Below are positions 1-64,000 of a DNA stretch of 64,000 nucleotides, piece by piece. The translations under genes were made by a program, and so were the position numbers. Below the pieces are notes generated by a model. The model saw only the letters and a program-made list of their open reading frames with translations, searched no databases and was not told the origin of the DNA. Source of the DNA: an uncultured Chloroflexia bacterium (GTDB lineage: Bacteria; Chloroflexota; Limnocylindria; QHBO01); NCBI GenBank assembly GCA_963814375.1, contig CAWFCQ010000008.1, positions 352,001-416,000 on the forward strand, read 5' to 3'. How positions within the stretch are numbered: position 1 is the stretch's first letter; every line of letters begins with the position of its first letter.

Positions 1-77
1 AGATCGAGGAGAGGCTCGACTTCGAGGCACCCACGACCTTCGTCACGCCGTCGCGCCGGCGCGCGACGGCGGCCTGA
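1..77 (+). CDS. 3' end of an upstream gene (partial); this position is usually occupied by rsmH
   Basis: Open frame from base 3 reads IEERLDFEAPTTFVTPSRRRATAA to TGA at 75-77. No diagnostic motif, so identity rests on synteny only. Confidence 0.4.
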   Translation, partial: IEERLDFEAPTTFVTPSRRRATAA

Positions 78-92
78 GGCGGACGATCGACG

Positions 93-506
93 ATGGCGGT
101 CAGCGGTGCGCGCCCGGCAACGGGCCCATGGTTCCTCGGCCGGCGGACGCGCCCGCGTCCGCGCCCCAGGCCACGGCCCGCGGCACGCGCCGGTCGGCGC
201 CGCGCCTCACGCATCGCGGCTCCCGCCAACATCCGACCCCAGCTGGTCGCGATCCTCGTGGCGGCCGCACTGGCCGTCTTCTACCTCAGCCAGTCCGGCC
301 ACGTGGCGGCGACCGGCTACCAGATCGATTCGCTCGAGGCCGAGCTGCGCGTGCATCGCACGCTCCGGCAGCAGCTGATCCTCGAGATCGGCGAGGCGCG
401 CTCGCCGGCCGAGATCACACAACGCGCGCGCGCCGTGCTGCACCTCGTCCCGCTCGAGGACGGCGCCGTCACCTTCGCCCCCACACCGGACGCCCGCGCC
501 GATTGA
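93..506 (+). CDS. ftsL: FtsL-like cell division protein
   Basis: Basic N-tail, one TM (LVAILVAAALAVFYL), coiled coil (GYQIDSLEAEL...LILEIGEARSPAEI), directly upstream of ftsI. Confidence 0.75.
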   Translation: MAVSGARPATGPWFLGRRTRPRPRPRPRPAARAGRRRASRIAAPANIRPQLVAILVAAALAVFYLSQSGHVAATGYQIDSLEAELRVHRTLRQQLILEIGEARSPAEITQRARAVLHLVPLEDGAVTFAPTPDARAD

Positions 507-550
507 CCTAGCTTCGCGGCCGATGGCGGCCGCACTCAACGGAGACAGTC

Positions 551-2341
551 ATGCTCGCCAGGACCGACAGTCGTGCCCGCGCACTGGTCCTCCTCCTCGT
601 CGTCGCCCTGTTGGCGACGATGGTCGGCGCCCGGCTGATCTGGTGGCAGGTGGCGCAGCAGAGCTGGCTGACCGAGATGGCCCTCCATCAGCTGGCCCAG
701 GAAGGATCGATCCCCGCCGAGCGTGGCGAGATCACGGACGTCAACGGTGAGCTGCTCGCGACGTCGGTCCAGCTGGAATCGGTGTTCGCCACGCCTCCCA
801 CGGTCGACGACCCGGGCACCGCCGCCACGATCCTGGCGTCGGTGCTCGACATGCCGGCGGCCGAGATCCGCAGCCGCCTCGAGAGCGATCAGCCGTGGGT
901 CTGGCTGAAGCGGCGCGTGGCCCCCGAGGTGTCCGAGCGCATCCGGTCGCTCGACTTGCGCGGGATCGGCATGCTGCCCGAGACGAAGCGGGTGTATCCG
1001 GTCGCCGGGGTCGGATGGGGGACCACGATCGCCTCGCAGCTCATCGGCTTCGTGGACGTCGATGGCATCGGGCAGTACGGGATCGAGGGCGGCGAGAACA
1101 GTCTGCTCGCCGGGACGCCCGGCATGGTGGCGGCGCAGGAGGACGTCGCCGGCCGCAGGATCGCCGACTCGGCGACGCTGCTCCAGGACCCCATCGATGG
1201 CGCCGACGTCCAGCTCACCATCGATGCGGGCGTGCAGTACCTGCTCGAGCAGGAGATCTGGGCGACCTACCGCAAGAATCGGGCAGCCGGAGCGACCGGC
1301 GTGATCATGAACGCGGAGACCGGCGCGATCGTCGCGATGGCGAGCTATCCGGGCTACGACGCCAACCTGTTCGCCACGACGGACGGCGATCTGTTTGCCA
1401 ATCCGGCCGTCGCACGCCAGTACGAGCCCGGATCGGTGATGAAGGCGTTCACGATCGCCTCAGCGCTCGACGCCGGAGCGATCACGACCGCCGATACCTT
1501 CGTTGACGACAACAACCTCCAGCTCGGCGGCATCCGCATCCAGAACGCCGACCGCGCCGATCACCCGTGGGGTCACGGCAGGATCACGCCGGCGCAGGTG
1601 CTCGCGCTCTCCAACAATGTCGGCGCCGCGAAGATCGGGCTCACCCTCGGTGGCGAGGAGCTGTACGAGGCGTTCCTGCGCTTCGGGTTCGGGGCCCCCA
1701 CCGGGATCGAACTGTCGGGGGAGGCATCCGGCAAGGTGTGGGATCCGGCCGGCCCCAATGCCTCAGGCGATCTCACGGCCGCCCAGAACGCCTTCGGTCA
1801 GGGTCTCAGCCTGACCGCGATCCAGCTCGTCGCGGGGTACGCGGCCTTCGCGAACGGTGGCACGTTGGTGACGCCGCACGTCGTAGGGGGATGGAGCGAT
1901 CCCGACGGCACCTACCACGAGGCGCATCAGCCGCCCGGCGAGCGGGTCATCCGCGCCGAAACCGCGGAGACGATGCGCGGCCTGCTGACGAACGCGATCG
2001 ACGAGGGCATTGCCAAGGGCGCACAGGTCCCCGGATACACGGTGGCGGGCAAGACGGGGACGGCGCAGATCGCCGGACCGGTCCGTGTGAAGAACTCGGA
2101 CGGCGAGGTCGTCGAGCGCTGGCAGTACATCAACGGCTGGGTCGACTCGAGCTTCGTCGGATTCCTGCCCGAAAGCGACCAGAAGCTCGTGGCGCTGATC
2201 CTCATCCACCGTCCGGCGGGAGGCGGCGGCCGCTACATGCCGGACCGCCCGGAGACCGTCTTTGCGCGGCTCATGCCGCAGGTGCTCGACTATCTCGCGG
2301 TCCCTCCGGACCGCCCGCTCGAACCGGTGGCGCAACCGTGA
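551..2341 (+). CDS. ftsI: Class B penicillin-binding protein (FtsI/PBP3 type)
   Basis: N-terminal TM, RGEITD dimerisation motif, YEPGSVMK (SxxK), SNN (SxN), GKTGTAQ; SD GGAGA. Confidence 0.93.
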   Translation: MLARTDSRARALVLLLVVALLATMVGARLIWWQVAQQSWLTEMALHQLAQEGSIPAERGEITDVNGELLATSVQLESVFATPPTVDDPGTAATILASVLDMPAAEIRSRLESDQPWVWLKRRVAPEVSERIRSLDLRGIGMLPETKRVYPVAGVGWGTTIASQLIGFVDVDGIGQYGIEGGENSLLAGTPGMVAAQEDVAGRRIADSATLLQDPIDGADVQLTIDAGVQYLLEQEIWATYRKNRAAGATGVIMNAETGAIVAMASYPGYDANLFATTDGDLFANPAVARQYEPGSVMKAFTIASALDAGAITTADTFVDDNNLQLGGIRIQNADRADHPWGHGRITPAQVLALSNNVGAAKIGLTLGGEELYEAFLRFGFGAPTGIELSGEASGKVWDPAGPNASGDLTAAQNAFGQGLSLTAIQLVAGYAAFANGGTLVTPHVVGGWSDPDGTYHEAHQPPGERVIRAETAETMRGLLTNAIDEGIAKGAQVPGYTVAGKTGTAQIAGPVRVKNSDGEVVERWQYINGWVDSSFVGFLPESDQKLVALILIHRPAGGGGRYMPDRPETVFARLMPQVLDYLAVPPDRPLEPVAQP

Positions 2342-3781
2342 GACTGCTAGACTCGCCGCGCGTTCGCACCGCGATCGGAGAGGCTTCCACGATCCGCCTT
2401 GACGACCTGGTTGCCGCCACCGGCGGCCGCCTCATCGGTAGGGACTCCGCCGTCGAGATCGCCGGCGCTTCGGTCGACTCCCGTCGTATCACCCCCGGAT
2501 CCATCTTCGTCGCCCTGCGTGGCGAGCGCGCCGATGGGCACACCCACGTGGCCGATGCGCTGCGGGCCGGCGCCGTCGCCGCGCTCGTCGAACGGCCCGT
2601 CGACCTCCCGTCCGACATCGACGCTCCGCAGGTCGTGGTCCCCGATGCGCTCGACGCCCTCCAGGAGCTCGCCGCCTGGTGGCGATCGCGCCACGGCGTG
2701 CGGGTGGTCGGCATCACGGGCTCGACCGGCAAGACGATCGCGAAGGAGATCGTCGCCGATGTGCTGTCGCGCGGGGGTCTCGTCACCCTTCGCAACGCGG
2801 GCAACCTCAACTCGGAGACCGGTCTGCCGATGACCCTGCTCCGGCTCGGCGCCGAGCACGAGGCGGCGGTCCTCGAGATGAGCATGTACACCGTCGGCGA
2901 GATCGCGCGGCTGGCCGAGATCGCCGACCCCGAGATCGGTGTCGTGCTGGCCGTTCACCCGGCTCACCTGGAGCGCGCCGGGAGCATCGAGCGCATCGCC
3001 GAGGCGAAGTCCGAGCTGCCCGCCGCGCTGCCCGCGGACGGCCTGGCGGTGCTCAATGCCGACGACCCGCGCGTGGTGGCCATGGCCGGGATCACCAGGG
3101 CCGAGGTGCGCACATTCGGCCTCGGGCGCTGCCGCCGACGTGAGGGCGGACCAGATCGTCGGGCACGGCCTGGCCGGCACCGAGTTCACGCTTCACGCTG
3201 CCTGGGGCAGCCGCCGCATGATGAGCGCCACCCCGGGCCGGCACCTGGTCCCACATGCCCTCGCCGCCGCTGCCGTGGCGGAGCGGATGGGCGTCGCGCT
3301 CGACGACGTCGCCGAAGCGCTGCGCGCCGGGAGCCGCGCCGAGCACCGGATGAGCGTCGTGGAATCTGCATCCGGTGCGACGCTCGTGGACGATACCTAC
3401 AACGCCTCGCCGGTGAGCACCGGAGCCGCGCTCGCTTTCCTGGCCGAGACGCCGGTGGCGGCGGGTCGCCGACGCATCGCGGTGCTCGGCGACATGCTCG
3501 AGCTCGGACCCGATGAGGAGCGCCTCCACCGCCAGATCGGTGAGCAGGCGGCGCGCATTGCCGACGGGATCGTGACGGTCGGCGCGCGAGGCCGCTGGAT
3601 GGCGGAGGCCGCCAGGGCGGCCGGCGCGAGCCGGGTCGCCGTCGCCGACGACGCTGAGACGGCCGCCGAGATCCTGGAGCGCGAGCTCGCTCCGACGGTC
3701 GGCGACCTCGTCCTGCTCAAGGCGTCGCGCGGCATCGGCCTCGACCGCACCGTCGAGCTCCTGACGGGAGGCGCGGCATGA
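2338..3781 (+). CDS. murF: UDP-MurNAc-tripeptide--D-Ala-D-Ala ligase, one apparent frameshift near 3125
   Basis: GTG 2338 overlaps the ftsI stop. VDSR, GITGSTGKT and GNLNSETG in the first frame; DDTYNASP, VLGDMLELG and LKASRG in the second. Removing one base restores a 480-aa frame. Confidence 0.92.
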
Positions 3782-4764
3782 CGCTCGTCGACATCGCGGT
3801 CGCGGTCCTGCTCGCCTTCGTCGGAATGGTGCTGCTGGCGCCGATCTACATCAACCTCCTGCAGCGGCTCGGCTACGGCAAGCAGATCCGGATCGACGGT
3901 CCCGAGGCCCACTACGGCAAGGCCGGCACGCCGACGATGGGCGGCATGCTGGTCGTGAGCGTCGTGCTGTTCCTGGCCATGGCGCTGCGAATCGAGGACG
4001 CGGCGACATTGACGCCGATGCTGACCCTCATGGGGGTCGGGATCCTCGGCGCGGTCGACGACTTCGTCAACGTTCGGACCGGGTTCGGCATGCGCGGCCG
4101 ATGGAAGCTCGTCTGGCAGACGGCGGTCGCGATCCTCGCGGGTTTCTACATCTGGAGCCACTTCAACCTGACCGGCATCAACATCCCGTTCCTCGGCCAG
4201 TTCGAGGTCGCGCCACTGCTCCTCATCGGCTTCATCGCCTTCGTCATCGTCGGAACGAGCAACGCCGTGAACCTGACCGATGGGTTGGACGGGCTCGCCG
4301 GCGGCGTCCTCATCTTCAGCTTCGTCGCCTACCTCCTTATCAGCCTCGTCCCGGTCGCCGGCGTGAAGATTGCCCAGCCCAACCTCGCCGTCTTCTGCGC
4401 GCTGATCATCGGTGCGCTGATGGGGTTCCTCTGGTTCAACGTGCACCCCGCGCAGATCTTCATGGGCGACTCCGGCGCGCTGAGCCTGGGCGCGACGCTC
4501 GCGGTCGTGGCCACCGTCAACGGCCAGCTGCCGCTGCTGGCGGTCGTGGGAATCGTCTTCTTCGCCGTGATCATGAGCGTGGTGCTCCAGGTGCTCAGCT
4601 ACCGGCTCTGCGGGCGGCGGATCTTCCGCATTGCGCCACTCCACCACCACTTCGAGCTCCTCGGCTGGGCGGAGGAGAAGATCACGCTCCGCTTCTGGAT
4701 CGTGGCGGCCCTGGGAGGGCTGCTCGGGTTCAGCATCTTCCTCGCAAGCGTGCAGGCGCTCTAG
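3778..4764 (+). CDS. mraY: Phospho-N-acetylmuramoyl-pentapeptide transferase
   Basis: KAGTPTMGG, NAVNLTDGLDGLA, FMGDSG, APLHHHFEL. Confidence 0.97.
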   Translation: MTLVDIAVAVLLAFVGMVLLAPIYINLLQRLGYGKQIRIDGPEAHYGKAGTPTMGGMLVVSVVLFLAMALRIEDAATLTPMLTLMGVGILGAVDDFVNVRTGFGMRGRWKLVWQTAVAILAGFYIWSHFNLTGINIPFLGQFEVAPLLLIGFIAFVIVGTSNAVNLTDGLDGLAGGVLIFSFVAYLLISLVPVAGVKIAQPNLAVFCALIIGALMGFLWFNVHPAQIFMGDSGALSLGATLAVVATVNGQLPLLAVVGIVFFAVIMSVVLQVLSYRLCGRRIFRIAPLHHHFELLGWAEEKITLRFWIVAALGGLLGFSIFLASVQAL

Positions 4765-4772
4765 GTGGACCG

Positions 4773-6200
4773 ATGATGGCGGCACCGATCCAGCCACCGG
4801 TCCGGACCCGCGACGACCTGCGCGGCCGCCGCGTCGTCGTCCTGGGGCTGGCCCGATCCGGTGTGGCCGCGGCTCGCTTCCTGGCCGATGCCGGCGCCGT
4901 CGTCGCGGCCTACGACCGGCGGCCGGCAGCGGAGCTGGCCGAGGCCGTCGCGGCCCTCGGCGCGCGCCCGGTACGGCTCGCCCTCGGCGTCGCGTCCGAG
5001 GAAGCGGTCGCCCTGTTCGAGCACGCCGACGTACTGGTCACGAGCCCGTCAGTCTCGGCCCGCTTCCCGACCACCGATCCGTGGCTGCGCGACGCGCTGC
5101 GCGAGGCGGAGGAGCGAGGCGTGGAGGTCGTCAGCGAGGTCGGCCTCTTCCTGCGGCTGACCCAGGCGCGGGTCGCCGCGGTGACCGGGACGAAGGGCAA
5201 GACCACCACCGCCTCCATGCTCTCCGCCATGCTCGAGGCGGGTGGCGTATCGCACCTGCTGGGCGGCAACATCGGGACCCCGCTGATCGAGCGCGCCGAC
5301 GAGCTCGGCCCCGACGACTGGGCCGTGCTCGAGCTCTCCGAGCTCCAGCTGCCGACCATCGACCGCGGCGCCGACATCGCGCTGTACACGAACATCGGCG
5401 AGGACCACCTCGACCGTCATGGCACCGTCGAGTCCTACCGGGCGGTCAAGGCGATCCTCGCCGATCTGACCGCGCCGAGCGGCCGCGTCGTCCTCAACTT
5501 CGACGATCCTGGCTGTCGTGAGCTCGGCGATCGGCTGCCCCCCGTCAGCGTGGCGTGGTATGGCGCGGCCGAGCCGGGTCGCGGACGGGTCGAGGCGTGG
5601 GTCGCGGAGGACGGCTGGCTCGTCGTTGCGGGCGAGCGGCTGCTGCCGGCCACCGACGTGCCGCTGCCCGGATGGCACATGCGCGCCAACGTCATCGGCG
5701 CGGCGCTGGCAGCCAACCTCGTTGGCGTCGCCTCGTCGGCGATCGCGGACGCGATTCGGGGCTTCTCCGGCGTGCCGCATCGGCTCGAGACGATCGGTGA
5801 GCGCGAGGCGGTGCGCTGGGTGAACGACTCCCAGGCCACGGTGCCGGCAGCGGCGATCGCCGGACTCGAGGCCTTCGACGCCCCGGTCGTCGTCATCGCC
5901 GGCGGCAAGGACAAGGGGGTGGCGTACGAGGCCTTCGCCGATGCGATCGCGGCCCATGGCCGCGCCGCCATCCTGATCGGCGAGACGGCGGACGAGCTCG
6001 CGGCGCTCATCGGCGAGCGCGTGCCGGTGAGCCGCGCCGGCTCGATGGAGGAAGCGGTCGACATCGCGTCGCGCGTCGCCGAGGCCGGCGACGTGGTGCT
6101 GCTCGCCCCGGCGGCGGCCAGCTTCGACATGTTCGTCGACTACGCGGCGCGCGGCGATGCGTTCCGGGCCGCCTTCGACCGTCTCGGCGAAGCGTCATGA
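4773..6200 (+). CDS. murD: UDP-MurNAc-L-Ala--D-glutamate ligase
   Basis: GLARSG, VTGTKGKTTT, GGNIG, DHLDRH, NDSQAT, PAAASFDMF; start taken at ATG 4773 or 4776. Confidence 0.95.
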   Translation: MMAAPIQPPVRTRDDLRGRRVVVLGLARSGVAAARFLADAGAVVAAYDRRPAAELAEAVAALGARPVRLALGVASEEAVALFEHADVLVTSPSVSARFPTTDPWLRDALREAEERGVEVVSEVGLFLRLTQARVAAVTGTKGKTTTASMLSAMLEAGGVSHLLGGNIGTPLIERADELGPDDWAVLELSELQLPTIDRGADIALYTNIGEDHLDRHGTVESYRAVKAILADLTAPSGRVVLNFDDPGCRELGDRLPPVSVAWYGAAEPGRGRVEAWVAEDGWLVVAGERLLPATDVPLPGWHMRANVIGAALAANLVGVASSAIADAIRGFSGVPHRLETIGEREAVRWVNDSQATVPAAAIAGLEAFDAPVVVIAGGKDKGVAYEAFADAIAAHGRAAILIGETADELAALIGERVPVSRAGSMEEAVDIASRVAEAGDVVLLAPAAASFDMFVDYAARGDAFRAAFDRLGEAS

Positions 6201-7474
6201 CCGCGATCGCGACACCGGCGACCTCCACCCGCCGCTCTTCCCGGAGCGCCGCGCGGGGCGGCGTGCGACGGGAACGCCACGAGCCGGCGTATGCGCTGCT
6301 CCTGGCGGTCATGGCGCTCACCGCCATCGGCATCGTGATGGTCTTCTCGGCGTCGAGCGTGCGCTCCTACTTCAACGGCGGCGACCCGGCGGCGCAGGGG
6401 ATCGAGCAGCTGATCTGGGCCACGCTCGGCCTCGGCGGCCTGCTGGTGGCGATGCGCATCGACTTCCGCCACCTGCGATACCTGGCCATCCCGATCTTCG
6501 TCATCACGCTCGTGCTGCTGGCCGTGGTTCTCATCCCGTCCATCGGCTACGAGGCCAACGGCTCGCGGCGCTGGCTCGTCATCCCCGGCATCGGCACCCT
6601 TCAGCCCGCCGAGTTCGCGAAGCTGGCGGTCGTCCTCTACTTGGCGCACTGGCTCGACCGGCGCGGGAAGTCGGCGCGGAGCTTCTGGAACGGCCTCGTC
6701 CCGTTCACGTTGCTCGTGGCGCCCGGCTTCCTCCTCATCGCCGCCGAGCCGGATCTCGGGACGGCCGGCGTATACGCGGCGATCGCCGGGAGCATCTTCT
6801 TCATGGCCGGCGCCAACCTGCTGTACCTCGGCGTCATCGGCGCCGGCGTGCTCGGGGCGGCGTGGATCATGGTGACCACCACGAGCTATCAGCTGGCGCG
6901 GGTGCAGGGCTTCCTCGATCCGTTCTCCGACCCGCTGCGATCGGGCTACAACGCCGCCCAGGCTCTGCTGGCACTCGGCCTCGGGGGTCTCACCGGGCTC
7001 GGCCTCGGCGAGAGCCGTCAGAAGTTCCTCTACCTGCCGGCTCCCTCGACGGACTTCATCTTCGCGATCATCGGCGAGGAGTGGGGGCTGGTCGGCACGC
7101 TCACGGTGGTGGCGCTCTTCGTGGTGATCGCCTACCAGGGCTACCGCATCGCCATCCACGCCCCGGACACGTTCTCGGGCCTCGTGGCGTGCGGCATCAC
7201 GACGTGGCTCCTGGCCCAGGCCCTCATCAACATGATGGTCGTCACGGCGCTCCTGCCGGTGACGGGCATCCCCCTTCCCTTCATCAGCGCCGGCGGCTCG
7301 GCACTGACGATCAACCTCGCGGCGATCGGGATTCTGCTCTCGATCAGCCGCGAGACCAGCCAGACAGGATCATTGCGCGATGCGGTATTCGGTGTCGGGC
7401 GGCGGGACCGGCGGGCACATCTACCCCGCGCTGGCCGTCGCGCGAGCCCTTCGCGACGCACGTCGCGACGTTGA
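6197..7474 (+). CDS. ftsW: SEDS peptidoglycan polymerase FtsW
   Basis: NGSRRW, QPAEFAK, EPDLGT, TDFIFAIIGEEWG, TGIPLPFISAGGS. Confidence 0.95.
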   Translation: MTAIATPATSTRRSSRSAARGGVRRERHEPAYALLLAVMALTAIGIVMVFSASSVRSYFNGGDPAAQGIEQLIWATLGLGGLLVAMRIDFRHLRYLAIPIFVITLVLLAVVLIPSIGYEANGSRRWLVIPGIGTLQPAEFAKLAVVLYLAHWLDRRGKSARSFWNGLVPFTLLVAPGFLLIAAEPDLGTAGVYAAIAGSIFFMAGANLLYLGVIGAGVLGAAWIMVTTTSYQLARVQGFLDPFSDPLRSGYNAAQALLALGLGGLTGLGLGESRQKFLYLPAPSTDFIFAIIGEEWGLVGTLTVVALFVVIAYQGYRIAIHAPDTFSGLVACGITTWLLAQALINMMVVTALLPVTGIPLPFISAGGSALTINLAAIGILLSISRETSQTGSLRDAVFGVGRRDRRAHLPRAGRRASPSRRTSRR

Positions 7475-8510
7475 GCTCGACTACATCGGCGGTGTCCGCG
7501 GCTTCGAGCGCAGGCTCGTGGCCGGCCACCCGATGCGCGGGGAGATGGAGTACCACGAGCTCGTGGTGCGCTCCCTTCGCTCGGCCGGTCTCTCGTATCA
7601 CACTGTGCTCGACCCGGTTCGGCTCGCGGCATCGATGCCCCAGGCATGGTGGCTGCTCGGGCGCCTGCGACCCGCGGCACTCTTCACCACCGGCGGGTAT
7701 CTCGCCCTGCCGCTCGTCCTCGCGGCGCGGGCTCGCGGCATCCCGACACTGGTCTGGGAGGGCAACGTGCTGCCCGGCCGAGCCACCCGTGCCATCGGGC
7801 GCTTCGCGACGCGCGTGGCCGTCAGCTTTCCTCCCACGCTCGAGGCCTTCCCCGGCAACGGCTTCGTCTCCGGCACGCCGATCCGCTCGTTCGAGGGCAT
7901 CGACCGCGAGGCGGCGCGCCGCTCGTTGGGCGTGGCGCCCGAGGAGCGCCTCCTCCTCGTCTTCGGCGGGTCACAGGCCGTGACCCGGCTCAACACCGCC
8001 ACCTTCGCGGCCCTGCCCGAGCTGCTCGCGGACTGGCGCGTCCTGCACCTCACCGGCGAGTCGGGTGTGGCCGATGCCGGCGCCGCGCGAGAGGCCCTGC
8101 CCGAGCCGATGCGCCAGCGCTACACCTCGGAGCCGTTCCTGGCCGATCGGATGGCGGACGCCCTCGTGGCCGCCGATGCCGTGCTCGGTCGCGCCGGTTC
8201 CTCCACCTGCGCCGAGGTCGCCGCGGTCGGCGTGGCCTCGATCCTCGTGCCGTATCCGTACGCCGGCGCCCACCAGCGCTACAACGCGTCGTACCTCGCG
8301 GACGAGGGCGCGGCCGTCAGCATCCCCGACGACGAGCTCGACGGTGAGCGGCTCATCCGGGAGGCCGCCGCCCTGCGCGACGACAAGCGACGCACGGCAA
8401 TGGGAGCGGCCGCCCGCAAGCTCGGTCGCCCCGATGCGGCGGAAAGCCTGGCAGCGGCGCTGATGGCGTTGGCCGAAGGCGGCGCTGCGCCGTCGGAGAC
8501 ATCGTCATGA
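7380..8510 (+). CDS. murG: Lipid II GlcNAc transferase MurG
   Basis: GGGTGGHIYPALA, TGGY, FGGSQA, RAGSST, HQRYNA. Confidence 0.96.
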   Translation: MRYSVSGGGTGGHIYPALAVARALRDARRDVELDYIGGVRGFERRLVAGHPMRGEMEYHELVVRSLRSAGLSYHTVLDPVRLAASMPQAWWLLGRLRPAALFTTGGYLALPLVLAARARGIPTLVWEGNVLPGRATRAIGRFATRVAVSFPPTLEAFPGNGFVSGTPIRSFEGIDREAARRSLGVAPEERLLLVFGGSQAVTRLNTATFAALPELLADWRVLHLTGESGVADAGAAREALPEPMRQRYTSEPFLADRMADALVAADAVLGRAGSSTCAEVAAVGVASILVPYPYAGAHQRYNASYLADEGAAVSIPDDELDGERLIREAAALRDDKRRTAMGAAARKLGRPDAAESLAAALMALAEGGAAPSETSS

Positions 8511-9449
8511 ACGCGGTCGTGGCCGATGCTCTCGTCAGGCTTGATGAGCTCGCAGCGGCCGACGGTCTCGAGCTTGCGATCGACGCACCCCTCGCGCCGC
8601 TCACCACGCTCCGCGTCGGCGGGCCGGCCGACCGCATGGCGACACCAAAGACGACCGACGAGCTCGTCAGCCTCCTCCGGGCCGCGGCCGCGGCGGAGCT
8701 CCCGGTGTTCATCCTGGGCAAGGGCAGCGACCTCGTGGTCGCCGACGCCGGCATTCGTGGCCTCGTCATCCGCGTGCGCGCCGATGCGGTCCACGTCGAA
8801 GGAACCGTGCTGCGGGCCGAGGCAGGCGCATCGATGACCGGGCTGGCGAAGTCCTGCGCCCGAACCGGGATGGCCGGCTTCGACTGGGCGATCAGCATCC
8901 CCGGCTCGTTCGGCGGGGCGATCTGGGCCAATGCCGGCGCGCACGCAGGCGAGATGGCCGACGTGCTGCGAGAGGTCGAGGTGGTCGATCGGCGCGGCGC
9001 TTCGCGGCGCGTCGTTCCGGCCGCCGAATGCGGCTTCGCCTATCGCGAGTCGCGTTTCAAGCACACCGACGACGTGATCCTCGGCGGCGTGCTGGACCTG
9101 CGGGGTCGGTGACCCGGGCGCCATCAGCGCACTGGTCGATGCACACCAGGCGCAGCGCGCCGCGACGCAGCCACTGGCCGACCAGAATGCCGGCAGCGTC
9201 TTCCGCAACCCGGAGGGCGACCATGCCGGGCGCCTCATCGAGGCGGCAGGCCTGAAGGGCCATCGCATCGGCACCGCCCAGGTCAGCACTCTCCACGCGA
9301 ACTTCATCGTCACCGATCGAGGGCGGGGTCGCGCCAGCGACGTCCGTGCCCTTGGCGACCACGTGCGCGCCACCGTCGCCGATCGCTTCGGGATCGAGCT
9401 CCGCTACGAGATCGAGTTCGTGGGCGACTGGCCCGGGCTGCCGCAGTGA
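8507..9449 (+). CDS. murB: UDP-N-acetylmuramate dehydrogenase, apparent frameshift near 9103
   Basis: TTLRVGGPA, IPGSFGGAIWANAGA, FAYRES. After removing one G the frame continues TQPLADQNAGSVFRNP...HANFIV...LRYEIEFVG to TGA 9447-9449. Confidence 0.92.
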
Positions 9450-10558
9450 GCGATCGGCTGCGGGTCGGGGTCTTCGCCGGTGGACGGTCGGCCGAGCACG
9501 AGGTGAGCGTTGCGTCGGCCGAGTCCGTGCTGCGGCACATCGACCGCGACCGCTATGAGCCGTACCTGGTGTACATCGACCGCGAAGGGCGCTGGATGCT
9601 GCCCGAGGGCCCGGCGCCGGCTCTGGAGGATGGGCAGTCGCTCGCGGGCCTCATCGGGGCCGCCAGCCCTGCCGAGGAGGTGGCGCGGCTGCGGTCGCAC
9701 GAGGAGCACAGCCTGCCCGCTCCGACGGGGGAGAGGTCGTTGGCGGCGCGATCTGCGGTGCGTTCGCTGGCCGAGGCGATCGACGTGGCCTTTCTCGTCG
9801 TCCACGGTCCCTTCGGCGAGGATGGCACGCTCCAGGGCTTCCTCGAGCTGGCAGGCATCCCGTACACCGGGGCCGGGGTGCTGGCGAGCGCGGTGGCGAT
9901 GGACAAGATCGTCTTCAAGGACCTCATGCGCGGCCACGGGCTGCCGGTCGTCGACTACGAGTGGTTCCGGCGCGGCACGTGGCAGCGGGAGCCGGACCGC
10001 GTGCTGCGCAACATCGGCGAGCGCATCGGCTCCGTGGCGGTCGTCAAGCCGGCGCGGCTCGGCAGCAGCGTCGGGATGTCGCTGGCCCACTCGGCCGACG
10101 AGCTGCCCGCGGCGCTCGACGAGGCGTTCCGCTACGACAGCAAGGCCATCGTCGAGGCCTATGTCGCCGGGGCCCGCGAGCTCGAATGCGGCATCCTCGG
10201 CACCGATGACCCGATCGTCTTCGAGCCCGGGGAGGTGCGGTCGAGCCACGAGCTGTACGACTACGAGGCCAAGTACGTCGCCGGCCTCGCCAGCGTCGAG
10301 CCGCGCGCCGACATCGACCCCGGGCTGGCGGCTCGACTCAAGGAGCTGGCCCTCGCCTCGTACCGGGCCGTCGACGGCGCCGGGTTGGCGCGCCTCGACT
10401 TCCTGGTCGCCGGTGACGAGGTCTACATCAGCGAGATGAACACGCTGCCGGGATTCACACAGACCAGCATGTACCCCAAGCAGGCCGAGCTTGCCGGGCT
10501 GTCGTTCGACCAGCTCATCGCGCGCCTCATCGAGCTCGCCTTGGAACGCGACCGATGA
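9446..10558 (+). CDS. ddl: D-alanine--D-alanine ligase
   Basis: GGRSAEHEVS, HGPFGEDGTLQG, GSSVG, YDYEAKY, EMNTLPGFT. Confidence 0.96.
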   Translation: MSDRLRVGVFAGGRSAEHEVSVASAESVLRHIDRDRYEPYLVYIDREGRWMLPEGPAPALEDGQSLAGLIGAASPAEEVARLRSHEEHSLPAPTGERSLAARSAVRSLAEAIDVAFLVVHGPFGEDGTLQGFLELAGIPYTGAGVLASAVAMDKIVFKDLMRGHGLPVVDYEWFRRGTWQREPDRVLRNIGERIGSVAVVKPARLGSSVGMSLAHSADELPAALDEAFRYDSKAIVEAYVAGARELECGILGTDDPIVFEPGEVRSSHELYDYEAKYVAGLASVEPRADIDPGLAARLKELALASYRAVDGAGLARLDFLVAGDEVYISEMNTLPGFTQTSMYPKQAELAGLSFDQLIARLIELALERDR

Positions 10559-11460
10559 ACCTCAAGCCGCAGCCGCCGGTCACGCGGCGTGCCAGCCGCC
10601 CGAAGCGCGCCAGTCCCGCCTCCCGGCCACGCGGCCGCGGCGCGAGGCGCCCGGGCGTCCCACTGCGGAAGCGCGTCGGTGCACGACTGCCGTCGATGCG
10701 GCGGATCCTCGCCGGCGTCGGTGCGGTCGCGGCAGCTGCGGTTCTCGTCGCACTGCTCAACGGGCCATGGCTCCGTGTCACGAGCGTCGCGTCCGCTGGC
10801 GAGCGATATGCCGACCCGGACGACCTCGACTGGATCCTCGGCTCGCAGCGGGGAGTCAGCGTCCTTGCGGTCGACACCGAGGCGCTCCGCGCCCGGCTCG
10901 AACGGATCGCTGCGGTCGAATCGGCGACCGTCAACGTAAGCCTCACCGGGTCGGTCGAGGCCATGGTGGTCGAGCATGAGGCGGCCTTCGTCTGGGAGAC
11001 GCGCTCTGGCCAGTTCCTGGGGGCGCGGGACGGCACGATCTTCGCCGGTGGCCGGGACGACGAGAGCCTCGCCACGGAGGCCGGAAATGTGCCCCACATC
11101 CGCGACGAGCGCTTCGCGGCGCGGCTCATCACGGTCGGCGACACGATCCCGGCCGACCTGCTCCGCATCGGCCTGCGCCTCGGCGAGATCGATCCCGCCG
11201 TGCTCGGCTCGTCGGCGACCGCGCTGTCGGTTCAGCTGGACGACGAGTACGGCTATCGCCTCGTCTCGAGCACACCGGCGTGGGAGGTCGCGTTCGGCGT
11301 CTACGGGCTCGATCCGCGCGAGACGGCGGCCGAGGCGGACGCGCGCCTGGGGCGCCAGATCACCGCCGTTCGGACGCTGTTCGCCTCGCGGCCGGAGGCC
11401 GGGATTGGCTGGGTGGATGTGCGCAACCCCGGGAAGGTATATTTCCGTGCCAAGGGTTGA
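10555..11460 (+). CDS. ftsQ: FtsQ/DivIB-like cell division protein
   Basis: Basic N-tail, TM, POTRA-like segment, C-terminal WVDVRNP; lies between ddl and ftsA. Confidence 0.8.
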   Translation: MNLKPQPPVTRRASRPKRASPASRPRGRGARRPGVPLRKRVGARLPSMRRILAGVGAVAAAAVLVALLNGPWLRVTSVASAGERYADPDDLDWILGSQRGVSVLAVDTEALRARLERIAAVESATVNVSLTGSVEAMVVEHEAAFVWETRSGQFLGARDGTIFAGGRDDESLATEAGNVPHIRDERFAARLITVGDTIPADLLRIGLRLGEIDPAVLGSSATALSVQLDDEYGYRLVSSTPAWEVAFGVYGLDPRETAAEADARLGRQITAVRTLFASRPEAGIGWVDVRNPGKVYFRAKG

Positions 11461-11519
11461 CGTGATCGCCGGAGAGCGGTGGATCACCGGCCGGGACCTT
11501 CGTTTCGAGACCATCCCAC

Positions 11520-11843
11520 ATGTGGCTACCGCTCGTCGGCCTTGCGCTCGGAATCGCGCTCGGGCTGGTGCTCAACTTCGAAGTGAGCCCCGACCTGGCG
11601 CGCTACTCGGCGGTGGCCATCCTGGCCGGCCTGGACTCGGTGCTCGGCGCGATCCGCTCCGAGCTCGATGCCCACTACGACAACCGCATCTTCATTTCCG
11701 GCTTCATCACCAACACGCTCGTCGCGGTCGCGCTGACGTTCGTGGGCGACCGGCTGGGGATCGATCTCTACCTGGTGGCGCTGTTCGCCTTCGGGCTGCG
11801 CATCTTCCAGAACGTGGCGCTCATCCGCCGTCACTTCCTGTAG
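11520..11843 (+). CDS. sbp: Small basic family membrane protein (DUF1290/Sbp)
   Basis: YSAVAILAGLDSVLG, FISGFITNTL, GDRLGIDLY, RIFQNVALIRR. Confidence 0.9.
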   Translation: MWLPLVGLALGIALGLVLNFEVSPDLARYSAVAILAGLDSVLGAIRSELDAHYDNRIFISGFITNTLVAVALTFVGDRLGIDLYLVALFAFGLRIFQNVALIRRHFL

Positions 11844-11897
11844 GCTCGGGCGGCACCGAAGGCGCACCCGTCGCGCGCGCCGAAGGCAGGAGGTAGC

Positions 11898-13133
11898 TTG
11901 GAACGCGAGGCTGTCCTCGTCGGCATCGACGCGGGAACGACGAAGGTCACGACCCTCATCGGCGAGGTCGGACGAACCGGTGACGTGAATGTCATCGGCT
12001 ACGGCATTGCGCCGTCCGCGGGCATGAAGAAGGGGATGGTCGCCAACATCGACCAGACCGTGAACTCGATCGCGTCCAGCGTCGAGAAGGCCGAGCGCCT
12101 CAGTGGCTACAAGATCAGCTCCGCCTTCGTGGGCGTCGGCGGCTCGCACATCTCCTCGCAGAACTCGCGCGGAGTCGTGGCCGTTTCCGGCCACAAGCGC
12201 GAGGTGAGCCGCGAGGACGTCGGGCGCGCGACCGAGGCGGCACGCGCCGTCCAGGTGCCGTCCAACCGCGAGATCCTGCACGTCGTGCCGCGCGGGTACA
12301 TCGTCGACGGCCAGGAGGGCATCAAGGACCCGCTCGGCATGAGCGCGGTGCGCCTCGAGGTCGAGACGCACATCGTGGCCGGCGCCGCGACCTCGGTCCA
12401 GAACCTGTCGAAGTGCGTCACCAGCACTGGCGTCCAGATCGACGAGATGGTCATCAGCTCGCTGGCGGCGGCCGAGGCGACCCTGACCGATACCGAGAAG
12501 GAGCTCGGCGTGGTGGTCGCCGATATCGGCGGCGGCACGACCGACATCGCCGTATTCGTCGATGGCGCCGTCTATCACACCGCCGTGCTGCCGGTGGGAG
12601 GCATCAACGTCACCAACGACGTCGCCATCGGCCTGCGCACCTCGCTCAACCTGGCCGAGGAGGTCAAGATCAAGCACGGCACCGCCAACCTGGCCGAGGT
12701 CGAGCCCGAGGACCTGATCAACATCGCCGTGCTCGGCGAGGCGGCCGGCCAGACGATCCAGCGCCGCCGCCTGTGCGAGATCATCGAGGCCCGGATGGGG
12801 GAGGTCTTCAGCCTCATCCGCGAGGAGGTCAAGCGCTCGGGCCACGCCGGGATGCTTCCGGCGGGGGCCGTCCTCACCGGTGGCGCCGCGCGCCTGGCCG
12901 GGGTGGACGTGCTCGCGCGCGACACGCTCGAGATGCCGGTGCGCACCGGCGCGCCGCAGGGTGTCGGCGGGCTCATGGACCAGATCGGCAATCCCGCCTT
13001 CGCGACGCCCATCGGCCTGCTGCTGTGGGGCGCCCACCACATCGGCGAGGAGCCGATGACCTACGGCGGCGCCAACGGCACGAACCCGCTGTCACGGATC
13101 GGAGACTGGTTCCGGAACCTGTTCCCGGGCTGA
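11898..13133 (+). CDS. ftsA: Cell division protein FtsA
   Basis: GIDAGTTKV, DIGGGTTD, VLTGGAA; SD AGGAGG before TTG. Confidence 0.97.
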   Translation: MEREAVLVGIDAGTTKVTTLIGEVGRTGDVNVIGYGIAPSAGMKKGMVANIDQTVNSIASSVEKAERLSGYKISSAFVGVGGSHISSQNSRGVVAVSGHKREVSREDVGRATEAARAVQVPSNREILHVVPRGYIVDGQEGIKDPLGMSAVRLEVETHIVAGAATSVQNLSKCVTSTGVQIDEMVISSLAAAEATLTDTEKELGVVVADIGGGTTDIAVFVDGAVYHTAVLPVGGINVTNDVAIGLRTSLNLAEEVKIKHGTANLAEVEPEDLINIAVLGEAAGQTIQRRRLCEIIEARMGEVFSLIREEVKRSGHAGMLPAGAVLTGGAARLAGVDVLARDTLEMPVRTGAPQGVGGLMDQIGNPAFATPIGLLLWGAHHIGEEPMTYGGANGTNPLSRIGDWFRNLFPG

Positions 13134-13187
13134 TCGCCGGCCGATCGTGGACATCTTGGCGCGCCAATCCACCGGATCGCCGCCCGA

Positions 13188-13218
13188 TGTGGATAAGTCG
13201 CGAGCGTGATGTGGAAAA
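13188..13218 (-). promoter_or_regulatory. Two consensus DnaA boxes upstream of the ftsZ promoter
   Basis: TGTGGATAA at 13188-13196 (=TTATCCACA) and TGTGGAAAA at 13210-13218 (=TTTTCCACA), both matching TTWTNCACA. Confidence 0.7.
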
Positions 13219-13246
13219 AACGCCGACGGCCGCCGGGGTGCGTCGT

Positions 13247-13280
13247 TAGAATCGGACAAACCCGTCGAGCGTCGGGTTTG
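13247..13280 (+). promoter_or_regulatory. ftsZ -10 element followed by a 5'-UTR inverted repeat
   Basis: TAGAAT 13247-13252; CAAACCCG 13257-13264 pairs with CGGGTTTG 13273-13280. Confidence 0.55.
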
Positions 13281-13318
13281 CCAGGACTCATCCAGACAGC
13301 TCACGAGGGCCACCCGAC

Positions 13319-14569
13319 ATGCCGCTCCGATCCGATTCCGAGAACTTCGCACTGATCAAGGTCATCGGGGTCGGTGGCGGGGGAAGCAACGCCGTCAACC
13401 GGATGATTCGCGCCGAGATGATGGGCGTCGAGTTCATCAGCGTGAACACGGACGCGCAGGCCCTCCTCCAGAGCGATGCGCCGCACAAGATCCGCATCGG
13501 CGACAAGATGACGCGCGGCCTCGGCGCCGGCGCCGATCCGGGCGTCGGCCAGCGGGCGGCCGAGGAGGACTCCGAGAAGATCTACGAGGCCCTCAAGGAC
13601 GCCGACATGATCTTCATCACCGCCGGCATGGGCGGCGGGACGGGCTCTGGAGCGGCCCCGGTCATCGCCGAGATCGCCAAGGACCTCGGCTCGCTGACCG
13701 TCGGCGTGGTCACGAAGCCGTTCAGCTTCGAGGGGATGCGCCGCAAGCTCGTGGCCGAGCAGTACACCGAGCTCCTCAAGGAGAAGGTCGACACCCTCAT
13801 CACCATCCCGAACGATCGGCTGCGCGAGGTCGTCGACAAGAAGACCTCGATCGTCGACGCGTTCCGCGTGGTGGACGACGTCCTGCGCCAGGGCGTCCAG
13901 GGCATCAGCGACCTGATCACCGTGCCCGGCCTCATCAACCTCGACTTCGCCGACGTCAAGACGATCATGCGCGACGCCGGCAGCTCGATGATGGGCATCG
14001 GCATGGGCACCGGCGAGAACCGGGCGGTCGAGGCCGCCAGGGCCGCGGTCATGAGCCCGCTGCTCGAGGTCAACATCACCGGCGCGCGCGGGATCCTCTT
14101 CAATGTCACCGGCGGCAGCGACCTCGGGCTCTTCGAGGTCAACGAGGCGGCCGAGGTGATCAAGGAGGCCGCCGATCCGGAGGCGAACATCATCTTCGGC
14201 ACCGTCATCGACGACCGGATGCGCGACGAGGTGAAGGTCACCGTCATCGCCACCGGCTTCGACGGGACGCGCAAGACGAAGCCGAACAAGTTCGGCGCCG
14301 ATGCCGCGGCCGGCGTCGAGTCCTCGTTGGACGAGCGCAGCCGCGAGATCCTGGCCGAGATCGAGCGCGACCGCGAGCAGCGCCAGAACCTGACCGAGCA
14401 GATGGGCACCGAGTCGCCCTTCGCCCGACCCTCGGAGCGGGAGGCGACGGAGGTCCGCCCATCGGAGCGCAAGCCGCTCCCGGTCTCGAGCGGAAGCCTC
14501 GAGCCGCGCCCGGCCTACAGCGACACCGATCTCGATATCCCGAGCTTCCTGCGCCGCAAGGACGAATAG
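13319..14569 (+). CDS. ftsZ: Cell division protein FtsZ
   Basis: [28 protein letters not shown]-terminal LDIPSFLRR. Confidence 0.99.
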
Positions 14570-14968
14570 TCAGGGGCGGGCTGCCGCCTCCCAGCCGTCG
14601 AACTCGCCACCGAGGCGGTCGGCGATGCCCTGGAACAGATCGTCGGCCGCGTTGACGCCGTCCGGATTCAGTACCGCGTCGGGCCGCTCGCACACGACCG
14701 ACCACTGATCGGGGTACTCCGGCAGCGGGTCTCGAACCTCGCAGTCGTACCCGCCGGCCCTACCCTCCTCGCCGCCCGACTCGGCCGCCAACCTGCTCGG
14801 GAAGTAGAGGTAGTAGAGCGCGTGGCGTGGCTGGTGGAGGTCGGCGCCCTGTTGAAGGAGCTGGCCCAGAAGAGCCAGGTCCTTGTACTTGACGCCGAGC
14901 TCGGGTGACCGGGCCTCCGGATCGACCGGCTCGCCGTCGTCCTTCTTCTTCCGGTTGAACAGCCGCAC
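14570..14968 (-). CDS. RraB-like (ribonuclease E inhibitor) domain protein
   Basis: GADLHQPRHALYYLYF...GGEFDGWE pattern; GTG 14968 with SD GGAGGA. Confidence 0.7.
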   Translation of the reverse strand: MRLFNRKKKDDGEPVDPEARSPELGVKYKDLALLGQLLQQGADLHQPRHALYYLYFPSRLAAESGGEEGRAGGYDCEVRDPLPEYPDQWSVVCERPDAVLNPDGVNAADDLFQGIADRLGGEFDGWEAAARP

Positions 14969-15025
14969 GTCACATCCTCCGCTCGAAGGGGCCCGAAGCC
15001 GGCTCAATCAGTGCACGATACGGCG

Positions 15026-15706
15026 GTGACAGACATTGAAGAGCTGCGAGAGCGTCACGCGGGCCTGGTGGCGCGCCTGCGGGGCGTCGCCGAGGCGAAC
15101 GGCCACGATCCGGGGAGACTGAGGATCGTCGGCGTCACCAAGACCCATCCGATCGAGGTGGCGCGGGCAGCCGTCGCTGCGGGCATCTCGCACCTCGGCG
15201 AGAACCGGGTCCAGGAGGCCGAGCCGAAGGTGGCGGCCGTCCCGGAGGCCGAGTGGCACTTCGTGGGGAGGCTCCAGTCCAACAAGGCCCGTCGCGCCGT
15301 CCGCGCCTTTGCCGCCATTCACTCGATCGACTCGCTCGACCTCCTCGATCGCGTCGCCGAAGTCGCACGCGAGGAGGCCGCAGCGCCCCAGCTGCTGCTC
15401 CAGGTCAACCTCACCGGCGACGCCGCCAAGGGAGGCTTCGCCCCGGAGGCCCTCCTCGCGGCGGCACCGGCGCTCGCGGCCCACGACCTCGTCGGCCTCA
15501 TGACGATCGCGCCGATCGGCGATCCGGAGACGGTCGCGCGACCGGTCTTCGGGCGGCTGCGCGAGCTGCGCGACCGGCTCGAGCAGGCGTCGGGCATCGG
15601 CCTGCCGGAGCTTTCGATGGGGATGAGCGCCGACGCCGGGGCGGCCGCTGCGGAAGGGGCCACGCTGGTCCGCATCGGCACCGCGCTCTTCGGCCCGAGA
15701 TCGTAG
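15026..15706 (+). CDS. yggS: PLP homeostasis protein YggS
   Basis: VGVTKT, LGENRVQE, WHFVGRLQSNK, LSMGMS, VRIGTALFG; start GTG 15026 or 15011. Confidence 0.95.
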   Translation: MTDIEELRERHAGLVARLRGVAEANGHDPGRLRIVGVTKTHPIEVARAAVAAGISHLGENRVQEAEPKVAAVPEAEWHFVGRLQSNKARRAVRAFAAIHSIDSLDLLDRVAEVAREEAAAPQLLLQVNLTGDAAKGGFAPEALLAAAPALAAHDLVGLMTIAPIGDPETVARPVFGRLRELRDRLEQASGIGLPELSMGMSADAGAAAAEGATLVRIGTALFGPRS

Positions 15707-15722
15707 ACGCTATTCTGCCGGC

Positions 15723-15974
15723 GTGGGGCTCGTCATCCTCAACTTCGTCCGGATGCTGGCCACGGTGCTGTGGCTGCTGCTCATCGCCCGGGTCGTCCTG
15801 AGCTGGACGAATCCGATGGGCGGAGGCGGGCTGGTCGCCTTCGTCTACCAGGCCACCGAGCCGATTCTGGCGCCGATCCGACGCGTCCTGCCACCCACCG
15901 GCGGCATGGATTGGTCGCCGCTCGTCGCCATGCTCCTGATCGGCGTCGTGCTGCGCGTCGTCGCCGGGCTGTAG
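15723..15974 (+). CDS. yggT: YggT family membrane protein
   Basis: RVVLSW, TEPILAPIRRVLP, MDWSPLV. Confidence 0.93.
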   Translation: MGLVILNFVRMLATVLWLLLIARVVLSWTNPMGGGGLVAFVYQATEPILAPIRRVLPPTGGMDWSPLVAMLLIGVVLRVVAGL

Positions 15975-16038
15975 GCGTGGCGACCTCGTCGCGCGGTGAC
16001 GCGGCGAGTCCCGAAGGCTATACTGCCGGCTCCCCGAT

Positions 16039-16115
<77 letters not shown>

Positions 16116-16150
16116 TTCGACCCGCTCCGCTCTGCTGACCTGAGCGACCG

Positions 16151-17344
16151 ATGCGGATCGTCCTGACCACCGAGTCGTATCTGCCCTACGTTTCCGGTGT
16201 CACCGTGTCCGTGGATGCCCTTGCCCGCGGGCTCGGTGCGCGCGGGCACGAGGTCCTGCTGGTGGCGCCCCGCCCGGCGGGCGGAACGGCGCCCATGCCG
16301 GTCGGCTCACCCGGTCCCGAGCCGAGCTACGCCTGGCTGTCGTCGTACCAGCTGCCGCGCATCGTCCCGGCGGGCTATCGCATGGCGTTGCCGGCGCTTC
16401 TCGGGGGGTCGTGGCGGACGGCCAGGAAGTTCCGCCCTGAGGTCGTCCACGCCCACTCGCCGTTCGTGACGGGAATCCTCGCGCGCCGCCTCGCCCGCGC
16501 AGAGAAGGTGCCGCTCGTCTTCACCCACCACACGCGCTTCACCGACTACGGCCACTACCTCGGCCCGCTCGCCGGGCCGGGCACGGCCGTGACCGATGCA
16601 TTCCTCCGCGCGTTCTGGCTGGGGTGCGCAGCCATCATCGCGCCGTCCCAGGGCCTGGCGGCCGAGATCCGCGGCCGCCTGCCGGAGGCGAGTAATGACC
16701 GGGTCAGCGTCATCCCGACCGGGATCGACGTGGCGGGCATCCAGGCACTGGAGCCCATCGATCCTCGGCCGGACGCCGGCTGGATGGCGACCGCGCGCGT
16801 GGTCGCGACGCTGGGCCGGCTGGCTCCGGAGAAGAGCGTCGACGAGGTGCTCGAGGCCTTCACCACCGTGGCGGACCGGGAGCGCGACGCGCGCCTGCTG
16901 GTCGTGGGCGGCGGCCCTGCCGAGGCGGCACTCCGGACGCGCGCCTCTGCGCCTGACCTCACGGGGCGCGTCCTGTTCACCGGTGCGCTCCCGCGCCTCG
17001 AGGCGCTCGCCCGCCTGGCCGGAGGCCAGGTCTTCGTCTTCGCCTCCCGTACCGAGACCCAGGGCCTGGTGCTGGCCGAGGCCCTGGCCGCCGGCCTGCC
17101 CGCCGTCGCCATCGACGGACCCGGCGTGCGCGACTCGATTCGGGATGGGGTCGACGGGATCGTTGTGCCAATGGAGCCGAGCGAGGATCGAGCGAAACGA
17201 CTGGGCGACGCGGTTGCGCAGATCCTCGGCGACGATGGGGCGCGGGAGCGAATGAGCCGTCGCGCGCGCGAGGAGGCCGATCGTTTCGCCGTGGGCTCCC
17301 GGGTCGCCGAGGTCGAGGCGCTGTACGGGTCGTTGATTCGCTGA
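16151..17344 (+). CDS. Glycosyltransferase family 4 (glycolipid-synthase-like)
   Basis: ESYLPYVSGV, HAHSPF, HT, GRLAPEK, ETQGLVLAEA. Confidence 0.9.
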   Translation: MRIVLTTESYLPYVSGVTVSVDALARGLGARGHEVLLVAPRPAGGTAPMPVGSPGPEPSYAWLSSYQLPRIVPAGYRMALPALLGGSWRTARKFRPEVVHAHSPFVTGILARRLARAEKVPLVFTHHTRFTDYGHYLGPLAGPGTAVTDAFLRAFWLGCAAIIAPSQGLAAEIRGRLPEASNDRVSVIPTGIDVAGIQALEPIDPRPDAGWMATARVVATLGRLAPEKSVDEVLEAFTTVADRERDARLLVVGGGPAEAALRTRASAPDLTGRVLFTGALPRLEALARLAGGQVFVFASRTETQGLVLAEALAAGLPAVAIDGPGVRDSIRDGVDGIVVPMEPSEDRAKRLGDAVAQILGDDGARERMSRRAREEADRFAVGSRVAEVEALYGSLIR

Positions 17345-17406
17345 CGATTCATCGCGCCGCACGCCAGTCGCTTGCGCCCGCATCGGCCCGGCGTACAATG
17401 CCGGCC

Positions 17407-17676
17407 ATGCGAGTGAGTCTGATGGCCCGCCTCGTCTCCCACCCAATGATCGACTTCGGCTCCGGCCGCCGCACGGCGCATCGATCGCGCCTCGGCCTCG
17501 ACCGCGCGCGCACCGTGTATCACCGGCCGCGCCGCAGCGCCGAATCGGTCACGAGTGTGAGCGCCCTGCGGTCGCAGACGAGCCGATTCCGCTTCCCGGC
17601 GGTCGGCCGCGCCACACGCCTGCCCGCTCGCCGTCCCGCGCTCCCGTTCGGGTTGCCGCGCGCCCGCCGCAGCTAG
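17407..17676 (+). CDS. Small, very basic hypothetical protein (89 aa)
   Basis: GC-rich third codon positions; TTGCGC-16nt-TACAAT promoter with ATG 7 nt after the -10. Confidence 0.55.
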   Translation: MRVSLMARLVSHPMIDFGSGRRTAHRSRLGLDRARTVYHRPRRSAESVTSVSALRSQTSRFRFPAVGRATRLPARRPALPFGLPRARRS

Positions 17677-17687
17677 CGGTTTCGGGC

Positions 17688-18158
17688 GTGCCGGTCCTGC
17701 GCACCGCGCGCGCCACCTCGGCCGGCGGCGTCGTCTACCGGATCATCAACGGCCAGCTCCAGGTCGCCCTCGCCCATCGCCGCGCCCCGGTGCTGTGGGC
17801 GCTGCCGAAGGGCACCCCCGACTCCGGCGAGACGATCGAGGAGACGGCGCTGCGCGAGACTCGCGAGGAGACGGGGCTCGTGACCGAGGTGGAGGCCCCA
17901 CTCCGCTCGATCCGCTACTTCTTCGTGCGCGGATCGACCCGCTTCCACAAGACGGTGCACTTCTTCCTCATGCGCGCAGTCGGCGGCAGCACCGATGAGC
18001 ACGACGCGGAGTTCGACGAGGTGCGCTGGTTCGACGTCGACGAGGCCATCGCGCTCCTGACTCATGCGACCGAGCGGTCCGTGGTCGAGGAGGCCGCCCG
18101 CCTGGTTCCGGTCGCGGCCGAGGGACCCTCGGTGGCCCAGGCCGAGGCCGGCGCGTGA
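17688..18158 (+). CDS. NUDIX hydrolase
   Basis: SAGGVV; Nudix box GTPDSGETIEETALRETREETG. Confidence 0.93.
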   Translation: MPVLRTARATSAGGVVYRIINGQLQVALAHRRAPVLWALPKGTPDSGETIEETALRETREETGLVTEVEAPLRSIRYFFVRGSTRFHKTVHFFLMRAVGGSTDEHDAEFDEVRWFDVDEAIALLTHATERSVVEEAARLVPVAAEGPSVAQAEAGA

Positions 18159-19279
18159 CGGCGGAGGCGTCGCCCGGGCAGCTGCGCCACACCCCGCTCG
18201 ATGACCGACATCGCTCGCTCGGGGCACGGATGGTGCCCTTCGCCGGCTACGAGATGCCGGTGCAGTACACCTCTATCCTGGACGAGCACCGCGCCGTTCG
18301 CGCCGGCGTCGGCTGCTTCGATCTCTCGCATATGGGCGAGATCGAGCTCCGCGGCGAGGAAACCGTTGCCTTTTTGCGTTACGCGGTCGTCAGCGATCCC
18401 GGCACGCTCGAGGTCGGCCAGGCGCAGTACTCGATGCTCTGCCAGGCTGATGGCGGCGTCATCGACGACCTCATCGTCTATCGACGCGCCGAGCAGCGCT
18501 TCTGGGTCGTCTGCAACGCGGCCAACCGCGCCGCCGTGGTCGAGCAGCTCGAGGCGCTCATCGGCTCCGGCGACTTCGCCGTCGAGCTCGAGGACCGCTC
18601 CGACCGGACCTCGCTCGTGGCTCCACAGGGACCGAGCTCGGCAGCCGTCGTGGGCGGGCTCACCGATCTCGACCTCGAGGCGATCGGCAACTACCGCGCT
18701 ACGGAAGGCGTCGTCGCCGGCATCCAATGCCTGGTGGCCCGCACCGGCTACACCGGCGAGGACGGATTCGAGCTGTTCTGCGACGCCCGCCGCGCCGGCG
18801 AGCTGTGGGACGCGGTCATGACCGCCGGAGCCGCGCATGGGATCCAGCCGTGCGGCCTCGGCGCCCGGGACACGCTGCGCCTCGAGGCCGGCATGCCGTT
18901 ATACGGGAACGAGCTGGATCGCGAGACGAACCCGTTCGAGGTCGGATTCGGGCGCGTCGTCAAGCTGGAGAAGGGCGAGTTCATCGGCCGCGCCGCGCTC
19001 CTCGCCGTGCAGCAGCAGGGGCCGAGGTGGAAGCTCATCGGCCTCCAGATGGTCGACAACGCCATTCCGCGCGCGGGCTACGAGGTCAAGGCCGGCGGTG
19101 CGGCGGTCGGTCGTGTCACGAGCGGCACGCTGTCGCCCACCCTCGGCACGAAGATCGCGATGGCCAAGGTGCCGGCGACGGCGGCCGGAGTCGGCAACGA
19201 GTTCGAGGTCGTCGTGCGCGAGCGACCGTATCGGGCCGAGCAGGTAAAGTTGCCGTTCTACCGGCGCCAGCGCGACTGA
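18155..19279 (+). CDS. gcvT: Glycine cleavage aminomethyltransferase T
   Basis: FDLSHMG, RTGYTGEDGFE, GARDTLRLEAG. Confidence 0.97.
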   Translation: MTAEASPGQLRHTPLDDRHRSLGARMVPFAGYEMPVQYTSILDEHRAVRAGVGCFDLSHMGEIELRGEETVAFLRYAVVSDPGTLEVGQAQYSMLCQADGGVIDDLIVYRRAEQRFWVVCNAANRAAVVEQLEALIGSGDFAVELEDRSDRTSLVAPQGPSSAAVVGGLTDLDLEAIGNYRATEGVVAGIQCLVARTGYTGEDGFELFCDARRAGELWDAVMTAGAAHGIQPCGLGARDTLRLEAGMPLYGNELDRETNPFEVGFGRVVKLEKGEFIGRAALLAVQQQGPRWKLIGLQMVDNAIPRAGYEVKAGGAAVGRVTSGTLSPTLGTKIAMAKVPATAAGVGNEFEVVVRERPYRAEQVKLPFYRRQRD

Positions 19280-19312
19280 CGCGGCGTCCCGTCCAAGGAG
19301 GAGCGGCCGCGC

Positions 19313-19690
19313 ATGTCCTATCCCGAGGATCTCGCCTACTCCCGTGAGCACGAGTGGGTTCGCGCGAAAGGGTCGCGCGCGACCATCGGCATCACCAGCT
19401 TCGCCGCCGACGAGCTCGGCGACATCGTCTTCGTGGAGCTGCCGGAGGTCGGGGCCTCGCTCAGCCAGTTCGGGACGTTCGGCGTGGTCGAGAGCGTCAA
19501 GGCCGTGAGTGACCTCTTCTCGCCCATCTCGGGCGAGGTGGTCGAGGTCAACCAGGCCCTCGGCGACTCCCCCGAGCTCCTGAACTCGGACCCGTTCGGC
19601 GAGGGGTGGATTGCCCGGGTCGAGATGTCCGACACGGCCGAGCTCGATGCCCTCATGGATGCCGCCGCCTACGCCGCCGAAACCGCCTGA
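19313..19690 (+). CDS. gcvH: Glycine cleavage H protein
   Basis: EHEW, lipoyl site [18 protein letters not shown]. Confidence 0.97.
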
Positions 19691-19704
19691 AGCCCGCCGC
19701 GCCG

Positions 19705-21048
19705 ATGACCTATTCCCCGCACACCGATGCCGATCGAGCCCGCATGCTCGAGGCGATCGGCGTGAGCGGCGTCGACGACCTCTTCGCCGACATCCCCGAG
19801 TCGGTGCGGGCCGGCGCCTGGAATGTTCCCGACCCACTCGTCGAGCAGGAGGTCCGCGCCGAGCTGGCGCGCGTCGCCGGCCGCAACCTCGTGCCCGAGG
19901 TCAGCTTCCTCGGTGCAGGCGTGTATCGGCACCTGATTCCGTCGGTGGTCGGCGAGGTGATCGGCCGCCCGGAGTTCGCGACCGCCTACACCCCGTACCA
20001 GCCCGAGGTCAGCCAGGGCACGCTCCAGAGCATCTACGAGTTCCAGTCGCTGATCTGCGAGCTGACCGGGATGGAGGTCGCCAGCGCCTCGCATTACGAC
20101 GGCGCCACCGCCACCGCCGAGGCGGCGCTGATGGCCTGCCGCCTCACCCGTCGCGGGCGCGTGGCGGTCTCGGCCGGCGTCAACCCGGACTACCGGCGCG
20201 TGCTCGAGACGTACTGCTCGGGGCCGGGAATCGAGGTCACGACCGTGCCGATCGACCTGGCCGACGACGGGACCGGGACGACCGATCCCACCGTGGCGGC
20301 GCAGTCGCTGGGCGACGACGTGGCATGCCTCGTTGCGGCGCAGCCGAACTTCTACGGCCAGATCGAGCCGATGCGGGAGCTCGCGGAAGCGGCGCATGCC
20401 GCGGGCGCCCAGCTGGTGGCCGTGGTCGAGCCGACCTCGCTCGCCCTGCTCGAGCCGCCGGGAGAGTACGGCGCCGACATCGTGGCGGCCGAGGGACAGC
20501 CCCTGGGCGTGCCGGCCAGCTTCGGCGGGCCCTACGTCGGGCTCATGGCTGCACGGATGGCATCGGTGCGCCAGATGCCCGGGCGCCTGGTCGGCACCAC
20601 CCGCGACGCCGAGGGCCGCAAGGGCTACGTGCTCACCCTCCAGGCTCGCGAGCAGCACATTCGGCGCGAGAAAGCGGCGAGCAACATCTGCACCAACCAG
20701 GCGCTCATGGCGCTGGCAGCAGCCGCCTACCTCTCCTCGGTCGGCCCGGCCGGGCTGCGTGAAGTGGCCGAGCTGTCGATGACCCAGGCGCGCCACGTCG
20801 CCGCCGCGCTCGAGGACGCGGGCCTCGCCGAGCGACGCTTCGCCGGCCCGTACTTCGCCGAAGTCACGCTCCGGGTGCCGGACGCGGCGCGGCGGCACGC
20901 TGCGCTGGCGGAGCGGGGGATCGTTGCCGGGTATCTCCCCGAGCGGGACGAGCCGGCGCTACGCGACACGCTGCTGCTCGCCGCCACCGAGCTGACCACC
21001 GACGCCGACATCGAGCGCCTCGTCGACGCACTCGAGACGACACGATGA
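19705..21048 (+). CDS. gcvPA: Glycine dehydrogenase subunit 1
   Basis: FLGAG, AYTPYQPEVSQG, REQHIRREKAASNICTN. Confidence 0.96.
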   Translation: MTYSPHTDADRARMLEAIGVSGVDDLFADIPESVRAGAWNVPDPLVEQEVRAELARVAGRNLVPEVSFLGAGVYRHLIPSVVGEVIGRPEFATAYTPYQPEVSQGTLQSIYEFQSLICELTGMEVASASHYDGATATAEAALMACRLTRRGRVAVSAGVNPDYRRVLETYCSGPGIEVTTVPIDLADDGTGTTDPTVAAQSLGDDVACLVAAQPNFYGQIEPMRELAEAAHAAGAQLVAVVEPTSLALLEPPGEYGADIVAAEGQPLGVPASFGGPYVGLMAARMASVRQMPGRLVGTTRDAEGRKGYVLTLQAREQHIRREKAASNICTNQALMALAAAAYLSSVGPAGLREVAELSMTQARHVAAALEDAGLAERRFAGPYFAEVTLRVPDAARRHAALAERGIVAGYLPERDEPALRDTLLLAATELTTDADIERLVDALETTR

Positions 21049-22691
21049 GCGTGGCCGACGCACCGCCCGTGGACGCTTCGGGTCGCGGCGCCGCGTTCTC
21101 GGGCCCAAGCGGCGGCGATGAGCTGCGCGTCGTCGAGCCGCTGATCTTCGAGCGCTCGCGTTCCGAGCGACGCGGCGTCCGCTTCCCATCGGCCTCCGAG
21201 CGCGCGCGAGAGGCAGCGGCGGGGCAGCCGGCGCTGCCCGCATCGGCCCTGCGCAAAGAGGCGGCGCGCCTGCCCGAGGTGAGCGAGCTCGAGCTGCTGC
21301 GACACTACAACCGCCTGGCGCACCTCAACCAAGCGATCGACCTGAACTTCTATCCGCTCGGCTCATGCACGATGAAGTACAACCCGAAGGTCAACGAGTG
21401 GGCGGCGCGGCTGCCCGGGCTGGCGGAGTCGCACCCGCTCGACCCCGAGGCGCTCAGCCAGGGCTCGCTCGAGCTGATGTGGCTCCTCGCCGAGCTGCTC
21501 AAGGAGATCAGCGGGTTCGATGCGGTCAGCCTCCAGCCTGCGGCCGGGGCGCACGGCGAGCTGACCGGGATGCTCATGACACGTGCCTTCCACCAGGCCA
21601 ACGGTGAGGGCGAGACGCGCACCAAGGTCCTCGTCCCGGACTCGGCGCACGGGACGAACCCGGCGACGGCCACGATGGTCGGCTACGAGACGGTGACGAT
21701 TCGATCGAACGAGCGCGGCGGCATCGACCTCGAGGCGCTGCGCGCGGCGCTCGGTCCGGACGTCGCAGCGCTCATGATCACGAACCCCTCGACCCTCGGT
21801 ATTTTCGAGGACCAGATCGACCAGGTGGTCGCCGCCGTCCGCGAGGCCGGCGCGATCTCGTACATGGACGGCGCCAACCTCAACGCCATCCTCGGCCGCT
21901 TCCGCCCGGGAGAGGCCGGCTTCGACGTGATGCACTTCAACCTCCACAAGACGTTCAGCACCCCGCATGGCGGCGGGGGACCCGGCGCCGGCCCGGTCGG
22001 TGTCAGCGCCCGGCTGGAGCCATACCTGCCGGCGCCCATTCCGACGCTCGTCGAAGGCGACCCCGAGGAGGTCCGGGCCAACGCCTGGGGCGGCCGATCC
22101 ACTCCCTCGGCTCGTTTCGCGCTTGACTGGGATCGGCCGGACAGCATCGGCAAGGTTCGAAGCTGCTACGGCAACTTCGGCATGTTCGTCCGCGCCTATA
22201 CCTACATCCGCTCGAACGGCGACACGGGCCTGCGCACGATCAGCGAGGACGCGGTCCTGGCCGCCAACTACCTCCGTGTGCGGCTGCACGACGTCTACGA
22301 CCTGCCCTACGACCGTCTGTCGAAGCACGAGGTCGTCTTCAGCGGACGCCGCCAGAAGCGCGAGCATGGCGTCACGACGCTCGACATCGCCAAGGCCATT
22401 CTCGACCACGGCATCCACCCGCCCACCATCTACTTCCCGCTGATCGTGGAAGAGGCGCTGATGGTCGAGCCGACGGAGACCGAGAGCCTCGAGACGCTCG
22501 ACCACTTCATCGGTGTGATGCGCGAGATCGCCGACCAGGCCGGCACGGATCCGGCGGCCATCAAGCGCGCCCCCACGAGCACTCCGGTCGGCCGGCTGGA
22601 CGAGGCCGCCGCCGCGCGCCGGCCGGACCTCCGCCATCGCTTCCCCGACGAGGCGGATGCAACCGACGCCGTACCGACGGCATCGGTCTGA
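21045..22691 (+). CDS. gcvPB: Glycine dehydrogenase subunit 2
   Basis: PLGSCTMKYNP, SAHGTNPA, PLP lysine in NLHKTFSTPHGGGGPG. Confidence 0.96.
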   Translation: MSVADAPPVDASGRGAAFSGPSGGDELRVVEPLIFERSRSERRGVRFPSASERAREAAAGQPALPASALRKEAARLPEVSELELLRHYNRLAHLNQAIDLNFYPLGSCTMKYNPKVNEWAARLPGLAESHPLDPEALSQGSLELMWLLAELLKEISGFDAVSLQPAAGAHGELTGMLMTRAFHQANGEGETRTKVLVPDSAHGTNPATATMVGYETVTIRSNERGGIDLEALRAALGPDVAALMITNPSTLGIFEDQIDQVVAAVREAGAISYMDGANLNAILGRFRPGEAGFDVMHFNLHKTFSTPHGGGGPGAGPVGVSARLEPYLPAPIPTLVEGDPEEVRANAWGGRSTPSARFALDWDRPDSIGKVRSCYGNFGMFVRAYTYIRSNGDTGLRTISEDAVLAANYLRVRLHDVYDLPYDRLSKHEVVFSGRRQKREHGVTTLDIAKAILDHGIHPPTIYFPLIVEEALMVEPTETESLETLDHFIGVMREIADQAGTDPAAIKRAPTSTPVGRLDEAAAARRPDLRHRFPDEADATDAVPTASV

Positions 22692-22714
22692 ACCTATCAG
22701 GACCCCCCGGCGTA
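22689..22714 (+). promoter_or_regulatory. Putative ECF-type (autoregulatory) promoter
   Basis: TGAACC 22689-22694, 16-nt spacer, CGTA 22711-22714, directly upstream of an ECF sigma gene. Confidence 0.55.
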
Positions 22715-22716
22715 CT

Positions 22717-23349
22717 ATGACAAACCCCAGCGGCGACCCAGCTGCGCAGGTGCCAGTGGAACAAAGAGTGTCCGACGACCTCGTCAGGCGTATGCAGGGC
22801 GGTGACCTGGATGCGTTCGAAGAGTTCTTCAATCGGTTCAAGCGCCCGGTCTATGCGACGGCGCTTGCGATCACGCGCGACCCGTTCCTTGCCGAGGAGG
22901 TCCTCCAGGACTGCTTCGTCAAGGCCTACCGCGTGCGCGAGCGGCTCGATCCGGGGCGCTCGCCGCTGCCGTGGCTTCAGCGCGTGACGATCAACCTGTG
23001 CTACAGCCGGGTGAGCCGCCGCAAGGCGCTGGCGGAGCCGATCACGAGCCTCATCACCAACCTTGTGGTCGATCTCTCGGCGCGGCCGGACCAGGTCGTC
23101 GAGTCGCGCGAGGTGCTCGACGTCCTCCAGCGCGGGATCGATGCCCTCCCGCCGAAGCAGCAGACCGCCGTCATCCTCTACTACCTGCACGGCTACTCGC
23201 TGGCGGAGGCGGCCGAGATCGCCGACTGCAACGTCGGGACGATGAAGTCTCGCCTGCACTACGCCCTCAAGGCGCTGCGCGCCAGGCTGCCGGTCGAGCG
23301 ACGCCTGCCCGTCGGGGGCGCCGCACCGGTGCGGGTCACGAACCGATGA
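22717..23349 (+). CDS. ECF RNA polymerase sigma factor (start uncertain, 22717-22768)
   Basis: Region 2 AEEVLQDCFVKAY...WLQRVTINLC; region 4 LPPKQQTAVIL...GTMKSRLHYA. Confidence 0.92.
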   Translation: MTNPSGDPAAQVPVEQRVSDDLVRRMQGGDLDAFEEFFNRFKRPVYATALAITRDPFLAEEVLQDCFVKAYRVRERLDPGRSPLPWLQRVTINLCYSRVSRRKALAEPITSLITNLVVDLSARPDQVVESREVLDVLQRGIDALPPKQQTAVILYYLHGYSLAEAAEIADCNVGTMKSRLHYALKALRARLPVERRLPVGGAAPVRVTNR

Positions 23350-24053
23350 GGTGCCGCCGCATCTGCCGCGAGCTCCTGTGGTTGGCCCGGTTCGGCGAGT
23401 TCGGGCCCAGCTCGCAGCCGCATCTCGAGCACCTTGCGGCATGCCGCGCTTGCCGCGACGAGGTCGGTTTCGATCGCGCCATGGTCGAGCAGCTGCGGAT
23501 CGCGCTCGCCGCTCGCATCGATGGCGCCACGCCGTCGCCCAGCGCGTGGGATCGAATCCTCGCCCGCGCGCAAGACCCGGAGCCGCGCGTCGGCGAGCGG
23601 CTCTGGGGATGGTCGACCTCGATGGTCTCCCGCCTTCGCTTCGCGACGGCAATGGCCGGGACCGGGCTGGCGCTGATCCTCGCCCTCAACACGCAGATCG
23701 TGCCTCTCGGCCTGCCGGCCAGCGACGCAGATGGCCAGCGCGGCGAGCCGAGCGCGCTGGAGCGAGTCCCGCGAGTGCCGCCACCGCAGAGCGCTCTGGC
23801 GGCGCTGCTGGAGCAATGGGGCGGTGCCGGCGACGGTGCCTCGCGCCCCGATCCCGAGGCCGTGATGGCCCTTGCCGGCCGCGTCCCGCAGGCGGACAGC
23901 GGCGCCACGGCGCCCGTCGCCCAGCCGCAGCTGAGGATCTCGTTCCAGTCGACGCAGACGCCCGAGCCCGAGCCGGCCGGTGCAATTGCGTCCATTCAAT
24001 CGGAAGGCGCGTCGTCCTCTCCATCGGGGAGCGAGCCTGGCGTGCCTTCCTGA
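23346..24053 (+). CDS. Zinc-binding (ZAS-type) membrane anti-sigma factor
   Basis: HLAACRAC (HxxxCxxC), one TM, low-complexity extracytoplasmic tail; ATGA overlap with the sigma gene. Confidence 0.8.
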   Translation: MRCRRICRELLWLARFGEFGPSSQPHLEHLAACRACRDEVGFDRAMVEQLRIALAARIDGATPSPSAWDRILARAQDPEPRVGERLWGWSTSMVSRLRFATAMAGTGLALILALNTQIVPLGLPASDADGQRGEPSALERVPRVPPPQSALAALLEQWGGAGDGASRPDPEAVMALAGRVPQADSGATAPVAQPQLRISFQSTQTPEPEPAGAIASIQSEGASSSPSGSEPGVPS

Positions 24054-24177
24054 TTCCCAGCGAAGTGTGCGAGACTAGCGCACCGTTTTGGCGAGGATCA
24101 GCCCCGGATCACCGGCAGATGCCGAGCGTTCGACCGGAGCGGTGGTCCGCGTGAACAAACCACTTGGAGGAGCTTGG

Positions 24178-25947
24178 ATGCGCACTTGGAGATGGATCTC
24201 CGTATTCGCCGTCCTGGCGCTCGTGCTGGCCGCGTGCGGCTCAGAGGGCACCAGTCCGTCGGCGGAGGAGTCGGAGGCCCCGAGCGGCTCAGAGGGAGCC
24301 GAACCGTCGGCAAGCGCCGCCGGCGAACCAGTGGCGGGCGGAACGCTCGTCTTCGCGGGCGCGCGCCTGGCGTCGTCGCTCGACCCGGCCCGCACGAGCG
24401 ACGGTGAGTCGTTCCGCGTTCTGCAGCAGATCTACGAGCCGCTCGTCGACCTCGCGCCGGGCTCGACCTCGGAGCTCGAGGGCGTCCTCGCCGAGAGCTG
24501 GGACGGCGGGCCTGAGGACACGGAGATCGTGTTCCACCTGCGCGAGGGCGTGACGTTCCACGACGGGACGCCGTTCAACGCTGAGGCGGTGAAGATCAAC
24601 TTCGATCGGATGCAGAACTTCGTTCCCGAGATCCAGGCGGACGCGTATTACTACGGCGCCCTCATGGACGGCTTCGGTGCGGAGAACCTCATCTCGAGCG
24701 TGGAAGCCACCGATGAGCTGACGGTCACGATCACGCTGCGCGAGCCGTCGCCCACCTTCCTGTTCGGCATCACCCTGACGCCGTTCGCCATCATCAGCCC
24801 GGCGGTTCTGGAGGCGACCGACGCCGCCAATCCGCAGAGCACCTTGGGCACCGAGGTGACCCAGGGCGGCACGGGGCCGTTCGTCTTCGAGGACTATGTC
24901 CCCGAGGAGAGCGCCACCCTGGTCCGCAACGATGACTACTGGGGCGACCCGGCGTACCTCGACCGCCTGATCATTCGGCCGATTGCCGATCCTGCGGCGC
25001 GCCTTCAGGCGCTCCAGGGCGGCAGCGTCCAGGGCTACGACCTGGTCAGCCCGTCCGACTACGAGACCGTCGAGAGCGAGGGCTTCTCGCTCGTCGAGCG
25101 CCTCTCGTTCAACGGGCTCTATCTCGGCCTGACCCCCTCGGCACGCGAGACTGTCGCCGGCCTCGAGGGTGAGGCCGCTCGATCCGACCTAACCGACGTG
25201 TATGCCGGTGAGACCTCCCCGCTGCAGGATCTTGCGGTCCGGCAGGCGGTCGCCATGGCGATCGACAAGGAGGCGCTGATCGGGCCGTTCTATGGCGGCC
25301 GCGGTGAGGCAGCCGACATCTTCATGCCACCGTCGAGTGCGTGGCACGATGCTGTCCTGGCCGGCGTCGAGCCGACGGCCTTCGATCCCGAGGGCGCACG
25401 CGCGCTGCTCGAGACCGCTGGCTTCAGCGAGGAGAACCCCGCGACGATCCACTTCTGGTATCCGACCGAGGTGACCCGTCCGTACATGCCGGATCCGGCC
25501 GGCCTGCATCAGGCAGTGAGCCAGATGCTCGAGGATGCCGGATTCGTTGTTGAGCCGCACAGCGATATCTGGGACAGCCCCGGATACCTGTTCGACGCTC
25601 AGAACGGCTACTACGACATGCACTTCCTCGGCTGGACCGGCGACTATGACGATCCGGAGAACTGGTACGGCGTTCACTTCGGCTACCAGCAGGGAGTGGC
25701 TGCCGCCCAGTTCGGATGCGACGTCGATGGTCTCGAGGAGGCGATCGACACGGCGTACGCCGAGCTCGACGAGACGGCACGTGGCGAGGCCTGGGCGACG
25801 GTCGCCGGGCTGATCCACGAGAACGTCTGCTTCGTGACCCTGGTGCACGGTGATACGGCACTCGCCTTCACCGATGTCGTCCAGGGCTACGAGCCGAACC
25901 CGACTGGCTCCGAGAGCTTCCGGACGGTCTGGCTGAGCGGCGAGTAG
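24178..25947 (+). CDS. dppA: Peptide ABC transporter substrate-binding lipoprotein (family 5)
   Basis: Lipobox LAAC, FHLREGVTFHDGTPFNAEAV, GTGPF, RPYMP, LGWTGDY. Confidence 0.9.
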   Translation: MRTWRWISVFAVLALVLAACGSEGTSPSAEESEAPSGSEGAEPSASAAGEPVAGGTLVFAGARLASSLDPARTSDGESFRVLQQIYEPLVDLAPGSTSELEGVLAESWDGGPEDTEIVFHLREGVTFHDGTPFNAEAVKINFDRMQNFVPEIQADAYYYGALMDGFGAENLISSVEATDELTVTITLREPSPTFLFGITLTPFAIISPAVLEATDAANPQSTLGTEVTQGGTGPFVFEDYVPEESATLVRNDDYWGDPAYLDRLIIRPIADPAARLQALQGGSVQGYDLVSPSDYETVESEGFSLVERLSFNGLYLGLTPSARETVAGLEGEAARSDLTDVYAGETSPLQDLAVRQAVAMAIDKEALIGPFYGGRGEAADIFMPPSSAWHDAVLAGVEPTAFDPEGARALLETAGFSEENPATIHFWYPTEVTRPYMPDPAGLHQAVSQMLEDAGFVVEPHSDIWDSPGYLFDAQNGYYDMHFLGWTGDYDDPENWYGVHFGYQQGVAAAQFGCDVDGLEEAIDTAYAELDETARGEAWATVAGLIHENVCFVTLVHGDTALAFTDVVQGYEPNPTGSESFRTVWLSGE

Positions 25948-25972
25948 CCACTCACCGACCGTCGAATAGACT

Positions 25973-26005
25973 GAGAGGGCCTCGGCCGTGAGCCGGGGCC
26001 CTCTC
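25973..26005 (+). terminator. GC-rich stem-loop after the substrate-binding gene (terminator or mRNA stabiliser)
   Basis: GAGAGGGCCTCGGC-CGTGA-GCCGGGGCCCTCTC. Confidence 0.7.
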
Positions 26006-26034
26006 GCCTTACCCCGTCGAGAGACAGGAGCCAC

Positions 26035-27042
26035 GTGGGCAAGTTCATCCTCAGGCGGCTGCTCATCCTCATCCCGATCCTGTTCGGGCTGACGGTCCTG
26101 ATCTTCCTGTTCATCCGCATGCTCCCGGGCGACCCGGCCAGCGCGATCCTGGGTGAGCGAGCCACCGCCGGCGACATCGAGCGTGTGCGCGCGGCCCTTG
26201 GACTTGACCGCCCGCTGTTCGAGCAGTACCTGGAGTACCTGCGCGGGCTCCTGACCCTTGACCTCGGCAGCAGCTTCATCACCGGCCGCGACGTGGCCGA
26301 CGACTTCCTCCAGCGCTTCCCGGCCACGATCGAGCTGACAGTGGCAGCGATGCTGTTCGCGCTGACCCTCGGCATCCCGCTGGGAATGATCACCGCCAAG
26401 CGGCGCGGCACGTGGGTGGACAGCCTCGGCACAGTGGTCGCGCTCATCGGCATCAGCATCCCGATCTTCTTCCTGGGCCTGATGCTGAAGTACATGTTCG
26501 CGATCCAGTGGCCGATCCTTCCCGACTCCGGCCGGATCGACCTCATCGAGTACTTCATCCCGCGCGTCACGAACTTCATGACGATCGACACGCTCATCGC
26601 CGGCCAACCGGGCGGGTTCGTGGACTCCCTTCGACATCTGATCCTGCCCGCCATCGCGCTCGGCACGATCCCGCTGGCCATCATCATGCGCATCACCCGC
26701 GCCAGCGTCGTCGACGTCCTGAACGAGGACTACGTGCGCACCGCGAAGGCCAAGGGCCTGCCGTCGGGCACCGTCGACAACCGCCATGTGCTGCGCAACG
26801 CGATGCTGCCGGTGGTCACGGTCATCGGCCTCCAGACGGGGCTGCTGCTGGGCGGCGCGATCCTGACCGAGACGATCTTCGGCTGGGGCGGCGTGGGAAC
26901 GTGGATCTATGACGCCGTCCGCAGCAACGACTACCAGGTGATCCAGAGCGGTGTGCTGCTGCTCGCGCTGATCTTCGTCTTCGTCAACCTGATCGTCGAT
27001 GTCAGCTATGCGTTTCTCAACCCGAGGATCCGGTACTCATGA
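26035..27042 (+). CDS. dppB: Peptide ABC transporter permease
   Basis: PGDPA, FPATIEL, DYVRTAKAKG, HVLRNA. Confidence 0.92.
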   Translation: MGKFILRRLLILIPILFGLTVLIFLFIRMLPGDPASAILGERATAGDIERVRAALGLDRPLFEQYLEYLRGLLTLDLGSSFITGRDVADDFLQRFPATIELTVAAMLFALTLGIPLGMITAKRRGTWVDSLGTVVALIGISIPIFFLGLMLKYMFAIQWPILPDSGRIDLIEYFIPRVTNFMTIDTLIAGQPGGFVDSLRHLILPAIALGTIPLAIIMRITRASVVDVLNEDYVRTAKAKGLPSGTVDNRHVLRNAMLPVVTVIGLQTGLLLGGAILTETIFGWGGVGTWIYDAVRSNDYQVIQSGVLLLALIFVFVNLIVDVSYAFLNPRIRYS

Positions 27043-27932
27043 CGACGCCGGCCGCGACGATGGGCGTCCAGCTCCAGGAGGAGAAGCCTGTCGGCCTGTG
27101 GACCGATGCGTTTCGCCGCATGCGCCACAGCCCATCGGCGATCATCGGCTTCTCGATCGTCGGGTTCTTCCTCTTCGTCGCGATCTTCGCGCCACTCCTG
27201 ACGCCGTACGATCCGGCGCGCGGAAACCTGGCGGATAGCTATCTGCCGCCATCCCGAGAGCACTGGATGGGCACGAACATCCAGGGCCAGGACGTCATGG
27301 CGCGGATCATCTACGGTGCCCGTCTGACACTCGGCATCGCCGTCCTGTCGGTCACCATCGGTGTCACCGTCGGCGCCTTCTTCGGATCGGTCGCCGGCTT
27401 CTTCCGCGGCACGATCGACGGGATCATCATGCGCGGCGTCGACATCATGCTGGCGGTGCCCGGGCTCCTGCTGGCGATCGGCATCGTGACCTTCCTGGGG
27501 CGTGGTGTCGTCCAGATCTCGATCGCCATCGCCATCGTCAACGTGCCGATCTTCGCGCGCCTCCTGCGGGCAAGCCTGCTCGGGCTGCGTGAGGCTGACT
27601 ACGTCGTGGCGGCACGCTCGGTCGGGGTGCGCGGGCCGACCATCCTCGGACGTCACATGCTGCCGAACGCGATCGGCCCGCTCATCGTCCAGGCCACGCT
27701 CGCCCTGGCCACCGCCGTGGTTGATGCCGCCGCCCTCGGCTTCCTCGGCCTCGGGCCGGAGGATCCAGCGACGCCGGAGTGGGGGATGATGCTGTCGGAC
27801 ACGTACCGCTACCTCAACGACGCGGCCTATCTGGCGTTCTTCCCTGGCGTCGCGATCGTGCTGAGCGTCCTCGGATTCAATCTCCTCGGAGACGGCATGC
27901 GCGAAGCGCTCGATCCGAAGCTGCGCCGATGA
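27039..27932 (+). CDS. dppC: Peptide ABC transporter permease
   Basis: HWMGT, YVVAARSVG, PEWGMML, FNLLGDGMREALDP. Confidence 0.92.
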   Translation: MTTPAATMGVQLQEEKPVGLWTDAFRRMRHSPSAIIGFSIVGFFLFVAIFAPLLTPYDPARGNLADSYLPPSREHWMGTNIQGQDVMARIIYGARLTLGIAVLSVTIGVTVGAFFGSVAGFFRGTIDGIIMRGVDIMLAVPGLLLAIGIVTFLGRGVVQISIAIAIVNVPIFARLLRASLLGLREADYVVAARSVGVRGPTILGRHMLPNAIGPLIVQATLALATAVVDAAALGFLGLGPEDPATPEWGMMLSDTYRYLNDAAYLAFFPGVAIVLSVLGFNLLGDGMREALDPKLRR

Positions 27933-28978
27933 TCCGCACCGAGCCCGCAGAGACCCAGCCGCTCCTGTCGGTGCGTGACCTGCACGTCACCTTCGGCACC
28001 GGGGATCGCACGGTCCACGCCGTGAACGGGATCAGCTATGACCTCGAGGAGGGCGAGACGCTGGGGGTGGTTGGCGAGTCGGGCTGCGGCAAGAGTGTCA
28101 GCTCCCTGGCTCTGATGCGGCTGCTGCCGAAGCCTGCCGCCCGCGTCACCGCCGACCGGATCCTCTTCGACGGCGAGGACATGCTCACCCTCTCGGAGGA
28201 GGCGGCGCGCCAGATGCGCGGCAACCGAATGGCGATGATCTTCCAGGACCCGATGACCTCGCTCAACCCGGTTCTCACCATCGAGCGGCAGCTGACCGAG
28301 GTCCTCGAGACGCATCGCAAGCTGAAGCGCAAGGGCGCGATCCTGCGAGCGATCGAGCTGCTCGAGCTCGTCGGGATCCCGGCGGCGAAGAAGCGGCTCA
28401 ACGACTACCCGCACCAGTTCAGCGGTGGGATGCGCCAGCGCGTGATGATCGCCATCGCCCTTGCCTGCGACCCCCAGCTGCTCATCGCCGATGAGCCGAC
28501 CACGGCACTCGACGTCACCATCCAGGCCCAGATCCTCGACCTCATGCGCAGCACGGCGATGGAGTCCGGCGCCGCGCTCATCCTCATCACCCATGACCTC
28601 GGTGTGGTTGCCGGGATGGCTCGCAGGATCAACGTCATGTACGCCGGGCACATCGTCGAGCGCGCCGAGACGGAGGAGCTCTACGGCCGGCCGCGACATC
28701 CGTACACGGTGGGCCTCCTGCAATCGATCCCGCGCCTCGATGCCCAGGGCCGTGGCGAGCTGGTGCCGATCCAGGGACAGCCTCCGGACCTGTCACGTGA
28801 GATCGCCGGATGCCCCTTCGCCGCCCGATGCTTCAACGTCATCGAGCGCTGCCATGTCGAGATGCCGCCGCTCGAGCAGGCGCCGGGCGCCGCCGACGGT
28901 CACGACGTCGCGTGCTGGAACCCAGCCGAGGGCGAGTCGCTCGTCCCGTCCGGCTTCGCGGTGGAGCAGGCCTCATGA
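27929..28978 (+). CDS. dppD: Peptide ABC transporter ATP-binding protein
   Basis: [25 protein letters not shown], Cys-containing C-terminal domain. Confidence 0.92.
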
Positions 28979-30156
28979 CGACCACGACCGAGCCCCAGAC
29001 GGTGGCCGGCGCGACGGGTGCTCAGCCGCTGCTGCGCACCGAGGGGCTGAAGGTGCACTTCCCCATCACGGAGGGCATCATCTTCGAACGCCAGATCGGC
29101 GCGGTCCGCGCCGTCGACGGCGTCTCGCTCGAGGTGTACCCCGGCGAGACGCTGGGCCTCGTGGGAGAGTCGGGCTGCGGCAAATCGACCTTCGCGCGCG
29201 CTGTCATCCGGCTGCTCGACACGACCGCCGGTTCCATCGTCTTCGACGGGACCGACATCACCTCCCTCAAGGGGGACGCCATGCGGCGCACGCGGCGGCG
29301 GATGCAGATGATCTTCCAGGACCCCTACGCATCCCTCAACCCGCGCATGACGATCGGCTCGATGCTGACCGAGCCGCTGCGCGTGCACAACATCGCGCGC
29401 GGGAAGGAGGCCGCCAAGCGGGCGCAGCGCCTGGTCGAGATCGTCGGGCTGCCCCGCAACGCGATCAACCGATACCCGCACGAGTTCAGTGGCGGCCAGC
29501 GGCAGCGCGCCGGGATCGCGCGCGCCCTGGCGGTCCAGCCGGAGTTCATCGCCGCCGACGAGGCCGTATCGGCCCTCGACGTCTCGATCCAGGCCCAGAT
29601 CATCAACCTCCTCGCCGAGCTCCAGCGCGAGTTCAACCTGACCTACCTGTTCATCGCCCACGACCTGTCGGTCGTGCGCCACATCAGCGACCGGATCGCG
29701 GTGATGTACCTCGGTGAGGTGGTCGAGCTCTCTCCGTCGCGCGAGCTCTACGACCAGCCGCTGCACCCGTACACCTGCGCGCTGGTGAGCGCGGTGCCCA
29801 TCCCGGATCCGCGGGTCGAGACGAAGCGCAAGCGCATGATCCTGCGCGGCGACGTGCCGTCGCCGGCGAACCCTCCCTCCGGCTGCCGCTTCCACACGCG
29901 CTGCTGGCTGCGCCGCGAGCTCGGCGATCCGGAGCGGTGCGCCGTCGAGTCGCCGGAGCTGCGCGAGATGCGGACGGGTCACCGCGTCGCCTGCCATTTC
30001 GCCGAGGAGCTGATGGGAGAGCGGCGCGGGCAGCTGCTTGGCCTCGGCGCCGAGCACTCGGACGTGCGCGACACGACCGAGGAGGCGCTGGTGGCGCCCG
30101 ACGTCGCGCCGGCGCCCGAGCCGGAAGACCTGCGCAAGGACGTGCTCCAGCACTGA
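28975..30156 (+). CDS. dppF: Peptide ABC transporter ATP-binding protein
   Basis: [25 protein letters not shown]. Confidence 0.92.
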   Translation: MTTTTEPQTVAGATGAQPLLRTEGLKVHFPITEGIIFERQIGAVRAVDGVSLEVYPGETLGLVGESGCGKSTFARAVIRLLDTTAGSIVFDGTDITSLKGDAMRRTRRRMQMIFQDPYASLNPRMTIGSMLTEPLRVHNIARGKEAAKRAQRLVEIVGLPRNAINRYPHEFSGGQRQRAGIARALAVQPEFIAADEAVSALDVSIQAQIINLLAELQREFNLTYLFIAHDLSVVRHISDRIAVMYLGEVVELSPSRELYDQPLHPYTCALVSAVPIPDPRVETKRKRMILRGDVPSPANPPSGCRFHTRCWLRRELGDPERCAVESPELREMRTGHRVACHFAEELMGERRGQLLGLGAEHSDVRDTTEEALVAPDVAPAPEPEDLRKDVLQH

Positions 30157-30174
30157 TCGGCTAGGCTGCGCGAC

Positions 30175-31053
30175 GTGGAGTACCGCATCGCGCTCGCGCA
30201 GATGGCGCCGCGCCTGGGCGACCTCGACGCGAACCTCGAGCTGGCGTCCGACTGGGTGCGTCGTGCCTCCGCCGAGGGAGCGACGCTGACCCTGCTCCCC
30301 GAGCTCGCCCTCACCGGGTACCTGCTCCAGGACCTCGTGCCCGAGGTCGCGATCCGGGCCGACGACCCGCGGCTGCTGGCATTGGGCGACGGTGCTGAGG
30401 GCATGCTCGTCGCGGCCGGCTTCGTCGAGGAGACCGATGACCACCGCTACTGCAACAGCGTGGCACTGGTTCGCGACGGCGCGCTCATCGGCCTCCATCG
30501 CAAGGTCTATCTGCCCACCTACGGGCTCTTCGACGAGGGCCGCTTCACGCGTTCGGGCGACCGGGTTCGGACGCACGACGCCGGTGCGCCGATCGGGCGC
30601 ATCGGCCTGTCCGTGTGCGAGGACTTCTGGCACGCCAGCCTGCCGATGCTCCAGGCGCTCGACGGCGCCTCGCTGCTCGTGAACGTCGCTGCCGGGCCGT
30701 CACGCGCCCCCGGCTCCAGCGCGGGCCTCCAGGCGATCGAGGGCTGGCACAAGATGCAGGACACCTACGCGCTGCTCGGCACGGTTCCGCTCGCCTTCTG
30801 CAACCGCGTCGGCAACGAGGAGGGGCTCACCTTCTGGGGTGGCTCACGCATCCTGGCGGCCGATGGCTCCACCGTGGCGCAGGGGCCGCTGTGGGACGAG
30901 GCTCTCGTGGTCGGCACGCTGAACACGGACGACCTGCGCATGCAGCGCTACGGCCTGCCGATCCTGGCCGACGAGCGCCTCGAGCTCGTGCGCCGCGAGC
31001 TCGACCGGATCATCGCCGAGCGAGCGGGCATCGACGAGACGCCCGAGGAGTGA
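30175..31053 (+). CDS. Nitrilase-family carbon-nitrogen hydrolase, probable glutaminase subunit of NAD synthetase
   Basis: E-K-C triad in PELALTGY, HRKVYLPTYGLFDEGR and VCEDFW; GTGA overlap with nadE. Confidence 0.85.
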   Translation: MEYRIALAQMAPRLGDLDANLELASDWVRRASAEGATLTLLPELALTGYLLQDLVPEVAIRADDPRLLALGDGAEGMLVAAGFVEETDDHRYCNSVALVRDGALIGLHRKVYLPTYGLFDEGRFTRSGDRVRTHDAGAPIGRIGLSVCEDFWHASLPMLQALDGASLLVNVAAGPSRAPGSSAGLQAIEGWHKMQDTYALLGTVPLAFCNRVGNEEGLTFWGGSRILAADGSTVAQGPLWDEALVVGTLNTDDLRMQRYGLPILADERLELVRRELDRIIAERAGIDETPEE

Positions 31054-31910
31054 GCACCGACCAGGCTCCGCTGCCCGCGATCGAGCCGAAGCAGGCGATC
31101 GAGGTGATCGTGGGCTTCATCCGATCGCAGCTGGAGCAGGCGGGCTTCGAGCGGCTGGTGATCGGCCTCTCGGGCGGCGTCGACTCGGCCACCGTCGCGT
31201 TTCTTGCGGCGCGCGCGATCGGCGCCGACAAGCTGTTGGCGGTGCGCATGCCGTACCGGACCAGCTCCGGGGCATCCGAGACCGATGCGATGCGCGTCGT
31301 CGACGCTCTCGGCTGCCCCACCGAGCGGGTCGAAATCACGCCGATGGTCGAGCCGATGCTGGCGCTCATCGGCGACGACGATGATGAAGCCGCGACTCAA
31401 CGTGCGCCGTGGCAACGTCATGGCGCGGCAGCGGATGATCGTGCTCTACGACCGCTCGGCATCGTTCGATGCGCTCGTGGCCGGGACCAGCAACAAGACC
31501 GAGGCGCTCCTCGGCTACGGCACGTTGCACGGCGACATGGCGGCCGCGATCGCGCCGATCGGCGATCTCTACAAGACCCAGCTGCGGGCCGTGGCGGGCG
31601 AGCTGGGAGTTCCCGGCGAGATCCTCGACAAGCCGCCGTCGGCCGACCTGTGGCCGGGCCAGACCGATGAAGGCGAGCTCGGCCGCACCTACGACCTGCT
31701 CGACCGCACGCTCTTCGCGCTCGTCGACCGCCGCTGGAGCATCGACCGATGCGTCGCCGCCGGTCTCGATCGGTCGCTCGTCGAGTGGGTCGTAAGCGGG
31801 TGGCTCGCATGGAGTTCAAGCGCCAGCTGCCGCCGGTCGCGAAGCTCTCGTTACGCACGCCCGGCTTCGACCACCTCTATCCACGCCGCCGGCCGGGGTC
31901 GTCTCGGTAA
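31050..31910 (+). CDS. nadE: NAD+ synthetase (synthetase subunit), apparent frameshifts near 31393 and 31797
   Basis: GLSGGVDSA; GNVMARQRM, GTSNKTE, KPPSADLW; the tail resumes as MEFKRQLPP...SSR to TAA 31908-31910. Confidence 0.9.
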
Positions 31911-32009
31911 GCCCGCGGTAACGGGCCGATAAGCGTCGATTCCATAGCCTTCCACCACCAGCGGCCGTTCTCGCCCCCGGTGCGCTGCGCTGATGGAAGG
32001 AGCCATCAC

Positions 32010-32429
32010 ATGAACAAGGTGTTGCTCGTCGGACGGCTGACGCGCGACCCGGAGCTGCGGTCGCTGCCCAGTGGGAAGCACGTCGCAACGTTCACCATTG
32101 CGACCAACGAGTTCCGCGGCGGGAACAACGAGCGGACCGAGTACCACCCCTGCGTGACGTGGGACCGGCTCGCCGAGATCACCGGCCAGTTCCTGTCGAA
32201 GGGCCAGCTCGTCGACATCGAGGGCCGCCTCCAGACGCGCCAGTGGGACGATGACGCCGGAAAGAGACATTGGAAAACCGAGGTCGTGGTGGCGTCACTG
32301 GAGATGCTGAGCGGCCGCTCCAAGAAGGAGTACGCCAAGGAGGCCGAGGCGGTGGCCAGCGCTCCGGACGGGGCTCCTGCGGCCAACGGCGCGGCGGAGA
32401 ACGACCTCGAGGCCGTCGTCGCCATGTGA
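32010..32429 (+). CDS. ssb: Single-stranded DNA-binding protein lacking the canonical acidic tip
   Basis: MNKVLLVGRLTRDPELR, KGQLVDIEGRLQTRQW; ends ENDLEAVVAM. Confidence 0.92.
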   Translation: MNKVLLVGRLTRDPELRSLPSGKHVATFTIATNEFRGGNNERTEYHPCVTWDRLAEITGQFLSKGQLVDIEGRLQTRQWDDDAGKRHWKTEVVVASLEMLSGRSKKEYAKEAEAVASAPDGAPAANGAAENDLEAVVAM

Positions 32430-32526
32430 TCCGTCGGGCGGCGAGGCTGTTCCCCCCGGTCTCGTCGCCCGATCACGCGGGGGCCTGTGCACGCCGACGG
32501 CCTGGCCACCTCCGCCAGCCCGGCGG

Positions 32527-33266
32527 TTACGGCTCCTGTGCCGGTGCGCCCCAGACTTCGGGAGCCCGCAATGCCAGCCAGATCGCCCAGATCGGGACGA
32601 GGATGCCGGCGGTCGCAGCGAGGAGGTACTGGTCGAAGGGGAACGCCTCCAGCACCGCGAGCACGGCAAGCGACGATCGACGCAAGGGCGATCAGGAGCG
32701 ATAGCCAGCGCCAGGCTGACGGCATGCCGGCATCGGCGCCGAGCGATCCAGCGAGCAGGATTCCCGGCACCGCCAGCCACGAGTGCGCCGACGACCAGCC
32801 AGAGCTGGACGCCGAAGATCGTGTTGATGACCACCTCGCGCGCCATGATCTCCTCCTCACGCAGTGCGCAATCGCACAGCTCGGGGTTGGTGAGGAACGG
32901 CAGCGCGCCGATCTGGATCAGCTGCGACGCCACGCCCAGGCCGCCCAATCCGAGGAAAGCGACCATGACGATCCCGCCACGCGCATCGGCCGGAGAAGCC
33001 AGCCGGGCGAGGACCGGTCCGAGTGACGCCAGGCCGGCGAAGCCGATGGCGAAGGCGGTCAGCGACGTGAACTCGACCGGCCACCGGTTCGTCACATCGG
33101 TGTAGACGGTCAGGATCCTGTCGACGAAGTCCTCGGAGGGCGGCTCGGTCAGCCCGCCGAAGAGCTCGAGCTCGATGCCCATCCGGATGACCGCCCCGAC
33201 CAGGAGGCTGATCCCGATCAACCATCCCAGGATGCGAGCCGCGCTCGCCCACTCGATGCGTCGCAC
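32527..33266 (-). CDS. Hypothetical multi-pass membrane protein, apparent frameshifts near 32777 and 32668
   Basis: About six hydrophobic helices continue across three frames and end ...WGAPAQEP at TAA; SD GGAGGG before GTG. Confidence 0.65.
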
Positions 33267-33367
33267 GTTGACGAACCCTCCGCTTCAATCCCGCCCGCGA
33301 TCGATCACTATACTGGCCGCCCGCGGGGACCCATCGGTGAGGTCATCGTGCGCAGCTCGGGGAGCGG

Positions 33368-34123
33368 ATGTCCGAGGAGTACCCCTACAACGGGCGATTG
33401 AGCCGATGGGATGAGATCGCGCCCGGCCTGGCCATCGTGGCCGTCGAGGCGTTGGAGGCGCCCTTCTCCTTCGAGCCCGGCCAGTACGCCACGCTCGGGC
33501 TGATGGGCTCCGAGGGCAAGCTCGTCCAGCGGCCGATGAGCATCTCGTCATCGGCCGACGATCTGTCGGAGTACGAGTTCTTCATCCGTCTCGTCGACGC
33601 GGGCGGCTTCACGCCACTGCTCTGGGAGCGAAAGACGGTCGGGGAGCCGATCAACATCAAGGGCGCGAAGGGCAAGTTCCTCCTCCAGGACGACGGCAGG
33701 CGCTGCCTCTTCGTCGCTTCCGGCACGGGGCTCGCGCCGTTCATCAGCATGATCGAGACGCTGCGCGGCCGCGGCCAGACGCGCGAGATCTTCCTCCTCC
33801 ACGGGGTCAGCTACGAGCACGACCTCGCCTGGCGACAGCAGCTGACCGCGCTCGCGCGCGACGAGGACTTCCCGCTCGAATACGTGGCCACGCTATCGCG
33901 GCCCGGCGACTCGCCGGGTTGGAGCGGGCCGACCGGACGGGTCGAGACGATCACTGCGGCGCAGATGGACGCCTACGGGCTGAACCCGGACAACACCACG
34001 CTCTACCTGTGCGGAAACCCGGACATGGTGAGCGCGATCGAGGAGATCGCAACGGAGCGCGGCTTCCCGCCGGAGCAGGTGCGCAAGGAGCTGTACTGGC
34101 CGAAGGGACGCGAGCACCGATGA
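33368..34123 (+). CDS. fpr: Ferredoxin--NADP reductase family FAD-binding oxidoreductase
   Basis: FEPGQY, RPMSISS, ASGTGLAPF, YLCGNPDM, terminal ELYW. Confidence 0.88.
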   Translation: MSEEYPYNGRLSRWDEIAPGLAIVAVEALEAPFSFEPGQYATLGLMGSEGKLVQRPMSISSSADDLSEYEFFIRLVDAGGFTPLLWERKTVGEPINIKGAKGKFLLQDDGRRCLFVASGTGLAPFISMIETLRGRGQTREIFLLHGVSYEHDLAWRQQLTALARDEDFPLEYVATLSRPGDSPGWSGPTGRVETITAAQMDAYGLNPDNTTLYLCGNPDMVSAIEEIATERGFPPEQVRKELYWPKGREHR

Positions 34124-35688
34124 CCGAGCGCGAAAGCTTCTACCTCACGACCGCGATCTTCTATCCCTCGCCACGGCCCGCCCTCCACTCGCTGTTCGAG
34201 GCGATCGGCGCCGACACGATCGCCCGCTACCAGCGGCTCGTCGGCCGCGATGTGCGCTTCCTGACCGGCTTCGACGAGCACTCGGCCAACGTCGAGCGGG
34301 ACGCACGCGAGGCCGGCATCGACCCGCACCAGCTGATCGACCCGTGGGCCACGACCTGGAAGGCAACGTTCGACCGGTTCGCGATCAGCGCCGATCGCTT
34401 CATCCGCACCACCGATCCGGACCACGCCGAGGCCGCCGCCGAGATGGTGCGCCGTGCGCAGGCCAGCGGCGACGTCTACCAGGGCGTCTACTCCGGCTGG
34501 TTCTGCAACGGCTGCAACGAGTTCAAGACTGACCAGCAGCTGGTCGACGGGCGCTGCCCCGACCATCCGACCCTCGAGCCCGTATGGCTGGAGGAGTCGA
34601 ACTACTTCTTTCGCCTCTCCGCCTACCAGGAACGCCTCGAGCGGCTCTACGCTGAGAACCCGTCCTTCTGCGAGCCCGAGCACTTCCGCAACGAGGTGCT
34701 CGGCTGGCTGCGCGAGGGGCTTCGCGACTTCAGCATCAGCCGGTCGGGCGCCACGTGGGGCATCCCGTTCCCCGGGGACGAGGCGCATCGGATCTACGTG
34801 TGGTTCGACGCCCTCACGAACTACCTCACCGGCGCCGGTTTCCCGAACGACCAGGCGGCGCTCGACCGATGGTGGCCGGCGGATCTCCACGTCATCGGCA
34901 AGAACATCACGCGCTTCCACTGCCTCTACTGGCCGGCCATGCTGATGAGCGCGGGCGTGCCGCTCCCGCGGCAGGTGTTCGCCCACGGCTTCATGCTCGA
35001 TCGGGGCGAGAAGATGAGCAAGACAGCCGGCAACGTACGCGATCCCGACGAGACCGCCGCCACCTTCGGCGTCGACGGCGTGCGGTACATGGTCCTGCGC
35101 GAGGTGCCGTTCGACCGCGATGCCGACGTTTCGACCGAGGCCTTCGTGCGCCGATACAACGCCGATCTGGCGAACGACCTCGGCAACCTCGTGAACCGCA
35201 CGGTCAGCATGAGCCGGCGCTATCTCGACGGCCGCCTGCCGGGCGTCGCCGATGCGACCCAGCCGGCCGATCTCGAGCTGCGCGCCACCGCGGAGCGCGT
35301 CGTCGAGGCCTATCACGCCGCGATGGAGCGTCACCACCTCGACAGGGCCCTGGCCTCGATGATGGAGCTCGCCCAGGCCGCGAACGGCTACGCCGAGGGC
35401 CAGGCGCCGTGGAGCCTCAGCAAGGCGGGAGAAGGCGAGCGGGTAGGACAGGTGCTGTCGGTCATGGCCGAGGCGTGCCGCATCATCGGCCATCTGTTGG
35501 CGCCGGTCGCGCCGGCCGGGTCACGCCGGATCCTCGAGCAGCTCGGCGCGCCGCCGTCGTACGACGAGCGCGGCGCAGGCGGACCCGGGCTGGCTCTGCT
35601 CGCCGCGTGGGGAAGCGGGCCGGACGAGTGGACGACGGGCGACGCCTCGCCGATCTTCCCGCGCGTCGAGCTCGAGGTGCCGACCTGA
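34120..35688 (+). CDS. metG: Methionine--tRNA ligase (short monomeric type) with a non-canonical HIGH motif
   Basis: FYLTTAIFYP, FIRTT, CNGC...CPDH knuckle, YVWFDALTNY, KMSKT, YNADLANDLGNL, APW; metG-tatD synteny. Confidence 0.93.
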   Translation: MTERESFYLTTAIFYPSPRPALHSLFEAIGADTIARYQRLVGRDVRFLTGFDEHSANVERDAREAGIDPHQLIDPWATTWKATFDRFAISADRFIRTTDPDHAEAAAEMVRRAQASGDVYQGVYSGWFCNGCNEFKTDQQLVDGRCPDHPTLEPVWLEESNYFFRLSAYQERLERLYAENPSFCEPEHFRNEVLGWLREGLRDFSISRSGATWGIPFPGDEAHRIYVWFDALTNYLTGAGFPNDQAALDRWWPADLHVIGKNITRFHCLYWPAMLMSAGVPLPRQVFAHGFMLDRGEKMSKTAGNVRDPDETAATFGVDGVRYMVLREVPFDRDADVSTEAFVRRYNADLANDLGNLVNRTVSMSRRYLDGRLPGVADATQPADLELRATAERVVEAYHAAMERHHLDRALASMMELAQAANGYAEGQAPWSLSKAGEGERVGQVLSVMAEACRIIGHLLAPVAPAGSRRILEQLGAPPSYDERGAGGPGLALLAAWGSGPDEWTTGDASPIFPRVELEVPT

Positions 35689-36491
35689 GCCGTCGACGCA
35701 CACCCGAGCGGCTGCCCGGGATCGTCGACGCGCACGCTCACCTCCAGCACGAGCGTTTCGACGCCGATCGGTACGACGTGATCGAGCGCGCGGTGACGGC
35801 CGGGATCGAGCGGATTCTCGTTCCCGGGTGGGATATCGCCTCGTCCGAGGCGGCCCTCGAGCTCGCCGCCGAGCATCCCGGGCTGGTCGATGCCGCTGTC
35901 GGCGTCCATCCCCACCATGCGTCTGGGATGGACGAGCCGGCCTGGGCGCGGCTCGAGGCGCTCGCCGCCGATGCTCGTGCCCGTGCCATCGGCGAGATCG
36001 GCCTCGACTTCTTCCGCAACCTCTCCCCGGCGGACGTCCAGCGCGAGGCCTTCGAGCGACAGCTCGGGATCGCGGCGACGCATCGGCTTCCGGTCGTGGT
36101 CCACGACCGCGATGCCCACGCGGAGGTGACGAGCACGCTGGCTGCATGGGCACCGCGCTCGGGCCGAGCGAAGCCAGGGATCCTGCATGCCTTCTCCGGA
36201 GACGAACCGATGGCGCGGCGCCTCTCCGGAGCGGGCTTCCTGATCAGCTTCGCGTTGCCGGTGGCATTCGGATCGGCGGTCGGTCCGCGCGCGGCAGCCA
36301 CCGCGGCCGACGCGGGCAGCTTCCTGGTCGAGACCGATGCGCCCTACCTCGGTCCCGATGCCGAACGCCGCAACGAGCCGACCACGGCCCTTCGCGTGGC
36401 CGCGGAGCTCGCACGGCTGCGATCGGTGACGCCTGAGGACATCGCCGATGGGGTCGGGCGCGCCTATCGCTCGGTGATCGACGCAGGCTGA
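35685..36491 (+). CDS. tatD: TatD family hydrolase (probable CTG start)
   Basis: DAHAH, GVHPH, IGEIGLDF, HDRDAH, LVETDAPYL. Confidence 0.9.
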   Translation: MSRRRTPERLPGIVDAHAHLQHERFDADRYDVIERAVTAGIERILVPGWDIASSEAALELAAEHPGLVDAAVGVHPHHASGMDEPAWARLEALAADARARAIGEIGLDFFRNLSPADVQREAFERQLGIAATHRLPVVVHDRDAHAEVTSTLAAWAPRSGRAKPGILHAFSGDEPMARRLSGAGFLISFALPVAFGSAVGPRAAATAADAGSFLVETDAPYLGPDAERRNEPTTALRVAAELARLRSVTPEDIADGVGRAYRSVIDAG

Positions 36492-36532
36492 ACGGCGCCC
36501 GCCGACCGCTCGCTCGGAGGGACGGCAGGGGT

Positions 36533-36548
36533 TGGCACGGCGGTTGCT
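36533..36548 (+). promoter_or_regulatory. sigma54 -24/-12 promoter
   Basis: TGGCAC-GGCGG-TTGCT, an exact match to TGGCAC-N5-TTGCW, in an intergenic position. Confidence 0.7.
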
Positions 36549-36615
36549 TGGTGACCGGGAAGCGGCGTGCCCGCCGCCCACGCTGAAATCGCATCGGTAG
36601 AGGGAGGTCCCGCGT

Positions 36616-36837
36616 ATGGGCCAGGTCAACGTCAACACCCCCGGTGGATCGGACTCGGGCTCGGACAACAGCGGCGCCGGGTTCATCCTGGGCATCGTCG
36701 TCGCGATCATCGTGATCGCGGCCCTCGTCTACTTCCTCGTGCTCGCGCCGGGTGGGGGAAACGGCGATGGGACAGGTGATGACAACGGCGACGGAGACCC
36801 CGCCCCGAGCGGCTGGATGCTCACCGACTACGCCTGA
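36616..36837 (+). CDS. Small single-pass membrane protein (73 aa)
   Basis: SD GGAGG, TM GFILGIVVAIIVIAALVYFLVL, Gly/Asp-rich tail. Confidence 0.8.
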   Translation: MGQVNVNTPGGSDSGSDNSGAGFILGIVVAIIVIAALVYFLVLAPGGGNGDGTGDDNGDGDPAPSGWMLTDYA

Positions 36838-36914
36838 TCGACGGATTTCCGTCCGTCCCGACATCGCCCCGGCCACGCCCAGGCCGGGGCGTCCTGCTGT
36901 CCGCCGCGCTTTCC

Positions 36915-36976
36915 TTGACACTCTCCGATCGAGAGTGCTACCTTGCCCCTTGGCACTCTCTCCGGTTGAGTGCCAG
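36915..36976 (+). promoter_or_regulatory. Two tandem CIRCE (HrcA) operators overlapping the groES promoter
   Basis: TTGACACTC-N9-GAGTGCTAC 36915-36941 and TTGGCACTC-N9-GAGTGCCAG 36950-36976; -35 TTGACA, -10 TACCTT. Confidence 0.9.
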
Positions 36977-37078
36977 TCATCGGTCGCATCGGCCGCAGCT
37001 GGCGCTCCCGGGAAGAGGCCCATATCTCAACCGCATCAGTCCGCATCGGTTGCGCATGCAAGGAGGCAATACGCACAC

Positions 37079-37393
37079 ATGACCAGCACGGTCAGCGGCA
37101 CGGCCACCGGGCTCAAGCCCCTGGGAGACCGCCTTGTCGTCAAGCCCACCCCGCGCGAGGAGATGACCAAGAGCGGCATCGTCCTGCCGGATACCGCCAA
37201 GGAGCGCCCGCAGGAGGGCACGGTCCTGGCAGTCGGCCCCGGCCGCACCCTGGATGACGGGTCGCGCGAGCCGATGGAGGTCAGCGAGGGCGAGAAGGTC
37301 CTCTTCCAGAAGTACGCCGGCACCGAGTTCAAGCTCGATGAAGACGAGCTCCTGATCCTGTCCCAGAAGGACATCCTGGCAGTCATCGAATAA
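37079..37393 (+). CDS. groES: Co-chaperonin GroES
   Basis: LKPLGDRLVV, SGIVLPDTAKERPQEG, KYAGTE. Confidence 0.98.
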   Translation: MTSTVSGTATGLKPLGDRLVVKPTPREEMTKSGIVLPDTAKERPQEGTVLAVGPGRTLDDGSREPMEVSEGEKVLFQKYAGTEFKLDEDELLILSQKDILAVIE

Positions 37394-39094
<1,701 letters not shown>

Positions 39095-39114
39095 TCCAGC
39101 CTCACGGCACCGAT

Positions 39115-39151
39115 GCGAGAGCCCCGGCTTCGGCCGGGGCTCTCGTGCTTT
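39115..39151 (+). terminator. Intrinsic terminator after groEL
   Basis: GCGAGAGCCCCGGC-TTCG-GCCGGGGCTCTCGT followed by GCTTT. Confidence 0.85.
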
Positions 39152-39178
39152 GTCGAGTTGCGTGCGCATCGGATCGTC
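39151..39178 (+). promoter_or_regulatory. Putative ECF42-type promoter
   Basis: TGTCGA 39151-39156 and CGTC 39175-39178 upstream of a DGPF gene. Confidence 0.55.
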
Positions 39179-39226
39179 GTAGGGTTCGAGCGGCGCCACA
39201 CGAGCGTCGAGACATGGAGAGAATCG

Positions 39227-39592
39227 ATGCGCACCGTGCTCATGAACTGGGTCCACCCTGACGATGCAGCCGCGTGGGAGGCGATGACGCCGGCCGAGCA
39301 GCAGGAGGATGTCGAGCTCCACATCGCGTGGTTCCGCAAGCACGGCGATCACATCGTCGGCGGCGAGGAGCTGGACCTGCCGCGCACCGTGAAGACCCTG
39401 CGGCCCGGCCGCCAGGGAGAGGGCGTCGTCGTCACCGACGGCCCATTCATCGAGACGAAGGAGCTTCTCGGCGGATTCGTGATCCTCGAGACCGAGACGA
39501 TGGACGAGGCGCTGACGATCGCGAGCGACTGGCCGTCGCTCTCGACACAGCCGAACGCGACGGTCCAGCTGCAGCCGGTGTTCGTTCGCTGA
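39227..39592 (+). CDS. YciI/DGPF family protein
   Basis: VTDGPFIETKELLGGF. Confidence 0.9.
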   Translation: MRTVLMNWVHPDDAAAWEAMTPAEQQEDVELHIAWFRKHGDHIVGGEELDLPRTVKTLRPGRQGEGVVVTDGPFIETKELLGGFVILETETMDEALTIASDWPSLSTQPNATVQLQPVFVR

Positions 39593-39654
39593 CCGTTCGG
39601 TGCGGTCCTGCTCAGTTGACCAACAACCGGCCGCCTGCGACCATCGGGACAGAT

Positions 39655-39731
39655 CGACGGAGGCAACGACCCCCCGAGCCGTGATCCGGTCGCCTGTTCG
39701 GGGGTGAGCCAGTGGCGAGACCGAGCCGTCG
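39655..39731 (+). ncRNA. c-di-GMP-II-type riboswitch aptamer (GAG variant)
   Basis: P1 CGACGG/CCGTCG; P2 GGC/GCC; kink-turn AACGA...TGA; P3 CCCCCGAGC/GTTCGGGGG; pseudoknot TCGCC/GGCGA plus CGG/CCG; upstream TTGACC-17nt-GACCAT promoter. Aligned by eye only. Confidence 0.8.
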
Positions 39732-39746
39732 CCCCACAGGCTGCCC

Positions 39747-42700
39747 ATGCTCTCTATACCGACGCGTGTGCGTCGGGCTGCCGTCCTTCTCGCCATCATC
39801 CTTCTCGTCAGCGGCCCGACGATTCCCGCCACCAACCAGGTCGCCCAGGCTGCCACGCTCACGGGCTTCCGTGACTCCGCGGTCCTGACCGGCCTGCGGA
39901 ACCCGACGGCGGTCGAGTTCAGCCCGGACGGGCGCATCTTCGTGGCCGAGAAGAGCGGGATCATCCGCGTCTTCCCGGACTTCGGGCAGCCCGGAACGGT
40001 CTTCGCCGACCTCTCGGCCGAGGTCCACAACTACTGGGACCGCGGCCTGCTCGGGCTCGCGCTGCACCCGGACTTCCCGGATACCCCGTGGGTCTATGCG
40101 CTCTACACCCGCAATGCCCTGCCCGGCGGCGCCGCGCCGCAGTGGCCCGACAGCTGCCCGTCGCCTCCATCGGCGAACGGCGACGGCTGCGTCGTTAGCG
40201 GCCGCCTCGTGCGCCTCGTGGCCTCCGGCAACGTCGCCACCGGCGCACCGACCAATCTCATCACCGATTGGTGCCAGCAGTTCCCGAGTCACTCGGTGGG
40301 CCACCTCGCCTTCGGTCCGGACGGCATGCTCTACGTCTCGGCGGGCGACGGCGCGCACTTCTTCGTCGCGGACTACGGTCAGCGCGGTGGAACCGCCGGA
40401 TCTCCGACGCCGATCAACCCCTGTGGCGACCCGCCGACCCCGCCCGGCACGGCGATGGCGCCGCCCACGGCGCAGGGCGGCGCGCTCCGGTCGCAGGACC
40501 TCTTCGCCACCGGTGACCCGGTCGGGCTGGACGGCACCATCCTGCGCATCGACCCGGTGACCGGCGCAGCCGCTGCCGGCAACCCGCTCATCGGCGACGC
40601 TGACGTGAATGCCCGGCGCATCATCGCCTCCGGACTGCGCAACCCTTTCCGATTCACCTTCCGCCCCGGGACGAGTGAGATCTGGCTCGGCGATGTCGGC
40701 TGGGGAACCACGGAAGAGATCAACCGGCTCCCGAGCCTGGGCGCGCCGGTGGAGAACTACGGATGGCCCTGCTACGAGGGGCCGATCCGCCAGTCGAACT
40801 ACGACGACGCCAATCTCGACGTGTGCGAGTCGCTGTACGCCCTCGGGCCGACGGCGGTGACCGCGCCATGGTTCAGCTACCAGCACGCCAACAAGGTCGT
40901 CCCGGGTGAGGGCTGCGCGACCGGCGGCTCCGCGATCACCGGGGTCTCCTTCTACGAGGGCGGCTCGTACCCGGACAGCTATGACGGAGCGCTCTTCTTC
41001 GCCGACAACATCCGCAACTGCATCTGGGTGGCTCGCCCCGCGGCGCCGGGCCAGCTGCCCTCGACGACCTCGATCCAGACCCTGGTCGACGGTGCGGTCG
41101 GCGGGCCGGTTGAGCTCGAGATCGGCCCCGGCGGCGACCTCTACTACGTCGGCTTCGGTGACCCCACCGGCGCGCTTGCGGACGGTTCGCTTCGGCGCGT
41201 GCACTACACGCCCGGAAACCAGCTGCCGGTCGCCGATGTCACGGCCACCCCCGATGCCGGCCCGACGCCGCTGACGGTCACGCTGGATGCGTCCGGCTCG
41301 ACCGACCAGGATCCCGGCGACCTGCTGACGTTCGCCTGGGACCTCGATGGCGATGGCTTCGACGATGGCGCCGGCGCGACGCTGGTGCATACCTTCCCGA
41401 CCGACGGCGACTACACCGTTCGAGTTCGAGTAACGGACTCGGCCGGGGGCACCGATACCGACAACGTGATCGTCTCAGGCGGTAACTCTCCGCCGATCCC
41501 GGTCATCGCCACCCCGACCGCCGGGACGACCTGGCAGGTGGACCAGTCGATCGGCTTCTCCGGGTCGGCCGATGACGGCGAGGGGAACGCCCTGCCGGCA
41601 ACCGCCTTGACGTGGAGCATGGTGATGCACCATTGCGGAAGCCCGACCGACTGTCATGAGCACGCGGTCGAGTCCTGGCCGGACGTTGCGTCCGGGACGC
41701 TGGTGGCGCCCGACCACGAGTATCCGTCGCACATCGAGCTCGTCCTGACGGCGACCGACCCCCAGGGCCTCACCGTCCAGACCTCGCGCAACCTCAACCC
41801 CCGGACCGTCGGCCTCACCTTCACGAGCACGCCGACCGGGGCCGACCTGTCTGTCGGGACCCATACGGCGACGGCTCCGTTCACGCAGACGGCGATCGTC
41901 GGCTCGCGCATCGAGATCTCGGCTCCCGACCAGGAGATCGGGGGTAGCGATCTGGAGTTCGCCGCGTGGAGCGATGGTGGGGCCGAGACGCACGAGATCG
42001 TCGTTCCCGCCACGGCAAGGACCTACGCCGCCTCCTTCGAAGGCGGTCCGGTCTACTCCGGGGCACCTGACTACGAGGGCTACGAGGGCGTCACGCTGAG
42101 TGCCGCAGCCGGCGCGGTGGATCCGGACGGGGGCCTGGTGACACACAGCGCGACGGGGCTCCCCAGCGGCCTCAGCATCGACACGGCGACCGGCCGGATC
42201 CAGGGCAGCCGCGGCTCGACCGGCAGCGGCAGTTTCGCGGTCACCATCGAGGCGACCGACGACGAGGGGGACTCGACCGAGCGAGACATCACGATCACGA
42301 TCCACGACGCGGTCTTCTCGGCCAGGCGCGCGAGCTTCGAGGCCGGTACGCATCGGGGATTCATCTTCTCCGGGAACGGAACGGTGACCAGCCAGAAGGA
42401 CGGCACCCTGGCCCGGGCCTCGGGCGCATCGGTGGATCGCCGTCGCCTGTGGAACGGGCGACCATACCTGCATGTCGTCAACGGCGTTTGGGCCGGGTAC
42501 TGGCTGCCTGAGTCGGCCGACGTCCGGCTGCCCGGGATCGTGGGTGAGGTCGACTTCACGTCGCCACGTCGTGCGACCTTCGCGGCGGGCTCCCATACGG
42601 GCCACGTGCTCTCGGGGACCGGAAGCCTGACCTCGCCGAAGAGCGCGAACCTGGCACACGACTCCAGCGCCTCCAGCGGAGGCAGGGTGGTCGTCAACGG

Positions 42701-42982
42701 ACGCCCGTACCTGCGCATCGTGAACGGCATCTGGGCCGGCCGCGTCGTTCCCGAGCACTATCTCGTCGCTCAACGCGGGAAGCCACTCCGCGTGGGACAT
42801 CGAGGCGGGCGCCGTCTCGAGCGCTTTCACGTATGCCCTCGGGCTCTCCGTCGGGCGCATCGGCCGTCGCGCGCATCCGGGTGTCGGGCAGCTGGTACCT
42901 GGCGGTCTCGAACGGCGTGTTCGAGGGTCACTGGCTGCGCGAGTCGGCCGCGGTGCGGCGCCGCGTCGCCCTGAGCGACTAG
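39747..42982 (+). CDS. Large secreted protein: glucose/sorbosone-dehydrogenase-like beta-propeller, PKD, Ig-like domains and three C-terminal repeats; apparent frameshifts near 42756 and 42848
   Basis: Signal peptide ending AQA; RGLLGLALHPDF, LAFGPDGMLYVSAGDG, GLRNPFR, NYGWP; PKD LDASGSTD...FAWDLDGD; ATGLPSGLSID. Confidence 0.85.
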
Positions 42983-42991
42983 GCCACGCGC

Positions 42992-43007
42992 TGGCACTGA
43001 CCGTGCA
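42992..43007 (+). promoter_or_regulatory. sigma54-like -24/-12 promoter
   Basis: TGGCAC-TGACC-GTGCA (one mismatch); predicted +1 at about 43018, next to ATG 43019. Confidence 0.5.
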
Positions 43008-43018
43008 TGGGGTCGGCC

Positions 43019-43159
43019 ATGGAACTCGCCGTCGCCATCGTCACGCTCGCCATGGGGATACTCCTCGAGCGCACCCGGCCGGCTGCGGGTCCGGGTCCGG
43101 ATCGACCCCGACCGCTGATCCCCCGACAGCCGTCCGCCCGGAAGGGTGATCGCCACTAG
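43019..43159 (+). CDS. Small hypothetical membrane peptide (46 aa, not in the ORF track)
   Basis: MELAVAIVTLAMGILLERTRPAAGPGPDRPRPLIPRQPSARKGDRH*; hydrophobic N-terminus, genome-like codon usage, fills the intergenic gap. Confidence 0.5.
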   Translation: MELAVAIVTLAMGILLERTRPAAGPGPDRPRPLIPRQPSARKGDRH

Positions 43160-43169
43160 AATCGAGGGG

Positions 43170-45641
43170 ATGTCCCTCGACTCCGTCGCCCCTCTTCCGG
43201 CCCCGACCCGCCTGACGGCGAAGGAGATCCTGGAGCGGCTCAATCCTCCCCAGCAGGAGGCCGTGAGCCACCTCACCGGGCCCCTCCTCATCCTCGCCGG
43301 TGCGGGGAGCGGGAAGACGCGCGTGCTCGCCCATCGCGTGGCGTATCTCATCGCCACCAGCTACAAGCCGTGGCAGCTCGTGGCCGTCACCTTCACGAAC
43401 AAGGCGGCCACCGAGATGCGGCAGCGGATCGCCGGCCTCATCGGCGAGGAGGCTGCACGCGAGGCGACGATCGGCACCTTCCACGCCATCTGCGCCCGCA
43501 TCCTGCGGCGCGACGGCACGGTCCTCGGCCTCACCCGCAGCTTCACGATCTACGACCGCGCCGACCAGGTCGCGCTGATCAAGGGCGTGCTGCGCCAGCA
43601 GGACCTCGACGAGAAGCGCTTCAGCCCGAACGGGATGCTTGCCTGGATCGGCCAGCGCAAGGACGAGCTCGCCGATGTCGCGACCGCCAGCCGCCAGGCC
43701 GCGAACTACTACGACGAGACCGCGGCACGCGTCTACGCCGGGTATCAGCGGCAGCTGGCCGAGGACGATGCCGTCGACTTCGACGACCTCCTCATGCGCG
43801 TGGTGACCCTCTTCGAGGAGCACCCCGAGGTCCTCGCCCGCTACCAGGCGCGATGGCAGCAGATCCTGGTCGACGAGTACCAGGACACGAACCGGGCGCA
43901 GTACCTCATCTGCCGCAGCCTCGCGGCCAAGCACAAGAACCTCGCCGTGGTCGGAGACGACGACCAGTCGATCTACTCGTGGCGCGGCGCGGACCTGCGC
44001 AACATCCTCGACTTCGAGGCCGACTATCCCGATGCGAAGGTCGTGAAGCTCGAGCAGAACTACCGCTCGACCCAGACCATCCTCGACGCGGCGCATGCCG
44101 TCGTCAGCCGCAATGCCGGCCGCAAGGACAAGAAGCTCTGGACCGACCGCGGCGCCGGGACCCAGATCACCCTCTTCGACGCCTACAACGAGTACGAGGA
44201 GGCCGAGTTCGTCGCGCGCCAGGTCGAGAAGCTGGTCGGCGGCGCCCGTCGTGGCGGCATGGCCGCCCTGCTCACCAGCCGCGCCGATGACGAGGACGGC
44301 GCGTTGGCCTACGGCGACATCGCGGTTGGGTATCGGATCAACGCACAGTCGCGCGTGCTGGAAGAGTCGTTCATGCGCTTCGGGATCCCGTACCAGCTCG
44401 TCGGAGGGACCCGCTTCTACGAGCGGCGCGAGGTCAAGGACGTCCTCGCCTACCTGCGCCTGGCCCGCAACGCGGCCGATCGGGTGGCGATCGGTCGCAT
44501 CATCAACGTCCCGGCGCGCGGCATCGGCGCCAAGACGGTCGAGGAGCTCAACGCCTGGGCCGAGGCGCGGGACGGCACCATGTGGCAGGCGGTCGAGGCC
44601 GCCGGCGACAACCTGAACCTCGCCGACCGCTCTCGCGCGCAGCTGGCCACCTTCGCCGAGCTGATGCGCGGCCTGATGACGATGGCCGCCACCGAGCCGC
44701 CGTCGGCGGTGATCGACGCCGCGGTCGAGCGGTCGGGGCTCCAGGCCGCCATCCAGGACGGCACCGACGAGGGCGAGGAGCGCTGGGCGAACGTGGTCGA
44801 GCTCCGCAACCATGCCGCGGAGTTCGACGAGATCGCCGCGCCGGAGGGCCTTGCCCGCTTCCTGGAGGAGGTCGCCCTCGTCAGCGACCAGGACGAGCTC
44901 GAGGACGTCCCGGACCGCGTCACACTCATCACCCTCCACGCGGCCAAGGGGCTCGAGTTTCCGGTCGTCTTCATCGTCGGCATGGAGGAGGGCCTGCTGC
45001 CGCATCGGCGTGCGCTCGAGGACGAACGAGAGCTGGAGGAGGAGCGACGCCTCGCCTACGTCGGCATGACGCGCGCGAAGGACCGCCTCTACCTGGTCCA
45101 TGCGCATCACCGGTCGACCTATGGCATCGGCGCACAGTCCGACCCGTCGCGGTTCCTGGCCGAGCTGCCGGAGGAGCTGCTCGCCGCCGAGCGCTCCGCG
45201 GCGCCCTTCCGCCGTGGCGGTGGCGACTGGCCGCGGGGTACCGATGACGAGGGCGGCTGGCTTCCGTCCGGCTACCGGTCGCCGGTTCGGGGTCGCATCA
45301 GCGAGCCGCTGCGGCCGGTCAACCTGCCCGATCTCTCGGCTCCTGCACCGGTGGGCCGCAGCCTCGACGCGGCGCGGGAGCGCGTCGCGGCGACCTCCTA
45401 CGAGGCCGGCTCTGTCGACCTCGGCAGTGGCTCGTTCACCGCGAGCGGGGCCGGGGATGCGCTCGGCGCCGAGGAGGATCCGTCGTGGCGGGCGGGCGAC
45501 CGGGTCCGGCATCGACGCTTCGGTGATGGGATCGTCGTCAGCAGCCGGATCGTCAAGGGCGACGAGGAGGTCACCGTCGCCTTCGTGGGCGAGGGGGTGA
45601 AGCGCCTGATCGCCGCCTACGCGGGCCTGGAGCGCGCCTGA
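43170..45641 (+). CDS. pcrA: ATP-dependent DNA helicase PcrA/UvrD
   Basis: LAGAGSGKT, VTFTNKAA, VDEYQDTN, LEQNYRST, HAAKGLEFP, EERRLAYVG, Tudor-like GDRVRHRRFGDG. Confidence 0.96.
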   Translation: MSLDSVAPLPAPTRLTAKEILERLNPPQQEAVSHLTGPLLILAGAGSGKTRVLAHRVAYLIATSYKPWQLVAVTFTNKAATEMRQRIAGLIGEEAAREATIGTFHAICARILRRDGTVLGLTRSFTIYDRADQVALIKGVLRQQDLDEKRFSPNGMLAWIGQRKDELADVATASRQAANYYDETAARVYAGYQRQLAEDDAVDFDDLLMRVVTLFEEHPEVLARYQARWQQILVDEYQDTNRAQYLICRSLAAKHKNLAVVGDDDQSIYSWRGADLRNILDFEADYPDAKVVKLEQNYRSTQTILDAAHAVVSRNAGRKDKKLWTDRGAGTQITLFDAYNEYEEAEFVARQVEKLVGGARRGGMAALLTSRADDEDGALAYGDIAVGYRINAQSRVLEESFMRFGIPYQLVGGTRFYERREVKDVLAYLRLARNAADRVAIGRIINVPARGIGAKTVEELNAWAEARDGTMWQAVEAAGDNLNLADRSRAQLATFAELMRGLMTMAATEPPSAVIDAAVERSGLQAAIQDGTDEGEERWANVVELRNHAAEFDEIAAPEGLARFLEEVALVSDQDELEDVPDRVTLITLHAAKGLEFPVVFIVGMEEGLLPHRRALEDERELEEERRLAYVGMTRAKDRLYLVHAHHRSTYGIGAQSDPSRFLAELPEELLAAERSAAPFRRGGGDWPRGTDDEGGWLPSGYRSPVRGRISEPLRPVNLPDLSAPAPVGRSLDAARERVAATSYEAGSVDLGSGSFTASGAGDALGAEEDPSWRAGDRVRHRRFGDGIVVSSRIVKGDEEVTVAFVGEGVKRLIAAYAGLERA

Positions 45642-46106
45642 TGGGCGCGAACGAGCTGGCGAGCGACCTGGAGCGGGCGCGTGAAGAGCTGTTCGGCATC
45701 CTTGCGACGGTCACGCCCGCCTCGATGACGACGCCCGGCCTCGTGGGTGAATGGAGTGCCCGGGACCTCATCGCCCACCTCGGCTATTGGGCCGGGCATG
45801 CCGCGGAGGTGATCCACCTGGTCGAGCAGGGGCGCATTGACGACATCGGTGTAGGTGAGCCGAGCGTGGACGAGACGAATGCGACGGTGGCGCGCATCGC
45901 CGGCCAGACCGACCTCGCGACCGTTCGGAAGCGCGAGGCGGCATCGGTCGAGGCGCTGACGGCACGCCTGGCTGCCCTCGACCCGTCATTGTTCGCGCTG
46001 CGCCTGCCGGACGGCGCGACGCTCGAGGAGGGGATCGCGGAGGACGCCGGCGACCACTATCGCGAGCATCTCGACGAGCTGCGCCGAGCGCTCGGGGACG
46101 TCGCGC

Positions 46107-46114
<8 letters not shown>
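45641..46114 (+). CDS. DinB/YfiT-like (maleylpyruvate isomerase N-terminal-like) protein
   Basis: GEWSARDLIAHL..W and HYREH. Confidence 0.8.
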
Positions 46115-49167
<3,053 letters not shown>

Positions 49168-49171
<4 letters not shown>

Positions 49172-49694
49172 CGCCGCTCGCGCGGCCGAAATTGCCGCGC
49201 GAGACAGCCAGGCTGTGCCTTCGGCTGCTGACCGATGCGGACGCCGTCGCATTGCATGACATCTACGGCGACCCGGAGACGATGAAGTTCGTCGGCTCGA
49301 CGGGCAAGCCCGCCGCCGACGTGCCAGCCACGACGCGCGCGCTGGAGTCGTTGCGCCGCCACGACGCCCTGCATGGATTCTCGATGTGGGCGGTCGAGGA
49401 GCGGGAAACGGGAACGGTGGTGGGGATCGCCGGCCTGCTGCTGGTCGAGGGCGAAGGGCCTGACGTGGAGGCGGCCTACCTCGTCCGCCGCGACCGATGG
49501 CGACGCGGATACGCGACCGAGGCGCTGACCGAGGTGCTGCGCATCGGCCACGAGGAGCTTGGGCTCGATCGGATCGTGGCGCTCGCGTACCCGGGCAACG
49601 ATCCGTCGCGACGCGTGATGGAGAAGGCGGGGATGCTCGCGGACGGCACGGTGACCGCCTACGGCCGCGAGATGACGCGGCACGTCTCGGAGCG

Positions 49695-49698
<4 letters not shown>
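49168..49698 (+). CDS. GNAT N-acetyltransferase (RimJ/RimL type)
   Basis: ETARLCLR, WRRGYATEA, NDPSRRVMEKAGM. Confidence 0.88.
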
Positions 49699-50932
<1,234 letters not shown>

Positions 50933-50936
<4 letters not shown>

Positions 50937-51352
50937 GTGGAGTCGGGGAGCATCGTGTAGACGAGGCACTCGCCACGAAGGACCTCGGTGCCGTCGTCAC
51001 GGCGCGCAACGCAGCGCAGCCGAGTGATCGGCTTGTCCGCGCGGGCCTCGATCACCTCGGCCTCGGCAGTGACCGTATCGCCGATGAACACCGGTGCCGG
51101 GTAGTCCCACTCCTGGTGCAGGAAGACGCTGCCGGCGCCGGGCAGCTCCATCGCCACCAGCGCGTTGAACAGCCCGGTCGTCAGGCCGCCCTGCACCACG
51201 AGCCGCCCGATCCGCGTGCGCCCCGTGAAGTCGGCGTCGAAGTGGAGCGGATTGTGGTCGCCGGTGAGCCTGGCGAACGCCTCCACCTCGGCCTCCCCGA
51301 AGGTGCGCGTCCAGGTTGCACGGGTGCCGATCGGCGGCGGCGTCCAGCTCAT
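50933..51352 (-). CDS. MaoC family dehydratase
   Basis: FARLTGDHNPLHFD, APVFIGDTV. Confidence 0.9.
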
Positions 51353-52314
51353 GCGACCAGTTTCGGCCACGGGCCGGTGCCGAACGGCGCGTATGGCGCG
51401 ACGCGGTCGATGAGGCCCTCCGCGCGCCGCTCGAGCGCACCGCGCAGATCGGGGCCGGCGGCCACGACTGCGAATGCCTCGAGCATCTTGTCGGTGACGA
51501 GCGCGGCCATCTCGTCCCATCGGCCGCGGCGAGCATGGTCGGCCAGCCCATCCGCGGCAGCGCCCCAGCCGTGGTGCTCGAGCACCGGCCGGTAGGTCGG
51601 CGTCGAGGCGTAGAAGCCGATGGTCCGCCGGGCCTCGGCGGCCTCGTCATCGGTCGACGCGACGATGACCGATGCAGCCACGGCCACGGACGATCGTCGA
51701 CCGGCGCGCGCAACCGCCGGGAGCACCACGTCGGCGAGGTAGGCTCGCGAGTGGAGTGGATGCACGATGAGCCCGTCGGCGACCTCGCCGGCCAGCCCGG
51801 TCATTCCGGGTCCGACACCCGCCAGGTACACGGGGATGGCGGGGTGGTCGATGGGGCCGGGATCGAAGAAGGGCGTCATCAGGGTCAGACGGTAGAGCTC
51901 CCCGCGGAAGGTGGGCCGGCGACCGGTCTGCCACGCCTCCCACGCTGCACGGAGGACCGTGACGTACTCGCGCATCTGCGCAACCGGCCGACCGGACCAG
52001 GGCATGCCGAATCGTCGTTCGATGTGCGCGCGGACCTGGCTGCCGAGACCGAGGATGAACCTCCCGTCGGAGAGCCGCGAGAGGTCCCAGGCCGTGGCGG
52101 CGACAGCGACCGGCGACCGCGCGAAGGCGACGGCGACCGCGGTCCCAAGGTGGATGCGCTCCGTTGCCTCGGCGGCGGCCACGAGCGGCAGGAACGGGTC
52201 GTGGCTGGTCTCGGCGGTCCAGAGGCCGGCCACGCCAGCCTCTTCGGCGCGACGCGCCAGCGCGCCCGCCTCCGCCAGTGATGTGGTGAACCCGAGAGAG
52301 GCGTCGAGCCGCAC
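51349..52314 (-). CDS. LLM-class, probably F420-dependent oxidoreductase
   Basis: AETSHDPF, VAFARSP, LGLGSQVRAHIERRF, LMTPFFDPGP, FYASTPTY. Confidence 0.85.
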   Translation of the reverse strand: MRLDASLGFTTSLAEAGALARRAEEAGVAGLWTAETSHDPFLPLVAAAEATERIHLGTAVAVAFARSPVAVAATAWDLSRLSDGRFILGLGSQVRAHIERRFGMPWSGRPVAQMREYVTVLRAAWEAWQTGRRPTFRGELYRLTLMTPFFDPGPIDHPAIPVYLAGVGPGMTGLAGEVADGLIVHPLHSRAYLADVVLPAVARAGRRSSVAVAASVIVASTDDEAAEARRTIGFYASTPTYRPVLEHHGWGAAADGLADHARRGRWDEMAALVTDKMLEAFAVVAAGPDLRGALERRAEGLIDRVAPYAPFGTGPWPKLVA

Positions 52315-52316
52315 CG

Positions 52317-53145
52317 TCAGCCGCCCTCGGCCAGGAAAGACTCGACGAGGTCGTCGTACCCACGGAACGAGCTGCGCACCGTGTGGCCGCACTCGGGATC
52401 GGTGATGAGATGCGCGCCGGGGATGCGCTCCGCGACCTGCCGGGTCGCCGCTACGGGGACGACCTGGTCGAGCTCGCCGGCCAGGACGAGCGCCGGGACA
52501 TCGATCTCGCCCAGCCGATCGGTCACGAACGAGCTCGGGTCGAGCGTCGCACGCAGCTCGCCGATGAAGCGCTCGGGCGTGGCAGGCCGCGGCTGGAGCG
52601 CGGCTGCCGCCGCGAACGACCCGGACTGCTCCTCGGTGGCCGCCTTCATGACGCGCGCCATCTCGGCGAAGAACGTGCCCCAATCGCCCGCATCGCCGAG
52701 GGCGATCCACCGGGCCATCCGCTCGGCCATCGGCGAGCCTGCCGGTGTCTCCGCCGCCGGCGCTGCCAGCACGAGTCGTTCGACCAGGTCCGGATGGTCC
52801 ACGGCCAGCCAGAGGCTGATCCGCCCACCGCCCGACTCGGCCTCGATCGCGACCGGTCCCAGATCGAGTGCTTTCAGCACCGTCGCCACACCATCGGCGA
52901 TGACCCGCGGGTGCATGATCCGTTCGGCGTCGGCCGGGTCGTCGGGGATCGGGTCGACCGAGCACTGTGACGGGCCGGCCGCGCGACCGCCCCTCCCAGC
53001 GCCGGGCGAGCACCTGCTCCGTGCCGGCCAGTGGGCGCATGCCGGTTTCGACCCCTCCGAGCACGACCAGTGGCGTTCCCGTGCCTCCCGGCAGCGCGTA
53101 GGACTCGATCCGACCGTCTCGGATCGGAGTGCTCTCGGTGGCCAT
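52317..53145 (-). CDS. Alpha/beta hydrolase, apparent frameshift near 52952
   Basis: Nucleophile elbow AESGG, acid in GELD, His in CGH. Confidence 0.8.
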
Positions 53146-53184
53146 CGGCGGCAATGCTGCCAGATCGCGCTACCATCGCGGCGC

Positions 53185-53480
53185 ATGGCCTCGATCACCC
53201 GCGCCGACGTCGAGCACGTCGCCAACCTTGCCCGTCTCCACCTCGACGACGACGAGCTGGATCGGATGCAGGCTCAGCTCTCGAAGATCCTCGACGCGAT
53301 CGAGACGCTGCGCGATGTCGACACCAGCCAGGTCGGCCCCACCGCAAGCGTCATCCAGCTCGAGAACGTGATGCGCGACGACGAGGTCCGACCGGGGCTG
53401 GAGCGTGACGCGGCGCTCGCGAATGCTCCCCTCCGGGACGACCCGTATCTTCGCGTGCCGACCGTCCTGGAGGAGGGCCG

Positions 53481-53484
<4 letters not shown>
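53185..53484 (+). CDS. gatC: Asp/Glu-tRNA amidotransferase subunit C
   Basis: [26 protein letters not shown]. Confidence 0.95.
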
Positions 53485-54991
<1,507 letters not shown>

Positions 54992-55003
54992 GGAGTCCAG
55001 TCG

Positions 55004-55390
55004 ATGCGTGAACTTGGTGAGACCATCCTCGGCGTGATGTGGAAGCCGCTGGTGTGGGCGTGGGGCGCCGTGCTCATCGGGATCGTCCTCCTGTTTCCGC
55101 TGGGCGCGGCGATCGCGATCAACGCGATCGCGCGTGACTATCCGCCGGCGCTCGTGCTCGGCTCCGGCGTGGGCCTCGCTTACGTGCTGGCCATCGCGCC
55201 GTGGAACGGGGACTCGCCGTGGCACCTGCCCGTGGCGGTCGCGGCGGCGGCCACGTGCTGGGCGGGTTGGACGCTCAGTGGTCGCGCAATGGACCTCGTA
55301 GCTCTGGGAGCCTGCATCGCGGTCGCGTTGGCGGGTTGGCTCATGAGCCGATTCATCGTGCGGAGGAACGAGGTGCTGTTGAATGGCTGA
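55004..55390 (+). CDS. Hypothetical membrane protein
   Basis: SD GAGGAG, about four hydrophobic segments. Confidence 0.7.
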   Translation: MRELGETILGVMWKPLVWAWGAVLIGIVLLFPLGAAIAINAIARDYPPALVLGSGVGLAYVLAIAPWNGDSPWHLPVAVAAAATCWAGWTLSGRAMDLVALGACIAVALAGWLMSRFIVRRNEVLLNG

Positions 55391-55967
55391 GATCAGCCAC
55401 GTCCGCATCGCCGTGCGCGAGCAATCGACGCTCAATCGCATCCTTCGCGAGGGCGGCGCGCAGAGCTTTCCCCAATGGCTCTACGCCGAACCGGCCGACG
55501 AGGATCGCATCGCGCTGTGGGGCGTTCGATCGGCCCCGACCCAGTGGCTCGAGGTCCCAAAGCCGGACGACGCGCGCTTCGGCCTCTTTCCCGTCCCGAT
55601 CGATGACTGGACCGAGGCGCCGCGCGGCCTCGTGCTCGCCACGGTCGACCTCGACCGCGCCCAGGCCGATCTCGCGCCGGCGCTGGGTAATGGCTGGATC
55701 GATGCCGGTGAGGAGGCCCTCGCCGGTGCCCGGTGCCGGCGGATCACGCTCGGACGGAGCGTCCTCGCGATCGCCGAGCCAACCGGTGAGGGCTACGTCG
55801 CCGCCTGCCTGGCGCGATTCGGCGAGGGTCCGATCGCGGTCGCCCTGGATGGGACGGCGACGTCCGGCCGGCAGACGCGGGCGAACCCGATCGACGACGG
55901 GCCGGCGACCTACGTGCGCATCGGGCCCGGAACCGCGCCCGCGCTGATCTTCCTGCCGGCGAGATGA
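55383..55967 (+). CDS. Hypothetical protein with a possible VOC/glyoxalase-like C-terminal half
   Basis: Overlaps both neighbours; ATVDLDRA...YVAACLARFGEGPIAVAL pattern. Confidence 0.6.
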   Translation: MAEISHVRIAVREQSTLNRILREGGAQSFPQWLYAEPADEDRIALWGVRSAPTQWLEVPKPDDARFGLFPVPIDDWTEAPRGLVLATVDLDRAQADLAPALGNGWIDAGEEALAGARCRRITLGRSVLAIAEPTGEGYVAACLARFGEGPIAVALDGTATSGRQTRANPIDDGPATYVRIGPGTAPALIFLPAR

Positions 55968-56797
55968 CGGAGTCGCCACACGAGGCGGCCGTCGAGGCGT
56001 GGCGCGACAAGCGCTACGCGGCGCTCCGGCGCGAGATGGGCTGGCTCACCCTCGGCGGGCTGGGCTGGCTGCGCGACGGTGTGAATCGGCTTGGTACCGG
56101 CCCGGACGTCGACGTTCGCCTTCCGAGCGGTCCCGCGCTGGTGGGTACCGTGACGCTCGAGGGCGGCCGGGTAGTGGCCGACGGCGGATTCCGGCACGCC
56201 GGCGAAGCGGTCGCCGATCTCGAGCTGGTCGATGACGAGGACGGAAGGCCGACCCTCCTCGAGGTCGAATCGCTCCGCCTCTGCCTCATACGCCGTGGTG
56301 GCCAGCTCGCCATCCGCACCTGGGACACGGATGCCTCCACCCGTCGTGAGTTCGACGGAGTCGATCATTGGCCGGTCGACCCGGCGTGGCTGATCGAGGC
56401 ACGGTTCGAGGTCACTCCCGGACGGGTGCTGCGAGTCCCGGACGTCCTCGGCTTCATCGAGGAGGAGCCGTCGCCGGGCGAGGTCGTATTCACGGTCGCG
56501 GACGCTGAGCGCCGGCTGCAGGCGCTCTCCGGAGGGGACAGCGGCGAGCTGTGGCTCGTCTTCGGCGACCTCACCAACGGCGCGGAGACGTACGGTGGTG
56601 GGCGCTTCCTGTACACCGATCCACCCGCGGCCGACGGATCGGTCAGCGTCGACTTCAACCGTGCCTACAACCCGCCGTGCGTCTTCAGCCCCTTCGCGAC
56701 CTGCCCGCTCCCGTGGGCTGCGAACCGGCTGGAGACGCGCATCGAGGCGGGCGAGCGGATGTACCACCCGCCGAGCGGACCGGCCGGGGCCGGGTAG
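55964..56797 (+). CDS. DUF1684 domain protein
   Basis: GWLTL, FGDLTNGAETYGGGRFL, DFNRAYNPPCVFSPFATCP. Confidence 0.9.
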   Translation: MTESPHEAAVEAWRDKRYAALRREMGWLTLGGLGWLRDGVNRLGTGPDVDVRLPSGPALVGTVTLEGGRVVADGGFRHAGEAVADLELVDDEDGRPTLLEVESLRLCLIRRGGQLAIRTWDTDASTRREFDGVDHWPVDPAWLIEARFEVTPGRVLRVPDVLGFIEEEPSPGEVVFTVADAERRLQALSGGDSGELWLVFGDLTNGAETYGGGRFLYTDPPAADGSVSVDFNRAYNPPCVFSPFATCPLPWAANRLETRIEAGERMYHPPSGPAGAG

Positions 56798-56800
56798 AGC

Positions 56801-58384
56801 TCAGGCCTCGCGTCGCAGCTCGTCGAGGTCGAGGTCGCGCTCGACGGCTCGAAGCGCCTCGTCGCTGATCTCGCCGCGGTCCCGCAGGTGGAGGATCGCC
56901 AGCCGCTCCGCGCTGATCACCGCGCGACGGATCTCATCGTGCTCCATCTCCTCTACCTCCTCCGGCGTCAGCTGGTCCGGCGGTGGCGCGGGCTCGTCGC
57001 GGTGCTCATGGACCAGGTGCTCGTTTCGATGCCCGTATCGCTCACCCAGCTGGTCGAGAAGCGGCAGATGGCCGGGAACCTCGCTGCGCAGCTCGTCGAT
57101 GCGGGTGAGGGCGGCCTCAGTGGCGACGGTTCGCGCGTGGAGCTCCTCGTGCTCGAGCGAGTCGTCATCGGCCACGCCGAGCGCTCGAATCAGCGCCGGC
57201 AGGGTGAGTCCCTGGCCGATGAGCGTCACGAGGATGACGCTGAACGCCAGGAAGATCACGAGCCCGCGCTCCGGGAACTGCGCCGGGAGCGCCAGGGCCG
57301 CCGCGAGCGTCACGGCGCCGCGCATGCCGCCCCAGCCCAGGATGACGACCACCCGGGCCGGGGGAGCCGGATCGCGCCGGGCGATCGCGGGGATGAGCCA
57401 GCGCGGGAGGTAGGTGGCCGGGTACACCCACGCCAGGCGCACGAGGATCACGGTGGCGCACACCGCGGCCGCGAGGCCCAGCAGCTGAACCGTCGTGTAG
57501 CCCTGGACGTCCGCGGTCACCGTCGGCAGCTGGAGGCCGATGAGCAGGAAGGCAAGCCCGTTCACGACGAAGATGACCATGTTCCAGGTCGCCGTCCCCA
57601 GGATCCTCGTGTTCGATCCCATCACGCGCGGGGCGCGCCAGCCGACCCACAGGCCGGCGACGACCACGGCGATCACGCCGGAAACGCCGATCGTCTCGGC
57701 CGGCAGGTAGGCGGCAAACGGCGCCAGTAGGCTCACCAGCACCTCGACCGGTGGGTCCTCGAGCAGCGACATGAGCCATGACGTGACCCAGCCCACCACC
57801 AGGCCGATCGCCGCCCCGCCCACCGCGACCGTGACGATCGTCGTGGTGGCCGAGCCGAGGTCGATGGCCGCCCCGCCCACGGCTGCAACCACTGCCAGCC
57901 GATAGATCGTCAGCGCCGTGGCGTCGTTGACCAGGCTCTCGCCCTCGAAGATCGTCACCAGCCGCCGCGGTAGCTTGAGGCGACGCGCGATCGAGGTCGC
58001 GGCGATCGCGTCCGGCGGCGAGACGATCGCGCCGAGGGCGATCGCGACCGGCCAGCCAAGCTCGGGGATGAGCAGTATTCCAACGGCCGCCACCGCCAGC
58101 GTCGTCGTGGCGACCAGGCCCACGGCGAGGAGCGTGATCGGCCGCACGTTGCGCCACAGCTCGCGGGGCGAGAGGAAGTAGGCGGCGGAGAAGAGGATCG
58201 GCGGCAGGAAGATGACGAGGACCGTCTCCGGCGCGAGCTCGATGCGTGGCATGCCCGGAACGAGCCCGAGCCCGAGGCCCGCGATCACCATGAGGATCGG
58301 GTACGGCACGTCGATGCGCTCGGCGATGACGGTGACTGCCGCCACCACCGCGATGAGGAGCAGGACGAGCTCGAAGGCTTCCAT
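56801..58384 (-). CDS. Na+/H+ antiporter (CPA1 family)
   Basis: FLPPILF, SPPDAIA, EGESLVND, GMRGAVTLAAAL. Confidence 0.93.
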   Translation of the reverse strand: MEAFELVLLLIAVVAAVTVIAERIDVPYPILMVIAGLGLGLVPGMPRIELAPETVLVIFLPPILFSAAYFLSPRELWRNVRPITLLAVGLVATTTLAVAAVGILLIPELGWPVAIALGAIVSPPDAIAATSIARRLKLPRRLVTIFEGESLVNDATALTIYRLAVVAAVGGAAIDLGSATTTIVTVAVGGAAIGLVVGWVTSWLMSLLEDPPVEVLVSLLAPFAAYLPAETIGVSGVIAVVVAGLWVGWRAPRVMGSNTRILGTATWNMVIFVVNGLAFLLIGLQLPTVTADVQGYTTVQLLGLAAAVCATVILVRLAWVYPATYLPRWLIPAIARRDPAPPARVVVILGWGGMRGAVTLAAALALPAQFPERGLVIFLAFSVILVTLIGQGLTLPALIRALGVADDDSLEHEELHARTVATEAALTRIDELRSEVPGHLPLLDQLGERYGHRNEHLVHEHRDEPAPPPDQLTPEEVEEMEHDEIRRAVISAERLAILHLRDRGEISDEALRAVERDLDLDELRREA

Positions 58385-58446
58385 TCGAGCGCACTGTAGG
58401 GGTACCCGGGGCCACCGCGAGACGGCTGGCCGCTAGACTTGCGCCG

Positions 58447-59646
58447 ATGACGAGCCCTTCGGTAACGCCCCGCGCGACCGCGGACTTCCTGAACGACCGC
58501 GTCCGTGCCATGCCGCCGTCCGGCATCCGACGCTTCTTCGACATGCTGGCCGAGATGAAGGACGTGATCAGCCTCACGATCGGCGAGCCGGACTTCACCA
58601 CGCCTGAGCCGATTACCCGGGCGGCCATCGCGAGCCTCGAGGCCGGTGAGACCCACTACACCGCCAACGGCGGGATGCTCGAGCTGCGTGAGCTGATCTC
58701 CGCCAACCTCCGTGATCGCTACGGGGTCGCCTACGACCCACGGACCGAGCTCATCGTGACGGTGGGGGCGTCAGAGGGTGTCGATGCCTCGCTGCGCGCG
58801 ACGATCAACCCAGGTGACGAGGTGATCTACCACGAGCCGTGCTTCGTGGCCTACGCGCCGTGCATCGAGCTCGCGGGTGGCGTCGCCGTGCCGGTCAGCA
58901 CCACGGATGCGACCGACTTCCGCGTCACCGCCGAGATGATCACGGGCGCGATCACGCCTCGCACCAAGGCGATCTTCCTCGGCTACCCGAACAACCCGAC
59001 CGGCGCCGTCCTCGGCGCCGACGAGCTCGCGGCGATCGCGCGCGTCGCCGACGAGCACGACCTGCTCGTCTACAGCGACGAGATTTACGACCGGCTGGTC
59101 TACGGCGACCACGAGCATGTCGCCTTCTCCTCGCTGCCGGGCATGCGTGAGCGGACGGTCCTGCTCGGCGGCTTCAGCAAGAGCTATGCGATGACCGGGT
59201 GGCGCATCGGCTATGTCGCGGCGCCGGCGGACCTCATGGTCGGGATCGCCAAGGTCCACCAGTTCGGGATCATGTGCGCGCCAACCGCCGCACAGTTCGC
59301 CGCCATCGAGGCGCTCAAGAACGGCGAGCCCCACCTCCAGGCCATGCGCGCCGAGTACGACCGCCGCCGCAAGTACATCGTCGATCGCTTCAACGCGCTC
59401 GGGCTGAGCTGCTTCGAGCCGAAGGGCGCGTTCTACTGCTTCCCACACGTGACCAGCGTGACCGGCCTCGACGAGAGCCTCTTCGCTGAGCGGCTGCTCG
59501 AGGAGGAGCGCGTCGGCGTCGTGCCCGGAAACGCCTTCGGCCCATCAGGCGCCGGTCACGTCCGCGTCTGCTACGCCACCGCCTACGAGCAGATCGTCGA
59601 GGCGATGGACCGGATCGAGCGCTTCGTCGGCCGCCACAGCGCGTGA
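58447..59646 (+). CDS. PLP-dependent aminotransferase class I/II
   Basis: IGEPDF, PNNPTG, SDEIY, FSKSYAMTGWRIGY. Confidence 0.93.
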   Translation: MTSPSVTPRATADFLNDRVRAMPPSGIRRFFDMLAEMKDVISLTIGEPDFTTPEPITRAAIASLEAGETHYTANGGMLELRELISANLRDRYGVAYDPRTELIVTVGASEGVDASLRATINPGDEVIYHEPCFVAYAPCIELAGGVAVPVSTTDATDFRVTAEMITGAITPRTKAIFLGYPNNPTGAVLGADELAAIARVADEHDLLVYSDEIYDRLVYGDHEHVAFSSLPGMRERTVLLGGFSKSYAMTGWRIGYVAAPADLMVGIAKVHQFGIMCAPTAAQFAAIEALKNGEPHLQAMRAEYDRRRKYIVDRFNALGLSCFEPKGAFYCFPHVTSVTGLDESLFAERLLEEERVGVVPGNAFGPSGAGHVRVCYATAYEQIVEAMDRIERFVGRHSA

Positions 59647-59674
59647 CGGGCCTGCGGTTCAGCTGCGCCGCGCC

Positions 59675-60493
59675 ATGACCTCGTTCGCCGAGCTCCTGCG
59701 GGTCGATCCTGGAGCGGATCCGGATCTTGCCGCCCGTGATACCAGCGCGACGCCGGGCCTCGTCGGCGGCAAGGCCGCCGCGCAGAGTCGGCTCGACGAT
59801 CTGCTCGACGAGCTCTCCGACTTCCAGGAGCGCCTGTGGGCTGAAGCCGGCCAGAGCCTGCTCATCGTCCTCCAGGCTCTCGACGGGGGCGGCAAGGACG
59901 GGCTGATTCGGAAGGTGATCACGGCGTTCAACCCGCAGGGCGCCCGCGTCACGAACTATGGCGTTCCCAACGACGAAGAGCTCCGCCACGACTTCCTGTG
60001 GCGAATTCACCACAACACGCCTGGGAAGGGCCGGATCGCCGTCTTCAATCGGTCCCACTACGAGGACGTGCTCGTCGTCCGGGTCAACGAGCTGGTTCCG
60101 AAGGAGATCTGGGAGCGCCGCTACGAGCAGATCAACGCCTTCGAGGCGCATCTCGCGGCCAACGGTACGCGCATCGTGAAGCTCTTCCTGCACATCAGCC
60201 GCGACGAGCAGCGCGCGCGGTTCCAGAAGCGTCTCGACAACCCGGCGAAGCACTGGAAATGGAAGTCCAGTGACCTGGATACGCGCGCGAAGTGGGACGC
60301 CTACCAGGCGGCCTATGCCGATGCGTTGGCGCGCTGCTCCACCGCATCGGCGCCGTGGTACGTGATCCCGGCTGACCACAAGTGGTATCGCGATCTCGCG
60401 GCGGCCGAGATCCTGGCGGAGACCGCGCGCGAGATGGACCCGAAGTGGCCCGACCCGGAGGAGGACCTGGCCTCGGTCGTCATCCCCGAGTGA
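59675..60493 (+). CDS. ppk2: Polyphosphate kinase 2 family protein
   Basis: LQALDGGGKDG, HDFLWR, FNRSHYEDVL, PWYVIPADHKWYR. Confidence 0.92.
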   Translation: MTSFAELLRVDPGADPDLAARDTSATPGLVGGKAAAQSRLDDLLDELSDFQERLWAEAGQSLLIVLQALDGGGKDGLIRKVITAFNPQGARVTNYGVPNDEELRHDFLWRIHHNTPGKGRIAVFNRSHYEDVLVVRVNELVPKEIWERRYEQINAFEAHLAANGTRIVKLFLHISRDEQRARFQKRLDNPAKHWKWKSSDLDTRAKWDAYQAAYADALARCSTASAPWYVIPADHKWYRDLAAAEILAETAREMDPKWPDPEEDLASVVIPE

Positions 60494-60509
60494 AACGGAG
60501 GGCGTACCC

Positions 60510-60704
60510 ATGCGCATGAAGCACCGATGGATCGGCGGCCTGGCACTGGCGGCCGCGCTGACTTTGGCGGCCTGCGCACCGCCCTCGCAGGGCGGAGCCG
60601 AGTCTGACGAGGCGAGCGTGCCGGCCGAGGGCTCCACACCGGCCACGACCGAGCCGATGGGGAGCGGAAGCGCCGAGCCGACGCCCGACGATTACGAGTA
60701 CTAG
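60510..60704 (+). CDS. Small lipoprotein
   Basis: SD GGAGG, lipobox LAAC, acidic low-complexity tail ending DDYEY. Confidence 0.75.
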   Translation: MRMKHRWIGGLALAAALTLAACAPPSQGGAESDEASVPAEGSTPATTEPMGSGSAEPTPDDYEY

Positions 60705-60714
60705 CCGCTGAGCT

Positions 60715-61131
60715 TCACCCGGCGCGCTGGAGGCAGCCGCGGGCGAAGGCGAGCAGCGCCTCGATCGATCGCTCGCCGCTATCGGTGTTTGCGGCGAGCT
60801 CGATCTTCGGATCCTCGGCGACGAGGCGCCAGATCGAGAGGACCTGCTCGCTCACCCCATCGATCTGCGCATCACTCTGGAGCCGCAGGCCGCGCACTCC
60901 CGACCAGCGGTGAACCTGCCCGCGCAGGATCCAGGCGCCCTCCGGGTCGCTTCCCGCGGGCGCGTACTGGTAGTCGAGCAGCCCGATATCGGTGGCGATG
61001 AAGATCCGCAGCCGCCCGTTGTCGGGGTTGACCGCTACGTGGGCGGCGTACTCCGCCGCACCGAGGTCGCCGAGCTGCCGCTGGAGCAGCTCGCGCGCGC
61101 GGCCGAGGTTGTCCCATTCGCCGATTTTCAT
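60715..61131 (-). CDS. Hypothetical protein (138 aa)
   Basis: MKIGEWDN...CLQRAG, globular composition; -10 TATCCT 6 nt before ATG. Confidence 0.7.
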   Translation of the reverse strand: MKIGEWDNLGRARELLQRQLGDLGAAEYAAHVAVNPDNGRLRIFIATDIGLLDYQYAPAGSDPEGAWILRGQVHRWSGVRGLRLQSDAQIDGVSEQVLSIWRLVAEDPKIELAANTDSGERSIEALLAFARGCLQRAG

Positions 61132-61170
61132 CGGCGCAGGATACCGCCGTCGCGTCGGTACAATCGGCTC

Positions 61171-62652
61171 ATGGCCGTGACGACGCGCTACGAAACGATC
61201 ATCGGGATCGAGGTCCACGCCCAGCTGCGGACCTCCTCGAAGATGTTCTGCTCGTGCGCGACCTCGGCGCCGGAGGGCATTCCGGACGAGCCGAACACGC
61301 GCGTCTGCCCGGTCTGCCTGGGGATGCCCGGCACGCTTCCCGTGATCAACCGCCGCGCAGTCGAGCTGGTCATGCTCACCGGCATCGCCCTGGACTGCCA
61401 CGTCGAGACCGAGGCGGTCCGGTTCGAGCGCAAGAACTACTTCTACCCGGATCTGCCCAAGGGCTACCAGATCAGCCAGTACGCGCTTCCCCTGACTTCG
61501 AACGGCCGGTTGGTGGTGCCGGTGCCGGCCGAGGGCGGCGAGGTCACGATCGGGATCACGCGCGCCCACCTGGAGGAGGACACGGCTCGGATGCAGCATG
61601 CCGGCCGTGGGTACAGCGTGGTCGACTTCAACCGTGCCGGCGTGCCGCTGATGGAGATTGTCACCGAGCCCGATCTGCGCTCCCCGGCCCAGGCGCGCGC
61701 CTACGGCGAGACGCTGCGCGAGCTGCTGCGCGCCATCGGTGCCAGCAACGCCGACATGGAGGCGGGCAGCATGAGGATCGAGGGCAACGTCAGCCTGCGG
61801 CCGATGGGCGCCGATGCGCTCGGCACCAAGGTCGAGGTCAAGAACCTCAACAGCTTTCGCTCGCTGGAGCGTGCGCTCGAGTTCGAGGTCGCACGTCACA
61901 CCGATGCCCTGGAGCGTGGTGAGACGCTCGTCCAGGAGACGCGGGGCTGGAACGAGGATGCGGGACGGACGATCGTCCAGCGCTCCAAGGAGGAGGCGAA
62001 CGACTATCGCTACTTCCCCGAGCCGGATCTGCCGCCGCTGCGCCCGTCGCCCGAGTGGGTGGCCGAGCTTCAGGCGCGCGTGCCCGAGCTTCCCGCTCAG
62101 CGCCGTGCGCGATACGCCGAGACGCTCGGCCTCTCGGCCTATGACGCGGGCGTGCTGACCGCGGATTCGGCGCTGGCCGACTACTTCGACGCGGTCATCG
62201 CCGAGGACGTCGCGCCGAAGGTGGCGGCCAACTGGGTCTCCGGCGAGCTCAGCCGGCTGATCAACCTGCACGCGGCCGAGGGACTGCGCGCCGATCGCGT
62301 CGCAATTCGGCCGGCCGCCCTCGCAGAGCTCATCGGAGCGGTCGAGGCGGGGAAGGTTTCCGCGACGAATGCCAAGACGGTACTGGCCACCATCTTCGAC
62401 AGCGGCGAGTCTCCGCGCGCCGTCATCGAGCGGGAAGGCCTTGGGCAGGTGTCCGACTCGGCCGCCATCGGCGTCGAGATCGATGCCGTGCTTGGGGAGT
62501 TCACCGACCAGGTGGCCGAGTACCGTGCCGGCAAGACTCAGGTCTTCGGGTTCCTGGTCGGGCAGGTGATGAAGCGGACCTCGGGGCGCGCCGATGCCCG
62601 GCTGGTCAACGACGAGCTGCGGCGCCGGCTCGATACCGCTGAGGGAGGCTGA
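61171..62652 (+). CDS. gatB: Asp/Glu-tRNA amidotransferase subunit B
   Basis: IGIEVHAQL, RKNYFYPDLPKGYQISQ, DYRYFPEPDL, FLVGQVMK. Confidence 0.97.
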   Translation: MAVTTRYETIIGIEVHAQLRTSSKMFCSCATSAPEGIPDEPNTRVCPVCLGMPGTLPVINRRAVELVMLTGIALDCHVETEAVRFERKNYFYPDLPKGYQISQYALPLTSNGRLVVPVPAEGGEVTIGITRAHLEEDTARMQHAGRGYSVVDFNRAGVPLMEIVTEPDLRSPAQARAYGETLRELLRAIGASNADMEAGSMRIEGNVSLRPMGADALGTKVEVKNLNSFRSLERALEFEVARHTDALERGETLVQETRGWNEDAGRTIVQRSKEEANDYRYFPEPDLPPLRPSPEWVAELQARVPELPAQRRARYAETLGLSAYDAGVLTADSALADYFDAVIAEDVAPKVAANWVSGELSRLINLHAAEGLRADRVAIRPAALAELIGAVEAGKVSATNAKTVLATIFDSGESPRAVIEREGLGQVSDSAAIGVEIDAVLGEFTDQVAEYRAGKTQVFGFLVGQVMKRTSGRADARLVNDELRRRLDTAEGG

Positions 62653-62654
62653 TC

Positions 62655-63236
62655 ATGAACTACGGATGCGGAACCTCGATCCTCGGTGTCGTCGCGAGGC
62701 TCGGCATGGTCCTCGTGCTCCTCCTCGCGCCGGCAACATCGGTGCTCGGCGGCGGCACCCTTTGCTCCCTGCAGGCCACGGTCGGCGGAGGGTCGGCGAC
62801 CGAGGTGCCCGTCGGCGAGGAGGTGCTCGTCGAAGGGTTCGGCTTCCCGGCAGGCGGGGAGGTGGAACTGACGTATGACGTGGACGGCACACCCATCGGC
62901 ACCGAGACAGTCACCGCAGACGCCGGCGGGCTGTTCGAGACGACCGTCGTCCCGCAGCCGGGCGAAGAAGGCATGTGGACCGTGACCGCCACCGTGGTCA
63001 AGGGGTGCACGGCCAGCACCGGCTTCCTGGTGGTCGGCGCGACGGCCACAGACTCCCCGGCGCCAACGCCGGCGCCGACGGCACAGCCAACCCCGGTGCA
63101 GAGCCAGCTCCCGAACGTGGCGATCCCGTCGAGCGGTGACGCTTCCCGTCCGCCGATCGAGGTGCTGGCCGGGCTCGCGCTCGTCGCGGCGTCGCTCGCC
63201 CTGGCCCGCCGGCGTCTGGTACGGAACGTGCCATAA
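62655..63236 (+). CDS. Surface protein with a sortase-like C-terminal sorting signal
   Basis: Signal peptide, beta-rich domain with a Cys pair, Pro/Thr linker, LPNVA + TM + RRR. Confidence 0.7.
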   Translation: MNYGCGTSILGVVARLGMVLVLLLAPATSVLGGGTLCSLQATVGGGSATEVPVGEEVLVEGFGFPAGGEVELTYDVDGTPIGTETVTADAGGLFETTVVPQPGEEGMWTVTATVVKGCTASTGFLVVGATATDSPAPTPAPTAQPTPVQSQLPNVAIPSSGDASRPPIEVLAGLALVAASLALARRRLVRNVP

Positions 63237-63263
63237 AGCCAGGATCCAGCTTCGCAGCGGAGA

Positions 63264-64000
63264 ATGATCCTGCGCATCGCACAGGTCGCACCACTCATCG
63301 AAAGCGTCCCACCTTCGGGCTACGGTGGCACCGAACGCGTCGTGTCCTACCTGACCGAGGAGCTCGTCCGCGAGGGCCACGAGGTCACGCTCTTTGCCAG
63401 CGGCGACTCGCAGACGTCGGCTGAGCTCGTACCGTGCTCGCCGGCGGCGCTGCGCCTCGACGAGGGCGTGGTCGACCCGATCGCGCACCTGGTCGTGGAG
63501 CTGGAGGCCGTCGCGGCTCGGGCACGGGACTTCGATGTCATCCACTGGCACCTGGACTACTTTCACTTCCCGCTGTCGCGGCGTCTCGGCGTGCCGCAGC
63601 TGACCACCCTGCACGGCCGCCTCGACACGGCGGACCTGCAGCCGGTCTATGACGAGTTCGGCGATATGCCCCTCATCTCGATCTCGGACGACCAGCGAGC
63701 TCCGCTGCCGCAGGCCAACTGGGCCGGCACGATCTACCACGGCATGCCGATCGATGAGCTCCGGCCACGTCCCGAGGCGGGGGAGTACCTCGCCTTCCTC
63801 GGTCGCATCTCGCCGGAAAAGCGGGTCGATCGAGCGATCGAGGTCGCTCGCCGGGTGGGGATGCCGCTCCGGGTGGCCGCCAAGGTCGATGACGTCGATC
63901 GAGACTACTACGAGGAGGAGATCGAGCATCTCCTCGACCTTCCTCACGTGGAGTTCATCGGCGAGATCGGACCGGAGGAGAAGGACGACTTCCTCGGGCG
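63264..64000 (+). CDS. Glycosyltransferase family 4 (runs off the window end)
   Basis: LRIAQVAPLIESVPPSGYGGTERVVSYL, TLFASGDS, FLGRISPEK. Confidence 0.9.
   Translation, partial: MILRIAQVAPLIESVPPSGYGGTERVVSYLTEELVREGHEVTLFASGDSQTSAELVPCSPAALRLDEGVVDPIAHLVVELEAVAARARDFDVIHWHLDYFHFPLSRRLGVPQLTTLHGRLDTADLQPVYDEFGDMPLISISDDQRAPLPQANWAGTIYHGMPIDELRPRPEAGEYLAFLGRISPEKRVDRAIEVARRVGMPLRVAAKVDDVDRDYYEEEIEHLLDLPHVEFIGEIGPEEKDDFLG

Follow-up and report, generated by a model that had tools for sequence, protein, structure and literature searches.

The closest described counterpart of the enzyme reported here is the type 2 isoleucyl-tRNA synthetase (IleRS2) carrying the G/AXHH motif, a housekeeping enzyme whose class Ia HUP domain has positions 1 and 3 of the H-x-G-H signature exchanged, as in ALHH of Deinococcus radiodurans (PMC10485003; PMC13752280). 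In IleRS2, a shifted tip of helix α1 lets the histidine at motif position 3 (His3) occupy the position of that at position 1 (His1); the natural ALHH enzyme of D. radiodurans has normal catalytic efficiency, and the swap raises the Ki of mupirocin 200- to 800-fold (PMC10485003). The same exchange inactivates IleRS1 (PMC10485003) and archaeal IleRS-A (PMC13752280), so tolerance of the swap is not automatic. Published accounts describe the exchange as belonging to the IleRS2 scaffold and as a means of resisting mupirocin (PMC10485003; PMC13752280). With the canonical motif of Mycobacterium tuberculosis methionyl-tRNA synthetase (MetRS), His1 bonds to N7 of adenine, Gly3 sits against the base, and the contact with the α-phosphate is made by His4 (PMC6038951).

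The window analyzed here (the whole stretch of 64,000 nucleotides) encodes on its forward strand a type 1 MetRS (MetRS1) of 522 amino acids without the C-terminal dimerisation domain (metG; 34120-35688). Residues 21-24 read A-L-H-S (34180-34191; codons GCC CTC CAC TCG) in place of H-x-G-H, two residues after Arg19 (34174-34176), whose alignment column is counted below. The preliminary description had reported this motif, its gap-free alignment, and its ordinary codon usage, and each of these held: the alignment of ALHS with HVGH of the M. tuberculosis enzyme needed no gaps, nor did that with the motifs of the S. aureus (HIGH), S. pneumoniae (HIGS), A. aeolicus, and Brucella enzymes, and GC3 was 0.92 over the whole of metG and 0.925 over its first 40 codons. 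The readings given there for three further sites were likewise correct. DEHSAN (34273-34290) retains Asp52, the equivalent of M. tuberculosis Asp49, which contacts the amino group of Met (PMC6038951). GKNI (34897-34908) has Asn262 in place of the Asp that, in the M. tuberculosis enzyme, touches the 2'-OH of the ribose (PMC6038951). The second signature is KMSKT in the translation, with Lys298 at its first position (35011-35025).

Family assignment was examined with profiles and structures. The protein scored 450 bits against TIGR00398 (cut-off 336), passing the score for the MetRS family, and 563.7 against PRK12267, below the cut-off of 598, with positions 3-513 of the 648-position profile matched. 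Its single connective-peptide knuckle (C129, C132, C146, and H149; 34504-34566) and structure comparison placed it nearer to MetRS1 than to MetRS2 structures, and a MetRS2 of the class was 27% identical to it. The four knuckle residues are likely zinc ligands, a role that we assume from T. thermophilus MetRS. N347, N356, R360, and W431 were invariant among the sequences aligned, and we take them to have an anticodon role. The window protein departs from the canonical HxG(H) motif of MetRS1, and the earlier claim of a 1/3 swap of the G/AXHH type was borne out by Ala21 and His23; Ser24 stands where G/AXHH has His, and the scaffold is that of MetRS1 and not the HUP-2 scaffold of IleRS2. The protein is predicted with high confidence to be an active enzyme, which would charge tRNA-Met.

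The structure prediction proposed in the preliminary description gave a MetRS1 fold. The AlphaFold model, built on a 13-row alignment, had a pLDDT of 92 and a TM score of 0.92 to the Met-AMP complex 6ax8; this confirms the fold and not the geometry of the motif, and a 1.7 Å shift of α1 probably lies below what the model resolves. The window protein resembles canonical MetRS1 (6ax8/5xet, M. tuberculosis; 7wpl, S. aureus; 9shc, S. pneumoniae; 1a8h, T. thermophilus) in its fold, with a TM score of about 0.92, in its single knuckle, and in its Met pocket and anticodon domain, and differs in Ala/His for His1/Gly3 and Asn for the ribose-contacting Asp. It shares with IleRS2 the class Ia HUP domain, a likely housekeeping role, and the pairing of His at position 3 with a small residue at position 1, which in MetRS1 too was probably gained more than once; GLHH members of the class match the IleRS2 motif exactly. 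Unlike swapped IleRS2, the swapped enzyme is a MetRS1, has no known linked inhibitor, carries Ser at position 4 (Thr, His, Tyr, or Phe in relatives), and can have Pro or Val at position 1.

To separate unusual from ordinary features, we counted residues in 366 distinct near-full-length MetRS1 rows, a set enriched for the clade. His3 was present in 170 rows and His1 together with Gly3 in 194, while two rows had neither combination and none had both. In all 170 swapped rows, position 1 was occupied by G, A, P, or V. His occupied position 4 in 11 of them, and position 4 was other than His in 74 of the 194 canonical rows (Ser in 10); the solved S. pneumoniae MetRS (9shc) combines a YPS loop like that of the window protein with Ser at position 4 (HIGS). 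Exact KMSKS was found in 93 and DEHG in 104 of the 194 canonical rows, and Ser stood at the Gly position of DEHG in 32% of 171 canonical MetRS1. The preliminary description had grouped the other site changes with the swap as one remodelling, which these frequencies do not support: non-His residues at position 4, DEHS, and KMSKT are common variation in canonical MetRS1, so that only the 1/3 exchange and Asn262 stand out. The latter change remains noteworthy, with Asn in 60 of 60 xLHS rows, the subclade to which it is confined, and in none of the 194 canonical rows.

Two further positions covaried with the motif. Of the 170 swapped rows, 126 had Arg or Lys two residues before the motif, against 51 of the 194 canonical rows; Arg at the first position of KMSKS was present in 135 swapped and 14 canonical rows. 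The basic residue at -2 (Arg19 in the window) is a possible compensation for the swap. Both associations serve as leads only, since related sequences are not independent, which makes the counts overstate covariation, and since the window protein keeps Lys298, so that the Lys-to-Arg change is not obligatory. Eleven positions (Y15, E27, D52, W228, A231, L232, Y235, G260, I263, H267, and H289) were kept in essentially all swapped groups; according to the contact table of M. tuberculosis MetRS (PMC6038951), these are Met-pocket and ribose positions.

The motif is conserved among close relatives, which might have read HxGH had the window motif been an artefact: among genus loci with an N-terminus, 26 of 27 read ALHS and one VLHS, and one further locus lacked the N-terminus. 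A contig from another public run spanned 34030-34235 and differed only at 34051, outside the motif. A contig from an RNA library spanned 34167-34496 with one difference; contigs cannot show transcription, and it is therefore not evidence of expression. The dN/dS of metG against 24 genus relatives was 0.14-0.27, indicating purifying selection. Assembly error and pseudogenisation were ruled out by conservation in the genus and family, purifying selection, and the independent contig.

The source assembly (8 contigs, 2.52 Mb, 89% complete, 4.5% contamination) contained three tRNAs with a CAT anticodon. A search for a second, canonical metG, as the preliminary description had advised, recovered no second MetRS in this 89%-complete assembly by tblastn, phmmer, and PF09334 with MetRS1 and MetRS2 queries. 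Among 29 good relatives (completeness of 90% or more, contamination of 5% or less), 25 had one swapped MetRS1 only, one had a swapped MetRS1 and a MetRS2, and three had MetRS2 only, with the motif HLGH and no MetRS1 found. In these three genomes (G039, G047, and G055), the canonical MetRS2 gene stands head-to-head with tatD at the place where a swapped metG1 otherwise precedes tatD in the same direction, and it likely replaced the swapped metG1 in place. Such replacement suggests that MetRS2 and the swapped MetRS1 do the same job. The MetRS2 copy of G055 contains an internal duplicated stretch and is possibly mis-assembled.

The swap was widespread in the family and class. With a pattern leaving motif positions 1, 3, and 4 open, 118 of 151 family genomes matched (33 without a match; 0 matches with the reversed-pattern control), and all 118 read ALHS or PLHS by eye. 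All 120 database homologues among the matches listed read xLHS, and the named homologues belonged to Ca. Limnocylindria or Chloroflexota, which makes Limnocylindria the likely class of the source. Other families of the class carried GLHT (10 loci, with one GVHT) in f3, GLHT in f4, GLHH in seven genomes of f2, and GLHF in f5. A swap-specific pattern matched at least 120 loci in the genome collection; 112 of the matches listed were swapped MetRS, and the rest of those 120 were four short fragments with the same N-terminus and four loci whose best frame lacked the N-terminus. The titled records among the matches listed were Chloroflexota in 79 of 80 cases and 'bacterium' in one. The swap was present in genomes of 1.0-1.4 Mb and in records titled Ca. 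Limnocylindrus. Nine genomes marked as unpublished enter the counts of relatives and loci given here, and none of the conclusions hinges on them.

Outside the class, the MetRS1 of other Chloroflexota families read HxG in 31 of 32 cases and SAGS in one, a count that set aside three MetRS2 loci and three loci of the sister family f19. The phylum-wide pattern scan matched 7 of 353 genomes outside the class against 4 for the control; of the five matches whose locus was read, four were due to chance and one (G595) was real. The best 150 representatives at 50% identity comprised 3 GLHT, 141 HxG, and 6 sequences without the N-terminus. In JGI metagenomes, scans for swaps in other MetRS contexts, run without a positive control and therefore weak, gave no match in the TPIYY context and two in the MetRS2 context ALPYANG, neither in a MetRS frame. 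The sister family f19 was mixed: its 30 loci read ALHY (5), HLGF (22), HLGY (1), and QLGF (1), with one unreadable.

Three side observations concern individual loci. Genome G265 of family f3 carries an ALHS-type gene (C89:15000-17300) branching with or near family f1, for which transfer, binning error, or a deep branch are the options. The SAGS sequence is the MetRS1 of G391 (C9:500700-502900), which has no His at motif positions 1, 3, and 4 and reads KGSKS; this genome also has a MetRS2-like match. Seven loci of family f22 encode a canonical-HIGH MetRS1 whose KMSKS loop lacks both lysines (ELSQS, PMSQT).

To trace the history of the motif, mapping it on a tree as had been proposed, we applied IQ-TREE (LG+G4) to 46 chosen rows from which the motif columns were dropped. 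The tree united the MetRS1 of the class and of the sister family f19 at 99/99; an earlier FastTree of 142 rows had separated f19 from the class, though only weakly supported. Because f19 mixes ALHY and HLG[FY], the motif switched state at least twice, and two was the minimum number of state changes on this tree and on a quick mixture tree. A single origin uniting every swapped gene in a clade was recovered in 0 of 1000 bootstraps and rejected by the AU test (p 0.0047, obtained on the quick tree, which is itself sub-optimal). The canonical f19 genes were monophyletic in 186 of 1000 bootstraps, and the AU test does not reject that clade. Two gains of the swap are favoured, and one gain followed by one reversion is possible. 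The swap is at least as old as the class, and ALHS is a derived state within a GLHH/GLHY/GLHT series. The ATP site had been described as independently remodelled; this holds in that the event is separate from that of IleRS, a different synthetase family, and fails in that the change is not local but at least class-old.

We also asked whether the ALHY genes of f19 are mosaics with a Limnocylindria donor. Identity in 40-column windows favoured the canonical f19 genes nearly throughout, and the windows at the motif and the KMSKS region favoured neither source decisively. The five ALHY and 23 canonical f19 sequences were separated by 28 fixed differences. QLGF, which occurs in f19 and is one base away from HLGF, is a plausible intermediate between the states on the strength of a single sequence; the two His-less sequences, QLGF and SAGS, are represented by one sequence each and could be errors.

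We consider it probable that the window MetRS1 is an active housekeeping enzyme in which His23 takes on the first His's function, the change having been accommodated by compensation and entrenchment with no antibiotic needed. Our confidence is good that His23 relocated as in IleRS2, an analogy, and weaker, leaning only slightly in favour, that compensation and entrenchment rather than an antibiotic fixed the swap. In the proposed mechanism, His23 at motif position 3 would assume the ATP-contacting role of the lost first His. If the crystal structures of IleRS2 are a guide, the α1 helix tip would be displaced so that His3 fits beside the adenine, its ring nitrogen lying in the place of the His1 ring nitrogen. 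Position 1 would be filled by a small residue (G, A, P, or V), and Ser24 would replace His4, as it does in many ordinary MetRS1. The ancestor of the MetRS1 clade of Limnocylindria and the sister family may have turned permissive, and the motif may have changed via a His-less intermediate (xLG; compare QLGF and SAGS), possibly helped by the basic residue at -2 and the Lys-to-Arg change in KMSKS. Further changes would later have entrenched the swapped state.

The foremost alternative, which we regard as unlikely, is that the swap was selected as a block to an unknown natural MetRS1 inhibitor entering the HIGH-KMSKS cleft, as mupirocin does in IleRS2. This precedent is direct, and the repeated switching of the motif is in its favour. 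The IleRS of the same genomes also bears on it: the source genome encodes GVHH (C4:420675-420716, minus strand), and, among 101 class genomes, a motif-open pattern read by eye identified swapped IleRS in 98, of which 72 read GVHH and 26 read G[VI]H, their fourth residue lying outside the pattern. Together with the mupirocin effect in IleRS2, this fits shared selection by inhibitors. However, the swapped motif occurs in 86 of 163 IleRS2 (PMC10485003) and is thus common anyway, so that its co-occurrence in MetRS and IleRS says little. In the sister family, moreover, the IleRS motif was GIHH in 36 of 41 genomes, including genomes with a canonical MetRS; all 36 readable genomes had swapped IleRS, yet 23 of 29 MetRS were canonical, so the two swaps are uncoupled there. 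Families f2 and f5 have a loop one residue longer before the IleRS motif.

The inhibitor resistance that the preliminary description had considered possible found no support here. In 3 of the 29 good genomes, a MetRS2 takes the place of the MetRS1, and such substitution is a known resistance route against synthetic MetRS1 inhibitors; the accessible parts of the same review name only synthetic MetRS inhibitors (PMC7916415). The swap is fixed across the class, including the streamlined genomes of 1.0-1.4 Mb, and the neighbours of metG that were examined included no resistance or biosynthetic genes. The serine of DEHS could be counted for an inhibitor, as laboratory S. aureus resistant to REP8839 reportedly carries G54S/I57N, with Gly-to-Ser at the DEHG position, but this serine is common in canonical MetRS1. 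REP8839-type compounds sit in the Met and auxiliary pockets, reportedly working better at high ATP, and ATP co-binding has been shown for related compounds (PMC9071491); REP8839 would therefore be a poor probe of the HIGH change. The more specific proposal that the HIGH motif of one Chloroflexota MetRS1 clade flipped at least twice under an undiscovered natural MetRS antibiotic, with the ALHY and HLG[FY] genera of f19 as a natural pair for finding it, seems to us rather improbable.

We give still less credence to the idea that the swap was selected because it adjusts the kinetics of the enzyme, in ATP affinity, rate, or Met/Hcy handling, to cells that grow slowly and are limited in energy. The changes do cluster at ATP contacts (positions 19, 21, 23, 262, and 298), and exchanging the motif shifts KM(ATP) and kcat in IleRS2 (PMC10485003), but the Met pocket is unchanged and genera of one family carry canonical and swapped alleles. 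That a short gene conversion copied the motif out of the swapped ileS of the same genome is very improbable: swapped IleRS does occur in the same genomes and GLHH resembles G[VI]HH, but the sister-family ileS encodes GIHH while its swapped MetRS, ALHY, keeps the L and Y of its HLG[FY] relatives. That metG is inactive or mis-assembled, with the work done by a canonical MetRS that the assembly lacks, could be entertained given 89% completeness, 4.5% contamination, and the absence of both His1 and His4, but is barely credible against the swap in 118 of 118 readable family genomes, purifying selection, the independent contig, and 25 of the 29 good relatives having no second MetRS.

The preliminary description knew of no swapped motif in MetRS, and we found no published report of one in the literature searched, which covered few subscription papers; among the matches listed, the terms HXGH and GXHH occurred only in PMC10485003. 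A single-copy essential MetRS1 with a class-wide swap indicates that a second synthetase family can tolerate the exchange in a setting to which mupirocin has no relevance. It becomes testable whether the swap arose as an adaptation to antibiotics or is an alternative geometry, close to neutral, from which IleRS2 happened to profit, and the sister family, with close relatives bearing either motif, offers a tractable system for what makes a scaffold permissive. Checks based on HxG would mis-call swapped metG as inactive.

The motifs read for other class I enzymes of the source genome (LeuRS, ValRS, two CysRS-like proteins, TrpRS, TyrRS, ArgRS, and a LysRS-like protein) keep Gly at position 3. 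The two CysRS-like genes read HLGH (C8:160327-161691, minus strand), for which an MshC-like paralogue is our guess, and HIGN (C2:178675-180087, minus strand). Segments of about 26 kb and about 20 kb, containing two leuS and duplicate tRNA clusters, are present twice at 90-96% identity (C2:212491-240016 with C5:239515-266254, and the end of C4 with the end of C8), probably through contamination by a close relative. In the window, nadE (31010-31932) and groEL (37460-38957) each appear split over two frames, probably by sequencing frameshifts.

Upstream of metG lies a ferredoxin-NADP reductase-like gene (33368-34123, plus strand) whose stop overlaps the metG start (ATGA), and such a gene preceded xLHS metG in 47 of 48 loci with enough flank. 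Directly downstream, in the metG-tatD order noted earlier, lies tatD (35685-36491, plus strand), which followed swapped metG at each of the 56 loci whose flank was long enough (56 of 56). Its likely CTG start overlaps the TGA stop of metG as CTGA (35685-35688), both here and among 23 of the 24 genus relatives, the 24th having been mis-parsed, and appears to be a conserved non-standard start.
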